Part shown: positions 1-64,000 of the stretch, one piece after another
Layout of the letters: the number at the start of each line of letters is the position of its first letter
Position numbering within the stretch: position 1 is the stretch's first letter
Position numbers and translations under genes: made by a program
Origin: Diplonema japonicum
Taxonomy: Eukaryota > Protista > Euglenozoa: Diplonemea
Assembly: GCA_964019335.1 (NCBI GenBank)
Contig: OZ025668.1
Location: forward strand, 372,001 to 436,000
Reading direction: 5' to 3'
Length of the DNA: 64,000 bases
Notes under the pieces: model-generated
Databases searched by the model: none
What the model saw: the letters and a program-made list of their open reading frames with translations, nothing else
Told to the model about the DNA's origin: nothing

Positions 1-596
1 ACAGGTCTTACAAAAACACCTTTGCTTTTTTTCTTTTTTTGACCTACACGATGAGAGGAAGAAAGCGGAGATTCTTTTTTTTTGTGCCACCAAAGAAGAG
101 AGAAAGGGAAGAAAAATACAGAATAGGAGAGGACACCTGTTATTTATGCGGTTAGTTCCTACAGCACCAAGGAATGAATGGAATGGCTTTTTGGTGATAC
201 TAAAATGTGAAACAAGGGTGAACAAAAAGAAAAAGAAAAAAACCAAAATAGAGCTACAGATCTCCTCAATCTGTGCTTTCTTTTAAAGCTTGACCTTTCA
301 AAAGAAAAGAAAGAAAGAAAAAAAAAGAAAAGGAAGCTTTCCTCTTCTGTTCTTTGCCGCCTAGTTTTTTTTTTTCTTTTTTTTTTTCCTTTTTTTTTTT
401 CTTCCCCCGTATTCCTAAGTTTCTTTTTTTTTGACCTGAAACAGAGCAAAATAAAACGAAAAAAAAAAAGGAAAAAAAAAACGAAGTTTTTATGAAACAA
501 CTTTTAGAGGGAGTAAAAGATTTTTAAAAAAAAGAACTCCGCGTCGTGCGCTGGATGTTTCTTTTTTTTTTTTCTCTCTCTCTTTTTTTTTTTATT

Positions 597-1960
597 GGGG
601 TAAGTCACGTTTTACCCAAAAAAACTTTCCACCCAAAACGTCCAAAATCCACTTAATACGTTTTAGCTGCCCTCAAGTGAGTACTCATGGCCTAGAACCA
701 AAAATACCTTTTTAAAAAAAAACCCCGGGTTTTTCTCAGTCACGCCTGTGCAGGGTACTAGCCTACCTAACCCATGTATACACCCCTTTTTTGACCAAAA
801 AGTCGATTTCCGCCTGGTTTTGGGCACTCATGGGCAATTCTTTTGCATTTTTGAACAGGGACCACGGGGTTTGGCACCTGGGGGTTATTGTGAGGGACCC
901 TAATTTTCTTAACGCAAGAAGCTAGATGGTTCGTGATGAACGGTTCAAAATTTCACGGAACTACTTTGTTCGAAGGCGCTTTGTGGGCCCGGGTGCTTCT
1001 GCGTTGCCGGAAGGGCACGTGGATTCATGTGTTGACAACTTATCCAGTATTTGCTTTCTTTCATGGCCCGCAATGTCAATGTTCCATTCCTGAGCAAGAT
1101 CCCAAAGCTGTTCCGTAGCCCACTGGCGGTATTGTGAGGCTGCTACGCAAGTAAGAGTGCTGGCCCGGCGAGCTACGAGGGCAAAAACCCCATTTTCTTC
1201 TAGAACATGAGAAATATGTTAAAGTGCGACATGATCAGACTGGAACGGCCGCCCCTGGGCATCTTCTGCTCAACCAGGCGGACGTGGGAGGCCCTTCTTC
1301 GGAAGGTGCCAGTCGCTTGATCAGTGCCGTCGAATGCGCGCTATATTTTATAAGTACATATAACAATCGATTGAAAAGGAAAAGTACGTATTGTGAGGCT
1401 GCTTCTGTGTGGCACCGGTGATTCAGACCTCCCGCCATTTTGTTAGGGGGGGGGGCTGTGGCATGCCCCAAGCAGCCGAGGCGGGACGTTGTTTGATGAC
1501 TGCAGCAGAGCGCCGAATCAACGTGGCACTGTGGGTAGGGCAGGCACATGAGCAAGGTCATGCAACTGCTTTAGCTGTATGCGTCTCGCTAGTTCCGAAG
1601 AGAGAAGTAAGCACTTTGAAGGGGTTGGACCCTTTAGACAGTGCAGCACAGAACGTTGTTGCGGGTGTTACAATGGACACTGCACCTGACGAGACTCCAG
1701 CAGCCTCCCAAGCCCTTGCAGCTTCTCAAGCCCCGACAGATTCTCAAGCCTCACAGATGCCCGCCAAAACCAGGCGGTTTGTCTGCAACGTTTGTGGGTT
1801 CTCCACAGCCTGGGAGAAAAACTGTTAAAATTTCCTTTACGAAAAAAAAAAAGGCATGAAAAAAATCTTCGCACGATTCGGCATGTTAAGATTTCCGAAG
1901 TGCTCTAAGCCGCTCCCTGCTTTCCATGTGGCAGGCCCTCCAGCCCAAATAAGTGTATTC
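597..1960. mobile_element. possible degenerate transposable-element remnant
   Basis: Mixed-composition stretch unlike the homopolymer-rich intergenic DNA; only short broken ORFs, one (+1409..1828) ending in a CxxC (CNVCG); abuts the hairpin element at ~1970. Family not identifiable. Confidence 0.25.
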
Positions 1961-1962
1961 CA

Positions 1963-2546
1963 AATAATTCTTTTTATTTCACTCTTCGTCATTTTCTTCA
2001 CTCACTAGGGGCCTCATTATTTAACGCGAAATGGCCATTATTTAACGCGAAACGGCCATTATTTAACGCGAAATCGCCATTATTTAACTAGTTAAATAAT
2101 GAGATTTTGCAGTTAAATAATGGCCCTTCAGAGTGAAAAAATGGGTCTTGTCGTGGAAAAAAATGCACCCAACCCCTTGAAAAATTTTTTTGGGGTGGGG
2201 GTATTTTGACTATTTTTGGCCATCTGAGGCCATTCCAGCCCTTAAAAGTGGGAATAAGTGCCTTACTTCCCCTTTAAATGCCACGGCGAAATAGCTACCC
2301 TGTATTACCTTAGGAAAATCCCCAAAAAGCTGACCTGCGTGAAAAAAAACAGCAGTGAAAGCAGTGAAGAGTGAGTGACTCAAATGACGAAGAGTGAAAT
2401 AAAACGACTTACTTGCCGCCAAATGAGCCATTATTTAACACTCGTTACCCGTTTTTTTGCACTCGGGCCCTGCGGGCCCTCGTGCAAAAAATTCGGGAAC
2501 TCGAGTTAAATAATGACTCATTATTTGTTGGCAATAAATAGTTATT
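1963..2546. mobile_element. non-autonomous Crypton-like element (terminal/subterminal inverted repeat plus long terminal hairpin)
   Basis: Perfect 23-bp inverted repeat TTTTATTTCACTCTTCGTCATTT (1972-1994 / 2382-2404); ~120-bp imperfect hairpin 2413-2534 centred on GGGCCC-TGC-GGGCCC; internal tandem CATTATTTAACGCGAAA repeats (~2016-2088); related copies at 23392 and 53183. Confidence 0.6.
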
Positions 2547-2683
2547 TTTTGGAGCCCAAACACCCCCCCTCCACTGCCCAAATAAAGGGATTATTCGGAC
2601 CCCCCCTTTAGTACTTTTTTTTTTTTGGATATTTTGTGAATTACCCCTCTCCCTCCTTTTTCTTTTTTTTTCTCCTTCCCTCC

Positions 2684-3904
2684 CTATGCCTCTGGTGACG
2701 CGGCTCTTTCCTCGTCTTCCTCTGACAAGGCTTCAGAGCAAACCTCAGGGACTGCGTTCACATTAGGGAGATCTTTGGGTTTCCTGACCAACCCTGTCCC
2801 GCCCCTAACTGAACCGAATCGTGAAAGACCTCTTAAAGACGTAGCAGCAGAGATCAAAGACATGTGAGAAGTGAGGTAAGCAAGCCTTTCACCAGAGATC
2901 ACAGGCGCGGAGATGGGTGTGGCTTGACCATGCGTTTCTTCGTCCGGCTGGTTTGTGAGCCAAGGGTGGTGGGTTAGCGTGGATGATTTGGGCCGATTCG
3001 TGAAGTCCTTTTGCAGACAGCACTGCAAGAAATCCCTGCATTCAGGAGACAGAGACGCGGGTAGCTGTAACGGGGCGAATATTATGGCATCGCACATTTT
3101 CAATTGCGGCATCGCAAGACCTTTGACAAAAGGGTGTCTTCCCGTGAGCAGCACATACGCCACTACGCCAACCGACCATATATCACACCTTTCATCAAAG
3201 GGAAGCATGTTCACTGAAGACCCCATTTTGAAAACGCTAATAATCTCCGGCGCGGCGAAAAACGGTGTTCCAGCAATGGTTTTGATGTCCTTTTTGTTCG
3301 GTGTGAAGGTTGTAAGGGACCCGAAATCGATAAGCTTGATGTCCGATACTTTTATAAGAGAGTCTGTTTTGCACCGTTTCTGCAATAGGATGTTCTGGGG
3401 TTTGATGTCGAGATGCGCTAGGTTCTGCTTGTGGAGGTGGTTGACGGCCTTCACCAAGCCCTTTATTATGATGCCCACTGTTTCTTCAGAGTAGTAAGTA
3501 CGGCCGCCCAATGTGTAGGACACCTCGCCGCCTGAGAAGTACTCGTAGATTAAAACAGCGGCGTCGTCGGAATCGTAGATTTTAGTGAGCCGCATGACGT
3601 TGGTGTGCGGGTCTATGCTTGCTCCTTTCTTCTCAGATAGGATCTGCATTCGCTTCACACAGCTGTCCTTTGCTAGTACTTTTGCCGCGTACTCGGCGCT
3701 CGGGTCGCCTCTCTTCCTGCACCTCACCACGATGCCGAACTCACCTTCGCCAACTTCTTCAAAAACCTCGTAGTCCCTCACAAAATCGTGCAGCGCCAGC
3801 TTTTCTAGATAATCCGCTACACCGCTGTCACTGCTCACCCTGCTGGGCACCTTTGTATCCCGCCGATGGACTGGCTTCGCAGCCGCACTTTCGCAACAAC
3901 CCAT
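2684..3904 (-). CDS. CAMK-group Ser/Thr protein kinase with N-terminal MGCC acylation motif
   Basis: GEGEFG loop, AAK, HLDIKPQN, DFG, APE, DIWSVG; start placed at MGCCES after an A-rich leader, since the upstream ORF extension is homopolymer. Confidence 0.92.
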   Translation of the reverse strand: MGCCESAAAKPVHRRDTKVPSRVSSDSGVADYLEKLALHDFVRDYEVFEEVGEGEFGIVVRCRKRGDPSAEYAAKVLAKDSCVKRMQILSEKKGASIDPHTNVMRLTKIYDSDDAAVLIYEYFSGGEVSYTLGGRTYYSEETVGIIIKGLVKAVNHLHKQNLAHLDIKPQNILLQKRCKTDSLIKVSDIKLIDFGSLTTFTPNKKDIKTIAGTPFFAAPEIISVFKMGSSVNMLPFDERCDIWSVGVVAYVLLTGRHPFVKGLAMPQLKMCDAIIFAPLQLPASLSPECRDFLQCCLQKDFTNRPKSSTLTHHPWLTNQPDEETHGQATPISAPVISGERLAYLTSHMSLISAATSLRGLSRFGSVRGGTGLVRKPKDLPNVNAVPEVCSEALSEEDEERAASPEA

Positions 3905-4367
3905 TTGTGTATTTTTTTTTTTTTTTTTGTTTCCGGGTTTTTTATTTAAAACCCCTAATTGAAAAACGATGATTTTTTTGTGGGAGAAAAGAAAAAAAAG
4001 TGTGTGGGGGTACAAGGAATCGCAGTAGTGTAGTTGGGGTTAGAGTGGGTGAAAAATGTACAACATGAAGGGTAAAGAGGAAAAGATGACTGGAAAAGAA
4101 AAAGGGGGGGAAACCTTAAAACACACTACTATGGGAGAGAAGTGTTGTTCACAACAGCCCCACCAAAAAAAAAGGCGATGTTTGGGCAAATCCCATTTGA
4201 GGACCACCCTTAAAAAAAAAAAAAAGAAAACTCACATTCTATCGAAGAGGCCCCGTCCGACCGTCCGGGTGGTCTCGTTCCTGCTCCAGCTGCTTGCGTC
4301 GTTGTTCCCATCTGTTTTTTTTTTGCTCTTTTTTTTTTTCTTTTTTCTTTTTTATTATTCCCCTCTA

Positions 4368-7300
4368 TTATTTCCCTCTTTTATACCTTGAACGAGCACT
4401 TGCCGGCTCTGGCTCAGTGTGCTCTGCCTGGGGCAAGGCACGAGGTGTCAGTGAGAACGAAGACTGTGGTGTGTTTGCAAATTGAGCCCCGTCCCCGTCC
4501 CACACCAGCACGCTTGGGAAGTCTTCATGGTCGTCCTCATAGTGCGCATAAGAGGTACGGGCACTCATGTCATTGGCATAGTCTGGGTCCACTGGGAAGG
4601 TCTGCTCCAGATGGTCAAACGACTGCCGTTGCGGGGGTGGTGTGTGGAGGACTGGGATCGCGAGTGGCGACACTCCAGAGTTAGCGACGGAAGCAGTGAA
4701 TGAAGGGCTTAGCGAGGGGGCAGACACGGGGGACGTGTTCCCTGACTGCGGGTCCTCAACGCGTTTGGGCGATGCGCTGTTGAGGGACACCATCACGTCT
4801 GTGTTCAGCAGCAGCTCTTCTCTCTCCTTAGATGCCTGCACGCACCGTGCCCCGATGACGTGCACCCGCCCGTGCGACCGCGACCGGATCACCTCGACCT
4901 CCCTGCTCACGCTCCTCGACTCAGATCTTTGGTTGTTCGCCAGTCCGTTGATGTGTCGCCTGCATGTCAGTGCGTACTCTTGCAGTTTGCGCGTCATTTC
5001 TTGTACCAGCTCGTCTGTGTGTGGCTTCAGTGCCTCCATCTCCTCTGCATCGACTGCCTCCATTTTCTGTATCCTCCGTGCCAACGAGTGGTATTCCTCG
5101 TGCGTCCGCCGAAGCTCCTCTTCAAGATCCTTCTGCAGCCTTCCTGCCGCGCGTAGGTTCCTTGCAAGCTCCTGACACCGTGCTCTCCACTCGTGCTTCG
5201 CCTCCCACTGTTTCCTTTCCTGATCGTCCAATCTTGTGACCCTTTCAGTTGTCCTTAGTATCTCGTCCTGTAGTCTGCAGTTCTGCTCCCGAAGCGTGCT
5301 CACCTCCAAACCCAGTTTTCTGTGGTCCCGTCTCATTTCCTCCTTCTCTGCGACAAGCGTCTTTCGCTCTTCTAGCCTTGTTTCTATTTCTTTGCTCAGT
5401 TTCTCTTTGTGCATCTCTGCCACGGACTCGCCTCGTGTTCGCATCTTTTCAATTTCGTTCTGTAAGTCTTGTGAAACCTGCTGGCGGTATTTCTTCTCCT
5501 GCTTGATGGTGGTCCACAGACGCTCACGTTCCTCCTCGAATGCGTTTAAAAGCTGTTTAGACTCCTGTTGTAACCCTGTCGTCTCGATTCTGCTGATGCT
5601 GCAGTTAGCCTCTGCCTCCCGCTTCTCTTCGATGACAGTAGAGAGCTGCCTCTCCAGCCTGGCAACGGTCTCCTTCAAATCTGCGATTTGGTGTGTTTGA
5701 TCATCGATGGTCTGCGTGCAGCTTGTACGCTGCTGGATGAACTCGACCTCCCTGTTCTTCATTTCCAGCCGAAGGGAGCTGATCTCATCAGCAGCAGCAC
5801 GTGAAGCCTCTTGTCTGGCATCAGTCGCAATGGTGATCTGGTGGTTCTCCATATCTTGCATCTTGTTCACAAGCTCGGAGATCTGCCGCTCGTATGTTTC
5901 GTTCGTCTTTGCTGCTGTGACAGTGAGGTGCGCCAGCTCGTTGATGTACTCGCCGATTTCTGCTTCCAGACGCTCTTTCTCGATCTTCTCCGTCTCCTTT
6001 TCCAGCTCCTTTTTCATCAGAACGGTTTCCAGCCCAGAAAGCCTGTCGATCTCCTCCTTGATAGCCTTCTGGGTCTCCCTTGCTCGCTTCTCTTCTGCCG
6101 CCAACTGCGACCATCGCTCTTTGATCTGCGTGCGCTCTGCATCGGTCATCGCGGTGTGCTGTGCTATTTTCGATGAGAGAGCACGCTGCTGTCGCCTGAG
6201 GTCTGCTGCGTCCTGCTCGTACTTTGCTTGTTTGTTGAGAAGCTCGATGTGTTTCTGCTCCAATTTATGTTTCTCGAGCACTGCCTGATGTTCCTCATTG
6301 ACGATGCGAAGTCGGGTTTTGTTCTCGCAAAAGGCGCCCTCGTTGAACTGTGCATGGTTCCGCAAGTGTTTTGCGCGGTCGGCGAATCTCAGAACATTCA
6401 TTGTCTGAAGGGAGTCGGTCAGCGTGGGAGATATCGTGACGAGGATGGTGGCCTTGGAGTTCCCGCCGATGGACTCTTTCAGGAGCTTTGTAAGCGCCGA
6501 GCCTCTGAACGAGATGGGCTTTTTTTGCGGGTCGTCGAAGTTTTCGTTGTCGACAACCTTCTGGACCACACGGCCCAGCTCCATGAGGGAGAGGTTGATG
6601 TTGGACGCTTGTTGGAGGAGTTCACCTTTTACTTCACTTTGCTTTACGTTTTCAGAGCCAGCGAGATCGACAATGGTGATCTTAGCAGAGGTGGCACCGG
6701 AAGTGGTATCGGAGAGGAGCTTGCGGACATAGATCTCAATAATAGTGTGTGCGCGGCTTGAAGAGTTGTTGAGGGCGGTCGATGCTACCATCTTGTGGCT
6801 GTTCCCGTCCTTGAGGGCTTGGACGACGTCGGTGGTCGTTGTTACACGCCGACGGGTTAGCTTCTCAGCGAAGAAGCCCAGTTCATTACTCCCTCTTATG
6901 TCAAGCTGCACACGGCCTTTAAGAAGATCAAACGTCCTTTCTAAATATATCTCCATCATTGCGATCTCAACTACATATTCTGCATCAGACGATGCCACCC
7001 GTTTGAGGATATCGTCAAAAACACGGGGGACAAGGCCTGCTGAGGGTTGCATGCCTGATTGGGTGAAGAGGGACAGTGGTTCGAGCTCTGAGGGTCCGAA
7101 TACGGAGTAGGTCTTCCCTGAACCTGTTTGGCCGTATGCTATGAGGGAGGAGTTGAATCCCTTCCACGCGTTATCGATGAGGTTCTCGCCTAGCTTTTGG
7201 TAGGTTTCTTCTTGTTCGCTGCTCGAGTTCAGACAGTGGTCGATCGTGATCGTTTTCGACTTGACCTGCCCGTCGTTTCTGACGGCTTTTACGTTGCAGC

Positions 7301-7451
7301 TGTTATCCTTCATCGCAACAACCCCTGCAGACTTCGCCTCCTCTCGCTTCAACATTGGCCTCACCCTCACTGCCACTACAACTGAGTCCGACGGTCGTTT
7401 ACTTCTCTTTTTTCTTGGAGGCGATTTCCCTTCCTTGCCATCCTTTTGTGA

Positions 7452-7454
<3 letters not shown>
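4368..7454 (-). CDS. kinesin with N-terminal motor domain and long coiled-coil tail
   Basis: VAVRVRP, GQTGSGKT P-loop, NSSSRAH, DLAGSE, INLSL, LTKLLKESIGGNSK; E/K/Q-rich coiled coil. Confidence 0.95.
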
Positions 7455-7485
<31 letters not shown>

Positions 7486-10177
7486 CAAACTCGCTTCTTA
7501 CATATGGCTGTCCCCCCTTTTTTTTTGTGGGAAATAAAAAAAGTGGCAGGGGATAAAAAAAAATATTTATAAAAAACCTATGTAAAGGGTGTAGAAAGGG
7601 GATTTTTCTTTTTTTTTTTTTTTTTCTTCTCCTTCTTTTTGAAATTCTCTGAAGAATTTCTCACTCAAGAGACTGTCGCGCCAGCGGAGTCTGTGGGAGA
7701 GAGAAAAAGAGGGAGAGGGAGAGTAAGAGAGGAATAGTGTAAGGGGATGGAAAAGAATTTTTTTTCTTCTTCTTCTTTAGTTCATTCTCTGTTTCTATTC
7801 AGCCACCTTCCTTTCCCGGCCGATGGAGGCTAAACTCCGGTGCCCCACCCCCCGGCACTTGCTGAACCGGATCAGAATGGTAACTTATTTATTATTTATT
7901 TCGCACTTGTTTTTTTTTTTTTTCTTTTTTTTTTTCTTTGTCTTTTATCAAGAAATGACAAAAGATTGAGAAGCTATCCTTAATTCCATTTTTGTTCTTT
8001 TTCTCCAAGATATATCCCCCATCTGTCTTCTTTCTTTTCTTTTTTCTCCCTAAATCCGACGGCAGAAAGAGATAAAAGAAAAGTAAGAGCGGGAAAAAAA
8101 AGAAGAAAAAAAAAATGGAAGAAGCTCGGAGAGGGTTTAGAAAAAAAAGAATGGAGAAAGGGACGGGAAAAAGGATATAGAATGGGCAATGGGGGATCAA
8201 GAAGAGGGAAAGGGGGGGAAAAAAAAGAAAAGATTCTGTGACTCGAGGGGTTTTTTGTGTCATTAACTTTTTTTTCCCAGAAGGGGTGGGGGGGGGTTTT
8301 TTTTTTCTTTTAAAAAAAAAGGCCATTTATGCATACCAAATATGGCATATTAATCTTTTTTTATTCTTCTTTTTTTCTTTTTCTTCTCTTTCTCTTTCTT
8401 TTTGCTGCTTCGATTTGGTATTTCAGTCCGAAAACTGAGGGATCTGAGCAACAAAGATGAACCACGAAAACGACGTGACAGGAATTAAATAGAATGAACA
8501 AGAATAAAAAAAAAAAGAAAAAGAAGAAAGTGCCCTTTCACTGGGTGAAGAAGCTATTCTACCTCCCCCTGTAAAAAAAAAAACGCATATTTTTCCCAAA
8601 ATTCTCGTAGTTGTGTAGAGATGCGGGGCGTAATAAATTTACTACTGGGGCTGCCTCGATACCTCCAGTAAAAATATTCCCTCCTTCTATTTCTTCTTCT
8701 TTTTTATACTTTATTTCCTTAGTTAAAAAGTGTTACGTATTTTCTCCTGTCACTATTTATATCAGTCGCAAGAAAAAAAGGGAAAAAAAAAAAAAAGTGG
8801 GGAAGGGAAAAGGGGAAACAAGACAAAAACTGTAAACAAACAAGAAATGTACGATTCTTTAAGGGACAAAAAAAAAAAAAGGAATCCGTTTTCTTTTTTC
8901 TTTGCATATTCCTTTTTTTTTTTTTCCTTTCAAACACCCAAATATTGCGACATGATTTTCTTTTTTCCCCCCTTCTAAAAAAAAAGTATTTTTCGTTTCG
9001 ATTGTCAAAGAAATAAATCTCCCCATGGGTGTTCAAGAAGAAAAAAAAAAGGGAAAAAAAAGAACAAGAAGAAAAAGAAGAAAAAGGGAAAACGGTCCCA
9101 TGTTCATTGTTGCTGTAGCCACAAAGGTGCAGCACCGAGGGAGGAAGAGGGGCAGACTAGGGAGTGAATAAATAAAAGCAAGCCATGTTCCCAGTAAGCG
9201 CCACCGAAGGCAGGTCTCCTGCAACCCTTCTCGGGACGTGAGAGTTACTGAAGTTACTTGGAAAAAAGAAGTTTTAAAAAAAAACGCTTATATTTACCCA
9301 AAATAAAAGGACTAGCTTCTATGCTTTTTCATACCTAACTCTCAATTTAAAAAGAGAAGAAAAAAAATAATAAAAGAGAAAAAAAAGGGGGGGGTTTTTT
9401 TTTTGGTTGCAAGCAAACCCCAGTTCGCGGAAAGTGGCAAAGGGAGGACTTTTTTTCTTTTTTGTTTTGTTCATATTGCTCATCAACAGCACTACCACTA
9501 CTGGCAGGCCGAATCGGGTAAAGAAAAAAGTAAGAAAAAAAGGGGGGGGGGATCCGGACAAATAAAAGAGAAGGAAAAGGGAAAAGAAAAGGGCCTCCCG
9601 CCCCTTTTTTTTCTTCCCTCGTGAAGTGTGCTTGTAGCCACTGTCGAGGAGGGGGAAATGAGAAGAACAGTAGAGGGAGAAAAAAAAAATAAGAAAATCA
9701 CTGTAGTGGGGAACTGTTTGCAAACAACCTTTAGCTTAACTCTTTCTCTGACCTAACTGTTGCAGCACCTTGTCCAAACGATTCTAAAGTACTGTCATGC
9801 ACACGTACTAATATAGTTTTAAAATAAAAAACTATTTTCAGCACTTGTTCGCTTCCCCCCCTCAAAAAAAAAAGTGTCCAAAACTTCGTTGCCAATGAAA
9901 AATAAGCCTATGCCACCAGGGAAGTTGGATATCCCAGCACACCTATAAGCATAATCGGCAAGCGACCAAGGCTGGAGCAACATGATTTTAGAAAAGGGGG
10001 GGGGGGGGGGGGGGGGAAGGAGTAGAGCTCTTTACATCTGCAACACAATTTCGCGGGAAGTTTTGAAACATTGACTGGCGAAAAAAAAATGTCGCCCAGT
10101 ATTCTCAACTCAACCACCTATCGATAGCAGTGGGCGGGGCGGGGGGGTAAGAGTCAATAGCCAACGACAGGTTAAAC

Positions 10178-10212
<35 letters not shown>

Positions 10213-11135
10213 AGAAGAAGAAAACTGCATTTTCAGGCTGTTATTCCGGTCTTTTTAATTTTTTTTTTTTCCTTTTTTTTTTTTTTGCTTAAGGGAAAGG
10301 TGGGTTTTAACAGGATAAAAAGAAATAATAAAAAAATAATAAAAAAAAAAAGAGGAGACTTGCCCACGGTAGTGAGAAGTACAGGAGAAGGGAAGAGGGA
10401 AGCTGCAGCATTTCTTCTTCCTCAAAAAAAAAGGGGGGGATGAGGGAGACTAGGCACACCGTACTTCAGACACAACAACGTGACTGATGGCAAAGTAGAA
10501 ACCCCTCCCTCCCTCTTTCTTTTAACGTAGAATACCTGGCTAAATAATAAAAAAAGAAGAAAAAAAAAGTTAATATTGACTCAACGAAGAGAGACAGGAA
10601 AAGGGGGGGTAGGGAAGAGAAGAGAAGGGGAATGTAAAAACTCTGGAAATAAAAAAAAAAATTAAGAAGACGATTACCCTTTCCCACACATCCCCCTTCT
10701 CCACAACCTTCGTCATGGTCGCCTTTGCTCACAAAGTGGCATGCATACTTTTTCTTTTCCCTTTTTTTTTCCCTTTCCAATTTCGAGAAACTCATTGTAT
10801 GCACACCTTCTACTGGTTTCTTTTCTTATTTATAATAAAATAAACTCTCGGCTTCCCCCCCCCCCCCCCCCCCCCAGTGATCTTAAGATGAAAAGAGAGA
10901 ATGAAAAGAGGGAGAGAATAATAGAAATAGAAAAAAAAACAAAAAGGGGCTTTTTCTTTTGAGATTCGTTTTTTTTTTGTTTGTTTTATTTTTTTGTCCC
11001 CCTTTTTTCCTTTTATTTTCTTTTTTCTTTTTTTTTAAAAAAAAGTTTTTCTTTTTCCCCCCCCCCCCTCCCCGTTCCTCTCAGAAGAGGAGAGAATCGG
11101 TGCGCGGAAATCAAAAAAAAAAAGTTTGTGTCAAA

Positions 11136-11642
11136 TCACAAGTAAGGTGTCGTTGGGGTGGATGACTCACTTCCAGATGCGTCACTTTCTACTACATAGG
11201 AGGGGATAGAAAGATCCCAGTCTAGGAGGAGAAGGAAGGCTGCCTCTATTTGGTTCACCTCAGCTAGGGAAATGCCAGCGAGGTTGGCATAGTGCTGAAG
11301 AGAGACTCTAGTGTCGTCTACGTATTTAGCAGCCACCATCAGCGCTGCAAGGACAATGCGGTGCACGTTGAGTGGGGTCACGGGAAGCACCTCTTTCACT
11401 CTTTCCAGGTACACTTCCATTGCAACAAATACCCCCGGGCTGCACTTTGCATACTTGCATATTCTCACAAGAAAATCGTTCACACTCATCTCTGGAGCCC
11501 ACAGAGCATCGAAGACAGTAACCTCCCCACCTTCCCCGCACCATTCCTCCACCTTCTCAACCAACCCTGGCAGGCTTGGGTGAAAGGACTCGTTGTCTGC
11601 GACTTCGTTGAAGCTTCTCCTGCTTACTGCTTGAATTTTCAT
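11136..11642 (-). CDS. P/U-type (PHO80/CYC2-like) cyclin
   Basis: P.MSV.DFL.RI.KY..CS, YLER, NVHRIVLAALMVAAKYVDD, HYANLAGISLAEVNQIEAAFL...DW.L. Confidence 0.9.
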   Translation of the reverse strand: MKIQAVSRRSFNEVADNESFHPSLPGLVEKVEEWCGEGGEVTVFDALWAPEMSVNDFLVRICKYAKCSPGVFVAMEVYLERVKEVLPVTPLNVHRIVLAALMVAAKYVDDTRVSLQHYANLAGISLAEVNQIEAAFLLLLDWDLSIPSYVVESDASGSESSTPTTPYL

Positions 11643-11908
11643 TTTTTTTTCTTTTTTTTTTGTGTGTGTATTTTATCTGTACGATTTCTTTTTCTTTTTT
11701 TTTTTTGTCATGATGAAGGGAACAATGTCACTATGATATGGGAGAAAAAAAAAGAAATTATGTTGTAAAACATAGTCCCCCCCCCCCCCCCCCCCCCTAG
11801 TTTGCTAATGTGTATCTTTCTTTTTTTTTTTTCCTCCTTCTTTCTCTCTTTTTCTTTCTTTTTTTTGTTTGCCAGCTGCTTGAAGCGGCAACGCCAGGAC
11901 CCTCCCCT

Positions 11909-14900
11909 TCACCACTGAGCCTGAGAATCAGTGAGTTCCCGTTTTTTGCTTTTGCTTCGCTGCCGTGGTGACTGTGGGCCATCCGACCCACTCCCCCTCC
12001 TGATACGGTTCTTCGGATCAAGAATATTGTAACTGAGAATTCTTTTTCCCCCCCCATCCTAACATACACAGGGTTCCGCAGTTTTTCCCTGAACTTCTCC
12101 CGCTCCTTGCCCCCACGCCACAGCTGCTGTATTTTCAACGCTGCGAAGGTAAACACAACAGGAGTAGCTTTCCGCGAGGTTGGTGGGGGCGACTGAGCGG
12201 CACCGTCGGAATGTTCAAAGAGCGCTGCCCACCGTTTCTGCAAAGCATTCTTAGCAGCTTTCCATTCCGAGTTACACTGGTCTCTGTACAACTTGTCGAA
12301 AAGACCTTCCGACTCAGTATAGTCTACAGTATCCACGGGTTCTTGCATCACCTGGCACAGGGCGTGCAGGAACTTCTCGTAGTCGACCAACCCGTCTGTC
12401 TCTTCAAGGATTAAGTTCAATCTTGATTCTTTTTTTCTGTTCCATTCTCGTGCGCCGGGGTCCGTCCCCGACCAGTAGCCCAACGGCGGGCCGCATGCTT
12501 TAAGAAGGACAGGGACACGCACGGTCTCGATGCGCCACGTGAACTTCGGGTCGCGTTTTGCCCATTCCTCCAAGAACAGCTCCATCTCGCATGCTGTGAG
12601 GGGTGCGTTGATCTCATTATTGACAGTGTCGTAGCCAGACAGGATGACCGCGATCAGCACATTTAGCAGCACATACATCACAAACATGATGAACGACACA
12701 AAGTAGAAGACAGCAAAGGTTCGTGTCCCACACCCGTCTAAGTGGTTCGAGCAATATGGTTCCCCCACGCTGCAGTCTGACATGAAGCACTGCCACTCCT
12801 CACCGGTCGACATCCTGAAGAGCAGAAGTACTGCATCGCCGAAGTTCCCGAAGTTCGCATGCGGCCCCAAACACCGACCAGACTCGATACGCCCGAACTG
12901 GTTCACCCCCACCACGGCATACAGGAAGTACAGCAGCGACAACAACGCAGCAACATTTACAAGATTTGGGAAGGACAGCCACAGTGTACGGAGCAGATTC
13001 TTCACACCATGCGCCATGCGGATGACGCGTGCCAATCGGAAGAGACGGAGCACTCTCATGAAGTCGACGGCCTCGATGTTCTGCGTGTTGAGGACGATGC
13101 CCACCAACGAGACGACCACGACAAGGAAGTCGAACTTGTTCCAGTTCTCGTTGAAGTACGAGACGCCGTACGCTGCGAGCTTGGCGCACGCCTCCAACAC
13201 GTAGATCCCCACAAACACCTTGTTGATGGTCTCCAGAAGGTCTGTGTACCTTTGAGGCTGCCCAGCATGCTCGGTTCCCATGAGCGCTACGTTCAGCACG
13301 ATGACCGTTGTGATAGTCTTCTCGAACTTCCTGGACACGACTACAGACTGCAGGGACCGCGAGACGGCGTTCTGGAGCACTACCTTGCGCGTGCTTTCTG
13401 TCGCTGAGAGCATAATCTCTTGTATGTTGGTGTACAACTTTTGCTTTTCTGTGAGACCTGCGTACCGCTCTTTCCGTATGCGTTCCTTGGCCTGGCTGTA
13501 CTGTTCGATCAGAACACCTATGAAGAGATTCACGATGAAGAACGACCCCAGCACAATGAAGACAAGGAAGTACAGCGCGAAGAACGGCTGGCTGTTCTTC
13601 TGCGGCGCGTGTTTCGGTGCATGGCTGTCCATCCCAAGGTACATGACACCCACCCAGCCCTCCAGCGTCGACATCTCGAACAAGGTAACAAGCGCCGCCC
13701 CAAGGTGGTCGAAGTGTGAGGGGCTGTTTTCCCACCTATACGGCTGCGTGCATTCTCCAGCTGTGGTGATAGGATTCTCCGACCGGTAAGACACGTCACC
13801 CCATGTTGCGTCGGAACACGCGTAGAAGGCTCCCTTGAAGAAATGCACACCCAAGATAGCAAATATAACAAAAAAGAAACCTGTCACAAGCCCGATGTGG
13901 AAGAGGGGTGACAGTGACGACAACAACACTTCGATAACCAGTTTCATGCCAGACGACTTGTTGATGAAGCGCAGCGGCCGCAGCGTGCGGATCATCCTGA
14001 AGACCCCTGCCTGCGAGGCGCCCTTTACAAACAGCGCGACCAATGACAGAACGACGATCCCAAAATCCAACTTGTTCCAAAAATCTCTTCTGATGTAAGA
14101 CCCAGGGTGCAGGACAAACCCGTAGGCAAGGGTTTTGAGAAGCGCCTCAAAAGAGAAGCAGATTGTGAGGATGAGGTCGATGAGCCCGAGCGCACGCGGG
14201 AGGGGAAGGTCCGGCGCCGTATACGGGTTGTACATAGCGAGAGAGATGGTCGACAGCAGAATCAACAGAATGATGACAATCTCGAAGTAGGTATGTTCCA
14301 CCAGTATCAGTAGAAATATACGAGGTCGGTGATTGGTGGAGAAGATGAAAAGCGAGCGATACGTGATGGGGTACACCTCCCCCAGAGCATCTTTGAGGTT
14401 TGCCATTGTGACATGGCTCAAGGGCGGGCTGAATGCGCCGTCGTCCCAACCGTGCTCTGCAAGCTGAGATTCCAACAACGGGTAGTCGTCATCGCTGCAG
14501 AGTTCGTTCAGTTTCGTTTCGAAGTCCCCTGTCGTGAGCTCTTCCTGAATTACCTCTTGAATTTTATTCGATTCAGCTCCGATGGAGCACAGCCTGCAGG
14601 GGCTCCGTGGTTCTGCCTCGTTGTCCTTGGGAGGTGAGAACTGCGTGTTGTTGATAAGCACGGCGATGAACAAGTTCAGCACTATGTAGTTCCCGATGAT
14701 GAAGAGGCTTACGAAGTAGCAGGCCGCGCCCCCGTTCACCCCACGCATCCCGTTGTACATGACAGTGTTCCAATCCTCCCCTGTGATGATCTGGAACACA
14801 GTGATGCTAGACCACCCCAAGTGGTCGAAATTCGACCTGGGCAGATCGCTGCAGTAGTCGCTGCTGCCCTCGACGTAGTCCTCTGTGTCTAAACCGCAGA

Positions 14901-16542
14901 ATCTGCCACCGAAGAGATGCATACCAAGTTGTGCATAAACGAACATGATAAGGCCGAGTAGCATGGTGAGCACCCACACACCCTCCAGGGAGGCGATGAT
15001 AGCTGCGAACGTGTTCCATAAATCTGGGAACTGCTTGGCGAGCTTTAAGACGCGAAGGAGCCGCAACGCACGTAAGACACTGATGCTCGACAGCCCGTTC
15101 ATGTACCGAGAGACAACCACCAGGTCCAACAACCCGACGACAGATACTACAGCATCAAAGATGTTCGCCTTGTCTTTGACGTACTCCTTGGGGCCCAGAG
15201 CCACAAGCTTTAGCACCATCTCCGCAACAAAGACAACCGTGAAAATGATGTTCGTGACCTCATCGATGACATCAAGCGCGTGCGGCTGTAAATAATGTAT
15301 GGAAGCAAGAATGATGGTGTTCAGCACAATGATCAGCGTCATGAAGCCATTAAAGGCTCGGCTCTGAACGAACTCTTCGAGTTTTGTCGGTGGTTGTTCC
15401 TCCAACGGGACGATGGAGATACCTGCACACCGCTCGGCTTGCGACATTGAGAACAGGTTTTGAATTTGCTCGTCGCCGATCTGATTCCGCGTTTGGAAGA
15501 ATATGGTATTAATCGTCACAAGAGCGAGGTTTGCAACGAAGAAAGCACCGATAAGCAGGACCAGCACAAAGAAAACAGCTGCCCAATCGCTGCTGCTGTC
15601 CATTGCAGCGTACATGACTGTCGACCATCCCTCCATCGTGACCATCGTGAAGATCGTCAACGCAGACCAACCCATATGGTCAAACGACGTTTTCCCATAG
15701 TTTGGGTTCATCACCGGGATGCAGTCATAGCCCCATGGACAGTGATAGCCGTGACCAACACCAGCTGAAGGGCTGCATACTCTGGTTAAATTTTCCAAAT
15801 CAATTTCGGTAGCAATGCATCGGTAAACAAGCCTGCCCTTCCAGATTTGAACAGCGATGGTTCCAGTCAGTACAACGAACATAAGATACAAGAGAAGAAC
15901 ATCGACAAGCTGCCCTAAAGACCGCAGAAGCACGGTGATAATGAGTTGGAGGGACTTCAAACGAGAGACTGCTCTAAGCGGGCGGAGCACACGGAACGCA
16001 CGCATTGCAGAGAGCCCTGCAGTACCCGTGTCGCCGACAGAGATTTCAATTAACATTGTTGCACAGGATATAGCCACGATGATGAAGTCCACAAAGTTCC
16101 AGGTGTCTCTGAGGTATGAGAATTTATACCGATACAGCCCTTGCACAGATATTCGAACAGCAGCATCGACAGCGAAGATGATTGTAAAGCCATACTCTAT
16201 CTTTTGTAGGGTTTTGTTTCGTTGTGATGATGCAGAAGTGTCTGTTGGATCGATAGCTGCCAATGCAACGCAATTCAATAAAATCAGTCCTAAGGTCGCT
16301 TTGTCTAGCTTGTTGTTCAGAATCAGAAACTTCACAAGCTTGACCCTCCAAGGGTGAAACAGCTGCATTTCTTCCTCACGCGTTGCCTCCTCCTTTGAGA
16401 AAAACTGAAAGCTCGCCAGACTGTGTTTTGTTCTTGCCGGTTGGCTGCACACACTCGAGCGAACTTTTGTCGTTTCATTGTCCCCGTCGGCCTTCTCCCT
16501 CGAACCACTCTTGTTTTGACTGATGTCATCGAAGCCTAGCAT
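11909..16542 (-). CDS. four-domain voltage-gated Ca2+ channel alpha subunit
   Basis: Four 6-TM repeats with R-x-x S4 helices; pore loops TMEGW/TGEDW/TLEGW/TGEEW (EEEE filter); EF-hand-like region and IQ motif (IQQLWRG). A 35-nt GT-AG intron (12033-12067) gives the end ...DSQAQW* at 11909 instead of a poly-Lys read-through to 11797. Confidence 0.93.
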
Positions 16543-16708
16543 CTAAAAGAAAAGGGGAAACATGAAAAAAAGTGTGGGAACGGAGGGACCAGGGTGACCT
16601 ACCCTTCTAGTTGGGCTATCACATTACACCATGCGGCCTGTTGAGAAGTCCTTTTTTTCTTTTCTTTTTTTTTTCTTCTCCCCCTCCCTCTGTTTTATGG
16701 AAAATGAA

Positions 16709-18507
16709 TTAACCATCTACCAACGAGCGTCTATATAGACGATTTGAAAAAAATCTTTTGCGCAAAGGGCTTTCAATGCAATACAGCCCGGCCACTTCTC
16801 GCATCCGGGTCCTGCGCGGAAAATATGAAAAATATAAACTAAATGCTGCCCTAACTTTGCAAGAAATGAAAAAATAAAAAAAAACGCCAGCCCAAATTTA
16901 CCCTTAAAAATCACTTCAAAAAAGGGCACCCAGAAAGAGGCCGGAAGAGGACATTATGAGTGATGGTAGCACTGATGGCTCATCCCTATTATGCAATTTG
17001 GTACGAACAGTGATTCTGATTCGAATTCGACCGATTCCGAGTCACAGCAGGGTGATTGGACGGCAAAGCCGGAGCAGTTGGAAGGCATCCGGTTTCGTGA
17101 AGATCGGAATCCTTGTGGACCCTGTTTTGACATCAGAGGCTCAACGCCATACCATATATTCTCCCAAATGCTCGTCCCAAACGTTATTTGGGTCATAACT
17201 TCGAACAATGTGGCAAATGCGGCTAAAAAAGGTGTTTCCCTGGATCTCGATGCTGCTTCTCTGCATACCTTCCTAGGTGCCCTTTTGTCGATGGACTTGG
17301 ATATCAAGCCAGATTATTCTGACTACTGGCGCACTTGCTCCACGCCTCTCAACCACACCCCCTGGGTACGCCACCGTCATGTCAAGAGACCGCTTTTTGA
17401 CTATTCTGGGAAATCTGTGTTTCCACAGTGAAACAAACAAGCGTGCTGACTTCTACCTATCGCAAAGGCCTCCCGGAAATCATGGATGCCCCAAAGAAGC
17501 GAGTCCGCAAGCCCAAGGACGCGCACCCTGTGGGGACACCCAGTTCCACCAGCACATGAGCATCCTTTGCACCACAACGTGGCATGACATCAAGCCTGTG
17601 CGCTTTCTGTCGACGTTGGATGTTCTGGTGAAGTCAAATTTGGCGTGTCGGCCAAAAGAGAATGAAAGCCGGAGGCCCTCCAGAAAGGACATCCCGCTCC
17701 CCCACCAAGTGCATATTTACAACACCGCAATGGGCGGAACCGACGCTGGGTGACGCTGTGACAAAACGCCATAAACGCACCCTTATGACTTCGAAGTGGC
17801 CCCTGAAAGTATTTTCGTACTTGTTAGATAAATCTCTGGCAAATGCTTGGCTTGTTTGGAAAGAAGCATTGCCCCCCAACACCCTGAGTACGAACGACAG
17901 TGGATTCACGCTTTCAAAGAGGCAGTGTCTTTTCGACTTGCAATGCTTGCACCGCACGTTGCGCTACTTTTTCGGGGAAATGGTCCCAGAAGGGCCTCAG
18001 GGCACTCGTTCTGTGTTTCGGGGCATGGTATTGGGGCAGCCTGCTCTGTAGTTGACTTTAGCTGTTGTTTGGGCAGCCTCCCTAGTAGCCCTTCGATGCC
18101 TCTATTTCAGTGTTCAGCCTGCTTGGTACAACTTTGCGTGACTCCGTGCTTCAAAGACTACCACCTTGCCGGGGATACCCCCCCAGAAACCCCTCTCGGG
18201 GTCAAAAAGTCCCCCAGCCCTGGGGCACGTACGAACCGCGTCAAGAAGGCCTTAAATAGCTTTTTATAGAATTTTACAGTCGATTTTTTTGACTTGTTTT
18301 TTGTACCCCCTCTCGAGCACTTCAGGAACGATATTTTTGACATGTTGTGGGGGTGGGCCTTGCTGTGGGCACCCACTCTCTAGAATTGGGACATCCGGAG
18401 GCATTTCCGGGGGCATATAGCCCCGGCGTTGCGCTAGAATAGTTTTTTTTGAAGTTTTGAAAATTTACCCCCTGGTGGGCAAAAATGGTCCGTTGGTAGA
18501 TGGTTAA
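16709..18507 (+). mobile_element. piggyBac DNA transposon, internally deleted
   Basis: TTAA (16709-16712) + CCATCTACCAACG (16713-16725) ... CGTTGGTAGATGG (18491-18503) + TTAA (18504-18507): perfect 13-bp TIRs with TTAA target duplication. Confidence 0.93.
16956..18165 (+). pseudogene. frameshifted piggyBac transposase
   Basis: Motifs spread over several frames: DYW, MSRDRF..IL..L.F, W.D.KPV.FLST, IYN..MGG.D, KWP.KVF.YLLD....NAW and C-terminal CxxC...LC..PCF..YH; much of the catalytic core is missing. Confidence 0.85.
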
Positions 18508-18549
18508 ACACAAAAAAAAAAGGACAAAAATTACTACCACAAAAAGAAC

Positions 18550-18580
<31 letters not shown>

Positions 18581-18603
18581 AAAAAAAAAAAAAAAAACAT
18601 AAT

Positions 18604-19428
18604 CTACTGAGCACCATGGGGGAACGCAGAGCAATCGATATCTATAGTGTGGACGGTTTTAGGAGAGGCTGTTATGGATCGGGTAGAAGGTGGTGGTGCC
18701 TCGGATGGCTTTCGGGGAGATTGTTGTCTTCGAGGAGAGTCAGGCCTGTTTCTAGGACTATCGATCTGCTTCCGAATCTCATCTGCAAAGGCGTCGTTAT
18801 ACGAAAAGGCCATGGGCGGCATTTTCCCAGCCCGCATATTGGCAAAGGCAAAATTCAGAGTAGTGCAGGTGTAAAAGGGCAACCCGGCCCATTTTTGATG
18901 GCCTTTGAACTTCGATTGGAGCCAAAGATACCAATCTTCACAATCTTTGTCTGTAAGCGCCTCTAAGTCGAGGGTTCGCTTGCTGGTGAGAATCGAGAAA
19001 CATAACTCTTTCCGAGTTATGTTGTCCATGTGGTAGTTGAAGGCTCTGCTGAGAGGACCAAGCTGGATGGCTAAGATATCCCGCAGGTCTATAACGACCT
19101 CTGTTGCGTCGGTGTGGCTTAGTTTCGAGCGTGAGTTGATGTCGCTCTTGCTAACGGCAATCGTGGTCCCCCCCAGTAAAACGACTCGTTTTAGTCTTCT
19201 GGCGTTGCTCCCGAAGCCACACTTCCACATCACCATGCCGTTCTGCAGCCTCCCGAGCCGAGCTTCTTTGCAATCATTCTCTGTCTCGTACATGTCCTTG
19301 CTCTCCACATACAGCGTCGCCAGCTTCGGCCCACGGTTTACCCTATGATTCCACATCAAATAGTACAGAATCAACCCCGCCAGGAACAGAATTAGAAACG
19401 CGATGAACGCTGAAAACCATCCCGGCAT
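18604..19428 (-). CDS. membrane-anchored PH-domain protein
   Basis: N-terminal hydrophobic helix (FIAFLILFLAGLILYYLM) then PLC/Num1-like PH motifs (I.AIQLG, CFSILTSKRTLDLEA......W); start at MPGWFS. Confidence 0.8.
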   Translation of the reverse strand: MPGWFSAFIAFLILFLAGLILYYLMWNHRVNRGPKLATLYVESKDMYETENDCKEARLGRLQNGMVMWKCGFGSNARRLKRVVLLGGTTIAVSKSDINSRSKLSHTDATEVVIDLRDILAIQLGPLSRAFNYHMDNITRKELCFSILTSKRTLDLEALTDKDCEDWYLWLQSKFKGHQKWAGLPFYTCTTLNFAFANMRAGKMPPMAFSYNDAFADEIRKQIDSPRNRPDSPRRQQSPRKPSEAPPPSTRSITASPKTVHTIDIDCSAFPHGAQ

Positions 19429-19744
19429 TTCTTTTTTTTTTTTTAAACTCCACTTGAAGGATGAATTGTGTGGAGACTGTAAAGAATGAAAAAAAAACAA
19501 AAAAAAACAAAAACAGGGGTGGTGGGGATATGTTTGGATAACTATGCATTTTTTTAATTTCTGTCCCCCCTTCCCAACGAAAGGAAACATTTAAAAAAAA
19601 GAAACTTCTTGAGTAGGGGGGGGGGGGGGGGTGGAAACTGAAAAAAATATATAGTGTGTGTCGGTTAATTTTGGAGTTTCCCTTTTTTTTTATCGATCGC
19701 GGGAGGGGGAGGGTAACGAGCTGAATAGGGGTAGGAGAAAAAAA

Positions 19745-19772
19745 TCATAAAAATCTCCTCTTATGAAACACA

Positions 19773-19823
<51 letters not shown>

Positions 19824-22690
19824 CACACACTACACTTACTGATAGTGGGGGTGCAAAGTACTACACTTTGCCAGAATCTTTGTGAGGGCACCAGGAGGGG
19901 TCTGCATGGAGTTGGTAGCTGGACGGACATGCTCGAGAACTTCGTTCATTTCGTGAGTGCTGGTCCGTGTCCCTGCGGTGTCAAGTGCGGCTTCCAGAAG
20001 CAAGATCTTCTGGTTGGTGGAAGTGCAGTTTCCAAGCGACTTGGCGACCTGCACAGCAAATGACATTGCGGACTGTGCGACAGCCATCTCTGCCCCAACG
20101 CAGGGAGCCGGTACATGGTGGCTGCAAAGCTCACACAGATAACTCATAAGGTCATCCTTGTTCTGCTCGGACACCTTAAGCATCTCGGGAACCCCAGCCT
20201 TCCAGAACTCCTCATTGTCAACACTTGTCCGCAGCCTCCTCTTTGATATTATCAGTTCAACCGCGGAAGGAGTCGTGTTCCTGTTGCAGATACTTTTTCG
20301 CTGTGTCAACATACCCCATTTTAGCAATTACCTCAAGCCCTTCCACAAATAGATCCCTCAGTCGGGAATCGGCTTGCTGCTGCCACTTGGTATCGACGGA
20401 AGCCTCCTGATTTCTTTCTTCTTTTTTAAAGTTTTTTTGATACCGTGTCGTTGCCCAGTTTCTCCAGCCCCATTTTGAGCTCAGCCGAAATTTCCTTCCC
20501 AACGTTCGCGACGAGGTCCTTCGACTTGGTGATGAGGTCCGAAGTGTGCTTGTTAAGCGTTTCACGCTCTTGCTGAAGGAACACATTAGTCGTCTGCTCC
20601 AGGTGCTTCTTCAGCTCCCCACGGAGAGAGTCGTGTATCGCCTGTTAGTTATGTATTACATGTTTTTCGAAAAGATAAATTCAAACCTGCTTGATAGCCG
20701 CCTCTTCCACTTCAGTTTCCTTCGGCGAGAAGGCCGACTTCATGACCATGCTCTTCAGCCTCGCGAGGCCCGGTTCGCTGAGAAGCGCTTGTGTGGCTTT
20801 CTGAAGCTCGCTCGTGAGGATCTTAGCCTCATGCATCCTGTTCCCCTTGGACTCGTTGAGTAGGTTCTGGTAGTCTTTCTGCGTAGTAAGTAGTGTGCAG
20901 GGGAAAAGTAACACACCGTGGAGTCTTCCTGCACCTTGGTGAGCCCTTGTGTCACACCCACGTGAAGCTGCTTGATAAGATCCGTGTCGTGCTGAAGTGA
21001 AGTGAGGTAAAAAGGGGGATTACAACATACATCAGCAGACTCCTTCACAAGCGCCGTAACCTGCTTGCTCGTTGTCTCCAGTTGTTCTTCAGACTTCTTG
21101 ATGTTCTTCGCCTGCATCTGCTGCGTCTGCTTCATGTCTTGCTCCAGCTGAGTGATCCTCTGCGCGATGTCGTGGTGGCATTTGATCATAGCCTGGCACG
21201 TTTCATCGACCTGTTATTTTGAATTCTTTCTTTTTTTTTCTGCTTCACTGTGCATACCATTTTTGTTGTCTCTTTCAGCTGTTCCTCGAACTCAGGTGGG
21301 ACTTCTTGGCCCTTTTTGCTCTGCAGTATTTGGTTTTCCTCTTTCAGGCGTTCGTTTTCCCTTGTGAGGCGTTTCACCTGCGTTTGGAGATCGTCCATGG
21401 TCAAGGAGGTTTTGTCATTGTGGGAGGAGGGGAGGCTGGTGATGTCTGAGAGCGAGATGTCGTGAAGGAAGAGGCCTTCGGTACGCCTGGTGGAGCACCT
21501 CACACCGGCCCTTTCGGATTTTGCGACGATGGAGACGAAGGAGCCGAAGGTGGCGTCACAGTCGAAACTGTTGACTCCAGTAACGTAGCAGCCCGATCCT
21601 GTGGCTGTGGAGAGGCGGAGGACAACCATGACGGGCTTGTCCTTCGAAGCAAGGACGAGGACGTCACTGTTGGTCCCAACTTCAAGCAGTTTGCTGCCAT
21701 CGAAGTCTCGAAGAGTGACTGTCTGAGTTTTCCATGCTTGCCACGTGTCGTTCTTACTCTTCTTGACGTGGTACAAGACAAGCTTCCCAGCGGTGTCCCA
21801 CATGATGACATTATGGCTGTTCACAGACGAGTCCTGCTGCAGTGCAGGGATTGCTCGCATGCTGCTGATCTCCATGTCTGCCTTCCATTTGCATGTTGTC
21901 TCGAAGTCCTCGTTCAGCGTTGTCACCACATTGCCTTCCTTCTCCACCACCACGTACAGTTTCCCGTCTGTCGACAGTGTGAAGTCGTTTGCGTTCAGTC
22001 CTTCCTTCACAATCTTTGCCGCCCCTGATGAAAGCGCATCGTCAAGTGTCACTTGCTTCGCAGCCTTCAAACATTCTTCTTCGTCGATCATCACAAGGCC
22101 CCCGTCCGCTAGTAAGACTGTGACGCGGGTGTTGTCCTTCTCGCACACTCTTCCCTCAATCTTAACCCCTGTCTGGTTTTCCCCGAACTTCACGAACAGC
22201 CGGTCCTCAGGGATGTGCTCCTCGTTGAGCTTCTGTATCAGGACACCATGTTCTTCAAGCCCCTTCACAAGCTGTGTTAGTTGTTTTTTGTTTTCTTTTT
22301 TTTTTTTTTTTTTTGGAAAAAAGGAGCAGGTGCCATACCATCACAATTGACTTGTTCTTCCCCTTTATGCTCGCAATATCCAAAATTTCGATCTCGTTTT
22401 CGCCGATTTTCAGGTCCGTGGTGGTCTTGTGTCCGGTCTTGCTGATGACCTTCAGCTTGTCTCGCTGGTCGATAACTTTTTTTTTAAGGAGGGGAATTAA
22501 TAAACGGAAGGGGAAAAGAAAGAAAAAAAAAAAAAAAAAAAACTCCGGTAAACATACTATGCGTGCCATCCTGCAGCAATTCGTGAGCCCTCCTCACGAT
22601 GCCTGGCTTTATGGCTAGGGTTAAAACGTTAATGGGTTCGGACTTTTTCACCGCTTTCACATCGAAAGCAAAGTCATGGTTGCAGGTCAT
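19745..22690 (-). CDS. 10-exon beta-rich plus coiled-coil protein, possibly EDC4/Ge-1/VARICOSE-like decapping enhancer
   Basis: ORF-track fragments join into one frame via GT-AG introns at 22476-22557, 22272-22338, 21211-21257, 20992-21030, 20879-20916, 20642-20686, 20407-20443, 20301-20331 and 19773-19839. C-terminal AMSFAVQVAKSL...KILLLEAAL resembles the EDC4 C-terminal domain; family call tentative. Confidence 0.6.
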
Positions 22691-23391
22691 CTTTTTTTTT
22701 AATTCTCTGTTCCCTTTTTTTGGGGGGGGGGCTCTGTGTTTCGTGATATACAAAAGATAAGAGGGGAAGATTGTTTACAAAGCATCACCGAGTCGTCTCC
22801 CGGCTTTATGGCCAGATGAAACGTAACTCGAAGGTCATCTCTCCTTGTTGTTTCCTGTCTCCTTCTTTTTTGCTGCTGGTATGTATTTATGTGCCACAAA
22901 AGAAAAATAAGAAAGTGATAGAAGAAAGGGTGGGGAAGAAAAAAAAAAAAGGGAGTGGGGTGGTAGTCTTCCAAAATAAAAACTAGTTGTTCGATCGAGA
23001 TCATAATGAAAGACAAGTAAAACAAGCCTCTTGTTAACCACACATCGGTAAAAAAATCAGTAACTATTTACCTAACCACAAGTGGAGATAAAAAGCTGAT
23101 GGCACCGGCGTGTGGCTGAGGCAAATAAAAGAGATGAGATAAAGGAGGTTCCTGTTTTGGAACCCCCCCTTGTCTCTACTTATCTACCCTTTCTCCCTTC
23201 TGGGGTCTCGGCCTTTCTTTCTTTTTTGGCTGTGTTGCCTGAAATAAAAAAAAAATAAAAAAAGGGAGAGGAAAAGATCGCAAGGGGAGGATCAAAAAAT
23301 AGAATACAAAAAGTAATTTCTTCTTTTTGTCAAACACAATATTCTTTTTTTTTTTTTTTTTTTTTGAAAAATCATCAATATCAATAATATA

Positions 23392-24072
23392 TTTTATTTC
23401 ACTCTTCAGAAATTACTTCACGCACTGGGGGGCCCATTACTTCACGCTAAATCTCATTGCTTCACGGTGAAATAATGGCCTGTTTTCCGTGAAGTAATAG
23501 GGGTTTCCGTTAAATAATGCCTCGGTAGGCCAATTTTTGCCTCGGTTCGGTTCCCAGTGGGGCTACTTTTTCCTCTCAGTTTGCTATTTCCCCCCAGGTT
23601 CAGCTCAATTGGCCAACTTTTGCCTCGGCTCAGTTCCAAGTTGGACTACTTTTTCCTCCCAATTTGCCCACTTTTGGCTAGGCCTTGTTCCCAGTTTCTG
23701 TGGGTAACTCTTCTGTGGGTAAGGGTAACTTAGTCAGCTTACCCAAGCACCCCAAAAGACTTCAAAATACCGAAGCAGCAGAAAAAAAGGAGCCAGCGGC
23801 CGCGCTAGGTATGGGAAGGCCTGATTAGAGATGGTGACAGTGGCAATGCCAGCGACAGCGGCAGCTCTTAGTCAACAAAAGGAGGAAAAACAACTTGTAT
23901 TGTAACCTTTGTAACCCCTCTCTTGTTGTACCCCTTGTCACCCTGTTGTGCCCCTCGTGGTGAAGTAATTTCAGAGTGTCGTGAAATAAAACCACTTACC
24001 TACCGCCAAGTAATGCTTTACCGACCTCGAGGTAACGGTAAAATCATTACTTGTTGGCAGTAAATAGCTATT
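23392..24072. mobile_element. second Crypton-like non-autonomous element
   Basis: Starts TTTTATTTCACTCTTC like the 1972 copy; ends GTGAAATAAAACCACTTACC...hairpin...TTGTTGGCAGTAAATAGCTATT; absent from the paralogous interval in unit B (~27800-27910). Confidence 0.6.
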
Positions 24073-24433
24073 AGAAAATTGTTGAAGAGAAACTCCAAAC
24101 AGACTACAATTTGTTTCGTGCACACAGTACAAACCATGAGGCTGGTACTGCATCCTACCACTTGTTGGGTTCCTTTCCTTTCCGATCGTCGGCCTTCCGT
24201 ATTTCTATCGCAAGAGGGGACAGAGGGTTGTTTTCTTTTTTTGTTTTTTTTTTGTTGTTGTGATCTTGTTTTTGTTTTTTTATAACATAATCATTCTTTT
24301 TTTAAATCTTGGCTTAAGTTATTCGTGTTTTTATACAGGAAGAAGTAACAAAGGCCACAGATGAATGATAACAGAGAAAAGTAAAAACTCACACACAAAG
24401 GTAATAAAGGGTGATCTTGATAGGGGGTAAATC

Positions 24434-24464
<31 letters not shown>

Positions 24465-24783
24465 AACAATTTTTCAATTGTGTACCAATTGTGAATAATG
24501 ATCAACACGGGTGGGGGACAGAGAGAGGGAGAAAGAAATCTGTTAATGATCTTTATGTCTTTTTGCTGTGTGCACGAGTAAACACAAGAGCTACTCGAGC
24601 ATTTCTTTTTTTTTTTTTTTTTTTTTTTTTTCTGCAAAGTATAAATAAAAATCATGGTTTTCCTTCTCAAGACACGAAGAGAGGGAGGAAGAAAAAAAAA
24701 GAAAAAAAAAAAAACAACAACAAAAATAAAAGGAGAGGGAGGAAAGAAAAAATGAAAAAAAACAAGAAGAAGAAAAAAAAGAG

Positions 24784-24822
24784 ACATTTAAGGGAACCTG
24801 CGGTATGTGGCAGGACGCCTAA
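24784..24822. repeat. dispersed palindromic short element, copy 1
   Basis: ACATTTAAGGGAACCTGC-GGTATGTG-GCAGGACGCCTAA; absent at the paralogous position ~28527. Confidence 0.85.
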
Positions 24823-24962
24823 AGAAAAGAAGAAAATAAGAAAAAGAAGAATAATTGTGCTTGTGTTCCCACTGACAGGGCTCATTAAAACACAATCTCT
24901 CTTTCCCTCCTTTTTTTTTCTTCATCTTCTTCTTTTTTTGTTTTTTGTTTTTTTCTTGTTTT

Positions 24963-27257
24963 TTACACTCCCTGAACAAGGTAAAGGTTCATGTGCCAAC
25001 CGCCACCACAAAACTCGCTGCTGTCCCCAGAGCAGCGCTTGTTGCACCTCCCCTCAGATGCGGGAGATGTAGGGGTGCTGTTCCCACACCAACACTCGCT
25101 GCTGTACTGGGCTCCTGCATACTTGTACCCGTTGTGCTGGCAGGTTTTGGTGCATTCCTCGACGGTGTTCCCGCTCCCGTCCCTGTACGCCCGTGTGTCG
25201 AGCTGCCTGTTGGAGTGGTAGTCCTTGAAGCAGCCGATGTACGACACAATGTCCTTTGCAGGGACAGGACGCACCGCGTACACCCTGTTCCTGTAACTCC
25301 CGCCGCAGGCCTCCGAGTTGTCCCCCAGGCAGGGCTCGGAGCACTCCGAGATGGTCGTCCTCTTCGAGGTGCTGAGGTCGTTCCCGCACCTGCACTCGTC
25401 GTTCCACTGCATCGCTGCATAGGTGTACCCGTTGTGCCAACAGGTCTTCGAGCACTCCCCGACCGTCAGCTTCGACGAAGAAAAGGCGAGGTGGGGGAAC
25501 CTTCTCGAAGAGGAGGAATCCTTGAAGCAACCCTCCAAAGCAGGCGTCATCGGCGTCGCCAGAGGCTTCAAGCTGTAGATGGTGTTTGCATAGGACCCGC
25601 CGCAAATCTTCGAGCTGTCTCCCGTGCATGGCTTGTTGCACCTCGCAGGGTCGGCGCGGGTAGACGTCGAGAGGTCGTTCCCACACCAGCACTCCCTCCC
25701 TGCCTGGGTTCCGGAGTAGGTGTATCCTCTTGCCTGGCAGACGGTTGCGCACACCTCGTTCGTGAGCCCCTCGGTGTCAACATAAACAAAGGTAAGCCTC
25801 CTGGAGGAGGAGCTGTCCTTGTAGCACCCTTCCCAAACAGGGGTGTGGACAGGCTCCGGAGCCGTGTACTGGAACACCTTCATCCTGTACCTCCCACCGC
25901 AGTTCGTTTTCGAGTCCCCCGTGCACGCCAGCTCCTCGCAGTCCTCGTCGGGGTGGTGCACCCCTCTCGACACGTCGTTCCCGCACCAGCACTCCTCCCC
26001 GAACTGCGCCCCAGAGAAGGCGTAGTTTTTCTTGTGGCACCTCTCAGAGCAGGACTGGAGAGTGTTCTCGTCGCCCTTGTAGGCGAGGTGCGGCAGCAAC
26101 CTGTTTCCGATCGAGTCAGCGAAGCAGCCGGTTTCCCAAACAGGGGCGGGGGTGGGAGCAGGGGTCGGGACAGGGGTGGGCTGCGGTGTGGGAGCGACGG
26201 TCCAACTGCAGGCGTCGTAGTCGGAGTCGGGGACCCAGACCCCTTCCCCCATCCCGTTTGTCTCGCACTTGATCTTCCCCGCGCTCTGCTGGTTGTCGAA
26301 CCCGCTGCAGGTGTAGAAACACTTCGTCCCAGCAATGTTCAGAGTGGAGCAGGGAGATGCAACCCCCACAATCCCAGCGTCGATGGCCGCGTTGTTCCCG
26401 GAAGCGGGGAGCTGGCAGACCGCGCTGCTGGAACAGGTGAAGTCGGGGTTCCAGGCAGCCGTCCCGTCCTCCTGGTCGATGCACTCCAGGAGCCCGATCT
26501 TTTCGAACCCGGAGCTGCACTGCGCGTGGCACAGCGTCCCCGCCTCGATCACACGGGAGCTCCCGTCGCAGGACGACAGCGAGGCTGGGACAACGTTCCC
26601 CGTCACGGAGGGGGGAGGCGGGGTGGTGCACCGAGGGGGACCCGTGATGACCGAGATCTCAAAGGTCCAGGCGTGTCTCGTCAGGGAACAGGGGTAGGCC
26701 GAGTTGCAGGGATCGAGGTTCTGGTCCGTGTTCGTGAAGTGCGTCTTGTAGCTGCCCGTCTCGACGAACTGGTTGTCCACAATAACGAAGTAGTAGTCCA
26801 CCATCCTCCTGTTCTGGTAGCGGGGGTCGGTCATCACCATTTGGTCTCCTCGGAGCCCCACCGCGTAGTTGGGGAGCTTCGTGTTGGTGTCCGCGTTGTA
26901 GCACTCCACCGCACTGTCAGGGAAAATGGGTACCTTGCCATTGGGGTCCCTCGAATCCAGACAGTGGGTCTTCAACACATCTTCAAAGGCCTGCACGGTC
27001 GACCCTGCATTAGGAAGGTTGCTGGCACTCGGCTTGCAAACATTCGAAAACGGAGACGAAATCACACGGGCGCTTGGGTCCTGGATGTGGACCTGGCCAC
27101 GAGGGTCTGAGCCGCCATGGTAGTAAGTGATGAACCAGAAAGCGAAGGTGTTGGGCTGCTGCTTCGATGTGGCGCTGCACACCACGTTCAAGTGTGCCTC
27201 TGCACTTCCTGAAAGGAGCCCCAAGATGAGGGCTGTTGTCAACATTGTCCGTTCCAT
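24963..27257 (-). CDS. secreted protein: His-terminal N domain, Cys-rich sushi-like repeats, four WSC domains (paralog 1)
   Basis: Signal peptide MERTML...SAEA; four repeats of GCF/Y.D...R....C...C...GY.YAG.Q...ECWCGN...C...C.GD....CGG; PT linker. Confidence 0.9.
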   Translation of the reverse strand: MERTMLTTALILGLLSGSAEAHLNVVCSATSKQQPNTFAFWFITYYHGGSDPRGQVHIQDPSARVISSPFSNVCKPSASNLPNAGSTVQAFEDVLKTHCLDSRDPNGKVPIFPDSAVECYNADTNTKLPNYAVGLRGDQMVMTDPRYQNRRMVDYYFVIVDNQFVETGSYKTHFTNTDQNLDPCNSAYPCSLTRHAWTFEISVITGPPRCTTPPPPSVTGNVVPASLSSCDGSSRVIEAGTLCHAQCSSGFEKIGLLECIDQEDGTAAWNPDFTCSSSAVCQLPASGNNAAIDAGIVGVASPCSTLNIAGTKCFYTCSGFDNQQSAGKIKCETNGMGEGVWVPDSDYDACSWTVAPTPQPTPVPTPAPTPAPVWETGCFADSIGNRLLPHLAYKGDENTLQSCSERCHKKNYAFSGAQFGEECWCGNDVSRGVHHPDEDCEELACTGDSKTNCGGRYRMKVFQYTAPEPVHTPVWEGCYKDSSSSRRLTFVYVDTEGLTNEVCATVCQARGYTYSGTQAGRECWCGNDLSTSTRADPARCNKPCTGDSSKICGGSYANTIYSLKPLATPMTPALEGCFKDSSSSRRFPHLAFSSSKLTVGECSKTCWHNGYTYAAMQWNDECRCGNDLSTSKRTTISECSEPCLGDNSEACGGSYRNRVYAVRPVPAKDIVSYIGCFKDYHSNRQLDTRAYRDGSGNTVEECTKTCQHNGYKYAGAQYSSECWCGNSTPTSPASEGRCNKRCSGDSSEFCGGGWHMNLYLVQGV

Positions 27258-27484
27258 GGTTTTTTTTTCTCTTTTCTTTTTTTTTAAACTGAAAGTGTGT
27301 GTATTCATGTGACACAAACAACTATAATGAGAGAGAGAGAGAGTGATAGAAGAAAGGGGTAAGGAATAAAAAAAGGGGAGTAGGGTAGTCTTCCTTTCTT
27401 TTATTTTTTAATTACCCGAAGGCAAAAAAAAAAAAAAAAAAAAAAGAAAAGAAAAAAAACTTGTTGTTCGATCGAGATGATGAT

Positions 27485-27518
27485 GAACCTGCAGTATGTG
27501 TGTGACAGGATCGCCTAA
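27485..27518. repeat. dispersed palindromic short element, copy 2
   Basis: GAACCTGC-AGTATGTGTGTG-ACAGGATCGCCTAA (spacer expanded by TGTG); absent at the paralogous position ~23010. Confidence 0.8.
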
Positions 27519-28695
27519 GATAGAAAAGAAAGACAAAATAAAAGGCCTCTTGTTACTCACACATCGGTGAAAAAATCAGAATCTATTCATCTAACCACAA
27601 AGTGGAGCGATAAATAGCTGATGGCACTAGCGTGTAGCTGAGACAAAAACAAATGAGAGGAAAATAAAGAAGATCAAAAAAGAAAAGAAAAAAAGAGGGA
27701 AAAAAGAGACATTTAAAGAACAAACAAACAAAAAGTACTTCTTCTTCTTCAAGATTCGTCAACATTCTCTTTGCAACAAATCATCAATATCAATATTATA
27801 TGTGAGAAAAAAACACAACGCACACGGCAACCAAATAACTTTTACAGGGTACCGTGTGCATTGTTTTTCTCATATTATGCTCTTAAAAAATTGATAAATC
27901 TTAATTGAAAAAGAAACTCCAGACAAACTACAATTTGTTTTGTGCACACAGTACAAACCATGAGACACCAACTCTTTTTTTTGTTTTTTTTTTTTTGTTT
28001 TCTAACAAGAACTGAACAGCACTTGTCAAATACGAACGAGAAAAAAAAGGGGGGGAAAGGGGGGAAAGGGGTTGTTGAGAGGGGACAGGGGCTTTTTTAA
28101 GTTTTTTGATTTTGTTTTTGTCATTATTTCTTTTAGAATCATTCTTTTTTGAATCATGGTTTAAAATATCGTGTTTCAATTGCAGGGAGAAGTAACAGAG
28201 GCCACAGACAAAAGTAAAATAAATTAAAAAAAAAACTCATTCACACACAAAGGCAATAAGGGCTAATCTTGGGGCGGGGTGGGGGGTTGAGAATAACGAC
28301 CCTTATGTCTTTTTGCTGTCTGCACGAGTAAACATAAAAGCTACTTGAGCACTCGTTTTCATTTTTTTTTTTTTTTTTTTTTTGCTCGTCACACACAAAG
28401 AAAGTTGCACAAGGTAATAAAAAAATCATGGTTTTCCTTCTCAAAAAACGAAGGGAGGAAGCAAAAAAAAAAAAAAGAAAAAAAGCAATAAAAAAAAGAA
28501 GAGAGAGGAAAGAAAGAAAAAAAAGAGAAAAGAAAAAAAAATAAGAAAAAGAAGAATAATTGTGTTTGTGTACCTGCTGACAGGGGCTCATTAAAACACT
28601 ATCCCTCTTTCCCTCCTTTTTTTCCCCTCCCTTTTTTTTTCATCTCCTTTTTTTTTTTTTTGTTTCGTATATTTTTCTTCTTGTCTTTTTTTATT

Positions 28696-30957
28696 TTAAT
28701 CTCCCCGAACAAAGTAAAGGTTCATGTGCCAACCGCCACCACAAAACTCGCTGCTGTCCCCAGAGCAGCGCTTGTTGCACTTCCCCTCAGATGCGGGAGA
28801 TGCAGGGTGGGTGTTCCCACACCAACACTCGCTGCTGTACTGGGCTCCTGCATACTTGTACCCGTTGTGCTGGCAGGTTTTGGTGCATTCCTCGACGGTG
28901 TTCCCGCTCCCGTCCCTGTACGCCCGTGTGTCGAGCTGCCTGTTGGAGTGGTAGTCCTTGAAGCAGCCGATGTACGACACAATGTCCTTTGCAGGGACAG
29001 GACGCACCGCGTACACCCTGTTCCTGTAACTCCCGCCGCAGGCCTCCGAGTTGTCCCCCAGGCAGGGCTCGGAGCACTCCGAGATGGTCGTCCTCTTCGA
29101 GGTGCTGAGGTCGTTCCCGCACCTGCACTCGTCGTTCCACTGCATCGCTGCATAGGTGTACCCGTTGTGCCAACAGGTCTTCGAGCACTCCCCGACCGTC
29201 AGCTTCGACGAAGAAAAGGCGAGGTGGGGGAACCTTCTCGAAGAGGAGGAATCCTTGAAGCAACCCTCCAAAGCAGGCGTCATCGGCGTCGCCAGAGGCT
29301 TCAAGCTGTAGATGGTGTTTGCATAGGACCCGCCGCAAATCTTCGAGCTGTCTCCCGGGCACGGCTTGTTGCACCTCGCAGGGTCGGCGCGGGTAGACGT
29401 CGAGAGGTCGTTCCCACACCAGCACTCCCTCCCTGCCTGGGTTCCGGAGTAGGTGTATCCTCTGTCCTGGCAGACGGTTGCGCACACCTCGTTCGTGAGC
29501 CCCTCGGTGTCAACATAAACAAAGGTAAGCCTCCTGGAGGAGGAGCTGTCCTTGTAGCACCCTTCCCAAACAGGGGTGTGGACAGGCGCCGGAGCCGTGT
29601 ACTGGAACACCTTCATCCTGTACTTCCCACCGCAGTTCGTTTTCGAGTCCCCCGTGCACGCCAGCTCCTCGCAGTCCTCGTCGGGGTGGTGCACCCCTCT
29701 CGACACGTCGTTCCCGCACCAGCACTCCTCCCCGAACTGCGCCCCAGAGAAGGCGTAGTTTTTCTTGTGGCACCTCTCAGAGCAGGACTGGAGAGTGTTC
29801 TCGTCGCCCTTGTAGGCGAGGTGCGGCAGCAACCTGTTTCCGATCACGTCGGCGAAGCAGCCGGTTTCCCAAACAGGGGCGGGGGTGGGAGCGACGGTCC
29901 AACTGCAGGCGTCGTAGTCGGAGTCGGGGACCCAGACCCCTTCCCCCATCCCGTTTGTCTCGCACTTGATCTTCCCCGCGCTCTGCTGGTTGTCGAACCC
30001 GCTGCAGGTGTAGAAACACTTCGTCCCAGCAATGTTCAGAGTGGAGCAGGGAGATGCAACCCCCACAATCCCAGCGTCGATGGCCGCGTTGTTCCCGGAA
30101 GCGGGGAGCTGGCAGACCGCGCTGCTGGAACAGGTGAAGTCGGGGTTCCAGGCAGCCGTCCCGTCCTCCTGGTCGATGCACTCCAGGAGCCCGATCTTTT
30201 CGAACCCGGAGCTGCACTGCGCGTGGCACAGCGTCCCCGCCTCGATCACACGGGAGCTCCCGTCGCAGGACGACAGCGAGGCTGGGACAACGTTCCCCGT
30301 CACGGAGGGGGGAGGCGGGGTGGTGCACCGAGGGGGGCCCGTGATGACCGAGATCTCAAAGGTCCAGGCGTGTCTCGTCAGGGAACAGGGGTAGGCCGAG
30401 TTGCAGGGATCGAGGTTCGCGTCCGTGTTCGTGAAGTGCGTCTTGTAGCTGCCCGTCTCGACGAACTGGTTGTCCACAATAACGAAGTAGTAGTCCACCA
30501 TTACTGCGGTATGGAAACCGGGGTCGGTCATCACCACCTGGTCTCCTCGGAGCCCCACCGCGTAGTTGGGGAGCTTCGTGTTGGTGTCCGCGTTGTAGCA
30601 CTCCACCGCACTGTCAGGGAAAATGGGAACCTTGCCATCGGCGTCCCTCGAATCCAGACAGTGGGTCTTCAACACATCTTCAAAGGCCTGCACGGTCGAC
30701 CCTGCAATGGGAAGGTTGTCGACATTCGGCTTGCAAACATTCGAAAACGGAGAAGAAATCACACGGGCGCTTGGGTCCTGGATGTGGACCTGGCCACGAG
30801 GGTTCGCGTCGTCATCATGTTGGTAAGTGATGAACCAGAAAGCGAAGGTGTTGGGCTGCTGCTTCGATGTGGAGCTGCACACCACGTTTAAGTGTGCCTC
30901 TGCACTTCCTGAAAGGAGCCCCAAGATGAGGGCTGTTGTCAACATTGTCCGTTCCAT
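28696..30957 (-). CDS. secreted protein: His-terminal N domain, Cys-rich sushi-like repeats, four WSC domains (paralog 2)
   Basis: Near-identical to paralog 1, with a shorter PT linker and patchy N-domain differences. Confidence 0.9.
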   Translation of the reverse strand: MERTMLTTALILGLLSGSAEAHLNVVCSSTSKQQPNTFAFWFITYQHDDDANPRGQVHIQDPSARVISSPFSNVCKPNVDNLPIAGSTVQAFEDVLKTHCLDSRDADGKVPIFPDSAVECYNADTNTKLPNYAVGLRGDQVVMTDPGFHTAVMVDYYFVIVDNQFVETGSYKTHFTNTDANLDPCNSAYPCSLTRHAWTFEISVITGPPRCTTPPPPSVTGNVVPASLSSCDGSSRVIEAGTLCHAQCSSGFEKIGLLECIDQEDGTAAWNPDFTCSSSAVCQLPASGNNAAIDAGIVGVASPCSTLNIAGTKCFYTCSGFDNQQSAGKIKCETNGMGEGVWVPDSDYDACSWTVAPTPAPVWETGCFADVIGNRLLPHLAYKGDENTLQSCSERCHKKNYAFSGAQFGEECWCGNDVSRGVHHPDEDCEELACTGDSKTNCGGKYRMKVFQYTAPAPVHTPVWEGCYKDSSSSRRLTFVYVDTEGLTNEVCATVCQDRGYTYSGTQAGRECWCGNDLSTSTRADPARCNKPCPGDSSKICGGSYANTIYSLKPLATPMTPALEGCFKDSSSSRRFPHLAFSSSKLTVGECSKTCWHNGYTYAAMQWNDECRCGNDLSTSKRTTISECSEPCLGDNSEACGGSYRNRVYAVRPVPAKDIVSYIGCFKDYHSNRQLDTRAYRDGSGNTVEECTKTCQHNGYKYAGAQYSSECWCGNTHPASPASEGKCNKRCSGDSSEFCGGGWHMNLYFVRGD

Positions 30958-31129
30958 TGTTTTTTTTTCTCTTTTCTTCTTCTTTTTTTATATTTTTGTG
31001 GCTTGTTTTTTTTTTTTTTTTTTTTTTTTATTCTTTCTTAAAAACTGAAAGTGTGTAACGTAAGGTTCTGCCGTTTTCAAATTAAACAGTAAAATACTAC
31101 TGGTTACTAGTGTTATTGTTAAAATAAAT

Positions 31130-32535
31130 CTACTCCCGCAGGCTTCGTTGCCTTTTTTGAGATTCGCTGCCTTCTTCGTGTAAGGGATCTGCTGTCTCCT
31201 CTCTCGACCTCTCACTGCCGACCCTGTCTCTTCTTCTCCGTCTCGATCTTCTCCTGTCTCTGTAATTGTCATTGCTTCTGTCTCTATTTGTTCTGTTCCT
31301 CTCGTGAGACCTGCTGTCACGCCGCCGCCGCCTCCGCTCGCATGACCTCTCTCTCCGTCGCCCCCCGTCAGAGCTCCTGTCTCTGCCTCCTTTTCTCCTG
31401 TCACGGCTCTCTTTGCTTTCGTTTTGGATAGGCCCTTCTGTCCGTTCCGTTCGGGACTCTTCCTTTTTATCCGCGGTCGTTTCGACTGCCAACTTCTCAG
31501 CTTTGTGCTGCCACTCACGACGTGCTTCCACCTCAGGGTCGACTGGAGCAGCCAGCTTCTCAGGCACAGACAGTTTCTGCAGTCGAGCTAGTCTTTTGCG
31601 TTCAGCTGTTAACCTTGAGACATGTTGCAAGCAATACCTTCGCTAATATCCGACACAGGCTCCTTGATATGTGCTGCCTTCCATTTCTGCCATAAAACAC
31701 GGACCTGTGCGGATTGCTTTAACGATCTGTCGATACCTCTGCCTCGAGCTTCATGTTCACTTCTTCCAGCTTGTCTCTGTCCATCGTGATTTCCTGTAGG
31801 TGGGATGAATGTCTAAAATAACACGCACCTTCCGCCTCACGAACTGCGTGATGAACGCCCTGTCGTCGACGGAGACCGACGCCTGCATCGTGAAGTTCTT
31901 CACCTTTGCCAACGGTGCGTCAGCAGGTGCCGTGATCGACACGGAACTGAGCAACCTGTTTGAAGGCTGTGTTTGTACACACGGGTGACATACTTGAGTG
32001 CGTTATGGCTGCTTTGGGCACCGGTGAACGTAACCTTGAGAATGGGCGAGTCCATGGGGCCAAGGGGCGCAGGGGGCTCGTCCAGCGTAATGGAAGACGT
32101 AGGGCCACAGATGTCCAGAAGTTCTTTTGTAACCTCTACAATGGCGGGGACATCAACCCCCGCAGGCAGTGCAACCACAACAGGCACCGGCCGATCATGC
32201 AGAGCCCGCTGTTGCATTTGCAGTGCATGGATGTGAACTGGTTGCTCGACAGGGGGAGGCGGCGGAGGTGGGGTGAGAATTCCATTATGGTGATGCTGGT
32301 GGTGGTGGTGGTGATGGTGATGGTGATGGTGGTGATGATGGTGGTAGCTCTGGTGCACGTACCCTGGCATGTAACCAGGGTGCGGGGGATATGGCACACC
32401 ACCCATGTACGGAGGGAGAGGTGGCGGGACAGGATGATGCATCCCATATGGAGGGGGCGGGAGGTATCCATGCATCATATGCGGCGGCCCCCCTGGGGGA
32501 GGGTACCCCGCCATGTTCCTCCCTCCTGAAAACAT
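31130..32535 (-). CDS. RBM25/Snu71-like RNA-binding protein (Pro/His-rich N-terminus, RRM-like segment, RE/RS-rich tail), 5 exons
   Basis: Introns 31956-31993, 31794-31828, 31705-31736 and 31606-31637 join ORF fragments in frame; LLDICG...VTF......AL.LL resembles the RBM25 RRM. Confidence 0.6.
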
Positions 32536-32650
32536 AGGAAAGCATCAACAAAAAAAACAAACAAAAAAAAAATACTAAACAAGAGATAGACAACGACTCA
32601 TCAAGGGAAAAAGAAAAAGAAAATGAGAGATGTGGAACGGACATTCCTAT

Positions 32651-33832
32651 TTAGAAGCCGTCCCTGTGAAGATAGTCAGCGGCCTTCACGGTGATGACGA
32701 AGGTGAGGCTGCCCTTTGCGTCGAGGTAGTTGTACTTGATAAGGCGGTCACGGGAAATGAGGCGGCGCCAACCCCAGCCAGCAATGCGCCAGCGGGTGTT
32801 GGTTGGGGCGATGGAACGGAAGACAGAGAGTGAAGGGTTTGTCGGGTGCTGGATCTCAACAGTGTATTTTGCGATGCTGTCAGTGGTCTTGTAAGCCCCG
32901 AAGGTAAGAGAACCTTGGGTATTGCCATCTCCATTGGGGTACACTCTGCATGTCCATTCGTCGCCGACAGAATCTAAAAAGCTTTTCGATTCGAGAAACC
33001 TGCAGCTTTTTGCAACAAAGTGCGGGATCTTCCATATCAGCCTCCCCACCTCGGCGTCCCCTCCCACTCTTCTTACAACGAAGTCCCCGTTCAGAGTCAT
33101 GTCAAGCACGTCACAAGACGACACCAGCCTTCCTTTCAACATCACAATGGTGTCTTCCAAGACCTTGCATCTCTCTGCCAGTGGATTGGATCGTACCCTG
33201 TGGGGGCAGACCTTCTCGTGTAGATCTATCTCAGATGCTTCAAGTCGTTTCTCGCATCCGAACTGATAGTACGGGCACCACATAAGGGTGTGCTCGCAGA
33301 CTGAGAAATGTGCTTCTAAAGCTGACCTGGGAAGCATGGTTGGGCAATTCTTGTTAGGGCAGTTTAGTAGGGCCCCTTGGCAGGTTGAGGTGTGGTGTGC
33401 GGTGTCTTTTACGAGAAAGGAGGCGTGGCATTTTGGACAGAGAGCTTTGCAGAGATCGTGCAATGCGGAGTCTTTTGCACGGTGTTCCTTGTTGCAGCCC
33501 TTGCAGATGATGAAGCGCATGTTTTCCTTGCAGGTTTTACGGTGTGTTTCGTAGTCTTCAAGGTGTCCTATCCACTCGCACTCCCTTGTCTCTCCGCACA
33601 TGACCGGCAGCTCCCCAATCATCTCACGCCTTGTAATGTCGTTGAAAACGCCTTCCTTGATGTTCTTCCTGCACAGTGGGCAGACCTTCACCTTCGCCAG
33701 GCACGCTTTGCAAAACCCTGTCTGGCAGTGTAGGTGAAAAACCGCTTCTTTTAGAACCAGAAAACAAATTGGGCACTTTAGCTTGCTGGAGACACTGTCC
33801 GCGTCTATGAAGATGTTTTCTGGGTGGCCCAT
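32651..33832 (-). CDS. TRAF-like protein (RING, TRAF zinc fingers, coiled coil, MATH)
   Basis: CPIC...FCKAC...CPLCR RING; repeated CP..C...H...C fingers; MATH motifs WKIPHF, W...VYPNGDG, GWG..RLIS, YL...GSL. Confidence 0.9.
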   Translation of the reverse strand: MGHPENIFIDADSVSSKLKCPICFLVLKEAVFHLHCQTGFCKACLAKVKVCPLCRKNIKEGVFNDITRREMIGELPVMCGETRECEWIGHLEDYETHRKTCKENMRFIICKGCNKEHRAKDSALHDLCKALCPKCHASFLVKDTAHHTSTCQGALLNCPNKNCPTMLPRSALEAHFSVCEHTLMWCPYYQFGCEKRLEASEIDLHEKVCPHRVRSNPLAERCKVLEDTIVMLKGRLVSSCDVLDMTLNGDFVVRRVGGDAEVGRLIWKIPHFVAKSCRFLESKSFLDSVGDEWTCRVYPNGDGNTQGSLTFGAYKTTDSIAKYTVEIQHPTNPSLSVFRSIAPTNTRWRIAGWGWRRLISRDRLIKYNYLDAKGSLTFVITVKAADYLHRDGF

Positions 33833-34925
33833 TTTTATTCCTTTTTTATCTTTGCGTGTAAAAATACTGAGTTTTGGTGTGGTTTTTGAAAACTTGCAGA
33901 AGAATATAAATAAAATAAAAAAAAGATGGGAATAAAAAAGAGTAGAGCATAAATCTCCACTCGTTCATCGTGGTGGCAAAAACAGAGCCGAGAGCCACGA
34001 GATGCAACAAGGTTACCTTCTTCGCTTTCAATATTGACAGAAAAGGAGAGAGAAAACAAAAAAAGAAAGGCGAATAAGGCAAACGCGGCATTTGGTAAAC
34101 AGAAGCTAGGGGACCTGGTTTTACTTGTTTTTGTTATCTAAAGGACATGAGTCAAGACCAAGGTGGCACGAATGGAAGTACTGTCGAAAGGGTGAGAAAA
34201 GGATGAACAAAAAAAAAAAGAAATTACTATGGGATAACGAAGTGGTCAGCAACTACCCACTGCAGTGGCGTGCGCACCTTGTACGAAAAAGGGAATTTCT
34301 CTTTTCTCTTTCTCCTCTAGCTTGTTCACAGGCACTGGGGATGAGTATCTTTTTTTTTTTAATGCCTATAAAAAGCTATCTTCCTTTTCTTCTTTTTTTC
34401 TTTTCGAATGAGCACACGCAGGCAAAAAAGCCTTTCGAAATAAACAAAAAAAAATCGCGGCAGAGAAAAAAAAAATAAATAAAAAAATGGAGATAGCATT
34501 TTTTTTTTCCCCCCTTGCAGCCGAGAATAGTTTTGGGTAAAGTGCCTAAGAGCGAAGAAAAAAAAAAAAAAAAAAAAAAAAGAAAGAAAAAAATCGATCT
34601 TAACGTGACATAAGTCAAACGGCGCTCAGTATGTCCACCACAGTGCCGGCTCCAAGTGGTGGTCTCCGCTTCCTCGCGAAGCCAAAAATACGATTCATTT
34701 CACCCCCGTTTTGAAAGGTCTGTTCGTGCCTAGGGATGACAGTCCCTCGTGTTGCCCTATTTTCGAGCCATCACCCTTGGCACAAGCTGCCAGACCCAGC
34801 GCTAACCTAAAAGATCGCGGACAGAAGGGAGGAAGAAAAAAAAAAAAAAAAAAAAAAAACGATTGGGGGAGGAAACAAACAAGCAAACAAACAACAACAA
34901 AAAACCTTTTTTTTTTCCGTCCCCC

Positions 34926-36331
34926 TCAATTAAGCTCAGACACGCCCAGCTTCGCATCACGATCACTCGAAATACGCCTGTAAACAAGACCCGCAACAAC
35001 ACAAACAACCACCATGAAACCAGTTACCATCCCGACCAGGGTGTTCACAGACGAAGGCTGAAGACTACAATTGCCAAGATGCTCCCTATCACAAGGGAGG
35101 GTGCCGTTCACAGCATCGAAATGCAGAAGGAGAGAGGAGAACGAGGGACCGGCGAACCTCCCAAGAGCAGAAGACACAGCAAGAAGCGCAAGAAGCGGCA
35201 TCAACATGCTAGTTTCATCAACAACTATGGAGTACAAAGCAGCCGTGGTAGACGAAGCCATACTGAACCCGAACACTGTGAGCCCACAACCTAAATACCA
35301 CATCCACATGTGTGATTTATCAGTATCATAGTCAGACGAATATTGGAAAAGCAAGCAGCAAGCAGCGGCAGCGATACAGGTACCTATGCAGGCAAGCGAG
35401 CCTTCTGAAAAGAGTTTTTCCCTTGCGATTCTTTTGTACGCAACTGAGGAAAGGTAAAAGCCCAACCCGCACACCCCGTATACTGTTGAGGCGGATTTTA
35501 CGCCTTCATTGAACCGGATCATTGTTATCGGCATCATCTGGCCAAAGATGCTCCAGAACCCGAAGAGAAGCAAGAAGTTGGCACAGACAATGGTGGCCAG
35601 GTCTCGTTTGGTGCTGAATGCAAGGTCTGTCATGTTGTTCTTTTGTTGTTGTTGTTGTTGGTTTTCTTCTTCTTCTTCTTCTTCTTCTTCGTCTTCGAGA
35701 AGGGGTGTGTTCCCATTGGAAGGGTCTTTGAAGTACTTGGAGCAAAACCCAGCGAGCAGTACTATATCCAGAATAACAACTACCCATCCAGGGAGTGTTT
35801 TTCCATCGAATTTCAACTGTCCCAAGGAAGACTCGGGGATGTACAGCAACAGATACCCAATTAAGGGACCGCTGAATCGGCCGAAGAATGTGTACATTCG
35901 AAAGGTGACGAACCCTTCTCCCCTGTGGGCTGTGGGGACAACCATGACGAGCTGCCCGAGGATTAACACGTAGCAAGCGCTGCCGATGCCCGCGATGAGA
36001 CGCCCCATCACGAATCTCGTTGTAGCCGTGTCAGGGTCGCCGTTTAGTGCAGTGCTGTACAGTATGTTGCCTATAATATTGAAAACCAACGATGCAATGT
36101 AGATGGACCGAAACCCTACCCTTTTCACGATGACCCCGAAGATTGGGAGGAAGACGAGCTGCGTCAAATCGTAGCAGGCAAACACCAACCCAAACGCATG
36201 CATGCTCCCCCCCAGGTCTTCCGTCCAGTACTCGAAAATCGACAGATACACAATCATAAAATCCATCGCCATCACAGAGCCCAGTATCAATGCCAGCTGT
36301 AGCGAGGTTTTTTCATCTTCTCGAACGTATT

Positions 36332-36335
<4 letters not shown>
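34926..36335 (-). CDS. MFS transporter (MFSD8/CLN7-like)
   Basis: About 12 hydrophobic segments; GNILY, GRLIAGIG, GR..GP motifs in both halves; poly-E/Q central loop. Confidence 0.85.
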
Positions 36336-36362
<27 letters not shown>

Positions 36363-36593
36363 CTTGTTGGTTTTTTTTTTCCTTTTTTTTGATTAAACCT
36401 TTTTTTTTTCCTGGATGATGGAGAGACATAGAAAAAAAAAAAGAAAGTTAGAAAGGGGGAAACAAAAAAAAGTCTACAACTGCTGAAAAATCAAAAATGT
36501 AAAAACATTAGTGAGAAAGTGCTTTGAACACCGTGTTCTTAAGCTAGGTTTTGAAAAGGGAAGGAAGATTGAAAAGGGAAGGAAGATTTCTCT

Positions 36594-36777
36594 TGTTCCA
36601 CCCCATTCTCCTGTCTCGCTGGCACGCATCTTGTGCGACACCGAAAGTGCGGAAGGAGGAAATGGAAAGTGGACATTATTCTTTTTTTTTGTTTGGCTGC
36701 ACATTCTGTTCCCGTTCTCCCGTCTCACTGGCACGCGTCTTGTGCGACACCGCAAATGTGGAAGGGGGAAATGGGAA
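36594..36777 (-). ncRNA. two tandem conserved RNA hairpins (cis-element or small ncRNA)
   Basis: Copies 36594-36673 and 36707-36777 each fold on the minus strand with compensatory changes (CGC/GCG vs CAC/GTG; CCT/AGG vs CCC/GGG) and G-U pairs; both are followed by ACA. Confidence 0.5.
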
Positions 36778-37120
36778 GATAGCCTTATTCTTATTATTCT
36801 TTCTTTTAGGGGAAGGGGGGGGGTGGCTATGTTGGCAAGGAAACGCGTTTCCAAGCTTTTTTTTTGAAAATAAAGAAACGGAAACGGAAACGTTTCCCCG
36901 TTTCTTGCCAACATAGCCCAATGGGCTCTTTGCTGCTGCTCTCAACGCGTAGCAGTGTTGACACGATCTTGCTAGCAACTAACTGTCTCTTGTCGAAAGT
37001 ATCTCTCGACTAGTGGACGAAGAAGAAACAAAGGTGGCCCCCTACTCGGAACTAAAGAGTTTAAATTTAAAAGGATGCAAAAACCTCAAGTTTATTTATT
37101 AATCGTTCCTTTTTTCGATC

Positions 37121-37972
37121 CTATTTATCCTCCTCCTTGACAAGCCAAGGTTTGGCAACACCTCCACTGCAGACCTTGACACCCCTCTGCACAGCGGGGC
37201 GTGCGAGGATCTTCTCGTACCACACCATGAGGTTCTTGTACTGCGTGGATGACAGGAAGCTGCAAGCGTTGTTTGTCTCGATCTTGTAACCCTCCTCCCT
37301 GACAATCTGATGGAACCAAGGGAAGCACGCCATGTCCGCAATGCTGTACTCCTCCCCAAGGATGTAAGGGCGCGACGCAAGGTGCTGGTCCAAGACAGAG
37401 CACAGTCTCTGGACCTCCATACCGTAGCGGGAGGCACCATAGTCACGTGCCTCGCACTTATCAGCAGGCGCGTAAGCGAAGAAGTGCCCGAAGTTGCCTG
37501 TCATGGGGCCTTGCCCTGCCATTTGCCAGAACAGCCAGTTCATAAGCTCAGCCCTTGCGACAGTGTCATCGGTAGGGGGGACGAACTTCTTGAACTTGTC
37601 AGCGAAGTACAACATGATGCTGGCGGACTCGAAGAGGTGCACCTCAGTGGAGCCGTCCTTGCCGCCCTTCCTGTCGACCGCGCAGGGGATCTTGCTGTTG
37701 GGGTTCACACCCACGAAGCCCTTGCTGAACTGGTCGCCCTTCATGATGCTTACGACATGAGCATCGTACTCCACGCCAAGCTCCTCAAGCAGGATGCCCA
37801 CTTTCCACCCGTTTGGCGTTGCAAGGGAGTACAGCTGAATGTCGGCGGTCCCTACTTCTGCAGGTGTTTCGTCACGTGCGCCTGCTGTGGGGCGGTTGAT
37901 GCCCGCCCATTTGTTCCCATTCGCCTTTGCGTACAAATCCTCGATCTTAGCAGGTGGTGCCCATGATGCCAT
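37121..37972 (-). CDS. yghU: YghU-type (Nu-class) glutathione transferase / disulfide oxidoreductase
   Basis: INRPTAGA N-terminal extension, QLYSLATPNG.KV, VNPNSKIP, FESASI, WLFWQM, FGHFFAYAP, YSIADMA.FPW. Confidence 0.88.
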   Translation of the reverse strand: MASWAPPAKIEDLYAKANGNKWAGINRPTAGARDETPAEVGTADIQLYSLATPNGWKVGILLEELGVEYDAHVVSIMKGDQFSKGFVGVNPNSKIPCAVDRKGGKDGSTEVHLFESASIMLYFADKFKKFVPPTDDTVARAELMNWLFWQMAGQGPMTGNFGHFFAYAPADKCEARDYGASRYGMEVQRLCSVLDQHLASRPYILGEEYSIADMACFPWFHQIVREEGYKIETNNACSFLSSTQYKNLMVWYEKILARPAVQRGVKVCSGGVAKPWLVKEEDK

Positions 37973-38406
37973 TATTATTATTTCTTTTTCTTTTTTAACC
38001 TGCGAAGGTTACGTGGCATCATTGTTAATAAAGAAATATAAAACCCAATGGAAGGATGAAATAAAAAAGGGATATTGGCTTCCTCTTGAGGCTCCTTTTT
38101 ATACACGTTTTGTTCAACTAATCGCCCCTCCTCTCACTCCCTCCCCTTTTTTTTTTCCCCTTAGTTCCCCTGCCCCTCCTTTTTTTTTCCATTCTTTTTT
38201 TTGTGTGTTTCCGTTTATTGTTACAGGGAAAAGGCAAAAAGAAAAAAAAGAAAAAAAGAGAAAGCAGAAAAGAGAAAAAAAGGAGGGAAGATAAAATGAA
38301 GGGGGGGGAAAAGAAAAGCGTTTCCCCCAACTTTTTATCTTTTATTCGGGGATCATCAAAACTCATAAAATGAATACGAAAAAAAAAAAAAAAAAAAATG
38401 AATACG

Positions 38407-38437
<31 letters not shown>

Positions 38438-38475
38438 ACAACCCCACACGCTACAAAAAAAAAAAAAAATCATGC

Positions 38476-39779
38476 TCACATCATCTTCCTGAAGTCCTTC
38501 ATGATGTTCTTGTGGTGGGATTCGGAGGTACCACCACCAATCTGTGTTTTTTTTTTTTTTCTTTTTTTCTCACTCCGTATCCCATACCTCAAGAAGCTTA
38601 GCATCCCTCCAAAGACGCTCCACGGGCATATCTCTCGAGTAACCCATCCCACCGAGAACCTGGATGGACATGTCGGCAACCTCCTTGGCAACAGGGGTGG
38701 CGAAGAGCTTAGCAGCGTCAGTACCAATTCTGTTCTGGGTAGTGGGGGACACTGTACGCGCGACAGTGTAGGTAAGTGCCCTGGCAGCCTCTGTCTTGGC
38801 GTAGCCCTCTGCGATGTGACGCTGGATCTGACCGAAGTCCGCAATGGGCTTCCCGAAAGCGACACGGGTGTTGGCGTAGTTGAAGGCCTCCTCAACACAT
38901 CGTGTGGCGATACCGACAGCCATGGCGGCAAGGGTCAGCCTCTCAATCTCAAGGTTGCGCATCATGCACATCACACCACCGCCTTCAGCACCAAGAAGGT
39001 TCTCCTTAGGGATCTTGACGTCGTTGAAGGCAAGCTCGCACATAGTCGAGGCGCGCATTCCGCATTTGTCGATCTTCTCACCGTTCGTGAAGCCCTCCAT
39101 GCCCCTCTCCAGGATGAATGCCGACACCTTCCCCTCAACCTTTGCGTACACAAGGTACACATCGGCGTGGGTAGCGTTCGTGATCCACGTCTTCCCACCG
39201 TTGAGGACGTAGTAGTCGCCCTTCTTCACGGCGTTGGACTGCATGCCAAGGACATCTGTTCCTGCTGAGGGTTCAGACATGCCCATGGACCCGATGAACT
39301 CACCAGACATCACTTTTTCAAGGTATTTCTCACGCTGCTGTTCGTTTGCCGAGTTGTAGAAGTTGTTCACAAAAAGCCTGTGTGGGGAGGAGGGGGAATT
39401 TTATTTTTTTATTTTTTTTGTTTTAGGAGGCATACATAGAGTGGGCGAGGTATGCCAGTGCGAAGCCCGCATCGAATTTGGACAGCTCCTCGTGGATGAT
39501 GCATGCTGCGGTGGCGTCAAGGCCAACACCTCCTGCTTCTGCAGGGACTGTCACGCCCATGACTCCCAGCTCGCCCAGCTCCTTGAACAGCGGGACGTTG
39601 AAGTCACCCCTCACATCAAACTCCCTAGCTTGCGGTTCCACCCTCTCCTTCCCGAATCTGTTCACCATCTCCCTCAGCTGCCTGTGCTCGTCGGTGGGGT
39701 TGTACAGGAAATCGGACCCCTGCATCGCCGCGAACCCCCTCGCGTACTTCCTTGTTGCTACTCCCGATGCCCTCTTCAT
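38476..39779 (-). CDS. IVD: isovaleryl-CoA dehydrogenase, mitochondrial, 3 exons
   Basis: MSEPSAGTDV..M, LNG.KTWITN, DK.GMR.S.MCEL.F, ERL.LA, R.AFG.PI.DF, RLWRDAKL.EIGGGTSE; introns 39378-39435 and 38542-38587; Arg-rich presequence. Confidence 0.88.
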
Positions 39780-40088
39780 TTTTATTTTCTTTAGTTTGAT
39801 GCTCTTTCAAATATATTTAAAAAACGCTAATTGTTTTTTTCTTTTTTTTTGCATTGAAAAAAATCTTTAAAAAAAAAACTCTTAAGAGAATGAAACTTTC
39901 TATGAAATATACCAAAAGGAGGGATAATAAAAAAAAAGAATAAGGGAGGGGCCGTTTCCGATATTAAGAAATAAAAGAAAACGGGGGCGGGGGGGGGGGC
40001 AATAAATCTATGAGGTAGGATGGGAATGGATTAATAACGGAAGAAAAAGAAAAAAAAAACACACTCTTTTATTTCCCTTTTTTTTTCT

Positions 40089-42049
40089 CTACGCCGCACG
40101 AAAAACAGCTGCAAGCATAACCCAAACAGAACAAACGGATTCTGCATAAGGAGTAATCTTGACACGGAGCACATGAGTCACCTTTTTTTAATATTCCCCC
40201 CCCTCTTTTTTTTATCCCCACACACCTCATCACCGTACAGCTCAACAATGTCCTTCGTGTGCTTGTTTGATATGAAGTGATTCAGCATCCTGATAGGAGA
40301 AGTGTGGGAAAAGTGCACAGGGAATGCAGTACAGTTCTGCCCTTGTCGGATATTGCTCTTGATAGCAGATTGGAAAGTACGCGATTCCAGTTGGACACCT
40401 GTCAGTTTTTGGTACTCATAAGACCACAGCGCCTGACTCACAACATGGGGGAGCACAGCTCTGTCCCACGACGTGACAATGCCCATTTGGTCTCTGTGGG
40501 AGGTGATGTGCTTGATAAGGTCATTTTCGATGGAGGTTTCTAGGTCGTTCAGCTGAGATGGTGAGTATAGAGGCCGCATGATGGCGGGGAGAGGGATGCG
40601 TGAGACGAGCTTCAGCTTGATGGGGTTCATGACCTTCCACAGCGTCTCGTCGTCGAAGTCGAACGACGTGCACGCCACGTGGTCGTCAGCCTGCATGCTC
40701 GCTGCAAGGAACTCATGTGAGTACAGACAATGCACCTTCACGAGCCCTGTCCAGCTTCCAACCGTCCCCAGCCCCTCCACATCTGCACCCGACGCCAGGT
40801 ACCGCGCGCCTGTCAGCACGTCCCACAGCAGTATCGACGGTGCGAAGCCGTGGTTAGGTATCTTCGTCAGGACGCATGTGGTGCGGTGGCCTGCTTCTGT
40901 TGCGCCCAGTGCCACATACGCATCCAAGCCGTGTCCGATGAGTAAGCTGCAGAGAAGATTAGCGTGTTCTGGGTAATCACCTTTACCTTTACACAAGAAG
41001 GAGAGAAGCGAAGTCCACGTGTCGCTTTGTCCTGCGCCGCTTGTGACGTGTTTGTCGTCGTCCTTGTCGTACGTGAGGAGCGAGACAAACCGTGCGGACT
41101 GCAGGGGCGAGTCGAGGACACGGGGCGCCGTGAGGGGCGCCACGAAGGAGGTGACGGGAGAGGTTTGCAACGAGTGCGATGAGTAGTTGGCGAAGACCTT
41201 GACGTTGCGCGTGGAGAAGATGTCGGAGATGGCGTGCAGCTCCTCCCACCACCTGCGTGCGTAGACGAGGAACTCACGGTCTGAGGCGGTGGCGTTGTTC
41301 TTCTCCGCATTGATCTGGTGTGTGACGTCTTGCTCGCTGACGTCCATTCTGTAGAAGGGAAGCAGTTCGAGCTGGAGTTCAAGCACGCCCACGGGGACCT
41401 TCAGGCCCTGCATACCACCGCCAAGCTCCACAGACATGTTCACTGCGCCTGTCTTTAGGACATTACGCCACTCCGTTACATTCTCTCCCACGTGGCGTGT
41501 CGTGCGTCGTGACGTGTCCGTCCGTGTGAGCACGATCTGCAATGGTGTGTCCAGTTTCAGGAGATCCCGTCCGTTGGGCAACCGCAGGCCCCTGTCCCTT
41601 GCCCGTGCCAGCTCGTGGTCTAGGTTGATCAAAAAGGAATCATCGAAATCAGGGTCGCACTCGCACTCCACGGGGCTTGACTGGAACCGCTGCGAGCCGA
41701 ACTGCATGTGCACAGTCAGCATCTCACCCTTGTTGATGGTGTCGAGATGTTCCAGGAAGGCCCGCCCCCCAAGCAGCTTCACGTGAAGATGCCGTCCTTT
41801 GTCCGTTTGAAGCTTTGGCTCTTCTTTCACAGGCGGTGCTTGTTTGCACGCGACGCTTTCCACCATCTTCTCTACCATCCCCCTTTCGTTGAGCAGCTGC
41901 AGCAAAGTGTTGCCCCCCGGCTGCCGACCCTCATCGGCGGTGTATTCAGCGAGCACCTGGCGAATCTGTGCGTAAACGTTCCCTTCACGGAGGTGGTGGT
42001 CGACAAGCCGCCGGAGCTCTTGTATTTTGTGGGGAGGGAAATCTTCCAT
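40089..42049 (-). CDS. CEP76: CEP76-like centriolar protein (C2 domain plus transglutaminase-like fold), 2 exons
   Basis: LHVKLLGGRAFLEHL, QRFQSSPVECECDPDF, FLVYARRWW.E, GD..EHANLLCSLL.G.GLDAYV; intron 40182-40225 restores the conserved end (RVKITPYAESVCSVWVMLA). Confidence 0.88.
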
Positions 42050-42254
42050 TTCTTTTTTCTTTTTCTTTTTTTGTGGAACAAAGTTCCCTCTTGTTTCGCC
42101 CTCCCCTTCCACCTGGTATTTATTTTTTTAACACACTTTTTTCACTGAATCAAAGGGAGGGGGGGGGGGGGGGGCTTAAAGAAACGTATATACATCAACT
42201 TCTCATTGTCGTCTGTTTTTTTTTCTTTCTTCTTTTTTTTTTCCTTTTTTCTTT

Positions 42255-43097
42255 TCACGCGTTTGATGTGAATGAGGTGAACCGCTTCTCCTTGACCCAA
42301 GGTGGTCGGAAGGAGAACATGACGTGGTTGTCTTCAGTGATCAGGTCCCACCCCTCGCTTACCTTCCGCAGCTCGAACCTCTGCGAGATAGCAGAGCTGT
42401 TGGCCATCACGTTCATGTAGGCAACAAGCCCGTGGTGGTTCTTGTTGAGGTTCTCTCTGTTGAAGTACACAACGATAAGGTCCTCTGCGGTAGTGAAGAC
42501 AGTCGGTTGCAGCTCCTCCCAATCTGCGGCAAGGGCACGGTAGATGGCTGACATGATATCAGTCATCATAGCCCTTGTGGGCCGGTTAAGAGGCTTGTCC
42601 CTCCCAGAGGGGATGAAAGGACCCGCAATGACCTTTCGTTCTTCTACCCACTTCCCTCGCAGAACTTCATCCTTTACGGTGTCAAAGGGATCTGTGACGT
42701 AAGGGTAGGTTTGTTCATATTTTTGTGTAGCGATGGTTCCGGGTGCTACGAAGGGCACGTCGCCTGCGATGACTCCCATTTTCATGTGATGGTCCTTTCG
42801 TTCTCTGCTTTTCAACTCGGCTCCAAGATCATACGGGCTTGCACTGTACTCGAAATCAGTGAAATATCCCTTCCCATGGCCACTCTTGAATCCTAGGCTG
42901 GCATCCGTCAACACACTGGCATCATCGGCTACAGGAGGCGGTGCGACACGTCCTGAGATGTCCGATATGGCCGTGTAGCTACCTGGTGCAAACGCCGCCT
43001 TAATCGCTTCGTGTTCCAACCCCAAATTGGGGGGAAGCTTGCTTGTCAAATTCGGCTTCGCATACCCTGGTATTCTTTTGCTGCCTTCTTCAGACAT
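42255..43097 (-). CDS. hypothetical protein
   Basis: 280-codon ORF from MSEEGSKR after an A-rich leader, coding-like composition; no family recognised. Confidence 0.75.
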   Translation of the reverse strand: MSEEGSKRIPGYAKPNLTSKLPPNLGLEHEAIKAAFAPGSYTAISDISGRVAPPPVADDASVLTDASLGFKSGHGKGYFTDFEYSASPYDLGAELKSRERKDHHMKMGVIAGDVPFVAPGTIATQKYEQTYPYVTDPFDTVKDEVLRGKWVEERKVIAGPFIPSGRDKPLNRPTRAMMTDIMSAIYRALAADWEELQPTVFTTAEDLIVVYFNRENLNKNHHGLVAYMNVMANSSAISQRFELRKVSEGWDLITEDNHVMFSFRPPWVKEKRFTSFTSNA

Positions 43098-43797
43098 TTT
43101 TCTTAAAAAAGAGAAAATATCTTCACCCTGACAATATATTTTCTTTAGAGGGGGGGGGGGGGGAAGGGGTGCGGGGAGAATAAGAAATGAGTCTTGTGAA
43201 ATTCTCGCGAGCCTCATAAGTCCCCAGCGGTCCTGGTGAGAGAGGGTTAAGAAAGTTTAAATTTTGAGATAAGCGGTGTGAAACACTCAAAGGATTATCT
43301 AAAATCGAGAGAGTTACAAACACCTATCGAATGGCCTTTTTGGCTGAATTTTTGTGCTGTGCCTACCAGCCTGGAAACCTTGTCATTTTCTTATTTACCT
43401 TTGAATGATATCCCTAATAAGAAGAGTTGGCGGTTTGTGCAAAGTTGTCGTAGAAGATTAAAAGCCGAACAAAGCTGCCTCGATTCTTTTTAGCAATAAC
43501 AATTCATTTAAAATCAACCGATAAATGTAATAAACATCAATACTATATTTCTTTTTTTTTTTCTCGATACCAGAATTGGACTCTTTTCTTTTTTTTTTTT
43601 TTTTTGTTCCATGTAGTCTAGATCTGGTATGTTTTGTTATGTTATAAAAATGTTATTACAAAAGGGGGAAGGAAAAAAAGAGAGAAAAAAATGCTTATGC
43701 CGTTCGCGAGAGGAAAAAAAAAAAAAAAAAAAAAAAAAATCGAAGAGTGAGGTTAGAAGTTACTCCCTTTTTCCCCTCTGCGTGACGGATATTAAAG

Positions 43798-43834
<37 letters not shown>

Positions 43835-43939
43835 CGCTTTTACAAAACCAACGTCACCAACCGATTTTTGGGAATATAGTGCACCCGAGAGACAGCCACC
43901 CGACACCAAAGCCTTAAAAAGAGGTTTTTTTTTTTTTTT

Positions 43940-45169
43940 TCACGATTCATATTTCAACAGATATTTGTTCGAAATCGCTTTGAAAGACACTCTGCCAAGG
44001 GTAGGGTGGTCCGTCTCTTCACACGCACGGAAAACAAGCCCTTCCCTCTGTGTGGACTTGTGCAGCACAGATGGCCCTTCAGCTTTAAGAAGAAGAGAAG
44101 GAATATCGCTCTCTGTCAATGTGAAAGACTCGTGAATGACAGGCACCCATTCAAGCCTAAGCGAATCAACGAGACTCTTGGCTGGACTGTAGGAAAGATA
44201 TTTTTTGGTTTCAAGAGAGAAGACGGAAAAGAACCTTATGGTAAGAGACGGTAGCTTGTACCTATTAGCCTGTATCGATGGACCAACAAGTTCGCCTTGA
44301 AGCGCAATGTTATCAAGCCCAGCATTTCGCATACGCGTCTCAAGCTTCATTTTAATTGCAGTCTCACCATGGGTGGTGTCCTCGGTGACGACCCAATTCC
44401 TGCTTGCGACACCGAACTCCCCATTCATAAGGTACACTGTGATTGAAGCTCCATCCACTTTTTCTGTGACGTAGAATTTCATTTTGCTGGCAATCATGGT
44501 GTCAAGAACGGCGCACGGGATGTTCTGTACCCTTTCTTCGTCTGTTTTCGGGATTGTTGCTGGGAATCGCTTGATGACCTTTTCGCTCGGGAGCTTTGGT
44601 TCGAACTTCGTGATTCTCAGTAGCTCCGTCACGTCTTCGCCTTCCTTGAACTCCCCCTCTGGGAGGATGTCCAGTCTGAATAAGATACCCTGGGACAGCT
44701 CCCCTCTTATCTTTGCGGTCTTCACGGTGAATTTCTTTTTCTCTAATATCGCGTGCTCGGCGCGGCCTGCCACCACATCTTCTGGGACTACACTGTCTAT
44801 CTCGAGGTATACAGCAAGATCGCCTGCTTTGTACCCGTCTCTTTCTTTATGTGTCACGACCTGCCATCCCTTTACCTTCGCCACCGCTAGTAAATCAGCG
44901 TTGGAATGGTCGGTAACCTCGTCGATCTTCACGATGGTTGCTAGTTTGCGTATTTTTTCGCCAAGCTGTGCGGCGGGCTTCAACAGGTCGGGCTGCGGGA
45001 CAGGCTGCTTTTCATCCGAAACGTGTGCCGCTGCGGGGACGGCAGGGGACGGGAGGTGATCGAGGCTATCCACCCAGTTGGTCTTCAATAAAACGTCCAT
45101 TTTATTCTTTTCCTTCCTTCCCTGCAATACTACCTTTTTCGTCCATGTTAACGCTGTTCTGCGCATCAT
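43940..45169 (-). CDS. ATP-dependent RNA ligase, DRB0094/Rnl5 family
   Basis: N-terminal OB-like module (RKLATI..I..V..H.NADLL....V.GWQVV...GDL.VY.EIDS, KIRGELSQG); nucleotidyltransferase motifs TEKVDG, QGELVG, REGLVFR, SFKAISNKYLLK. Two candidate starts, 45169 and 45100. Confidence 0.92.
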   Translation of the reverse strand: MMRRTALTWTKKVVLQGRKEKNKMDVLLKTNWVDSLDHLPSPAVPAAAHVSDEKQPVPQPDLLKPAAQLGEKIRKLATIVKIDEVTDHSNADLLAVAKVKGWQVVTHKERDGYKAGDLAVYLEIDSVVPEDVVAGRAEHAILEKKKFTVKTAKIRGELSQGILFRLDILPEGEFKEGEDVTELLRITKFEPKLPSEKVIKRFPATIPKTDEERVQNIPCAVLDTMIASKMKFYVTEKVDGASITVYLMNGEFGVASRNWVVTEDTTHGETAIKMKLETRMRNAGLDNIALQGELVGPSIQANRYKLPSLTIRFFSVFSLETKKYLSYSPAKSLVDSLRLEWVPVIHESFTLTESDIPSLLLKAEGPSVLHKSTQREGLVFRACEETDHPTLGRVSFKAISNKYLLKYES

Positions 45170-45235
45170 CAGATGTCACACTTAATCAACGAAACAAAAC
45201 TTGAAATCTGATAAAATCTTTTTTTTTTTGTCGGT

Positions 45236-45332
45236 GAAAAATAAAAATAAAAATAAAAATAAAAATAAAAATAAAAATAAAAATAAAAATAAAAATAAAA
45301 ATAAATATAAATATAAAAATAAATATAAATAT
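45236..45332. repeat. (AAAAAT)n / (AAATAT)n microsatellite
   Basis: Hexamer tandem array seen directly. Confidence 0.95.
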
Positions 45333-45391
45333 AACTATGTTCGGGCCCCACGTTTCTTTGCACCCTTGCGCTGTAAAGGGAAAGGGGGGGG

Positions 45392-45967
45392 TCATGCAAG
45401 CTGGAGGTGTCCGTCATCACGAATGCCGGATGGCTGGAGGCGAAGGGCAAGCAACCGAAGGCTGTTGTAGCCACCTTTGAGCTCTTCAACAGTTTTGAAA
45501 CGTTCAAGAAGAGGATCGGGCGAGATGTCAGTAGGTTCAATGGCGTTAAGAAGCAAGAGCCTCGCGGCTGTAGATGGAGAGAAGTCGGCAATCGTGGATT
45601 GATAAATAGCTGTAGTCTGTGAAGCGTCACATGAGGCAATCACAATGACTACAGTGAGGAGGTCCTTAATAAAGTAAAGTATATCTTTTTCGTGCCCGCT
45701 TGCCCCTTCTTGGATTTCTTGTAGAGTGCCGTGCAGCTCAGAGACTGCGCATTCTATAGAACCGGTCACAGTGTCTCTCAGCCCTTCCACCATCTTCTTC
45801 ACTTCTTCGTGTTGCACGGACCATGAAGACACCATGAACACGGGGTCTTCTAAAGATAACAATTTTTCGCTGTTCGTGTAATGCCGTCTGAGGGTCCGCC
45901 GTACACCTGAAAGGATTTCTTTAAGATGATCTGAGGGTGGCATTTCTTGTTCAATTTCTTCGTCCAT
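45392..45967 (-). CDS. hypothetical helical protein
   Basis: 191-aa ORF from MDEEIEQEM directly after a poly(A) leader; coding-like composition. Confidence 0.65.
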   Translation of the reverse strand: MDEEIEQEMPPSDHLKEILSGVRRTLRRHYTNSEKLLSLEDPVFMVSSWSVQHEEVKKMVEGLRDTVTGSIECAVSELHGTLQEIQEGASGHEKDILYFIKDLLTVVIVIASCDASQTTAIYQSTIADFSPSTAARLLLLNAIEPTDISPDPLLERFKTVEELKGGYNSLRLLALRLQPSGIRDDGHLQLA

Positions 45968-46037
45968 TTTTTTTTTTTTTTTTTTTTTTTTTGTTATTAT
46001 CTGTGGGAATCTGGGAGAGGGGGACAACAAAAAGGGG

Positions 46038-46082
<45 letters not shown>

Positions 46083-47000
46083 GAAAAGCTTGGCATGGCC
46101 AAGGGAGTTTTTTTTTTTTTTTTCTTTTTTTTTTTCCTCCATTGGGTCACTTTCTCTGGGGATGCTCCCCAGCCCCACCTGGCGCCGGCGTTTAGGCTGC
46201 CGACCGGAGGTGAAAAAAAAAAAAAAAGGAATTAATACAGACAAATCTTCTGAATGCTTGTCATATATTTTTTTTTTTTTTTTGCTTTTTTTTTTTTTTT
46301 TTTTTGCTTTGTTTTTTACAGTATTTTTCTTTTCTTCTCCCATGGACGGGTAAGGAAAAAAAGGAAAAAAAGTGGGGGGGGATATTTGTAGTTGTGATCA
46401 ATACAACTCGGTTCCACAAAATGCCAATTCCTTTTTTTTTTTTAAATTATTTGCCCAACCAGCCTTTTGTACCTCGTAACGCAGAAAACCCACCCGTTCT
46501 ATTTGATAATTAGAACAAAACAACAGCTTACAGCAGTTTTTTTTTAAGGCGTATTCTGCACACTGGGGGGGGGGGGGGGGGGGGGGAGGAAGGGGACCAA
46601 ATCAGAACCGTAGTGAAAAATGAAACAATGGGGGAAAGAGAAAGGAAAAAAAAAGAGGGGGGGATGGGGAAAATGAGGGATAGGGAAAGAAGACAAGAGA
46701 TGAAAGAGAGAAACTGCGATGTCTCTCTTGCGTTTTTCGTTTCCTTTTTTTTTCTTTCGCTTTTTTTTTTCTTCTCCCATCAGCTCACTTGAGTAGACTG
46801 GACATGGAATAAAAGTAGGAATGAAAAGAATTTTACACGGATATATTGCCTCTACATGAACCAACTCGATTTGTTTTTTTTCTCTCTTTTTTTTCTTTTC
46901 TTTTCTTTTTTTTATTCCAAAGACGGTAATGAAGAAAAAAAAAAACAACAAAAAAATCATATAGTTAACCGAAATGGTGCTACGAGAAAACTATTTGCAC

Positions 47001-47053
<53 letters not shown>

Positions 47054-47133
47054 GAAAGGGAGTAGGGTAGGGCATGCGAAAAAAATAAAAATAAAAAAGC
47101 AACGGAAGAAAAAGAAGGGGGGGGGGATTCATT

Positions 47134-47173
47134 CTTTGAAGGGAACCCGCAGTATGTGACAAGGTCGCTGTAA
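47134..47173. repeat. dispersed palindromic short element, copy 3 (diverged)
   Basis: CTTTGAAGGGAACCCGC-AGTATGTG-ACAAGGTCGCTGTAA. Confidence 0.7.
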
Positions 47174-47744
47174 TAAAAAAAAAAGGGGGGTTTCGAACCG
47201 TGAATTGTCTCTTAGAATACCTTGTTGGTGTTCGCCTTTCAAGAACCTGAATGAAATGGTTCAAACCATTTTAAACAGGAGTGGGCACCCACATCAAAAG
47301 CTGCCTCCTGGGGCGCACTTTTGAGTGTCTAACACTTCAAAGAATGTAAGGTGTCATTATGTGGGTCAAAATAAAAAGGGGGGGGGGGGGGAACCTGAGG
47401 GAAGGACAGAGAGCAACGGGTGGTGGGTGGGGGAGCAAAGGGAAGGGCGGCTCCTCCTTCCTCTGCCACAAGGTCTCTCCTTCTTTTTTTTTTCTTTCTC
47501 TTTTCGTTTTTTACTGTAAAACAATAAATTACCGGAAGTAAAAACTTCTAGTCCGTCGGAGCCTTCCGGTGATTTTTACTTTTGAATTAATTGTATTACA
47601 GTATTTCTTTTTTTTTTTTCTTCTTTTTCCCTTCCCCCATATCCTTTTAAAGACAGAGCTTTGCTGGCTTGTGTGACAACACCGAAGGGCAAAGAAAAAA
47701 AGAAAAAAAAAAAAGAAGAAAACAAAACTAAGGCTCTTGTTGAA

Positions 47745-47776
<32 letters not shown>

Positions 47777-49255
47777 CCTTTTTTGGGTGAAGCGTGGGAG
47801 AAGGTTTGCACAAATTTTCTTTTGTTGGTTTCCTCTTTTCTTTCTTCTTCTTTTTTTTTTTCAAATAAAAGTAAGTGTGACTTTTTGGTTTGCAACACTA
47901 ATTCGAGACAGCACAATTAGCACCCCTCAAGCTTATTATTATTATTCGTCATTTTCACTTTCTAAGAAATTGAAACGTGGCAGGGAAAAAAAAAAAAAAA
48001 AAAAAAAAGAAAAAAAAAATAGAAAACTAATATAGTAAAACTTGTAGTCTCGTATTCATTTCGCTCGAGATAAGATGGGGGGGGGGCTCGGCACAAAGAG
48101 TACAAGTCATATTAAAAATCTTAAGGAAACTGTGCCACATTGCATTCGAAAATAAAATAAAATAAAAAAAAAAAAACTCACCATGATGGGGGGAGGAAGA
48201 GAAGTGTCAACAAGAACAACGCTAAATGTTAAAACATCTTTTTTTCCCTCCTTGCGGGCTTCTTTTGAGGGGGGAAGGGGGGAAGGGGGGGATTCACTGG
48301 GTGGGAAAAAGAACGAGAGAAGAAAGAAAAAAAGCTTGAAAAAAAGAACCCCCAAAAAAAGAACCATTTATTCCCCCCACCCCCCGTGCGCTGTCTTTAG
48401 GAAAGGTTTACAACACATGTTTGTTGAGGGGGGCAAAAAAAAAAAAAAACCACAGGGCCCACTTCTGTCCAAAGGTGGGTAAAAGAACTTGCCCCCCGAG
48501 TTATTCAGGCTTCTCTTGGGAGGGAGGGAAGGAGGGGAGGCAGCTTTTTCTTCTTCATTTTTTTTTTTTTTTGTTCTTCTTCCTTCTGCATTTTCTTTTT
48601 TATAAAAAAACTAAATGCATTTTGCCTTATAATACAAACAAAAAGAGAAAAAATAGAAAGAAAAAAAATAGAAAGGAGGAGACGGGACGGGGGAGGATGG
48701 AATGCCTTGCACTGTAAGCCATTTCGCCCTCTTTGTGGTGTGCACTCAAGTTTCTTCTTAGTTGTCACCAGTGCCAGTTCTACCCCTGAGCACTTCCGGG
48801 GGGGTGTGCCACCTAGCAACCGGGTGGGGGGGGGGGGGGGGGGGAACCTAACCAAAGGAGAAAAAAGAGAGAGAGAGAGCTGACAATTGGAGAAGGCGGC
48901 TACTACAAAAAAAAGTGGGGGGGGGAAAGGACAATTATTGTCCACTGGAAGAAAACGTATACGTCACAACACAGGCAACAGAAAAAAAAAAGAAAAAAAA
49001 AATCCCCGAAAAAAAAAAAAGTAAAAAAAACAGAACACTGGCCTAATCTATAAGTTACATTAGTTTCTTTTTTCCTTCTTTCTTTCTTCAAGAAGCTTTG
49101 CTCTTTTTTTTTTTTTTTTTTTTTTTCTCGTCTGACTGGATTTTGTTTTTTTCTTTTTTTTTTTTTTTATAGTGGCCACATCTAATTACAGTGTCAAAAG
49201 CCCTGCCATCGACCTCCTAAATTGCTCTTTCCCCCGAAGGCTGTCTATTTGTGCA

Positions 49256-49289
<34 letters not shown>

Positions 49290-49296
49290 AATGAAA

Positions 49297-49381
49297 AGGT
49301 GCCGGGCTGACAAAATGTGGGAGGAATTTCGTCTGACCCGTCCTGTGTTCTTCTCGAGGCCGCTGAAGGCCACTGGAGGAG

Positions 49382-49417
<36 letters not shown>

Positions 49418-49479
49418 TTGGGTGTCCGGACAATGTCGGGATGATTTTCCTTCCGAACATTTTTGTCAGCCCGATATCT
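49297..49479. repeat. foldback / MITE-like inverted repeat
   Basis: ~45-bp imperfect arms (CGGGCTGACAAAATGT...GAGGAA...GAC and GTC...TTCCTTCC..ACATTTTTGTCAGCCCG) around a core containing a poly(T) run. Confidence 0.65.
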
Positions 49480-50161
49480 TTTTTTTTTCACTTTTTACAG
49501 TATTCTTTGAAAATCTTTTTTTTCGGTAGACGCAAATTGACGAAAATCGTATTTTTTTTTTTTTTCCCCTTTTTTTTTTTTGAGCCCTATCACCCATCTA
49601 CCAAAATACCCCCCCAAAAAAATCCATGTATAAAAAGCCTTACTACAGCTCACATTTCTCCCCCCCCCCCCCTTTTTATCTTTTTTCTTCTTTCCGCTTT
49701 CAAGGTAAATGTAGGGTTACATTGGGGGATTTCTTTCTCTCTCCTTTAGATTTTCTTTTGTTCTTCGCTCCTCTTTTCCCCCCCCAAAGTTAAGGGGTAT
49801 TTCTCTAGGCCTTTTGCGAAGCAATGTAAACGAAGGGAGGGAAGGGGGGGGGGATCCTCTTTAAAAAAAAAAAAAAAAAAAAACCCGGTGTACAGGTTAC
49901 AGTGCAATGCTCTTGAGAAAACAACAAAACGGGGTAACCTTTTTTTTTTAAGTTGGCCTTGACACATTTGCCCGTAATTTTTTTACCCCCCTTTCCCGCC
50001 CCTTTTTATATCCTGACCCAAAGATAGATGTTAAACTGAAACGGTGGGCATCGCAAATTCATAAATCATATTTTCTCCCCCCCCCCAAACGTGTCAAAAA
50101 AAGTAAACTTAAAGTTACCTGTTGTTTTCTATTTGTATTTTTTTTTCTTCTAAAAATTAAA

Positions 50162-50198
50162 ACATTTAAGGATACCTGCGGTATGTGGCAGGACGCCT
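50162..50198. repeat. dispersed palindromic short element, copy 4
   Basis: ACATTTAAGGATACCTGC-GGTATGTG-GCAGGACGCCT, almost identical to copy 1. Confidence 0.85.
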
Positions 50199-50347
50199 GG
50201 AGAAAAAAAAAATAAATCGCAAATCACCACCAGAAATCACTTTCGCTTGCCAATACCACCAGAAAAAAAAGGGGGGGGTCGCGCTGGTGTTAGGACAATA
50301 AAAGATGTTCAGATGGAATGATTTACGCCTCATATCTCTAAAACCTG

Positions 50348-50389
<42 letters not shown>

Positions 50390-51148
50390 AAGGCCACCCC
50401 TTTTGTGTTTGGGGAGCAGAAAATTGCTATTTTTTAAAACAAATTTCTCAGCCAACCTGTTGGAAGAGATATGGGCGTCTGAAGGGGGGGAAAAAGAAAA
50501 AAGAAAAAAAAAAGAATAATGGGGGTACGGTTAGAGGAAGGGGATAAAAAAAAGAAGAAAAAGAAACACTTTGGAGAAACTGACAGTTTCCCCCCCCTTT
50601 TTTTTGTTGCGTTGCGTGTAAGTTAGAAAACCCTGGAAGGGGTGTATAACCCAGAATACGCATTGTTGCTGCTGTCGGACCCCCTTTGAAAAATAGGGAA
50701 AGAAAAAAGGAAAAAGAAATAAAAAACAAGGGAATATGTTGAAAATTTAAGGGTGCGAGGAAAAAGAAAATCAAGTCCCTCCCACCCCGTTCCCCTTTCC
50801 TTCAAAAAAGAAACAAGAAAAAAAAAAGGAAATTCTATTTGTAACAAGAAAAAAAAAAAAAAAAAAGGCGATGTTTAAGGGCAAATCCCATTGAGGACCA
50901 CCTTAGAAAAAAAAAGGAGAAAAAAGAAAAACCAAGGAAAACAAACAATCGTGCCCGCCCCTTCTACCTTTTTTCCCCCTTTTTTTTTTTTTTTTTTCCC
51001 CAAGGAGGAGAGAGAGAAAAAAAAGAAAAAAAAGGAAACGTAAATATATAAAGAGGATTTGGGATAGATAATCCTCATACACACTTACCACCTTTTTTTC
51101 CCCCCACCCATTCCCGATCTTTTTTTTTTTTTTTGTTCCATCCCATGT

Positions 51149-52156
51149 CTACTTGACCCTTTTTTCAACGAGATTCTGCAGCAAAAACTTCTGGCGGGTG
51201 CAGACCTTTTCTACGAGCTCAGACAATTTACAGTAAATTGACTCGACCCGCGATCTATGCACAGGTTTGCTGGAAATACTCGCAGAGACAAGCGGGATGA
51301 CGGTGAGGAGTAGATCCACATAAACACAATCGTTAGCAAGAGCATCTCCCTCATAGGACAAGGAAGTACAAGCAGCCTTGATAAGGCTGTCCACACAAGC
51401 TAGGATAGTCTGTGTGCCAACAACACCCTTCGTGTGGAGTGCGCAGATGAACGAAAGAATCTCCTTCTCCTTTTGTTTGTCAAGATGGCTGCTTTGTTCA
51501 CAAGACTCGATAACCTCCCTAAACCGGTTTTGACATTTTTGCAACAGGGTGCGTCGGAACGGTGATGTGACCATCAACTCCTTCTTGCTTACTGTATTCG
51601 GGAGAGCAAGCCGTTCACATAAATCATTGCACAGCCTTGCGTAAAGCTGCGCGAAGGACGGCATGATGACTGCCTGATCGTGAACAATGTCGACGAGCTC
51701 AGAAACCTCAAGAGACCCATCTTCAAGAATTTTCTTTACAGCGTTGAAGTTCTCAGCGTACTTAACCTCTGTGAACCTGTTTAGAATTCCGAGGAGTTGT
51801 GCTTTCACGTTCTTCGATTTGTATTGATGTTGGCCTTCGTTTGAACACTGGCTTGACGCCTCCTCGGAGCTCATTTTCTCGGACTCTTCCTGAACAATCT
51901 TTACGGGCTGTACTTGAGGAAGGGGGTACTGCGGGATCACCTGCGGAACAGGGGGGTACCCATAACCATATTGCGGTTGCCCGTAATATTCCATCGGGGG
52001 TGCGGTAGGATGTGGATGAGGAGGAGGGGGCATATGAGCGTACATATGCGGATACTGACAGGCTCCGGTGCACCCGCAAAGCTGTGTGCATGCGTGGTTT
52101 TGATCTTGCGCGTACAGGCACCCGCACCATGTTGGTTGAGGAGGTGGATAATACAT
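51149..52156 (-). CDS. MIF4G-domain protein (eIF4G middle-domain-like) with Pro/Tyr/Cys-rich N-terminus
   Basis: GILNRFT...Y, LVDIVHDQAV..PSF..LYARLC..L, FRRTLLQKCQNRF, FI..L....V. Confidence 0.85.
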   Translation of the reverse strand: MYYPPPQPTWCGCLYAQDQNHACTQLCGCTGACQYPHMYAHMPPPPHPHPTAPPMEYYGQPQYGYGYPPVPQVIPQYPLPQVQPVKIVQEESEKMSSEEASSQCSNEGQHQYKSKNVKAQLLGILNRFTEVKYAENFNAVKKILEDGSLEVSELVDIVHDQAVIMPSFAQLYARLCNDLCERLALPNTVSKKELMVTSPFRRTLLQKCQNRFREVIESCEQSSHLDKQKEKEILSFICALHTKGVVGTQTILACVDSLIKAACTSLSYEGDALANDCVYVDLLLTVIPLVSASISSKPVHRSRVESIYCKLSELVEKVCTRQKFLLQNLVEKRVK

Positions 52157-52187
52157 TTTTTTTTTTTTTTTTTTTTCCGGCGACGGT

Positions 52188-52218
<31 letters not shown>

Positions 52219-52280
52219 CGTTTTTTTTTTTTGTTTTTGTCGCCTTTTTTTTTTTTTTTTTTTTTTTTTTCCCATAGTAT

Positions 52281-52742
52281 CCAGGGTTAACCGATCACCT
52301 TCGGGTTTTAAAACCCGACCCGAGCAATTTTAGATTTTCGATCACTGTCGGGTTAATGATGGGTTTTTTTGTAATTTCGGATCGGTTTTTTTTTAATTTC
52401 GGATCGGTTTGATCGGTCCAAAACCCATATTTCTGACAAAAAAATACCAAGACTTGCTCAAAAATTTTTTTTTCAAAAACCCTATTTTGACGATCTGAGC
52501 CCATTCCAGCCATTAAAACCCAAAATAGAGCCTTATTTAAGGCTTTAATGCAGTTTTGAAAAAACTGGTTTTTCAGACAAACCCGGATCAGGGAGGTCCA
52601 AGTTAAAAACGACAAGATTTATGATCGGTTTGATCGGGTTTTTTTTTTAAATTTCGGATCGGTTTGATCGGTCCAAAACCCATATTTCTGGCAAAAAATA
52701 CCAAGACCGTGCTCAATTTTTTTTTTTTTTTTCAGAAACCCT
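52281..52742. mobile_element. possible DNA-transposon end with duplicated subterminal block
   Basis: Begins CAGGGTT; many GATCGG/CCGATC motifs; ~100-bp block AATTTCGGATCGGTTTGATCGGTCCAAAACCCATATTTCTG... duplicated at ~52395 and ~52649; CCATTCCAGCC.TTAAAA shared with ~2230. Confidence 0.4.
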
Positions 52743-52905
52743 AAAGGAAAGAAAATGGTAAAGGGAAAAAAAAAAAAAAAAAACAGCTTTTCAGCATTTT
52801 AACCCATTATTTTTTTTTTTTTTATCCAATAAAAAAAAAAAAGAAGAAGAAAAAAGAAGGAAAAAAAGAAGAAAGGGAGTAGGCATGTTTAATGTCACAA
52901 TGAAG

Positions 52906-52947
<42 letters not shown>

Positions 52948-53182
52948 CGCACATCATCAACACTGCCAACCTTCGTTCGTAAATAAGAAGGGAAAAAAAA
53001 AAAAAAAAAGAAACTACTGGGCGTGGAAGTCTTAAAGCACTTTTTTTTTTTTCACGGCGAGCACACCGAAATATATCAATTTTTCCCCCCCTTGAAAATA
53101 TAAGAGGGTAAAAGAGGAAATCCCTGATTTGGGAAGTCCACGAAAATATTGAAGGAAGCTTCAATAAGGCTTTCGTGCTTGT

Positions 53183-53290
53183 AGTGAAGTACTTTCAGAG
53201 TGTCATGAAATAAACCACTTACTGCCAAGGAATGGCTTTACCGATCCCAAGGTATCAGTATAACATTCTACTTGTTGGTAAATAACTATA
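53183..53290. mobile_element. terminal fragment of the Crypton-like hairpin family
   Basis: GTGAAGTA.TTTCAGAGTGTC.TGAAATAAACCACTTAC...TTACCGA...GGTA..AGTA...CTTGTTGG matches 23960-24072. Confidence 0.6.
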
Positions 53291-53953
53291 AATTCCTTTA
53301 CTTTTCTTCCCCCGCATTCCAGCGTGCGATAGATAAAAAAAAGGGCATCCCACAAATCACACATCGAATGCAAGAAAGGAAAAAAAAAAAGAAGAAGAAG
53401 AAAAAAAAACTATTAGGGGGAGTTGTTAACCCCATTGTTGTTACAAAAGAAGAAGGAAAGAAAAGGGAAACAACGTTGCGAGAGAAATAAAGTAAAAAAA
53501 AAAAAAAAAAAGAAGAAACTATTCAGCAAGGTCTGCGTTTTCGCGCTCACCGGCCGAGCTGAAAGAAAGGGGAAGCACATTCACAACGAAACAATGGAAT
53601 TCTTTTACACAACTCTGCTTCCTATGAAGAATCATTGATCCTATCGATAAAACTTCAGAGTTGTTGATATAGAACCACGACCACCGCCAAGGAACAACAG
53701 TAACCTGTTGGCAGTGAAATATAAAAGAATCTCGAGAGGCCTTTGTGAAGAAAACTCAACAAAAAAAACCCCCCTCCCCTGGCCTTCCAAAAAAGTTTAT
53801 TTTCTCTTTTTTAAAAGTTCCCCAGCAAAGGGATGCCTATCATCAGGGACGGGAGGGAAGACATACGTTTACAGGCCACCACGAAGGTCATGGAGTCACA
53901 GGTCCCATTGGGGTCCTGTGCACAAGGTCATTTCAAGCAAAAGCAACGAGGGC

Positions 53954-54847
53954 CTACTCTCCCAGTGAAGCCAGCCTGTCGTTCTGCAGTGTAACAAGCC
54001 TTTCATTAATTACCGCAAGCTGCCCATGGTACGGCTGAGTAGTCGACAGCATTGGTGATGTTACCCGCAAGAAGGGGATGAGGAGCTCAAGTGCAAGAGA
54101 CACACCTTCCTCAGACAGCTCCACAAGGCTGTGCATGCACTCCATCACAGGGTCCCCTTCCACAAGGCCCTTCAGGTACAGTTGTCCGATGAACCCCAGA
54201 ACGTTCCCCATCCTGTTCTTGTCCATCACCACACCGTACCCACCTGAGCTTGACGAGCACTCGCTTTTGCTGTCATCCTTGAACTGCACAGCCTGCATGA
54301 TGTTGCCAAGCCCCTCCTTGCACACGCATCGCAGGCCACGTTTGAAGTCCCCACCAAGGCCGTTCCCCCAGCCCCCGATCCCTTGGCACAGCCTCGCGCA
54401 TGCCTTCGCGAAGTCCTTGTCATCGCTGCAGTGCTTGAACACAACAGCCGCAAGCTCCAGCATGCGCATGCCGCTCTCTTGCACCACATGGCGGATGGCC
54501 TCAAGCTGTTCTTCGTGGCGCATCTCCCTCCTTGCCAGTATCTCCGTCAGTTTTGCGGAAGTTGGCATTCGTGTGTGTTCCCTCCTGCAAGAGCACTTCA
54601 CAGCACTGGGCTGTGCGATCTTCCCGCAGTCAAGACAGCGGCCTTTGAGGATGCGCGGGCGGTGCTGCGGCTCCATCTTGGGGACAGCGATGACACCACG
54701 CTTGTTGTTGAGGCAGGGGAGGGACGGGGTGGGGGCTGCACCCCATTGCGCGAGGTCATCGGAGCAGATAGGACGAGCCGGAGGGCCGGTAGGTATCCCA
54801 ACAACACACTCTTGCCCAAAAATAGGCTGCGCAAACATGGTGTACAT
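53954..54847 (-). CDS. divergent MIF4G-like protein with CxxC...CxC motif (paralog A)
   Basis: FAKACARLCQGI, FKRGLRCVCKE, MGNVLGFIGQLYLKGLV (compare eIF4G LGNIKFIGELF); start MYTMF. Confidence 0.75.
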   Translation of the reverse strand: MYTMFAQPIFGQECVVGIPTGPPARPICSDDLAQWGAAPTPSLPCLNNKRGVIAVPKMEPQHRPRILKGRCLDCGKIAQPSAVKCSCRREHTRMPTSAKLTEILARREMRHEEQLEAIRHVVQESGMRMLELAAVVFKHCSDDKDFAKACARLCQGIGGWGNGLGGDFKRGLRCVCKEGLGNIMQAVQFKDDSKSECSSSSGGYGVVMDKNRMGNVLGFIGQLYLKGLVEGDPVMECMHSLVELSEEGVSLALELLIPFLRVTSPMLSTTQPYHGQLAVINERLVTLQNDRLASLGE

Positions 54848-56020
54848 TGAACTGAAAGGGTGGGCTGCTTGTGGAGAGAATGAGAAACGAAAAAAAATAG
54901 TTATGAAAAAAAAAAAAAAGAGAAAAAGGGGGGGACTGGAATAACATAAATATCCAATAAGAGGGAAGTTGGCAAAGTATGCGATTCGGCAATTGCCAAA
55001 AAGAGAAGAAAAATGAAAGATTCTTAATAAGCCGAACTTCCTTTCATTGTGCACACATGGCTGTTGTCCACGTGTTTACAAAAAAAGGCACAGGAAGCTG
55101 GCCTGCTGTTAGCATTCTTTTTTTTTTTCTTTTGAAAACTTAAATGCTGCACTTCATTCATTATAATTCAGTCATTGGAAATATAAAAAAAAAAAAAAAA
55201 AAGCGGGAGAGAAAAAAAAAAGTTGGAGAGGGAGGGTGATGGGAAGTAAAAAAAAAAAAAAAAGAAATAAAACAGAGAGGGATTCATGTAAAAAGGAAAA
55301 AATAAAATAAAAAAAAATAACTAAAGAGCTAATTTCTTCATAAACGAAGAACAGTTTTTTTTTTTTTTTTATCTATAATCGAACTTCGTGGCGAAAGTCT
55401 CATGTAACTTCTTCGATGTCTCAATAAAAAAAACTTTTTTTTTCATCTGGTCCCCCCTTATTTTCAAAAAAGAAAGGCACTATTGCATATACCTGCAACA
55501 GGCAACGCAAAACTAGGGGAAAGGGGAGCTTTTGTTTTCTTTTTTCTTTCTAAAGAGACAACGACGAAATACATCTGCAGAGAAAGTTCACCAGCTTGGT
55601 GTTCGCTGTTGGGTTGAACATCAAAAGGAAACACCATTTTCATTTGTATCTTTTTTCTTCATTCTCTTTTTTTTTTCTTCTTTTTCTTTTGAAGCAACTA
55701 AACCTAGACCCTACATGTAAACTTGGTACAGGAACGCTCTTGTACACCGTGCTATTGCAAAGTGTATCTCTGGGTTAGTGAGCAGAACATGAAGGAAGGG
55801 GTGGAGTTAATGGAAATAGGGATGCTGTAGCCCTGGGCATCACTTTTGTGTGCTTCGGGTCAACTGCTTTAAAATAACGCAGGGAGAGAAAAGAGTGCCG
55901 AGGCACTCCAGAGATGGCAGGCTGTCTAAGACAAAGCTACCCATGAAAAGATAATGTAGGTTCGTAGGTCAGTTCTTCAGAACACGGAATGCTGCACTCT
56001 TCGTTGCCAGATGTCATTGC

Positions 56021-56956
56021 CTAGTACCCCACCATGTCGCTCTGAAGTACTTGCAGCCTCTTGTTGATTACCGCAAGCTGCCCATGGTACGGCTGAGTAG
56101 TCGACAGCATTGGTGATGTTACCCGCAAGAAGGGGATGAGGAGCTCAAGTGCAAGAGACACACCTTCCTCAGACAGCTCCACAAGGCTGTGCATGCACTC
56201 CATCACAGGGTCCCCTTCCACAAGGCCCTTCAGGTACAGTTGTCCGATGAACCCCAGAACGTTCCCCATCCTGTTCTTGTCCATCACCACGCCGTACCCA
56301 CCTGAGCTTGACGAGCACTCGCTTTTGCTGTCATCCTTGAACTGCACAGCCTGCATGATGTTGCCAAGCCCCTCCTTGCACACGCATCGCAGGCCACGTT
56401 TGAAGTCCCCACCAAGGCCGTTCCCCCAGCCCCCGATCCCTTGGCACAGCCTCGCGCATGCCTTCGCGAAGTCCTTGTCATCGCTGCAGTGCTTGAACAC
56501 AACAGCCGCAAGCTCCAGCATGCGCATGCCGCTCTCTTGCACCACATGGCGGATGGCCTCAAGCTGTTCTTCGTGGCGCATCTCCCTCCTTGCCAGTATC
56601 TCCGTTACCTTTGCAGGGGGGAGGGCACGGTGGGTGCTGTTCGCCTTCTTCTCTCCACCGCAGGAGCACTTCACAGCACTGGGCTGTGCGATCTTCCCGC
56701 AGTCAAGACAGCGGCCTTTGAGGATGCGCGGGCGGTGCTGCGGCTCCAACTTGGGGACAGCGATGACACCACGCTTGTTGTTGAGGCAGGGGAGGGACGG
56801 GGTGGGGGTTGCACCCCATTTTGCGAGGTCTTGGGTGTCGATGCAGGGCTGGTCAACAGGGGGTGGCGGGGTCGCAGTGGGGTACTCACAAGGGTACGGG
56901 TAGGGGTAGGGGCACGCGAAAGAGTTGCTGTAGAACGGCATTTGCATTCCGTACAT
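56021..56956 (-). CDS. divergent MIF4G-like protein (paralog B)
   Basis: Core nearly identical to paralogs A and C; distinct Pro/Tyr N-terminus. Confidence 0.78.
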   Translation of the reverse strand: MYGMQMPFYSNSFACPYPYPYPCEYPTATPPPPVDQPCIDTQDLAKWGATPTPSLPCLNNKRGVIAVPKLEPQHRPRILKGRCLDCGKIAQPSAVKCSCGGEKKANSTHRALPPAKVTEILARREMRHEEQLEAIRHVVQESGMRMLELAAVVFKHCSDDKDFAKACARLCQGIGGWGNGLGGDFKRGLRCVCKEGLGNIMQAVQFKDDSKSECSSSSGGYGVVMDKNRMGNVLGFIGQLYLKGLVEGDPVMECMHSLVELSEEGVSLALELLIPFLRVTSPMLSTTQPYHGQLAVINKRLQVLQSDMVGY

Positions 56957-57812
56957 ATTTAAGTAATGTGTTATGAAGTTTGGAAGAAGCTGTGATAGTG
57001 ATAAATAATGTCACCTACGAGGCCAGAGTATAATAATTCACTATGGGGGAGGTGTTACCCACGACCCACCAATAAAATACAGAACGAGAAGGATCAACGG
57101 TGAAGATGAAACTGGGAGGGAGAGATGGTGAAAGCACAGAGGACGGGCCCCCATACTCCTTTAGATACGGTAGAAATAGAAGGAAAAAAGTAAGAGGTCT
57201 TTTTTCTTTTCCTTCTCTTTTTCCTTCACTTCAGAATAATAATAAAAAATGATGAACACAATTTCTTTTTTTTTTTTTTTTTTCTTGTAGATTTGACAAT
57301 CGGACCAGAAACGGAATCAGAAAGAAGAAGCAAAGATAGATAGTTATATAAAAAAGAAGAAGAAAGCGATTCAGGCTTCTTCTTTCTTCTTCTCCCCTTT
57401 TATTATTGTATCCGTTCAAAACAAGCCTTAACTACAGAAGGCAACAAAGTATCTTGCTCTAGCACAGCGTCAAATTCAGGACAAAGGGTGCTTTGGGTTA
57501 GTGAGCTGGACACGGAATAGGGAGATTCTGGGATCAAAGGGAATAAGGGAGTGTTGCTGCCCTGGTATGCATGCCCCAGGTTACCAGCTTCATTTAAAAA
57601 AAAAAAAAAATCAAAAGCAATATATGATGAGTGTTAGTACAGCCCACCAAGGAGACGCAGAGAGGAAGAAAGGGCGCAGGAGCACCCCAGAGATGGCAGG
57701 CTGTCCTCTAGGAACAAAGCTACCCGTGGAAAAAAAGAAAAAAGAAGAAAGAAAAAAAGAAGAAAAAGAATAAGATAGAGGTCCGTTGTACTACTAATAT
57801 TAATGGAATTGC

Positions 57813-58769
57813 CTAGTACCCCACCATGTCGCTCTGAAGTACTTGCAGCCTCTTGTTGATTACCGCAAGCTGCCCATGGTACGGCTGAGTAGTCGACAGC
57901 ATTGGTGATGTTACCCGCAAGAAGGGGATGAGGAGCTCAAGTGCAAGAGACACACCTTCCTCAGACAGCTCCACAAGGCTGTGCATGCACTCCATCACAG
58001 GGTCCCCTTCCACAAGGCCCTTCAGGTACAGTTGTCCGATGAACCCCAGAACGTTCCCCATCCTGTTCTTGTCCATCACCACACCGTACCCACCTGAGCC
58101 TGAGTCGCTTTTGCTGTCATCCTTGAACTGCACAGCCTGCATGATGTTGCCAAGCCCCTCCTTGCACACGCATCGCAGGCCACGTTTGAAGTCCCCACCA
58201 AGGCCGTTCCCCCAGCCCCCGATCCCTTGGCACAGCCTCGCGCATGCCTTCGCGAAGTCCTTGTCATCGCTGCAGTGCTTGAACACAACAGCCGCAAGCT
58301 CCAGCATGCGCATGCCGCTCTCTTGCACCACATGGCGGATGGCCTCAAGCTGTTCTTCGTGGCGCATCTCCCTCCTTGCCAGTATCTCCGTCAGTTTTGC
58401 GGAAGTTGGCATTCGTGTGTGTTCCCTCCTGCAAGAGCACTTCACAGCACTGGGCTGTGCGATCTTCCCGCAGTCAAGACAGCGGCCTTTGAGGATGCGC
58501 GGGCGGTGCTGCGGCTCCATCTTGGGGACAGCGATGACACCACGCTTGTTGTTGAGGCAGGGGAGGGACGGGGTGGGGGCTGCACCCCATTGCGCGAGGT
58601 CTTGGGTGTCTACGGGAGGTGCCTCGAGTGGGAAGGACGGGAAGTACGGAGGCTGGGCATATTCAGAAGGACAGTACGGGTAGGGATAGGGGTACATTGG
58701 GTGCGGACACCCGAAGTAGGGGATAGGCATTCCATGCATAGGATTAAAATAATAATCTGCGTGTGTCAT
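57813..58769 (-). CDS. divergent MIF4G-like protein (paralog C)
   Basis: Core nearly identical to paralogs A and B; distinct Pro/Tyr N-terminus. Confidence 0.78.
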   Translation of the reverse strand: MTHADYYFNPMHGMPIPYFGCPHPMYPYPYPYCPSEYAQPPYFPSFPLEAPPVDTQDLAQWGAAPTPSLPCLNNKRGVIAVPKMEPQHRPRILKGRCLDCGKIAQPSAVKCSCRREHTRMPTSAKLTEILARREMRHEEQLEAIRHVVQESGMRMLELAAVVFKHCSDDKDFAKACARLCQGIGGWGNGLGGDFKRGLRCVCKEGLGNIMQAVQFKDDSKSDSGSGGYGVVMDKNRMGNVLGFIGQLYLKGLVEGDPVMECMHSLVELSEEGVSLALELLIPFLRVTSPMLSTTQPYHGQLAVINKRLQVLQSDMVGY

Positions 58770-59303
58770 TGGAGATAAAACTTAAATAAAGCAAAATATA
58801 ATTCACCACGTAAGCAACGGTCACCTGAAGATAAAAAGAAGGAACTGAGCATCAAACTGAAGGAAGAAATACTTAAAATTCGATAAAGTTTCAGTGTGCA
58901 GGGAGTGCTCACTGTTAAAAAAAGAACAGAGAAAAGGAAACACTCCAAAAGAAAGGGTGTCCTAACGGCAAAGACAGAGAGAGCCAACGAAAGAAAAGAA
59001 GGGACAGGGGGGGGGAAAAAAGAAATACTGGTATAGTTAGGTTAACAGCTTTTTTTTCTTTCTTCCAGTCCCCTTCCCCTTTCCAATGCAGCGTGTTGCT
59101 ATAGAATAGTAAAATAGAAGGGATTCCCGTGCAAAGCTATTTGCCCCCCCTTTTTTTTGCGCCGGGAAAAAAAAAAAAACCAGGAAGGAAGAAGAAGTAC
59201 AAGAGAAAAAAAAAACGCTCCATATCTCTAGAGGGGGGGGGGGGGGGGGGGGTCAAGGATTTAGAGAAACGAGTCGTTTAACAAAAACCCCCCCTAACTA
59301 TAT

Positions 59304-60053
59304 TCATTTTATTTTTTTCTGCGTGTCCAGACCCTTCGCCAACAGGCTGAAAAACCTGGGAGAGAGCTCTGGGAGCAGGTGAGCGAGCTTCGTCGGGTTG
59401 AGGTACTGCGGAGGCAGCGAAAGAAGGAGCAGCAGAGGCTGGGGAGACGCCAGACCGTCAGAAACCAAAGACACGGACAATGTGTGGAGGGAGGTAACAA
59501 TACAAGTGAAAGTCCTGACACCGAGGACCTGGTAGTGATGCAGCTGATGCAGAAAACGCATTGAGTTCTTATCGCCCAAGGTGACAGTGGCAGTTGGGTC
59601 AGAGGTCAGGTTTTCAATGAGGCGCTCGTACTCTTGTTGGCAGGTTCCTAACAGTTGCTTTCGAAAGTCGCAGAGAGAGTTCCCTTCTTCACAGAGGTCC
59701 TTGCACAACCTGGCGTACAATGAAACACGTAGAATGTCTATGTTGCTTTGCTTCACGATAAGCTGGGTCAGTTCGCTAGCGCTCACAGCAGATTCCCGGT
59801 AAAGACCCACGACTTCTTCACGTAAGGCGTCATATCGATTCGCGGATATTTTATTCAACAATCCTACAATCTTATTCCCCTTCCCCATCTCGGTGTGCGG
59901 CAGTTTTTCAACTGACACGGCATCGTCGCTGCTCTCCTCAGACGGCATCACACAGCCCATTACTGGTGCCGAATAGTAGTAAGGCCAGTAATAACTGCTG
60001 TACGGCATCACCATCCCATAGGGATGATAAGCAGTATATGGGATAGGGTACAT
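59304..60053 (-). CDS. MIF4G-domain protein with Tyr/Pro-rich N-terminus
   Basis: IVGLLNKIS...YD.L, LYARLCKDL, FRKQLLGTCQQEYE, MRFL.QL; start MYPIPY after poly(A). Confidence 0.82.
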   Translation of the reverse strand: MYPIPYTAYHPYGMVMPYSSYYWPYYYSAPVMGCVMPSEESSDDAVSVEKLPHTEMGKGNKIVGLLNKISANRYDALREEVVGLYRESAVSASELTQLIVKQSNIDILRVSLYARLCKDLCEEGNSLCDFRKQLLGTCQQEYERLIENLTSDPTATVTLGDKNSMRFLHQLHHYQVLGVRTFTCIVTSLHTLSVSLVSDGLASPQPLLLLLSLPPQYLNPTKLAHLLPELSPRFFSLLAKGLDTQKKIK

Positions 60054-60823
60054 TTTTTTTTTTTTTTTTTTTTTTTGCTTTGTTTTGAGTGAAATAAATT
60101 GGAAAGGGAGTGGAAACAATAAAAAAAGGCCCCCAACGAGAGAAACAAAAAGAAAATGCATTGCGAGGGGGGGGGGGGGGGGGGGGGGAGAAGCATAAAA
60201 AAGGTGTAGAAAAAATGTATAAAGGCGCAAATAGAATTTTTTTTTTTTTACTTGCCATTATGACCCGGGCAGTGAGAAAAAAAAAGAAAAAAAAAGAAAA
60301 AAAAAGCAAAGTAATTAAAAGCGACTTTTTGTTTCTTCTTCTTCTTTTTTTTGAACGTTAATTTCTTCGTTTTTTTTTTATTTTTTTATTTTATTTTATT
60401 TGGTGCTCCCTCAAGTGAACTGGAAATATCTGCAGGGAAAAAGAAAAAGAAAAAGCCTTTGAAAAATTTTCCCCACCCTACCACTTCTTGCAAATTGCAA
60501 ATTACACGTATTTAGTATGGTGTTCTTATATTTCTTTTTATTCAAATGCAAAACAACTTAAAAGGTTAAAAAAAGATTATTCGTTGTGCCAGTTTACTTA
60601 TGCTCCTTACTCGAGCGAAAAACTGACGGCAAAAAGATTTGCCACATTATATCTTCTTTTTACCTTCACTACACTAGAGACGAACCTAAGCCAATTAAAA
60701 AAAAAAAAAAAAAAAGAAACCCCTCTTTTCTTTTCGTTCTCTATTTTTTTTTTTTTTTTTTTTTTAAACAACTAACCCCAACGGACAAAAAAAAACGGAC
60801 AAGACACTTCGGCCGTATACTGT

Positions 60824-60858
<35 letters not shown>

Positions 60859-61067
60859 GACCCTTGAAAAAGCTCCTGTTTTCTCAGTTTTTTTTTTTTT
60901 TTTCCCGGGGTCAATGAAAGAAATAACTGGGGGACTTAACCAAAAACTTTCCCTTTTTCGCACAAAAAAAAAAAAAAAAAAAAAAAAAAACAATGAGTGA
61001 ATGTGTATTTTCTTTTTTTAAAAAAGGGGGATACGAAAAAAAAAGGGGGGGTGACTGTGTATTAAGT

Positions 61068-63147
61068 TCATTCAGGCGAAACCTTGTCGCTGAAGCATGC
61101 ATCGCACACACGCTCAGGCTGCTTAGAATTCCTAAGAGATATTGTGTGCGAAGAACATTTATAGCAGAAAACAAAGCCACAGGCGCGGCAGTGGTGCTTG
61201 CGGAGGATCAAAGAAAATGCCGCACTGCAGTTATTGCATGTCAAGGCAGAGCTGTCCTCCTGCCACTGGATCCCTCCGCTCCCGTATCCAGCATTTGCTG
61301 CCCCACCAGACCCACCCAGCACAGACGGAAGCAACCCTCTCCCAAAGCTACCGTTGCTTACAGGTGCTGATGTTCCAGCAGATGCACCAGGATACCCTCC
61401 TTGTCTCTGTTGTGTTTGCTGTAAGATGTGGCTTGGCGCGCTGCTGCCGCACGCTGAACACCTGAAAGGGGTTGGATGGTCAAATTAATTATTCATTACC
61501 TTGAGCTGGACTCTTCGTTTGCAAGTGTGCACTGGCCGCACTCCCAACCGTCTGGCACCGCGAGCAAAGCCTCCCTCTCCACTACCTTGGCGGGCTGTGA
61601 GGGATGGTGTTGGTTATTTTGTTTACACACCTTGCCCATCCCGCACATCTCACACACAGAGCTTGATTTCTTCGACACAAAAGTGCACGCTTCGCACTGC
61701 CACTCGTTGGGCCCCACTGCTGGCTCCTCTTGACGCGCGGGCTGCGGTGCCGGAGCAGGGGGGGCGTAGCGCGGCGACGGCGGGCGGTTCTTCGGGTTCG
61801 AGCAGAGCTGAAGAGGGTTCTGAGTTTCTTCTATAAACATACCTGACACGCATAACCAGTATTCCCTGCATGGCTGCACTTCTGACACACCCACGTGTCG
61901 AACCCTGTCCTTGGCCCTGTAGCTGGCGCTGCCACTGGCTGGACGTCTGCCGGACGCGGCGTCTCGCAAGCACTGCAGGAGGAGGACGACAGAGCGTTCT
62001 CCAAAGTGCATGTCCTGCAGGCCCACACATTAGGGTTGTGCATGGCTGGCTGTGTCGGCTTTGGGGGTTCGCTGTACCCGCCCTGCCTTGACTTCTGCAG
62101 TTCGTCCTTGACACGCATCATCTCCTGCTTCAGCTGTGCTATCTCAGACTGCTGTGCGTTGTCTTTTAGTGCCCCGTACCCGCCAGTGCCCATGCTGACC
62201 CCTGCCGCACCCATCCCGACACCAGCACCACTGTGGTCACCATTGTACGTACCAAGCGCCGTACCCATGCCCAGCCCCGTGGAGCCCGCACCCACGCTCG
62301 GTACACCCAGACCGCTCGTGAGCCCAGAGCCTCCTGTTGCAGTTGCACCCGGCATCCCAGCTATCCCCATACTCAAGCCACTGGGGGTAGCTGTAGTGTT
62401 GATGCCAGGTGTGGCAAGCGGCATGGTGCCTGTAGAATTATGGACATCGGGTGCGAGCCCAGCACCATGGCTGAGAGGTGTTGTGGATGCAGGCATGCTG
62501 TAGTTAGTGGCTGTCGCTGTAGCCGGTGTTGTGGATGCAGGCATGCTGTAGTTAGTGGCTGCTGTAACTGGTGCTGGTGTTGTGGATGCAGGCATGCTGT
62601 AGTTAGTGGCTGTTGTTGTAGCTGGTGTTGCGGACGCGGGCATGCTGAGGCCCGTGGCTCCTGCTGTGGGGTAACCTGCAGTTGTAGGCGTGCTGTAGTT
62701 AGTAGGGGCGGGGGCTATCCCAGCCGATGCATGCATATTAAAGCCCGGAGTACCTGCTCCACCGGCTGTGGGTGCAGGCAAACCAACAAGGGGAGTTGTG
62801 GATGCAAACACACCTGTAGTAGCCATACCACCTGTTCCAGCAGGTGAAGGCACACCCATGGACGCAGGCACCGTCGGGTTGGTTACAGTGGAGGGAGGCA
62901 TGCTGTAGCCATTAGGTATGCTGTAGCCGGGGGCTGTAGGAGTTGTAGAAGTAGTGCTAAACCCAGTTGTAGCAGTGGGCATGGTGTAGGCGCCTGGCGT
63001 ACTCCCCATGTTCGCTGGTGTGGGGTGGGAAACTGGCGCCGGGGTTGGGTTCACCGCTGCAGCAGTTGGCGTAAGGCCAAAAATATCATCAAGAGTAGCC
63101 CCCCCGGACTGCGCGGGGGCTGCTACCACCGGCTGCGGTGCGTACAT
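61068..63147 (-). CDS. RanBP2-type zinc finger (x4) plus C-terminal FYVE domain protein, 3 exons
   Basis: W.C..C...N/S......C..C repeats; FYVE WQED...C..C...F....RKHHCRACG.VFC..CS...RVCDAC; introns 61808-61842 and 61462-61499; T/P/G low-complexity N-terminus with NYSMPASTTP repeats. Confidence 0.85.
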
Positions 63148-63520
63148 TGGTTGTTGTTTTCCTCTTCTTTTTTTCTTTGTGTGTTTCTTTTTTTTTTTCT
63201 CCTTCTTGTGTTGTATTCGCGGCGGCATGGGCGATGGCTTTGAGATATAAAAGGTGGTGGTTGAGATGGGAGTGGGAATGTGTAAAGAAAGAAAAAAAAA
63301 ATCACTATGATAGGAAGCGAAGTGGTTAGCAACGGCCCACCACCACAAAAAAAAAAAAATTCTTTATGACTATATGTCTTTGTTGTTCGCACGAGCAAAA
63401 AAGGTTTTTAAAAAGCTGCGAAAGTTTTTTGCTCGGCACAAGTTGCATATAGTTATAAAATCATTTTTTGAAAGATAAATATTTGTAACAAAAAAAAAAA
63501 AAAAAGACATTTACAAAAAA

Positions 63521-63563
63521 GATGTCTTTGAGGGAACCTGCAGTATGTGACAGGATCGCCTAA
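63521..63563. repeat. dispersed palindromic short element, copy 5, at the end of the recombinase-like ORF
   Basis: GATGTCTTTGAGGGAACCTGC-AGTATGTG-ACAGGATCGCCTAA, starting 11 bp after the ORF stop codon on the minus strand. Confidence 0.85.
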
Positions 63564-63574
63564 CGACAATCAAC

Positions 63575-64000
63575 TCATCTAGTGTTTGATCCCTTCTGTC
63601 GTGGTAGTGCCTTAGGCCCGTCGTAGTATCTTTTCAGCAGCTTGGGCGTGAAACCAACTAGCGAGTTGTTGAGGATGCAATGAGTTCGTAACTGTTCCTC
63701 TAGGATAGGGTGGGTGACCTTCGGGGTTGCGAAGACCGGACGAGTGGAGTACCCAGTGATGGGTTGGCTGTGGAGCCCTAGGGTACGCAAAGAGTGTACT
63801 GATTTCCTAGGTTCTGCTGGAATCAGGTGACTCCCCGTGCCTTTTTGGTGAATCCTGTCCAAAACTCTTAGGATTCCGCCGATTTTTCTTGCCCAGCTCG
63901 CTAGGTCTTCACCCTCCATGTGGATCCTTTCTGTTGCAATTAGGTCGACCGCAAGTTCCGCCTTGGACACCTGCCCACCGTCCTTGCCCCACTTGAGGGC
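63575..64000 (-). mobile_element. C-terminal part of a putative tyrosine recombinase (YR transposon: DIRS/VIPER/TATE/Crypton-like), truncated by the window edge
   Basis: Frame stays open to the edge (ALKWGKDGGQVSKAEL...). ITGYSTRPVFAT resembles box II (GHSxRxGxAT), HSLR is also present, and LVGFTPKLLKRYY resembles the G(H/W)...RY catalytic-Tyr segment. Confidence 0.5.

Follow-up and report, generated by a model that had tools for sequence, protein, structure and literature searches.

A diplonemid-centred family of secreted proteins with a conserved predicted N-terminal histidine and a candidate copper site

The stretch of DNA analysed here, from the marine protist Diplonema japonicum (the window; 64,000 nucleotides) carries a tandem pair of minus-strand genes, geneA and geneB, and raises the question of whether a histidine predicted to begin the mature protein marks a new family of copper-binding proteins. 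Known histidine-brace copper proteins comprise eight LPMO families together with X325, CopC, PmoB, PCuAC and YcnI, and the new LPMO families and X325/Bim1 each brought a new substrate or biological role. An initial annotation of the locus had proposed an unclassified, LPMO-like member of this group, joined to WSC domains and possibly attacking glycans.

Both genes are intact open reading frames, and their products are 94% identical (Table 1). In line with that annotation, a 21-residue signal peptide ending in A-E-A directly precedes H-L-N-V-V-C-S in both proteins, and a second histidine at mature residue 26 follows F-A-F-W-F-I-T-Y among neighbours that differ between the paralogues (Q-H-D-D-D-A-N versus Y-H-G-G-S-D). 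Differences between the two N-terminal domains (N-domains) are concentrated in four loops (residues 25–31, 57–63, 85–86 and 126–131), with the second histidine retained. The N-domain, put at ~185 amino acids in the annotation, is indeed discrete, with a length of about 190 amino acids. The Cys-rich repeats, PT linker and four WSC domains described behind it were all found, the repeats as two 6-Cys modules and the WSC domains as four PF01822 stretches per protein (E = 1.5e-66; 221 and 220.7 bits, against a gathering cut-off of 27.8). The 6-Cys modules co-occur with the N-domain across the family and also recur internally; they have no Pfam match at E ≤ 10 and a weak phmmer match to the complement control protein 1e5g (E = 0.048), with six Cys each compared with the 4-Cys pattern of sushi/CCP domains.

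Table 1 Features of the geneA and geneB loci, in window coordinates.
Feature	Position	Strand	Description
geneA	24963-27257	-	764 aa from the MERTM start common to both genes; tandem paralogue of geneB
geneA signal peptide	27195-27257	-	same sequence as the geneB signal peptide
geneA His1 codon	27192-27194	-	
geneA second conserved His	27117-27119	-	mature residue 26
geneA N-domain	26628-27194	-	89% identity to the geneB N-domain
geneA two 6-Cys modules	26208-26630	-	zero nucleotide differences from geneB
geneA PT linker	26130-26207	-	26 aa, 12 residues more than geneB
geneA four WSC domains	24966-26129	-	PF01822
geneB	28696-30957	-	753 aa; complete intronless ORF; secreted modular protein
geneB signal peptide	30895-30957	-	21 aa; A at -3 and -1
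geneB His1 codon	30892-30894	-	predicted mature N-terminus
geneB second conserved His	30817-30819	-	mature residue 26; shortly past model beta-strand B (13-24)
geneB N-domain	30325-30894	-	~190 aa; new family; insertions in an FN3-like beta-sandwich core; three predicted disulfides
geneB two 6-Cys modules	29905-30327	-	weakly sushi/CCP-like
geneB PT linker	29863-29904	-	14 aa
geneB four WSC domains	28699-29862	-	PF01822

An exhaustive search of 1.84 billion proteins identified 19 true relatives of the N-domain; they come from marine metagenomes, diplonemids and a single cercozoan. In the D. japonicum genome the domain occurs 23 times, with one paralogue, C102, present in tandem arrays of 12 copies. 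One candidate from the exhaustive search (P0012) was excluded as a repeat protein with a false match over 33 residues, and the WD40 tail of another (P0005) is probably the product of a fused gene model. Homologue searches recovered only one paralogue transcript when the window protein served as query, no additional members with P0017 and nothing new with the family alignment, for which low-complexity PT words dominated the matches; a related-locus search with a narrow family alignment found only two short metagenome contigs. The N-domain had zero matches in Pfam at E ≤ 10; comparison with PDB sequences gave no match, and the ESM Atlas gave no usable one. The genetically tractable D. papillatum has orthologues, DIPPA_57491 and DIPPA_31253 among them; the supplements of its subcellular proteome do not list the orthologues. 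A literature search for new LPMO families or histidine-brace proteins in diplonemids returned nothing relevant. The proposal that the family is unclassified therefore stands, given the lack of Pfam, PDB-sequence and clear structural matches, and none of the comparisons produced a confident match to an unrelated known domain. We conclude that the N-domain founds a real, undescribed small family centred on diplonemids. It always occupies the extreme N-terminus, in proteins of 207 to 5982 amino acids with about 30 architectures, and in many members it sits at the tip of a long PT stalk with a C-terminal transmembrane segment.

Using the (-3,-1) rule and conservation among homologues, we predicted signal-peptide cleavage directly before His1. 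Among members with a readable N-terminus, 28 of 29 have histidine as the residue after a predicted signal peptide of 12–26 amino acids, with A, G or S at -1 and 25–58% identity to the query. Because the histidine follows the signal peptide in each complete sequence among homologues down to ~25% identity, the pattern is more than chance; by prediction, histidine is residue 1 of the mature protein, as it is in LPMOs. The apparent Arg at position 1 of P0019 is not genuine but stems from a truncated or unspliced model: the longer member of its cluster, P0037, has a signal peptide and then His. The second histidine lies 24–25 residues past His1, behind a conserved T-Y, in 28 of 30 members. The initial annotation had proposed conservation of both histidines among homologues as a test that might overturn it, and both are conserved. 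The position of the second is not fixed: its offset is +24 in most members (T-Y-H) and +25 in the clade of geneA and geneB (T-Y-x-H).

Along with the histidines, Asp94, Thr157-Asp158 and Tyr100 are nearly invariant in the family, and strand alternation suggests that these residues lie at one pole of the domain. The N-domain also contains six conserved Cys, which most likely form three disulfides. A nickel hook like that of NiSOD (H1...C6) was considered and rejected, since Cys2 is absent and Cys6 is one of the six conserved, most likely disulfide-bonded Cys. Only two paralogues, one C14 copy and one C37b copy, lack the second histidine, and both also lack other conserved residues: the C14 copy has Gln1 and a deletion of Asp158, while C37b carries Y24F, D94A and D158S. 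The branches of the two copies are long (1.2 for C14 and 1.57 for C37b), compared with 0.38 for C37a, the sister of C37b, and ≤0.1 for the clade-mates of C14. Judged from these sequences, the joint decay would fit the loss of one shared site.

We used AlphaFold2 with a 29-row alignment to generate a model of the N-domain (pLDDT 90.7, pTM 0.89), which superseded an unusable single-sequence model (pLDDT 39.8) and shows an elaborated FN3-like beta-sandwich. Strands A (residues 2–10) and B (13–24) form an N-terminal hairpin, which would place His1 and His25/26 at the same end of the domain. From residue 2 onwards, the core can be superposed on whole FN3 domains, whose N-terminus and BC loop lie at a common pole. 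This topology suggests that the two histidines may be close to one another. In a simple hairpin register, however, His1 is opposite residue 22 and His26 would fall about four residues further out.

Foldseek found nothing in the PDB at E ≤ 0.001 with this model. When VIA-align scanned 48,161 chains, the highest Z was 5.5, and the best 50 matches, which span Z ≥ 3.9, include no LPMO and no YcnI. Superpositions were obtained on the FN3 domain (D1) of EpoR (Z 5.6, rmsd 3.0 Å, 92 residues), the CBM56 beta-1,3-glucan binding domain (Z 5.5, rmsd 2.9 Å, 83/84 residues) and the GNBP3 glucan-binding domain (Z 4.1). The EpoR and CBM56 superpositions each take in only about half of the 191 residues of the model. 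All of these matches have Z < 6, below the level that shows kinship, and would indicate no more than a common sandwich. AlphaFold and Foldseek, proposed in the initial annotation as a check, have thus delivered a confident beta-sandwich and no clear match among solved structures.

How far do these proteins resemble LPMOs? They share with LPMOs (CAZy AA9–AA11 and AA13–AA17) the predicted cut directly before His1 and a second conserved histidine, and they are alike in having an Ig/FN3-like sandwich core in a domain whose size in LPMOs is about 170–250 amino acids. The LPMO_10 genes of D. japonicum also show the signal peptide-then-His arrangement and a head-linker-CBM layout, as in geneA and geneB. 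Homology to LPMOs is, however, undetectable: a Pfam scan of 19 members returned no LPMO family among those with a Pfam model at E ≤ 10, and hhalign of the N-domain against the D. japonicum LPMO_10 proteins gave 2.4% probability. With no LPMO among the best 50 structural matches either, the label 'LPMO-like' lacks backing from sequence or fold. Moreover, the second histidine of LPMOs lies 60–110 residues downstream, after the long L2 excursion and off the N-terminal hairpin. About 50 canonical LPMO genes of AA10 type, carrying CBM1-like tails, are present in the genome itself; the literature searched makes no mention of LPMOs in diplonemids.

The conserved residues and the model are consistent with a metal site centred on His1, plausibly a copper site, and we consider the chances of its existence to be evenly balanced. 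Further support comes from the exclusive N-terminal placement of the domain, from YcnI, in which copper ligands at mature residues 1 and 24 of a beta-sandwich are established by crystallography (PMC8424229), from the arrangement of the LPMO_10 genes in the same genome, and from the retention of the second histidine amid the loop differences between geneA and geneB. The analysis shows the gene structure and domain order, the membership and conservation of the family, its confident fold and its lack of known relatives; from these we infer the cleavage site, the proximity of the two histidines, copper binding and any redox chemistry as follows. Once the signal peptide is removed, the free N-terminal amine of His1 and its imidazole, with the conserved histidine in which the N-terminal hairpin ends (mature residue 25 or 26), would bind one copper ion in a site of histidine-brace type at the N-terminal pole of the domain; the conserved Tyr24, Asp94 and Thr157/Asp158 would complete it. 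Several observations count against such a site: no sequence or fold relationship of the N-domain to any known histidine-brace family was found, the simple hairpin register would leave His26 about four residues beyond the partner of His1, the one-residue shift of the second histidine between clades is unusual for a rigid metal ligand, and the best structural neighbours (CBM56 and a cytokine-receptor FN3 domain) are non-catalytic binding modules.

The last of these points to the foremost alternative, which we regard as possible, though with the probabilities leaning clearly against it: the N-domain may serve for binding or adhesion, as a metal-free, non-catalytic module of CBM- or FN3-like type that secreted or membrane-anchored proteins carry at their tip, with His1 and His25/26 kept for structure or ligand contact. 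The CBM56, EpoR and GNBP3 superpositions are in its favour, although they indicate nothing beyond the common sandwich. Many members, at the tips of their membrane-anchored PT stalks, are built like adhesins or receptors, and binding heads such as CUB occur on other WSC proteins of the genome. Strict conservation at mature +1 would nevertheless be unusual for a plain binding module, as would exclusive N-terminal placement in about 30 architectures, and the decay of His1, the second histidine, Asp94 and Asp158 together in two paralogues looks as if an active or metal site had been lost.

A second alternative retains the brace and dispenses with polysaccharide cleavage. Like X325/Bim1, CopC and YcnI, the protein might handle copper (uptake, buffering or delivery) or serve in electron transfer at the cell surface, a reading that we consider unlikely. 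CopC binds copper through His1 and an Asp or His near residue 85–91. YcnI/DUF1775 (PF07987), a 'monohistidine brace', is a secreted beta-sandwich in which His1 holds copper through both its amino terminus and its side chain. Its crystallographically established ligands, His27 and Glu50, are mature residues 1 and 24 on the sandwich (PMC8424229), and it is a copper-binding protein, and proposed chaperone, of the ycnKJI copper-uptake operon. The second ligand of YcnI thus lies 23 residues after His1 at the end of the N-terminal hairpin, which is nearly the spacing of the N-domain (1 and 25/26); the view that the His-His spacing of the N-domain is nearer to YcnI than to LPMOs is borne out by these positions (PMC8424229), and the spacing match (1/+24–25 and 1/+24) speaks for copper handling. 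The ligand set, however, is not matched: YcnI uses Glu as second ligand and a conserved Trp that cushions the metal, whereas the N-domain has His at the equivalent position (+24/25) and its conserved Trp20, on strand B, is not in a YcnI-like position. YcnI is also bacterial and about 130 amino acids long, compared with ~190 amino acids for the N-domain of protists and marine metagenomes, and a DUF1775 HMM (PF07987) found nothing in the D. japonicum genome at E ≤ 0.01, despite the 23 N-domain copies there, while detecting the Bacillus subtilis control.

In CopC (PF04234) and X325/Bim1, a small beta-sandwich bears the N-terminal histidine brace; these proteins are surface-anchored or secreted, and their functions are not those of LPMOs (PMC10952591). 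The CopC structure 5icu aligns from its own first residue with our model (Z 4.3, rmsd 3.5 Å, 89 residues), within the background of generic sandwiches, and sequence similarity of CopC to the N-domain is absent from the Pfam results at E ≤ 10. Membrane anchoring of many members on stalks fits copper handling, as X325 proteins are surface-anchored (PMC10952591), and so does the absence of LPMO fold similarity among the best 50 structural matches. Against it, the N-domain is 190 amino acids long and has further conserved polar residues, compared with about 100–130 amino acids for chaperones; paralogues are hypervariable in the loops that surround the putative site; and tandem arrays of 12 copies and glycan-binding tails are better expected of abundant secreted enzymes or coat proteins than of a chaperone. 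A metal-independent enzyme of hydrolase or lyase type, with Asp94, Asp158, Tyr100 or the histidines as catalytic residues, would draw on the near-invariance of Asp94, Thr157-Asp158 and Tyr100 with the histidines and their suggested position at one pole, but is very improbable, as the domain resembles no glycoside hydrolase or lyase family in sequence or fold, and this reading leaves the obligatory N-terminal placement and invariant residue +1 unexplained.

In the copper-site proposal, a glycan would be gripped by the four WSC domains at the C-terminus, keeping the protein in place, and this head-plus-WSC layout mirrors the head-linker-CBM layout of the canonical D. japonicum LPMOs. The D. japonicum genome encodes at least 150 WSC domains, always as C-terminal tandem tails, and the heads on its other WSC proteins are LVIVD, CUB, DUF6923 or unknown. 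With so many head types before WSC tails, the tail is no specific argument for a glycan-attacking enzyme, and the rule that a WSC tail implies a CAZyme head was rejected given the CUB, LVIVD or unknown heads elsewhere. Oxidative attack on polysaccharide, with LPMO-like catalysis, is a speculative proposal that we think rather unlikely to hold. Slightly less probable again is the fullest version, a new auxiliary-activity-type copper oxidase family with a complete brace on an FN3-like N-terminal hairpin, unrelated to LPMOs and independently evolved in marine heterotrophic protists, which would attack WSC-held marine glycans beside a very large set of canonical LPMOs.

With its invariant N-terminal histidine, its confident model and its lack of known relatives, this diplonemid-centred family is a concrete candidate that is cheap to test. 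If the copper site is true, its brace would have evolved independently, would carry both histidines on a single hairpin, and would inform the minimal requirements of a brace. If glycan cleavage is also true, these proteins would be an additional player in marine carbon turnover.

Both tandem genes, geneA and geneB, are intact, intronless and minus-strand, lie 3.7 kb apart and are 94% identical. Each encodes, in order, a predicted signal peptide of 21 residues ending in A-E-A, an N-terminal domain of ~190 residues with His first (the N-domain), two 6-Cys modules, a PT linker and four WSC domains (PF01822; Pfam, E = 1.5e-66). Every feature described in the initial annotation was found in place, including a second His at mature residue 26 of both proteins, which follows F-A-F-W-F-I-T-Y and is flanked by residues that differ between the paralogues. 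Almost every large ORF in the window, and each one that bears a Pfam domain (kinase, kinesin, ion channel, TRAF-type, MFS, GST and CEP76), is on the minus strand, as expected for a euglenozoan gene array; no functional link to geneA or geneB was found among these Pfam-bearing neighbours. Long plus-strand ORFs opposite each gene have low-complexity, Arg/Pro/Val/Gly-rich translations and were rejected as genes, most likely being by-products of codon bias.

Coordinates of geneA, geneB and related features (plain numbers, window positions; L-numbers, extracted loci; G000, D. japonicum genome)
Feature	Position	Strand	Remark
geneA	24963-27257	minus	764 aa, counted from shared MERTM start
geneB	28696-30957	minus	753 aa
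His1 codon, geneA	27192-27194	minus	
His1 codon, geneB	30892-30894	minus	
Long antisense ORF opposite geneA	24945-27110	plus	721 aa
Long antisense ORF opposite geneB	28660-30891	plus	743 aa
C102 copies (L005-L012)	G000:C102:61095-80490, 226584-240050, 310001-310627		arrays and separate copy
C14 paralogue	L015:2934-4694		
C37b paralogue	L017:1988-5740		
Example LPMO_10 genes	L022:1000-2067, L025:968-2077, L026:1130-1954		

The N-domain had been proposed to be unclassified, and our searches bore this out: none of 19 members matched Pfam at a cut-off as loose as E ≤ 10, solved structures gave no sequence match with either a single sequence or a profile, and the ESM Atlas held no look-alike. Using phmmer exhaustively against 1.84 billion representative proteins, we obtained 20 matches, one of them false. 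Homologues occur in D. japonicum, D. papillatum (KAJ9454301, KAJ9452214 and KAJ9444848/9), D. ambulator, Hemistasia phaeocysticola and a cercozoan, Mataza sp. D1, with further sources among ENA, JGI and Logan contigs. The N-domain family is real, new and small.

Searching the D. japonicum genome (62.5 Mb, 132 contigs), in which the window lies on contig C21, identified 23 N-domain copies. Contig C102 holds 12 near-identical genes, arranged as tandem arrays of six and five with periods of 3.75 kb and 3.21 kb plus one separate copy, which suggests dosage amplification; these are 58%-identical paralogues of about 550 aa without WSC. In addition to geneA and geneB, two copies are on C38, single diverged copies are on C5, C36, C14, C114 and C86, and C37 has two (C37a and C37b). 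The C5 paralogue was found in a transcriptome, and one paralogue is identical to a D. japonicum EukProt transcript (P0001). Among public runs, contigs of one organism contain the coding sequence of a window gene nearly unchanged. Those of two further organisms (runs X1 and X2) are 95–99% identical to geneB in the region compared (window 28400–31400), with in-frame differences of 3 bases missing at 29249 and 9 bases added at 29922, and probably represent close relatives or strains with geneB orthologues.

In every case the N-domain directly follows the signal peptide, while what lies behind it varies. A WSC tail was found in the C21 and C38 copies alone, and those other D. japonicum paralogues that we scanned gave no relevant Pfam domain. 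The genome contains at least 150 matches to the massively expanded WSC domain (examples L027–L041), always C-terminal in 1–5 tandem copies, behind heads comprising LVIVD beta-propeller repeats, CUB, DUF6923 or no Pfam match. Because these heads are so varied, the WSC tail would mark glycan attachment rather than catalysis. Several homologues from other species carry a PT stalk and a transmembrane segment, one has EGF-like repeats and two have a GDPH-motif domain. These two, P0017 and P0018 from marine metagenomes, form a clade with the N-terminus H-M-T-x-V-C-T-S-T-A-P-S and a C-terminal region that has no Pfam match and opens with G-D-P-H, which is reminiscent of autocleaving RGM/VWD-type domains. 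P0014, a 5982-aa giant from a Logan contig, has a His-first N-domain at its tip, numerous FN3-like repeats and a C-terminus that crosses the membrane several times; its second Cys module recurs internally, the N-domain does not. Likewise, P0023 (JGI, 1015 aa) has the N-domain at its tip and a large C-terminal part with several hydrophobic, probably membrane-spanning, stretches.

We assessed conservation in a 29-row alignment to which P0037 and P0014 were added. Both His residues proved to be conserved among homologues: of the 29 members whose N-terminus could be read, 28 have His as the residue after the signal peptide, and 28/30 members have a His after a conserved T-Y. Complete signal peptides all span 12–26 residues and have A, G or S at −1. 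The second His directly follows T-Y in most members and comes one residue later (T-Y-x-H) in a D. japonicum-specific clade including geneA and geneB, and in P0005, P0006 and P0014. Also nearly invariant are Cys6, 54, 79, 99 and 170, Tyr24, Gly34, Pro41, Asp94, Tyr100, Gly148 and Thr157, and Asp158 is well kept (22/29 rows). With a sixth Cys, found at position 124 in some clades and at 164 in others, the Cys pattern suggests that the domain holds three disulfides.

Two diverged paralogues depart from this pattern. The C14 copy has Gln1, which would cyclise and block the amine, lacks the second His, carries T23A and has Asp158 deleted; C37b retains His1 but lacks the second His and shows the changes Y24F, D94A and D158S. 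Maximum-likelihood phylogeny placed the two on long branches (1.2 and 1.57, respectively), compared with 0.38 for C37a, the sister of C37b, and 0.1 or less for the clade-mates of the C14 copy. C114, C86 and Mataza have equal or lower overall identity, yet keep all these site residues. We therefore read the losses as decay of one shared functional site, making C14 and C37b candidate 'dead' members.

AlphaFold2, run with the 29-row alignment, gave a confident N-domain model (mean pLDDT 90.7, pTM 0.89) with strands at residues 2–10, 13–24, 35–39, 45–49, 96–102, 111–115, 131–141, 148–155 and 177–181, and a helix at 68–78. A Foldseek search of the PDB returned nothing at E ≤ 0.001. Across 48,161 chains, VIA-align reached a Z of at most 5.5, and re-examination of the 1000 chains that Foldseek ranked highest raised this to 5.6. 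The matches, such as CBM56 (6a6c; r.m.s.d. 2.9 Å, 83 residues), EpoR D1 (1cn4; 3.0 Å, 92 residues) and CopC (5icu; Z 4.3, 3.5 Å, 89 residues), are all generic sandwiches. The modelled core thus appears FN3-like, with insertion accounting for about half of the domain and no solved relative evident. As the first two strands form a hairpin, His1 and His25/26 would sit at a common end. Pairing in simple register would set His1 opposite residue 22, and His26 a few residues further out. Asp94 precedes strand 96–102 and Thr157/Asp158 follow strand 148–155, so that, if strands alternate as in FN3, these residues would share the pole of the His pair, as would most of the loops in which geneA and geneB differ.

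Divergence between geneA and geneB is a mosaic. The signal peptide and Cys modules show zero nucleotide differences (165 codons), whereas the N-domain has a dS of 0.08 and a dN/dS of 0.72, and the PT linker a 12-residue indel. N-domain replacements are bunched in loops 25–31, 57–63, 85–86 and 126–131, in adjacent blocks such as six consecutive replacements at mature residues 126–131. This pattern suggests gene conversion in the flanks of the N-domain, and, in the surface loops near the retained His, change that is either relaxed or diversifying.

The family shares a predicted N-terminal His with LPMO, YcnI and CopC, although neither sequence nor fold placed it within any of them. The proposed likeness to LPMOs did not hold at this level: profile–profile comparison with D. 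japonicum LPMO_10 gave a 2.4% probability, and no LPMO was among the structural matches listed. Canonical LPMO_10 genes of AA10/AA15 type number at least 49 in D. japonicum, counting full-length ones (E ~1e-45); many form tandem arrays, and they lie on C13, C58, C63, C17, C33, C104, C111 and other contigs. Their signal peptides are cut before H-G-Y, and each gene also encodes a P-rich linker with either one or two CBM1-like Cys modules. The main text of the D. papillatum genome paper does not mention LPMOs, and our literature search found no paper linking diplonemids with histidine-brace proteins. In layout the N-domain is most like YcnI, as its His spacing had indicated, although the DUF1775 HMM had no match in the D. 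japonicum genome. The YcnI copper ligands, His27 and Glu50, are mature residues 1 and 24 (PMC8424229), which shows that the amino terminus of a beta-sandwich can be within reach of a ligand placed where the N-terminal hairpin ends.

A His1-centred copper site is the single reading that best accounts for the N-domain: the N-terminal His and its partner are conserved, they have been lost jointly with further residues of the site, and the domain's position is invariably N-terminal. We give this prediction about an even chance. That the N-domain is instead a metal-free binding module is a serious rival, albeit a less likely one. Overall, LPMO-like glycan oxidation, one possible use of such a copper site, is about as likely as this rival, and copper handling, another possible use, is somewhat less likely.
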